This document shows positions 1 through 448 of a DNA stretch of 448 nt, one piece after another; the stretch's first letter is position 1, and the number at the start of each line of letters is the position of its first letter. The notes beneath the pieces were generated by a model. That model searched no databases, was not told the DNA's origin, and saw nothing but the letters and a program-made list of their open reading frames with translations. Location of the stretch: the NCBI RefSeq assembly GCF_003334335.1, contig NZ_QOWQ01000188.1; one strand, written 5' to 3'. The position numbers and the translations under genes were made by a program. This stretch comes from Escherichia coli. Its GTDB lineage: Bacteria > Pseudomonadota > Gammaproteobacteria > Enterobacterales > Enterobacteriaceae.

Positions 1-254
1 CGCCAGGCGTTGATCCCGGCGGTTTTGAGTTCTCTGGCTTTTTCCGGGCTGATGGATGGCTGTACATATTCTGCAATTTCACCGGCCTCTCCTCTCAGAC
101 AAGCGGCATAAATATCCCGCCCGTATGCTTCGGTATCGCTGGCTGTTGCAGTGAAAGGAACCGCCTGCTCAATGTGCTCAAACTTCACCATGCAATTCAC
201 AGCAGTGTGATCTTTATCTGCCCATTGCGGATTGCTTATTTTTTCCACATTCAT
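1..254 (-). CDS. 5' portion (first 84 codons, 3' end beyond the left edge) of a small acidic protein; candidate tail-fibre assembly chaperone (Tfa-like) by position, otherwise hypothetical protein
   Basis: Minus-strand ATG at 254-252 lies 6 nt downstream of AGGAG (265-261); an in-frame ATG at 260-258 directly abuts the SD (0-nt spacing) and is a less likely start. The frame is open to position 1. Translation from 254: MNVEKISNPQWADKDHTAVNCMVKFEHIEQAVPFTATASDTEAYGRDIYAACLRGEAGEIAEYVQPSISPEKARELKTAGINAW... Net acidic (about 13 D/E vs 8 K/R) with E. coli-like codons (CTG, GAA, AAA, CCG). The plus-strand frame over the same codons translates to a Cys/His/Phe-rich, low-plausibility peptide with no ATG or RBS. 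Tfa-like label is inferred from position next to a putative fibre tip; the N-terminus is not recognised by sequence. Confidence 0.6.
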   Translation of the reverse strand, partial: MNVEKISNPQWADKDHTAVNCMVKFEHIEQAVPFTATASDTEAYGRDIYAACLRGEAGEIAEYVQPSISPEKARELKTAGINAW

Positions 255-260
255 GTTCAT

Positions 261-265
261 CTCCT
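261..265 (-). promoter_or_regulatory. Shine-Dalgarno (AGGAG) for the downstream minus-strand CDS
   Basis: Plus strand 'ctcct' at 261-265 is AGGAG on the minus strand. Minus-strand context: TGA-CAGAC-AGGAG-ATG-AAC-ATG. It sits 6 nt before the ATG at 254-252 and 5 nt after the upstream stop. Confidence 0.55.
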
Positions 266-270
266 GTCTG

Positions 271-448
271 TCAGTATGCGCGCTGGAACAGCCCGATGCC
301 TTCATTGTCATTTGTCGACGTAATTTCATTACACACCATCCATGAGCCCGGAACTGAGGATAGGTTGCCGTCAATGCCATCGGTGTTAGCTTTCATATAG
401 TTTCCGTTTTCGTCTTTGATTAGGGCGCATCGCTTAAGGCGTGAACCC
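271..448 (-). CDS. 3' end (58 codons plus stop) of a larger gene whose 5' part lies beyond the right edge of the window; probable phage tail-fibre / receptor-binding protein C-terminal tip (function inferred, not recognised by name)
   Basis: Minus-strand frame is stop-free from position 448 down to the TGA at 273-271 (plus strand 'tca'). Translation N->C: GSRLKRCALIKDENGNYMKANTDGIDGNLSSVPGSWMVCNEITSTNDNEGIGLFQRAY*. 26 of 58 residues are N/G/D/S/T, with two Cys. A Shine-Dalgarno and start for the next gene follow 5-10 nt after the stop, i.e. an operon arrangement. Plus-strand frames 1 and 2 over this region contain stops. Functional label rests on composition and gene order only. Confidence 0.6.
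   Translation of the reverse strand, partial: GSRLKRCALIKDENGNYMKANTDGIDGNLSSVPGSWMVCNEITSTNDNEGIGLFQRAY

Follow-up and report, generated by a model that had tools for sequence, protein, structure and literature searches.

One question raised by the short stretch of Escherichia coli DNA considered here (448 nt, hereafter the window) is what functional unit is formed by the end of a large gene and the beginning of a small one that follow each other closely on its minus strand. An earlier note, made from the letters of the sequence, had taken the pair for the junction between a phage tail-fibre tip and the gene of its assembly chaperone. We arrive at much the same answer: with a probability of roughly 0.85, the two genes meet in the window as parts of a host-recognition cassette in a lambdoid E. 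coli phage or prophage. This cassette would comprise a trimeric collagen-like side fibre and a two-domain intermolecular fibre-assembly chaperone of 193 aa. This reading draws on gene identities, genomic context, domain architecture, co-occurrence and module shuffling, all of them observed. The cassette is an ordinary one and is already in public records; what is modestly new is the breadth over which the fibre tip is conserved together with the N-terminal domain (N-domain) of the small protein, a pair that has no Pfam family, and the free exchange of the C-terminal modules that follow this domain.

Gene layout of the window

The 3' end of the side tail-fibre gene (271..448, minus strand) comes in at the right edge and provides the last 58 codons of a distal tip domain of ~94 aa together with the stop codon, a TGA read directly at 273-271. 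The translation of these codons is GSRLKRCALIKDENGNYMKANTDGIDGNLSSVPGSWMVCNEITSTNDNEGIGLFQRAY*, and the reading frame at its end runs ...VPGSWMVCNEITSTNDNEGIGLFQRAY into the TGA, such that the protein terminates in ...GLFQRAY. The N/G/D/S/T-rich C-terminus that had first suggested a fibre-like large gene is real: these residues account for 26 of the last 58 (45%), ~3 sd over expectation when this is set at the share in an average E. coli protein, which is ~28%. The stretch PGSWMVC (331..351, minus strand) is the form that the family motif PGTWRCMG of the tip domain takes in this fibre, as recognised in alignments and in the list of C-termini, while LFQRAY (274..291, minus strand) is the extreme C-terminal family motif (consensus TLW/F-x-R-I/V-S/A). 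Between the conserved GSxL and PGTW motifs lies a variable tip loop (403..423, minus strand), located by sequence alignment and the translations.

The sequence following the fibre TGA reads CAGACAGGAGATGAACATG. It includes an intergenic spacer of 16 nt (255..270, minus strand), which is identical across three aligned sequences and carries the Shine-Dalgarno sequence AGGAG at 265-261. The small ORF has two in-frame ATGs, at 260-258 (10 nt past the stop) and at 254-252 (16 nt past it). On sequence grounds ATG 254 is the likelier start, because it is spaced 6 nt from AGGAG, because the RefSeq and GenBank calls use it, and because homologues begin with M-K/N-V/I-E/D-K-I at the equivalent Met. Of the small acidic ORF with a strong Shine-Dalgarno sequence within 10 nt of the fibre gene, as originally described, the acidity and the AGGAG are thus retained, but the distance holds only for ATG 260, the likely start being 16 nt away.

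Up to the left edge the small ORF translates as MNVEKISNPQWADKDHTAVNCMVKFEHIEQAVPFTATASDTEAYGRDIYAACLRGEAGEIAEYVQPSISPEKARELKTAGINAW..., and it extends beyond that edge to a full length of 193 aa. The complete protein has a pI of 5.0, and the 84 residues encoded in the window one of 4.85. The start codon and the N-domain (residues 1 to ~66) of this chaperone-type protein occupy 57..254 on the minus strand. In 1..56 there follow a linker and the opening of the DUF4376 domain; the PF14301 match begins at residue 73 (window 38-36), so that only the first ~12 residues of that domain lie inside. Both frames look coding from the sequence. When the chaperone part is set against a homologue of 60% identity, 25, 25 and 61 of its 84 codons differ at positions 1, 2 and 3, respectively, and 29 of the changes are silent. 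The plus strand has ORFs of at most 49 aa, and promoter-like and terminator-like matches in the window are at the level of shuffled sequence. The sole Rfam match, to Mu-gpT-DE at the ribosome-binding site, reaches 16.6 bits where the threshold is 49, and was set aside as chance.

The side tail fibre and its tip

The end of the fibre in the window is identical to the C-terminus of a 496-aa fibre (WP_106894451), which follows gpJ. In the full-length fibre of locus L001 a prophage tail-fibre N-terminal domain (PF08400; residues 1-134, E 2e-42), of the kind by which a fibre is anchored close to the tail tip, lies outside the window and is accompanied by PF03406 and by four collagen stretches. No Pfam family matches the last ~94 residues or any of six tips tested; the ~94 residues presumably constitute the distal, receptor-binding part of the fibre.

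A profile of this tip, searched against 1.84 billion representative proteins, yields 372 clusters. Proteins that carry the tip range from 65 to 1,729 aa, and in 148 of the 150 matches listed it ends at or beside the C-terminus, the two exceptions being one low-complexity match of several stretches and one apparently truncated protein. The same motifs, (V/I)G(S/T)Y, GSxL, PGTW.C.G and LF.R(V/I/A), are common to the fibre C-termini of PB1, Andromeda, phiP27 and the Aeromonas phage PVN02. Among PDB sequences the tip is present only in Pa193 gp47 (9B45), which is modelled for residues 1-350 only. The AF2 monomer model of the tip is all-beta (pLDDT 84) and has no counterpart in the PDB, possibly reflecting a native state that would be an intertwined trimer. 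Matches of the tip profile to the immunoglobulin domains of KIR and PirB (E 6e-4 to 0.04) involve only a short GT(W/Y)RC.G motif and were treated as chance.

The small protein as a member of the DUF4376 family

A single Pfam domain, PF14301 (DUF4376), is reported for the full-length 193-aa protein of L001 (residues 73-183, E 4.4e-20); neither a Caudo_TAP (PF02413) match in Pfam nor any model in NCBIfam was obtained for it. Judged by domain and gene position, the protein is a member of the DUF4376 family, in which other members have been shown experimentally to be fibre chaperones, and to this extent the proposal of a chaperone gene behind the fibre gene was well founded. The expectation that a conserved C-terminal domain would lie beyond the left edge was also correct in its location, but the domain is DUF4376 and not that of Tfa (Caudo_TAP). 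On the sequence evidence, the protein would work like Tfa without being a Caudo_TAP member. Consistent with this, profile-profile comparison (hhalign) of DUF4376 with lambda Tfa, Mu U, U' and the L016 protein gave a probability of 7.7%, from shallow alignments, and sequence searches of the PDB gave no match of the 193-aa protein to 5YVQ.

The best PHROGs match of the protein is a tail family (E 2.5e-78). One PHROGs family spans the full length, three cover only residues ~62 to 193 and one, of 358 aa, covers only residues 2-77, a pattern of partial coverage which shows that the protein is modular. In the AF2 model (pLDDT 92) a small beta domain is joined to a helical domain with hairpins, the N-domain being folded as three strands and a helix. 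This N-domain has no Pfam family and no solved structure.

Prophage context and horizontal exchange

Megablast aligns the window over its whole length with four plaque-forming E. coli phages (PhiR12_5, PhiR5_1, PhiR5_2 and PhiR12_3) at 98.4-99.8% identity, with a single-base difference from PhiR12_5. At the same level of identity it is present in 28-30 of 5,426 complete E. coli genomes, every time in the chromosome and in prophages. The collections searched (phage records and these complete genomes) contain no record that is 100% identical to it. In strain 2013C-3033 the prophage proceeds from terminase, capsid, portal and tail tube through tape measure, L, a K-like gene, I and J to a 496-aa fibre, the 193-aa protein, a YadA-type (Eib) gene, ORF-156 and the S6 autotransporter (Eaa), with chromosomal potB shortly past Eaa and one small gene between. 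The late-operon position just after gpJ is found in loci L001, L005, L012 and L013, which share the J-then-fibre order (in L001, J at 14973-18503 and the fibre at 18688-20178). The earlier note had advised looking for tail genes in the flanks, and those found upstream, from tape measure to J, together with PF08400, the collagen stretches and PF03406 in the fibre, place the fibre-tip/chaperone junction in a phage or prophage as it had supposed.

In L001 no invertase or recombinase is annotated from J to the prophage end, and the only inverted repeat in the 9.5 kb around the fibre is a 24-nt one (79% match) inside J. Because there is no invertase near the fibre and no relevant inverted repeat in these 9.5 kb, the fibre locus is not an invertible segment of the Mu G, P1 C or e14 P type; the initial reading of the window, which had seen no such segment in it, extends to its surroundings.

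The junction had also been expected to be a site of horizontal exchange, and indeed the same cassette, 98.9% identical, occurs in two tail architectures, one that of a J-type siphovirus (L001, L005) and the other 933W-like (L002), in which the fibre follows an SU10-adaptor-type protein. In BLASTP, the fibres of the two architectures share ~84% identity from the collagen region onward, collagen-repeat indels aside, and their N-terminal regions align weakly (31% over 90 residues). All five differences between the window and PhiR5_2 fall within the 21 nt of the tip loop (403..423); two are silent, and three replace an amino acid (L>I, E>A, N>S). Past the left edge the C-domain is mosaic: identity to PhiR12_5 is 90.9% there, compared with 99% over the N-domain.

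In four phage records the match is confined to positions 1-289 of the query, and the recombination breakpoint that this seemed to place at 289 was ruled out, being an IS insertion with target duplication. In phage PhiR12_1 the insertion site lies in the chaperone gene at 160-168 of the window (8-bp target duplication CAGGCGGT), and PhiR12_2, PhiR12_2_star and PhiR12_4 have the same match pattern. The IS in PhiR12_1 consists of two genes, encoding a transposase and an ATP-binding helper, and we take it to be IS21-like.

Coupling of the fibre tip to the N-domain

If the tip is the part of the fibre which the small protein serves, how far does the association of the two extend? In tblastn searches 379 phage records, mostly of PB1-type Pseudomonas myoviruses, match residues 1-72 of the small protein; with its C-terminal 121 residues as query there are only 29, and with the tip only 8. 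In every distant relative inspected the N-domain is encoded in a small gene directly after a fibre gene, namely gp47 (142 aa) after gp46 in PB1, gp40 (117 aa) after gp39 in Andromeda, L57 (188 aa) after L56 in phiP27, and a gene of 134 aa after a 627-aa fibre in PVN02.

A less biased test started from eight long and diverse fibres that were chosen by the tip domain alone and whose contigs were then fetched. In all eight, a gene of 126-203 aa begins -4 to +22 nt from the fibre stop, and in seven the N-domain HMM matches its product (E 2e-18 to 1e-8); the eighth product resembles the N-domain by eye, having the WIDCEIEH..YGWIPYT pattern that two others also show. The C-halves of these eight proteins differ: five have no Pfam family, and the others have Caudo_TAP (in a P1-like element, residues 69-127, immediately past the N-domain), DUF4376 (in a P2-like prophage) and Phage_tail_APC.

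The control for this test was P0092, an E. coli DUF4376 protein of 223 aa, which has a C-domain 76% identical to that of the window protein and a Mu-U-type N-domain (42% identical to Mu U; PDB 5YVQ_B, E 9e-20). The fibre encoded ahead of it has an unrelated tip, and this pair is matched by neither the tip HMM nor the N-domain HMM. This negative control, together with the seven matches out of eight, upholds the view that the N-terminal part of the chaperone co-varies with the fibre tip. A caveat from sequence comparison is that a similar N-domain is no guarantee of a recognisably similar tip, because the tip next to P0092 has no BLASTP similarity to Mu S or S'.

The N-domain of ~66 residues, all of it inside the window, is thus a separate module that travels with the tip through sipho-, podo- and myoviruses, and the C-terminal half is swapped, being DUF4376, the C-half of Caudo_TAP, Phage_tail_APC or none of these. 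All four combinations of two N-domains with two C-domains exist, which speaks for an equivalent role of DUF4376 and the Tfa C-domain despite the lack of profile-profile homology between them. A broader but more tentative proposal, which we regard as a possibility, is that the ~90-aa tip (GSxLR ... PGTWRCMG ... TLWLRIS) and the ~65-aa N-domain (PFTA ... D.E.HGR.IY ... G..G.I) form one ancient, uncatalogued docking pair, which would have travelled together through lambdoid siphoviruses, 933W-type and T7-type podoviruses and PB1-, P1-, P2- and T4-like myoviruses, and would have been combined with no fewer than three unrelated C-terminal trimerisation modules. Were this so, the pair would be a portable unit for fibre engineering, and DUF4376 and the Tfa C-domain would be functional analogues rather than homologues.

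A model of chaperone function and its alternatives

We model binding, trimerisation and the order of events on the Mu, Pam3, V22/A5 and PB1-type systems, the searchable literature having yielded no experiments on the E. coli 193-aa protein or its close relatives. The protein would probably be translated from the same late transcript as the fibre by means of its own AGGAG. The small beta-rich N-domain (residues 1 to ~66) would then dock on the tip of each fibre chain, and the helical DUF4376 C-domain would gather three such chaperone-fibre pairs, allowing trimerisation and folding to start at the distal end and to zip toward the collagen shaft. Afterwards the chaperone may depart or may remain as a cap; its stoichiometry, like its retention on the virion, is argued by analogy with these systems. 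Since they must fit each other, the tip and the N-domain would be inherited and exchanged as one unit, with shaft and C-domain recombining freely.

On this model the junction would define which tip and which chaperone must move together when phages or tailocins are retargeted. By the data, the minimal matched unit consists of the tip together with the first ~66 codons of the gene behind it, and the C-half of the chaperone is interchangeable. Likewise, the RefSeq label 'DUF4376 domain-containing protein' could in this context become 'tail fibre assembly chaperone', some phage records already labelling the small gene as a tail fibre assembly protein.

Retention on the virion is central to the strongest alternative, according to which the small protein is not a transient folding helper but mainly a virion part, which remains on the fibre tip as a distal cap or adhesin and adds to receptor binding. 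PHROGs labels the matching families 'tail fiber protein', the A5 chaperone remains bound to its fibre in high salt, and a passage of PMC12390725, citing North and Davidson 2021, states that in Mu and P2 Tfa is retained on the virion and binds LPS. However, V22 gp27 readily separates from its fibre, and the PB1-type protein is absent from the virion proteins modelled for Pa193 and is reported not to be found in Pa193 virions (PMC12390725). We consider a mainly structural role unlikely, and it would in any case be compatible with that of a chaperone, to which it would add without replacing it.

The reading as a working host-recognition cassette is questioned in another way by the supposition that the window is a decaying remnant in a defective prophage, neither gene working in the source genome. 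The four related phages with an IS in the chaperone gene, the many database entries for the small-protein family that are partial, and the lack of a fully identical record are what could be expected of decay. Against it, both frames are intact across the window, which is one base from the viable phage PhiR12_5, and the substitutions relative to the 60%-identical homologue gather at third codon positions, so that we judge this explanation improbable. A point against the main reading itself is that the phages whose chaperone gene is interrupted by an IS could nevertheless be isolated, so that the cassette is dispensable on the hosts used, as the side fibres of lambda are on K-12.

Considerably less probable still is a functional tie of the small gene to the downstream eib gene (immunoglobulin-binding, YadA-like), for instance as an export helper. 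In the P-Eib phages the small gene, as ORF-191, does come before eibA, C, D and E, and the same arrangement is seen in L001, L012 and L013, but it is always within 16 nt of the fibre gene, with eib ~360-750 nt further on, and homologues of both its domains adjoin fibres in phages that have no eib-like gene at the sampled loci.

Finally, the reading as a polymorphic toxin C-terminal domain with its immunity protein, which the earlier note had named as the case that would overturn its own and which has in its favour only a generic layout (the variable C-terminus of a large protein, then a close small acidic ORF), is refuted by the tail context and the domain results, as the large protein is a collagen-like fibre with PF08400 directly after gpJ, the families of the small protein are phage tail families, the gene pair recurs in tail modules of every phage tail type, and Pfam, PHROGs and NCBIfam yield no toxin or immunity family or other such signature, leaving it a negligible chance.

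Comparison with known systems

GenBank has contained the closest known counterparts of the cassette since 2000, namely the fibre and small genes of the P-Eib phages, entered as ORF-401 and ORF-191. Where the P-EibC, D and E records (ORF-191C, D and E) overlap the window, they match it with 98.9-99.3% identity. The fibre has the architecture of the EPclC type, known from collagen-like prophage fibres of pathogenic E. coli, with PfN, two collagen domains, Pf2 and a distinct C-terminal region (PMC3368898), and Ghosh et al. 2012 count P-EibA ORF-401 among the EPclC members (PMC3368898). The EPclC fibres, or ORF-401, and ORF-191 (GenBank AF151091, AF151674-6) are the same genes as those of the window, with no difference of substance; the EPclC and P-Eib sources gave no function to ORF-191 or to the EPclC C-terminal region.

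As regards function, the nearest systems are those in which a DUF4376 protein acts on a fibre. In Alteromonas phage V22 such a protein, encoded just after the fibre gene, is needed for an active fibre (PMC7289586, PMC10579305), and the same holds for the H-fibre of the Campylobacter CJIE1 prophage (PMC7882524). The DUF4376 proteins of V22 and A5 co-purify with the fibre, and their fold is reported to resemble intramolecular chaperone domains (T5 pb1, K1F). Like the window protein, V22 gp27, A5 gp9 and the product of the CJIE1 post-H-fibre gene have ~190-240 aa, PF14301 in the C-half and a gene directly after that of the fibre. The module as a whole occurs in phages of different tail types. Similarity to the Alteromonas chaperones is too low for tblastn, none of the 29 records found with the C-terminal 121-residue query being from Alteromonas, and the client of the window protein differs from those of V22, A5 and CJIE1 in being a collagen-like lambdoid side fibre.

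The Tfa/Caudo_TAP proteins (lambda Tfa, Mu U and U', P2 G; Mu structure 5YVQ) resemble the window protein in gene position, in size and in the combination of a fibre-specific N-domain with a shared C-domain. Modules have been exchanged between the two families, as the window-type N-domain occurs with a Caudo_TAP C-half and the Mu-U N-domain with DUF4376. The window protein differs from the Tfa systems in lacking PF02413 and in having its locus outside an invertible segment. In the model described for Mu Tfa and for Pam3 gp25, the distal fibre is bound by the N-terminal beta domain, the C-terminal helical domain trimerises and assembly begins at the C-terminal end. Pam3 gp25, which forms a 3:3 complex with the fibre gp24 (PDB 7YPX, PMC9608196), has a ~55-residue N-terminal beta domain that binds the distal fibre, then a linker and then a helical trimerisation domain (PMC9608196). 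PDB profile searches with the window sequences did not return 7YPX; the AF2 model of the window protein predicts the same layout as that of gp25.

The PB1-type systems share both partners of the proposed interaction. The N-terminal ~61-65 residues of PB1 gp47 are 48-51% identical to those of the window protein, the gene position is the same, and the fibre tips belong to the same family (GSxL, PGTW.C.G, LF.R). In contrast, the PB1-type small protein has 142 rather than 193 aa, with a short helical C-half without DUF4376, and the phages are virulent myoviruses. A protein of a PB1 relative, PBanzai_048, has been named a putative assembly chaperone (PMC12390725), and there an AF3 3:3 model puts the N-domain on the distal fibre tip (PMC12390725), the place where we propose that the N-domain encoded in the window would dock.

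Exchange and variation of the fibre-chaperone cassette

The fibre tip and chaperone gene are common to two phages at 98.9% nucleotide identity (prophage locus L001, 18688-20776; locus L002, 10217-12776), and the tail that carries them is of the lambda-J siphovirus type in the former and of the 933W-like, SU10-adaptor type in the latter. The common part of the two fibres starts within the collagen repeats, which also differ between the loci by indels, including one of 21 residues immediately ahead of the tip, and these repeats are probably a recombination substrate.

The chaperone gene is itself mosaic just past the left edge of the window, as seen on comparing the PhiR12_5 locus (L005, 5195-5776) with L001 (20195-20776): the N-domains are nearly identical, but the C-domains share only about 91% protein identity, and most of the changes fall around residues 120-155. 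In a 217-aa variant of the chaperone, P0023, a 26-residue segment (FEACIRGDAGPVGEYRANDDMAVEEA) that reaches from the last part of the N-domain across the linker is duplicated exactly in tandem.

In phage PhiR12_1 an insertion sequence of about 2.6 kb (L003, 5290-7866) splits the chaperone gene near codon 32, the insertion site corresponding to window positions 160-168 with an 8-bp target duplication, CAGGCGGT. Its two genes encode a transposase and an ATP-binding helper, and we read the element as IS21-like. The match is split in the same way in PhiR12_2, 2_star and 4. Since K-12 or E. coli C still served as hosts for isolating these phages, the side fibre is dispensable on those hosts.

Two weak matches within the window were set aside. 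Through the motif GT(W/Y)RC.G, which resembles the immunoglobulin F-strand motif and corresponds to PGSWMVC (331-351) in the window, the tip profile matches the immunoglobulin domains of KIR and PirB at E 6e-4 to 0.04; this likeness probably reflects chance or convergence. The Rfam match to Mu-gpT-DE (252-276, minus strand), which spans the ribosome-binding site and start codon, reaches 16.6 bits (E 0.32), far short of the gathering score of 49, and is taken as chance.

Neighbouring genes and related phage systems

The cassette is immediately followed by passenger genes with their own signals (L001, 21469-27496; L004, 970-7324): eib, whose product is an immunoglobulin-binding adhesin of the YadA-like kind, then ORF-156 and the gene for Eaa, an autotransporter of the S6 family. 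The pair of ORF-191 and eib is found again in P-EibA, C, D and E, and prophages L012 and L013 are further examples.

Modules are also shuffled among chaperone-type proteins. P0092 (L010; L011, 4001-4672), a DUF4376 protein of 223 aa that is common in E. coli and present on 273 contigs, has an N-domain of the Mu U type (42% identity to Mu U; PDB 5YVQ_B, E 9e-20), and BLASTP found no similarity between the fibre tip preceding it and Mu S or S'. A 143-kb P1-like element (L016) has a fibre whose tip is of the same family as the window's, and the small gene following the fibre (4626-5051) fuses a window-type N-domain (residues 4-63) to the C-terminal half of the Tfa family Caudo_TAP (residues 69-127).

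What the first reader, a model, noticed from the sequence alone, without database searches (positions are those of the whole stretch)
252..273. Compact stop-SD-start junction with tandem in-frame ATGs
Minus-strand sequence reads TGA(273-271)-CAGAC-AGGAG(265-261)-ATG(260-258)-AAC-ATG(254-252). The first ATG has zero spacing to the SD; the second has a 6-nt spacing, so the protein most likely starts MNVEK... rather than MNMNVEK... The two genes are in different frames and separated by only 10 nt, which suggests translational coupling and co-expression. Automated annotators may pick the longer start.
Basis: seen in the sequence. Interest (0 to 1): 0.3.

Follow-up and report, generated by a model that had tools for sequence, protein, structure and literature searches.

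The report
Ordinary ribosome-binding site, second ATG start
This is a normal gene junction in an E. coli prophage, between a tail-fibre gene and its likely chaperone gene; the chaperone protein almost certainly starts at the second of two nearby ATGs, as current automatic annotation already has it.

Summary
On the minus strand the sequence reads TGA(273-271)-CAGAC-AGGAG(265-261)-ATG(260-258)-AAC-ATG(254-252). The window is the junction between a collagen-like side tail-fibre gene and a DUF4376 gene (ORF-191 of P-Eib phages) in a lambdoid E. coli prophage.

ATG2 (254-252) is the start:
- It has near-optimal SD spacing. ATG1 abuts the SD core and can pair with 16S rRNA as part of an extended SD (AGGAGAUGA).
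- Diverged homologues have their first Met at the ATG2 position, and in two of them an in-frame TGA directly precedes it.
- In 49 of 72 distinct natural junction variants, ATG1 is out of frame or cut off by a stop, yet the ORF is intact.

PGAP, the phage pipelines and the metagenome gene callers already use ATG2. Only the 2000 GenBank record AF151674 uses ATG1.

Co-expression is well supported by context. True translational coupling is possible but has no positive evidence: the SD is unpaired and the local fold is no more stable than shuffled sequence.

By-product: a linked indel haplotype (spacer ATGAC plus an A7 run) moves the start to a third ATG in the +1 frame, giving MWKKIS....

Verdict: real, ordinary, already known.

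The parts
271..448 (-). 3' end of the side tail-fibre gene (collagen-like, 'prophage tail fiber N-terminal domain-containing protein'). It ends ...GIGLFQRAY and stops at TGA 273-271.
   Evidence: Translation. The full-length 496-aa homologue in NZ_CP027323 is annotated by PGAP. PHROG tail-fibre families match, phrog_366 E=1e-117.
271..273 (-). TGA stop codon of the tail-fibre gene.
   Evidence: the upstream CDS ends at locus 6178, which is window 271.
261..265 (-). Shine-Dalgarno core AGGAG. An extended match AGGAGAUGA spans 265-257.
   Evidence: Duplex with the 16S 3' tail: -6.2 kcal/mol for the core, -9.5 kcal/mol when the UGA of ATG1 and the following A also pair. The region is unpaired in the predicted mRNA fold.
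258..260 (-). ATG1: an in-frame ATG that abuts the SD core. Most likely it is spacer or part of the SD, not a start.
   Evidence: Zero spacing to AGGAG, aligned spacing -2, about 12 kcal/mol model penalty. Out of frame or blocked in 49 of 72 distinct natural variants. No homologue has a residue here; the Citrobacter-type loci read ATT at the equivalent place.
252..254 (-). ATG2: the probable initiation codon of the DUF4376 protein (193 aa, MNVEKISNPQW...).
   Evidence: 6 nt after AGGAG, aligned spacing 4-5. It aligns with the first Met of all homologues that share this N-terminal module. Chosen by PGAP and the phage annotations.
248..250 (-). ATG3 in the +1 frame. It is silent in this allele and is the only usable start in alleles with an A7 run (MWKKISNPQW...).
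   Evidence: The isolated phages PhiR5_1 and PhiR12_3 are annotated from it.
239..244 (-). A6 homopolymer (codons GAA AAA ATA). It is polymorphic, A6 or A7, in related prophages.
   Evidence: Junction census.
1..254 (-). 5' part (first 84 codons) of the DUF4376 gene (ORF-191 of P-Eib phages), a probable tail-fibre chaperone.
   Evidence: Translation. Pfam DUF4376 E=4.6e-20 on the full-length protein. phrog_1141 E=1.8e-78. PGAP annotation. The chaperone role of DUF4376 proteins in Alteromonas phages is described in PMC7289586 and PMC10579305.

Best explanation
The window spans the junction of two co-transcribed late genes of a lambdoid E. coli prophage of the P-Eib type: a collagen-like side tail-fibre gene, and directly downstream a DUF4376 gene that most likely encodes the fibre's assembly chaperone. 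The DUF4376 gene has a canonical Shine-Dalgarno site, AGGAG, placed 5 nt after the fibre stop codon. Initiation occurs at ATG2 (254-252), 6 nt after AGGAG, and gives a 193-aa protein that starts MNVEKISNPQW. ATG1 (260-258) is not a start. It abuts the SD core, and its U and G, together with the following A, can pair with the 16S 3' tail as part of an extended SD (AGGAGAUGA). A 30S subunit docked on the SD therefore cannot place ATG1 in the P site. Shown here: the sequence anatomy, the SD energetics and spacing, the position of the homologues' N-termini, and the dispensability of ATG1 in natural variants. Inferred: that ribosomes actually start at ATG2, that the two genes are co-expressed from the phage late transcript, and that the DUF4376 protein acts as a chaperone.
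For: (1) Spacing. ATG2 lies 6 nt after AGGAG (aligned spacing 4-5, penalty about 0), while ATG1 has 0 nt spacing (aligned -2, about 12 kcal/mol penalty, roughly 250-fold lower rate in a Salis-type model).
(2) Homologues. Proteins that share the N-terminal module start M-x-[IV]-[ED]-K-I, aligned with ATG2. At the DNA level, an in-frame TGA directly precedes that Met in L160 and L165, so no extension is possible there. All eight diverged junctions have a purine-rich SD 4-8 nt upstream of that codon. The Citrobacter-type loci read TAG-C-AGGAG-ATTGT-ATG, with no ATG1.
(3) Natural variants. A census anchored on a downstream 21-mer gave 72 distinct junction sequences. In 49 of them ATG1 is out of frame or followed by TGA, and the ORF (about 190 codons) remains intact. 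In the 8 ATGAC+A6 variants, ATG2 is the only possible ATG start.
(4) Annotation. PGAP, the PhiR5_2 and PhiR12_5 phage annotations and the metagenome gene calls (P0001, P0003, 193 aa) all use ATG2.
(5) Context. Tail genes gpJ, fibre and DUF4376 lie in one orientation, and no promoter-like or terminator-like site was found on the coding strand in the window. Stop-to-start gaps are 20 nt or less in 21 of 32 distinct DUF4376 junction types.
Against: There are no experimental data: no N-terminal proteomics, toeprinting or initiation-site ribosome profiling. The 2000 GenBank record AF151674 annotates ATG1. Ribosomes that terminate at TGA 273-271 and re-initiate could occasionally use ATG1, the first AUG they meet, so a minor 195-aa isoform cannot be excluded for this allele. 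The spacing penalties come from a published empirical model recalled from memory and applied roughly. The census may over-count related prophage lineages.
Confidence: 0.85

Rival explanations
1. ATG1 (260-258) is the true start and gives a 195-aa protein MNMNVEK..., as annotated in AF151674.
For: It is the first in-frame ATG after the fibre stop codon, and the depositors of AF151674 chose it. It is in frame in this allele and in L162.
Against: Zero SD spacing, with ATG1 inside the extended SD helix. No homologue has residues at these positions. ATG1 is out of frame or stop-blocked in 49 of 72 distinct variants whose ORFs are intact. All current pipelines reject it.
Confidence: 0.04
2. Dual initiation. 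ATG2 is the main start, and a minor 195-aa isoform arises at ATG1 from ribosomes that terminate at the fibre TGA 10 nt upstream and re-initiate at the first AUG they meet.
For: The gap between stop and ATG1 is short (10 nt), and both ATGs are in frame in this allele. Termination-reinitiation at nearby AUGs is an established bacterial mechanism (general knowledge, not tested here).
Against: Nothing selects for ATG1: it is lost in most variants. SD pairing still guides re-initiating ribosomes and places ATG2 in the P site (inference).
Confidence: 0.08
3. A longer product exists. It would start at an upstream in-frame ATG inside the fibre gene (for example 329-327, which has an SD-like GGAUGGUG), or it would be a fibre-DUF4376 fusion made by frameshifting or stop-codon readthrough.
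For: In this allele the DUF4376 frame is open about 135 nt upstream, with four in-frame ATGs. The one at 329-327 has -9.4 kcal/mol anti-SD complementarity at 3 nt spacing. In ATGAC+A6 alleles the fibre TGA (context TGA-C) is in frame with ATG2 (worked out from the sequences).
Against: The frame relation between the two ORFs differs among the four junction classes, and the upstream extension is closed by a stop in 49 of 72 variants and in the diverged homologues. No slippery heptamer was seen by inspection in the overlap. No homologue carries such an extension, except evident mis-calls such as P0002.
Confidence: 0.02
4. Initiation at the in-frame GTG (248-246), giving a 191-aa protein.
For: It is in frame, and the P-Eib gene is called ORF-191 although its annotated CDS encodes 195 aa. 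The widespread homologue P0028 is 191 aa, which explains the name more simply.
Against: 12 nt from the SD core, a weaker start codon, and downstream of a well-placed ATG. The homologues' first Met aligns two codons upstream.
Confidence: 0.01

Closest known systems
ORF-191C/D/E of bacteriophages P-EibC/D/E (GenBank AF151674-AF151676; AAF63034.1)
   Same: About 99% identical DNA across the junction and the 5' part of the gene. Same position, upstream of an eib (YadA-like immunoglobulin-binding protein) gene.
   Different: That record starts the CDS at ATG1 (195 aa). The evidence here favours ATG2 (193 aa), as in RefSeq WP_106894450.1.
DUF4376 tail-fibre chaperones of Alteromonas phages (V22 gp27, A5 gp9; PMC7289586, PMC10579305)
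   Same: A protein of about 190-240 aa with a C-terminal DUF4376 domain, encoded immediately downstream of a tail-fibre gene.
   Different: Only the Pfam domain is shared. The chaperone role of the E. coli prophage protein was not tested. PHROGs label the family 'tail fiber protein'.
Fibre and assembly-protein gene pairs of lambda (stf-tfa), Mu (S-U) and P2 (H-G)
   Same: The same gene order, and a modular arrangement. Here the N-terminal 70-80 aa of the downstream protein varies while the C-terminal domain is conserved (P0016, P0019 and P0021 against P0003).
   Different: A different protein family: DUF4376 was the only Pfam match found. In Tfa proteins, as I recall, the modular logic is the reverse, with a conserved N-terminus and a variable C-terminus.
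Canonical Shine-Dalgarno initiation with about 5 nt aligned spacing (Shine and Dalgarno; Chen et al. 1994; the Salis et al. 2009 spacing model, all cited from memory)
   Same: An AGGAG core and a 6 nt gap to the AUG.
   Different: Nothing unusual. The only quirk is an in-frame AUG embedded in the SD region.

Membership tests
Pfam DUF4376 (PF14301) | Significant match to the family HMM | tested here: met
   i-Evalue 4.6e-20, residues 75-185 of the full-length protein from L002. All homologues carry PF14301.
V22 gp27-type tail-fibre chaperone | Encoded immediately downstream of, and in the same orientation as, a tail-fibre gene | tested here: met
   The fibre CDS ends 16 nt before the DUF4376 CDS in NZ_CP027323. 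The same arrangement holds in L160-L166 and in 32 junction types.
V22 gp27-type tail-fibre chaperone | Required for folding or trimerisation of the cognate fibre and absent from the mature fibre | not testable with these tools
   This needs co-expression and pull-down experiments. PhiR12_1-type phages with the gene cut by an IS after 41 codons were still isolated on lab strains, so the gene is not essential for plaque formation on those hosts.
Canonical SD-dependent start site | At least 4-5 nt of complementarity to the 16S 3' tail upstream of the start | tested here: met
   AGGAG core -6.2 kcal/mol, extended match -9.5 kcal/mol.
Canonical SD-dependent start site | About 4-9 nt between the SD and the start codon | tested here: met
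   Met for ATG2 (6 nt) and not met for ATG1 (0 nt).
Canonical SD-dependent start site | Start position conserved in homologues | tested here: met
   The first Met of 13 aligned homologues coincides with ATG2. In-frame stops directly upstream in L160 and L165.
Canonical SD-dependent start site | Experimentally mapped N-terminus or initiation site | not testable with these tools
   No proteomic or ribosome-profiling data were available.
Translationally coupled gene pair | Same transcript with a very short or overlapping stop-start distance | tested here: met
   10 nt to ATG1 and 16 nt to ATG2. No promoter-like or terminator-like site on the coding strand.
Translationally coupled gene pair | Downstream RBS sequestered in mRNA structure that upstream translation opens | tested here: not met
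   The SD is unpaired in the MFE and centroid structures. Fold energy z = 0.20 against shuffles.
Translationally coupled gene pair | Downstream translation depends on upstream translation | not testable with these tools
   This needs reporter assays with a premature stop in the fibre gene.
Programmed frameshift or readthrough fusion | Conserved frame relation between the two ORFs, with a slippery or leaky site | tested here: not met
   The stop-to-start distance, and so the frame offset, differs among junction classes: 16, 15, 19 and 20 nt. Homologues have in-frame stops.
Rfam Mu-gpT-DE RNA (RF03012) | Score at or above the gathering threshold | tested here: not met
   16.6 bits against a gathering score of 49, E = 0.32, at 252-276 on the minus strand. 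Treated as chance.

The most novel reading that the evidence does not exclude
The ATGAATG start cluster and the adjacent A6/A7 run may act as a frameshift-tolerant start or an expression-tuning start. In the common ATGAC+A7 haplotype, the best-placed ATG (ATG2) becomes an out-of-frame decoy that encodes a 13-aa peptide. The chaperone must then be made from ATG3, 9 nt after the SD, or by +1 slippage of tRNA-Lys or RNA polymerase on the A7 run, which would restore MNVEKIS. The indel haplotypes would then be heritable settings of chaperone dosage relative to the fibre, rather than neutral variants rescued by a fortuitous ATG.
Probability: 0.1. Interest if true: 0.35.

Novelty: already known. Interest (0 to 1): 0.1.

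Why it matters
It matters only for annotation hygiene. The 195-aa start in the old P-Eib GenBank records should be read as 193 aa, and RefSeq already has it right. The junction is a textbook case of an in-frame ATG embedded in the SD region that a longest-ORF rule would mis-call. The comparative method used here settles such ambiguities without experiments: in-frame stops in homologues, plus natural indel variants that knock ATG1 out of frame. The indel haplotypes that move the start to a third ATG are a small curiosity for anyone studying expression of the tail-fibre chaperone.

Tried and rejected
(1) Rfam scan of the window at a permissive E-value. The only hit was Mu-gpT-DE at 252-276, 16.6 bits against a gathering score of 49. 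Rejected as chance.

(2) Sequence search of solved structures with the DUF4376 protein. Nothing significant; the best hit had E = 0.95. No structure prediction was run, because it does not bear on the choice of start site.

(3) Attempt to read Sandt and Hill 2000 (PMID 10722621) to learn why the gene is called ORF-191. The paper is not held. The name probably follows a 191-aa homologue such as P0028.

(4) Search for a paper on the PhiR5 and PhiR12 phages. Nothing relevant.

(5) I first read the 65% coverage of hits H5-H8 as a mosaic recombination boundary. It is in fact an IS insertion that truncates the gene after 41 codons.

(6) Promoter and terminator scan. All hits lie on the non-coding (+) strand and are at chance level.

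(7) RBS sequestration as a basis for coupling. Not supported by the predicted fold.

(8) The look-up of encoding contigs for P0014 found nothing on record.

Full report
**Observation.** The minus strand of the window reads ...CAG CGC GCA TAC TGA CAGAC AGGAG ATG AAC ATG AAT GTG GAA AAA ATA AGC.... The stop and ATG1 are offset by 13 nt, so the two ORFs are in different frames. The intergenic gap is 10 nt to ATG1 and 16 nt to ATG2. AGGAG-N6-ATG occurs once in the window, against 0.01 expected in dinucleotide shuffles. That is what a real gene start looks like, and it is not remarkable.

**What the genes are.** The window matches at 98-99.8% the same junction in isolated Escherichia phages (PhiR5_x, PhiR12_x), in the P-EibC/D/E phage fragments, and in prophages of 30 complete E. 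coli genomes. In NZ_CP027323 the order is tail assembly genes, gpJ, a 496-aa collagen-like 'prophage tail fiber N-terminal domain-containing protein', a 193-aa 'DUF4376 domain-containing protein', and then a YadA-like (Eib-type) gene.
- The upstream ORF in the window is the last 58 codons of the fibre.
- The downstream ORF is the first 84-86 codons of the DUF4376 protein. The full-length protein matches Pfam DUF4376 at E = 4.6e-20 and phrog_1141 at E = 1.8e-78.
- DUF4376 proteins encoded directly after fibre genes are described as intermolecular fibre chaperones in Alteromonas phages V22 and A5 (PMC7289586, PMC10579305). By position and domain this protein is probably the same kind of thing. 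That is an inference.

**Which ATG: physical argument.** The 16S 3' tail pairs with the AGGAG core at -6.2 kcal/mol. If the U and G of ATG1 and the following A also pair (AGGAGAUGA against the consensus AGGAGGUGA), the duplex reaches -9.5 kcal/mol. ATG1 therefore sits inside the SD helix.

| Candidate | nt after AGGAG | Aligned spacing | Model penalty (kcal/mol) | Frame |
|---|---|---|---|---|
| ATG1 (260-258) | 0 | -2 | about 12, roughly 250-fold less initiation | in frame |
| ATG2 (254-252) | 6 | 4 | about 0 | in frame |
| ATG3 (250-248) | 10 | 8 | 1.15 | +1 frame |
| GTG (248-246) | 12 | 10 | 2.40 | in frame |

Spacing here is measured against the 9-mer UAAGGAGGU. The penalty function is a published empirical formula that I applied from memory, so the numbers are indicative only.

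**Which ATG: comparative argument.** Homologues that share the N-terminal module begin MNIETI, MKIEKI, MEIEKI, MKVDKI, MIIEKI and MNIEDI. Their first Met aligns with ATG2. Those are annotators' calls, so I fetched the DNA and inspected the junctions.
- In L160 and in L165 (the most widespread relative) an in-frame TGA directly precedes the Met, so no extension is possible.
- The Citrobacter-type loci read TAG-C-AGGAG-ATTGT-ATG, with ATT where this window has ATG1.
- All eight diverged junctions have a purine-rich SD 4-8 nt upstream of the codon aligned with ATG2.
- L161 (P0015, MIVKIEKI) repeats the ambiguity. An ATG lies 2 nt after AGGTGA, a GTG sits at the consensus position, and there the gene caller did take the longer form.

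**Which ATG: natural-variant argument.** I used the 21-mer AAGCAATCCGCAATGGGCAGA, which lies downstream of the start region, as an unbiased anchor in the viral and metagenome collections. This gave 85 instances and 72 distinct sequences with this junction. They fall into four classes defined by two 1-nt indels.

| Class | Spacer + A-run | Distinct sequences | Usable start |
|---|---|---|---|
| A | ATGAC + A7 | 40 | ATG3 only (MWKKISNPQW) |
| B (this window) | ATGAAC + A6 | 23 | ATG1 and ATG2 both in frame |
| C | ATGAC + A6 | 8 | ATG2 is the only in-frame ATG |
| D | ATGAAC + A7 | 1 | ATG3 only |

ATG1 is in frame and unblocked only in class B. The ORF is intact (about 190 codons) in all classes. 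So in 49 of 72 variants the gene does without ATG1. The upstream in-frame ATGs inside the fibre gene (380-378, 329-327, 311-309, 305-303) are likewise cut off by a stop in those variants. The lineages are probably not all independent, so the counts are descriptive.

**Annotation.** PGAP starts the CDS at ATG2. So do the PhiR5_2 and PhiR12_5 records and the metagenome gene calls P0001 and P0003. Class A phages PhiR5_1 and PhiR12_3 are annotated from ATG3. Only AF151674 (2000) uses ATG1.

**Coupling.**
- Both genes lie in the phage late tail operon in one orientation.
- The coding strand of the window has no promoter-like or terminator-like site.
- Short gaps are typical of the family: 20 nt or less in 21 of 32 distinct junction types.

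Co-expression is therefore a safe inference. Strict translational coupling is not shown. The SD is unpaired in the predicted fold and the local structure is no more stable than shuffles (z = 0.20). The RBS can therefore be used independently. Re-initiation by terminating ribosomes remains possible.

**Fusion by recoding.** I rejected this. The frame offset between the fibre stop and the DUF4376 start differs among classes (gaps of 16, 15, 19 and 20 nt), and homologues have in-frame stops.

**Verdict.** This is a real, canonical RBS with an in-frame ATG embedded in the SD region. The start is ATG2 (confidence about 0.85), with at most a minor contribution from ATG1. It is ordinary and already correctly annotated in RefSeq. 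The only mildly interesting by-product is the linked indel haplotype that shifts the start to a third ATG in another frame.

Noticed in passing
window 239-260 (minus strand); L005, L007, L011, L157, L158 and the census loci L084-L155: Two 1-nt indels define four junction haplotypes: the spacer is ATGAAC or ATGAC, and the run is A6 or A7. The commonest, ATGAC+A7 (40 of 72 distinct sequences), is also found in the isolated phages PhiR5_1 and PhiR12_3. In it ATG2 is out of frame and would give a 13-aa peptide (MNVEKNKQSAMGR), and the ORF starts at ATG3 (MWKKIS...). A7 is almost always linked to ATGAC (40 of 41), so this is a real haplotype and not homopolymer sequencing error.
   Followed up: partly
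L159 (PhiR12_1) 895-1689; also hits H6-H8: In PhiR12_1, and by their identical 65% match PhiR12_2, PhiR12_2_star and PhiR12_4, the DUF4376 gene is truncated after 41 codons. An element encoding an 'ATP-binding transposition helper protein' (IS21 IstB-like) is inserted there. These phages were still isolated on E. coli K-12 or C, so the gene seems dispensable on lab hosts, much like lambda stf.
   Followed up: partly
window 261-395 (minus strand): In this allele the DUF4376 reading frame stays open about 135 nt upstream, overlapping the end of the fibre gene. The longest-ORF product would be 235 aa (MALTATYPQF...). The in-frame ATG at 329-327 has an SD-like GGAUGGUG (-9.4 kcal/mol). Mis-called proteins such as P0002 (MKLRRQMIMKASG...) come from this frame.
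   Followed up: yes
L001 970-2484; L002 7469-8638: A YadA-like immunoglobulin-binding adhesin gene (eibC, 'YadA C-terminal domain-containing protein') lies about 350-700 nt downstream of the DUF4376 gene. This is the known Eib cargo gene of these prophages.
   Followed up: no
L160 1028-1373; L166 1034-1379: Some relatives carry a second gene directly after the first DUF4376 gene. In L160 it also matches DUF4376, which suggests tandem chaperone or fibre-accessory genes.
   Followed up: no
L007, L118 and similar (ATGAC+A6 class): In this class the fibre stop TGA, in a TGA-C context that I recall as a weak terminator, is in frame with the DUF4376 ORF (TGA CAG ACA GGA GAT GAC ATG). Readthrough would fuse the fibre and the DUF4376 protein. 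The relation is not conserved in other classes, so it is probably meaningless.
   Followed up: partly
(AF151674; P0028): The P-Eib gene is named ORF-191, yet its annotated CDS encodes 195 aa. The neighbouring ORF-156 and ORF-60 names do match their lengths. The name probably follows a 191-aa homologue such as the MKVDKI type.
   Followed up: partly
proteins P0016, P0019, P0021 against P0003: DUF4376 proteins are mosaic. Unrelated N-terminal segments of 70-80 aa are joined to near-identical C-terminal DUF4376 domains. This suggests that the N-terminal module travels with the fibre tip it serves.
   Followed up: no

What the first reader, a model, noticed from the sequence alone, without database searches (positions are those of the whole stretch)
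271..448. Upstream gene C-terminus has the composition of a receptor-binding tip
The last 58 residues (…KDENGNYMKANTDGIDGNLSSVPGSWMVCNEITSTNDNEGIGLFQRAY) are 45% N/G/D/S/T, with an aromatic/hydrophobic extreme C-terminus (GIGLFQRAY) and two Cys. This fits beta-rich distal fibre or adhesin domains, the part that determines receptor specificity. It is a compositional argument only; I do not recognise a named motif.
Basis: inference. Interest (0 to 1): 0.3.

Follow-up and report, generated by a model that had tools for sequence, protein, structure and literature searches.

The report
Prophage side tail fibre tip domain

Summary
Window 271-448, minus strand, encodes 58 C-terminal residues plus a stop codon, 44.8% N/G/D/S/T, with two Cys.

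- **Full-length protein.** At 496 aa in near-identical E. coli prophages, it has a prophage tail-fibre N-terminal domain, four collagen blocks, a phage fibre repeat, then a 94-aa tip. It lies after gpJ and before a DUF4376 tail-fibre assembly gene, whose first 84 codons fill window 254-3.
- **Tip family.** The tip matches no Pfam or NCBIfam model. Weak hits led to a large family of strictly C-terminal tip domains in Aeromonas, Pseudomonas (Pbunavirus), Hafnia, Stenotrophomonas and Klebsiella phages and many metagenomic proteins. In all nine phages examined a small assembly gene follows, and its N-terminal module is homologous to ours.
- **Cassette.** An E. coli prophage with a near-identical shaft (L006) carries an unrelated tip and assembly-protein front half, marking a swapped cassette that covers window 15-448; two others with the same attachment domain (L004, L005) show the same pairing.

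Receptor binding is inferred, partly from a Pbunavirus tip mutation that changes LPS recognition. Verdict: new member of a known kind, low to moderate interest.

The parts
271..448 (-). 3' end of the side tail fibre gene: the last 58 of the 94 residues of the C-terminal tip domain, plus the stop codon TGA (window 273-271)
   Evidence: Translation. The sequence is identical to residues 439-496 of the 496-aa fibre at L001:8271-9761. A tip-family profile built without any E. coli sequence matches fibre residues 401-496 (31.7 bits).
306..377 (-). Variable loop region of the tip (tip residues 46-69, IKDENGNYMKANTDGIDGNLSSVP). It takes in most of a 12-residue insertion (ALIKDENGNYMK, tip 44-55) relative to the nearest phage relatives, and the allelic sites E48, N49 and N64.
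   Evidence: Alignment A2 shows the insertion. E. coli alleles differ at KDENG/KDASG/KDTSG and DGN/DGI/DGR/DGK. This is the lowest-confidence part of the model (pLDDT 66-71). In the family the loop between the GSxL and GTW motifs ranges from 14 to 39 residues.
274..305 (-). Conserved core of the tip: the GSWMVCN motif (family consensus GTWRCMG), a short loop and the terminal strand GIGLFQRAY (family consensus TLWxRI[S/A] at the protein end). The first two bases of the motif's Gly codon lie at window 307-306, just inside the preceding part.
   Evidence: G70, W72 and R92 are invariant across 68 sequences. Strands 71-74 and 87-92 have block pLDDT of about 93. In 103 of 104 hits the domain ends at the last residue of the protein.
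255..270 (-). 16-nt spacer between the fibre gene and the assembly gene, with the ribosome-binding site AGGAG (window 265-261) 6 nt ahead of the ATG
   Evidence: Read directly from the minus strand: TGAcagacAGGAGatgaacATG.
39..254 (-). N-terminal module (residues 1-72) of the tail-fibre assembly protein; the tip-specific half of the chaperone
   Evidence: Translation. It is 40% identical to the Aeromonas phage 32 chaperone N-terminus (E 5e-15). A profile of nine non-E. coli chaperone N-termini scores 78.9 bits on it and does not match the three alternative-allele chaperones. No Pfam family matches it.
1..38 (-). Start of the conserved DUF4376 C-terminal module of the assembly protein (from residue 73)
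   Evidence: Pfam PF14301 matches residues 73-183 (E 4e-20). DNA homology with the alternative-allele locus L006 resumes at window position 14 and below.

Best explanation
The stretch encodes the outer part of the 94-residue distal knob of a trimeric, collagen-like side tail fibre (a lambda Stf analogue) of a lambdoid, P-Eib-type E. coli prophage.

**Shown**
- The protein consists of an N-terminal tail-attachment domain, a collagen shaft, a fibre repeat, a second collagen shaft and then the tip.
- The tip belongs to a large, unnamed, strictly C-terminal fibre-tip family.
- The next gene encodes an assembly chaperone in two modules. Its N-terminal module travels with this tip family across distant phages. 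Its C-terminal DUF4376 module is shared with chaperones of unrelated tips.
- In the one DNA comparison made (L001 against L006), the tip, the last collagen triplets and the chaperone N-module differ as one unit, so they are read here as one exchangeable cassette.

**Inferred**
- The chaperone's N-module binds three nascent tips while its helical C-module trimerises them.
- The folded knob then sets the register for the collagen triple helix.
- On the virion the knob is the first contact with the host surface, probably a lipopolysaccharide sugar structure.
- Its N/G/D/S/T-rich variable loops set specificity, while the conserved GSW...C motif and the terminal LFQRAY strand form the structural core.
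For: - **Identity and context.** The window is 98.9-99.8% identical to E. coli prophages and induced phages. There the ORF is annotated as a tail fibre, lies after gpJ, and is followed by a DUF4376 gene and an eib-type gene.
- **Architecture.** PF08400, four collagen matches and PF03406. PHROGs tail-fibre families match at E down to 1e-117.
- **Tip family.**
  - Weak tblastn hits fall at the very ends of Aeromonas P2-like fibres (pairwise E 4e-9).
  - Walking on reaches Pbunavirus, Hafnia, Stenotrophomonas and Klebsiella T4-like fibres, each followed by a small assembly gene.
  - An alignment-based search found 115 proteins. In 103 of the 104 that are not E. coli fibres, the domain ends at the C-terminus.
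  - A profile built without E. coli sequences recovers our tip and misses the three alternative E. coli tips.
- **Chaperone co-inheritance.**. It also holds in a Pseudomonadota (phylum-level) MAG prophage.
- **Cassette boundaries.** L001 against L006, with alternative tips and chaperone N-termini.
- **Structure.** AlphaFold with 68 sequences gives pLDDT 81.6 and pTM 0.70, a beta-rich domain. The 23 viral Foldseek hits at E up to about 0.01 are mostly annotated phage tail fibres, the rest unnamed or uncharacterised phage proteins. Below the four near-identical E. coli fibres, the listed AFDB hits at E up to 0.007 are mostly annotated phage tail or tail-fibre proteins.
- **Function by analogy.**
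  - Variable N-domain binding the fibre and conserved C-domain trimerising is the model for the Mu and Pam3 chaperones (PMC9608196).
  - C-terminal domains of E. coli prophage collagen-like fibres are trimerisation modules (PMC3368898).
Against: - No receptor, adsorption or host-range data exist for this tip.
- The PE1 evolved phages also carry a baseplate mutation, so the fibre change is not cleanly isolated.
- The model is a monomer taken from what should be a trimer, and its loop region is of low confidence.
- Our tip departs from three nearly invariant family positions: S for T71, V for C74 with the Cys shifted to 75, and N for G76.
- Phages PhiR12_1, _2 and _4 carry this tip with an IS-truncated assembly gene, yet are recorded with laboratory hosts. 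The side fibre may therefore be dispensable there, as Stf is in laboratory lambda.
- In Mu the chaperone stays on the fibre and contributes to host recognition, so the tip may not act alone.
Confidence: 0.85

Rival explanations
1. The knob is mainly a folding and registration module. It trimerises, with the chaperone's help, to nucleate the collagen triple helix. Receptor contact is made by something else: a retained assembly protein, as in Mu, or gpJ alone.
For: The C-terminal PfC domain of related E. coli prophage collagen-like fibres is a proven trimerisation module (PMC3368898). The Mu chaperone stays on the fibre and contributes to recognition (PMC9608196). The best-conserved parts of the tip are core strands.
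Against: Whole-tip replacement between related E. coli prophages fits selection on specificity better than a pure folding role. So do the family's 14-39-residue variable loop and the allelic changes clustered in loops. The PE1 tip mutation alters adsorption. The two roles do not exclude each other.
Confidence: 0.12
2. The C-terminal domain is an intramolecular chaperone that is cleaved off after assembly, as in T5 pb1 or K1F endosialidase, so it is not part of the mature fibre.
For: Many fibres end in such domains. DUF4376 chaperones structurally resemble them (PMC10579305).
Against: No Peptidase_S74 or other chaperone-domain match in Pfam. The model is beta-rich, not a helical bundle with tentacles. 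A separate chaperone gene follows directly.
Confidence: 0.02
3. The composition is coincidental and the domain is an enzyme, toxin or unrelated adhesin carried as prophage cargo.
For: Cargo genes (an eib-type YadA adhesin and an S6 peptidase) do lie just downstream.
Against: The stretch is the in-frame end of the fibre ORF. No enzyme or toxin family matches in any library. Its named sequence and structural relatives are almost all annotated as phage tail or tail-fibre proteins, and the sequence relatives carry the domain at their C-terminal end.
Confidence: 0.01

Closest known systems
E. coli prophage collagen-like side tail fibres (EPclA-D of Ghosh et al. 2012, PMC3368898; lambda Stf-type attachment domain)
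   Same: PF08400 N-terminal domain, an Ala/Glu-rich linker, collagen Gly-X-Y shafts separated by a PF03406 repeat, a globular C-terminal knob, and a position after gpJ in lambdoid prophages, including the P-Eib type.
   Different: The C-terminal knob is not PF06820 (Phage_fiber_C); Pfam finds nothing there. [quoted passage not shown] Trimer formation was shown for PfC, not for this tip.
Tail-fibre C-termini of Pseudomonas Pbunaviruses (E217 gp46, Pa193 gp47 = PDB 9B45 sequence, PE1 gp78) and of Aeromonas P2-like and other myophages
   Same: They share the terminal domain family: the VGTYxxA, GSxL, GTW.C and TL[W/F]xR motifs, a domain that ends at the last residue, and a small assembly gene downstream with a homologous N-module. 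The profile matches Pa193 gp47 residues 880-962 at E 1e-18.
   Different: - Identity is only 21-31%.
- These are myophage baseplate fibres with beta-rich shafts, not a siphophage collagen fibre.
- Their chaperones have a different C-terminal half; the one tested, from Aeromonas phage 32, gave only a marginal Caudo_TAP match (E 0.13) and no DUF4376.
- Our tip has a 12-residue insertion relative to them and a shifted Cys.
- The Pa193 structure models residues 1-340 only, so the tip is not solved (PMC11456595).
Two-module tail-fibre assembly chaperones (Mu Tfa, Pam3 gp25; DUF4376 chaperones of Alteromonas phages V22 and A5)
   Same: A variable N-terminal module paired with the fibre tip, and a conserved C-terminal module. 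The gene lies immediately after the fibre gene.
   Different: The N-module here has no Pfam family and no solved relative by sequence. Binding, stoichiometry and whether the chaperone stays on the virion are untested.

Membership tests
Lambda-type side tail fibre / EPcl collagen-like prophage fibre | N-terminal prophage tail-fibre attachment domain (PF08400) | tested here: met
   Residues 1-134, E 2.2e-42.
Lambda-type side tail fibre / EPcl collagen-like prophage fibre | Gene lies after the tail-tip gene J and before a tail-fibre assembly gene | tested here: met
   L001 and L003 annotation.
Lambda-type side tail fibre / EPcl collagen-like prophage fibre | Collagen Gly-X-Y shaft(s), with a Pf2 repeat (PF03406) between them in the EPclB type | tested here: met
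   Four PF01391 matches and PF03406 at residues 260-301.
Lambda-type side tail fibre / EPcl collagen-like prophage fibre | C-terminal PfC domain (PF06820), which defines EPclA and EPclB | tested here: not met
   No PF06820 match in the fibre or in any of the 68 tip-family sequences. It is therefore not EPclA or EPclB; it fits the loosely defined EPclC/D group.
Lambda-type side tail fibre / EPcl collagen-like prophage fibre | Forms a trimer with a collagen triple helix | not testable with these tools
   Shown experimentally only for EPclA and its fragments (PMC3368898).
Unnamed C-terminal fibre-tip family (Pbunavirus / Aeromonas P2-like type) | Matches a family profile built without the query or its close relatives | tested here: met
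   31.7 bits over fibre residues 401-496. The three alternative E. coli tips do not match.
Unnamed C-terminal fibre-tip family (Pbunavirus / Aeromonas P2-like type) | Domain ends at the last residue of the protein with a TL[W/F]xR-type strand | tested here: met
   Ours ends GLFQRAY. In 103 of 104 hits the domain ends at the C-terminus.
Unnamed C-terminal fibre-tip family (Pbunavirus / Aeromonas P2-like type) | Core motif GTWRCMG | tested here: inconclusive
   G70 and W72 are kept. T71 is S, C74 is V with the Cys at position 75, and G76 is N. This is a divergent version of the motif.
Unnamed C-terminal fibre-tip family (Pbunavirus / Aeromonas P2-like type) | Followed by an assembly gene with the cognate N-terminal module | tested here: met
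   78.9 bits against a profile of nine non-E. coli chaperone N-termini. Gene order is shown.
Chaperone-dependent fibre tip (Mu / Pam3 model) | Chaperone N-module varies with the tip while the C-module is conserved | tested here: met
Chaperone-dependent fibre tip (Mu / Pam3 model) | Physical tip-chaperone complex, with the chaperone required for folding | not testable with these tools
   No multimer prediction or experiment was available.
Self-cleaving intramolecular chaperone domain (Peptidase_S74 type) | Match to the S74 / endosialidase chaperone domain | tested here: not met
   No such Pfam match. The model is beta-rich.
C1q/TNF-like head following a collagen stalk (BclA, PRD1 P5, Pam3 gp24 type) | Jelly-roll TNF-like fold | tested here: not met
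Solved fibre tips (R-type pyocin foot, T4 gp37 needle, Mu gp49) | Sequence or fold similarity to the solved tip | tested here: not met

The most novel reading that the evidence does not exclude
Probability: 0.4. Interest if true: 0.45.

Novelty: new member of a known kind. Interest (0 to 1): 0.25.

Why it matters
Side tail fibre tips decide which strains a temperate phage can reach, and this prophage type carries virulence cargo (eib adhesins, an S6 protease). The practical gains here are three.

- A 94-aa tip that no annotation library recognises can now be placed in a defined family.
- That family has recognisable motifs and a cognate chaperone module.
- The ends of the exchanged segment were mapped in one pairwise comparison: the last collagen triplets on one side, the start of DUF4376 on the other.

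These points help with annotation and with tip-swap engineering of phages or tailocins. None of it changes how fibres are thought to work.

Tried and rejected
- **Direct family searches with the tip.**
  - Pfam and NCBIfam gave nothing.
  - PHROGs gave one weak tail-protein hit (E 1.6e-4).
  - PDB sequences gave only a chance-level plant chlorophyll-protein hit (E 0.15).
- **phmmer against 1.84 billion representatives.** It found only relatives above 91% identity, plus repetitive Ig-like proteins matched in 4-9 stretches. I treat those as a KDxNGN/compositional artefact.
- **Word-indexed search with the Aeromonas tip.** No candidates.
- **First AlphaFold run.** With seven near-identical sequences the pLDDT was 44, and I discarded the model.
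- **PDB profile hits to KIR and PirB Ig domains.** E was 0.016 or worse, and they reflect only a short motif match (model positions 48-69); rejected.
- **Literature search for the PhiR5/PhiR12 phages.** Nothing relevant.
- **Alternative tip of L006.** It is only marginally like PF06820 (E 0.25), so I do not name it.
- **Chaperone N-module.** No Pfam match and no PDB sequence match.

Full report
**Observation**

On the minus strand, window 271-447 reads GSRLKRCALIKDENGNYMKANTDGIDGNLSSVPGSWMVCNEITSTNDNEGIGLFQRAY followed by a stop codon. N/G/D/S/T account for 26 of 58 residues (44.8%), and there are two Cys. Against an assumed average of about 27.7% for these residues, the binomial p is about 0.004. 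That is real but modest, and not specific. The only slip is that the quoted 48-residue string contains just one of the two Cys.

**Where the window comes from**

The 448 bases match 30 of 5,426 complete E. coli genomes, 28 of them over at least 80% of the window. Best-place identities are at least 95%, and 98.9-99.6% for the 20 records listed. They also match four induced phages (PhiR5_1, PhiR5_2, PhiR12_3, PhiR12_5) over their full length.

In strain 2013C-3033 (locus L001) the gene order on the minus strand is:
- tape measure, minor tail genes, then gpJ;
- this ORF, annotated 'prophage tail fiber N-terminal domain-containing protein', 496 aa;
- a DUF4376 protein of 193 aa;
- a YadA-C (eib-type) gene, a hypothetical gene and an S6 peptidase.

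The old P-EibC, P-EibD and P-EibE GenBank entries start at window position 283 and cover the DUF4376 gene, named 'ORF-191' there. The window therefore holds three things:
- the fibre gene's last 58 codons (271-448);
- a 16-nt spacer with an AGGAG ribosome-binding site (255-270);
- the first 84 codons of the assembly gene (254-3).

**The full-length protein**

Pfam finds PF08400 (prophage tail fibre N-terminal) at residues 1-134 with E 2e-42. It also finds four collagen triple-helix matches and PF03406 (phage tail fibre repeat) at residues 260-301. Nothing matches beyond residue 403. PHROGs tail-fibre families match the N-terminal and shaft parts strongly.

This is the architecture Ghosh et al. 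described for E. coli prophage collagen-like proteins. They showed those proteins to be dumbbell-shaped trimers whose C-terminal PfC domain trimerises (PMC3368898). Here the C-terminal knob is not PfC (PF06820). The protein therefore falls with their minority EPclC/D types, which include a P-EibA fibre and whose C-termini they left uncharacterised.

**What the tip is**

Searched directly, the 94-residue tip (RLVPGEIY...LFQRAY) looks like an orphan.
- NCBIfam and the PDB give no convincing match.
- An exhaustive phmmer run over 1.84 billion representatives returns only E. coli relatives above 91% identity, plus repetitive Ig-like proteins that I regard as compositional artefacts.
- A first AlphaFold run on near-identical sequences failed, with pLDDT 44.

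The way in was a set of sub-threshold tblastn hits (E 0.1-4) lying at the extreme C-termini of the gpH-position fibres of Aeromonas P2-like phages.
- The pairwise alignment is significant (E 4e-9).
- It shares four motifs: GTYxxAAL, PGxxVxGSxL, PG[T/S]WM.C and a terminal [L/I][W/F]xR.
- Searching onward with the Aeromonas tip reaches 253 phage records. These are mostly Pseudomonas Pbunaviruses, but also Hafnia, Stenotrophomonas and a T4-like Klebsiella phage.
- In each of the nine phages I opened, the match is the last roughly 80 residues of a fibre gene, and a 130-160-aa assembly gene follows.
- An alignment-based search added about 100 metagenomic members. In 103 of 104 the domain ends exactly at the protein's last residue.
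- None of 68 aligned members has any Pfam match at E 0.001 or better.
- A profile built from the 66 non-E. coli members recovers our fibre at residues 401-496 (31.7 bits) and does not match the alternative E. coli tips.

The only PDB sequence hit is Pa193 gp47 (9B45, E 1e-18). That structure models residues 1-340 only (PMC11456595), so the tip family has no experimental structure.

**Structure**

With the 68-sequence alignment, AlphaFold gives pLDDT 81.6 and pTM 0.70. The model is a small beta domain with strands at 13-18, 34-36, 40-42, 45-47, 53-55, 71-74 and 87-92.
- The conserved GSW...C motif and the terminal strand fall in the highest-confidence 10-residue blocks (about 93).
- The N/G/D/S/T-rich segment 46-69 is the least confident (66-71).
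- Foldseek against viral and AlphaFold-database models returns mainly phage tail-fibre or 'phage tail' proteins. These come from enterobacteria, Pseudomonas, Aeromonas, roseophages and others, with TM 0.5-0.7 and E down to 2e-5 for non-identical hits.

**Variable and conserved parts**

- Relative to its nearest phage relatives, our tip has a 12-residue insertion, ALIKDENGNYMK.
- Across the family, the loop between the GSxL and GTW motifs ranges from 14 to 39 residues. The tail after GTW varies less, from 18 to 32 residues.
- E. coli alleles of this tip differ at A19, I22, S36, L45, E48, N49, N64, N82 and G86, mostly in predicted loops.
In our tip it sits mainly in these loops.
- The hydrophobic end is conserved core.

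**The chaperone and the cassette**

The downstream protein has DUF4376 at residues 73-183. Its first 72 residues have no Pfam family.
- That N-module is 40% identical to the N-terminus of the Aeromonas phage 32 chaperone (E 5e-15).
- It scores 78.9 bits against a profile of nine non-E. coli chaperones that follow tip-family fibres.
- The chaperones of three alternative E. coli alleles do not match that profile at all.

Those alternative alleles (L004, L005, L006) share the N-terminal attachment domain, and L006 also shares a near-identical shaft. Their tips and chaperone N-termini are unrelated to ours, while the DUF4376 half is nearly identical.

At the DNA level, L001 and L006 are 99.5-99.7% identical on both sides of a non-homologous block. 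That block corresponds to window 15-571: the chaperone N-module, the spacer, the tip and the last collagen triplets.

This matches the published model for Mu Tfa and Pam3 gp25, in which a variable N-domain binds the fibre tip and a conserved helical C-domain trimerises (PMC9608196). It also fits the reported chaperone role of DUF4376 proteins (PMC10579305).

**Function**

Receptor binding is inferred, not shown. The best experimental support comes from Pbunavirus PE1. Its fibre mutation T896I was placed by the authors at the tip of the C-terminal loop. It accompanies improved adsorption and recognition of truncated LPS (PMC12635225). Residue 896 should fall inside the homologous domain if PE1 numbering follows Pa193 (882-962); that mapping is my inference.

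I therefore propose an LPS or other surface-sugar receptor, with moderate confidence. A role in setting the register of the collagen helix is likely as well, and does not conflict with receptor binding.

**Verdict**

This is a new member of a known kind: a chaperone-dependent, exchangeable phage fibre tip. The modest added value is that both the tip and the chaperone's N-module belong to widespread families that current domain libraries and the PDB do not cover.

Noticed in passing
L016:114-2595 (phage PhiR12_1; the same pattern of window matches in PhiR12_2, PhiR12_2_star and PhiR12_4): The assembly gene is cut to 41 codons by an inserted element encoding a transposase/integrase and an ATP-binding transposition helper (IS21-like). 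This explains why these records match only window 160-448. The phages are still recorded with hosts MG1655 or E. coli C, so the side fibre may be dispensable there.
   Followed up: partly
L001:953-6980: Just downstream of the assembly gene lie a YadA-C-terminal (eib-type immunoglobulin-binding) gene, a small hypothetical gene and a 1,341-aa S6-family (SPATE-like) peptidase. This is virulence cargo at the end of the tail module.
   Followed up: no
L002:8271-10232 (phage PhiR5_2): The same tip and assembly gene sit on a 653-aa fibre with a different N-terminus (VSVVVSGTLKSPDG...) and a long Ala/Glu-rich linker. The backbone has no annotated gpJ upstream, and a second fibre gene lies at L002:1804-3072. 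The tip cassette has therefore moved between phage types within E. coli.
   Followed up: partly
P0012, P0014; L001, L003, L016, L002 fibres: Fibres carrying this tip range from 287 to 653 aa, mostly through gain or loss of collagen Gly-X-Y blocks. This is a shaft-length polymorphism.
   Followed up: no
L004:3946-4086 and L005:3642-3782: A Hok/Gef family toxin gene lies between gpJ and the side fibre gene in prophages carrying alternative tips. It is absent at that position in L001.
   Followed up: no
L017:4001-4884 and L018:4001-4462: Complete stand-alone proteins of 138-153 aa that end in the tip domain follow tape-measure and hub-like genes. L017 is a prophage in a Pseudomonadota (phylum-level) MAG, and L018 is a bioreactor-metagenome contig. 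In L017 the next gene begins with the chaperone N-module (25 bits). In L018 it does not.
   Followed up: partly
Tip residues 70-76 (window 306-286, minus strand): Our tip reads GSWMVCN where 90% or more of the family has GTWRCMG. The Cys is shifted by one position and the Gly is lost. The meaning of this nearly invariant Trp-x-Cys motif is unknown.
   Followed up: no
P0015-P0022: The tip gave phmmer E-values of 1e-8 to 1e-3 against large repetitive Ig-like proteins, in 4-9 stretches each. These look like a summed short-motif (KDxNGN-type) artefact rather than homology.
   Followed up: partly
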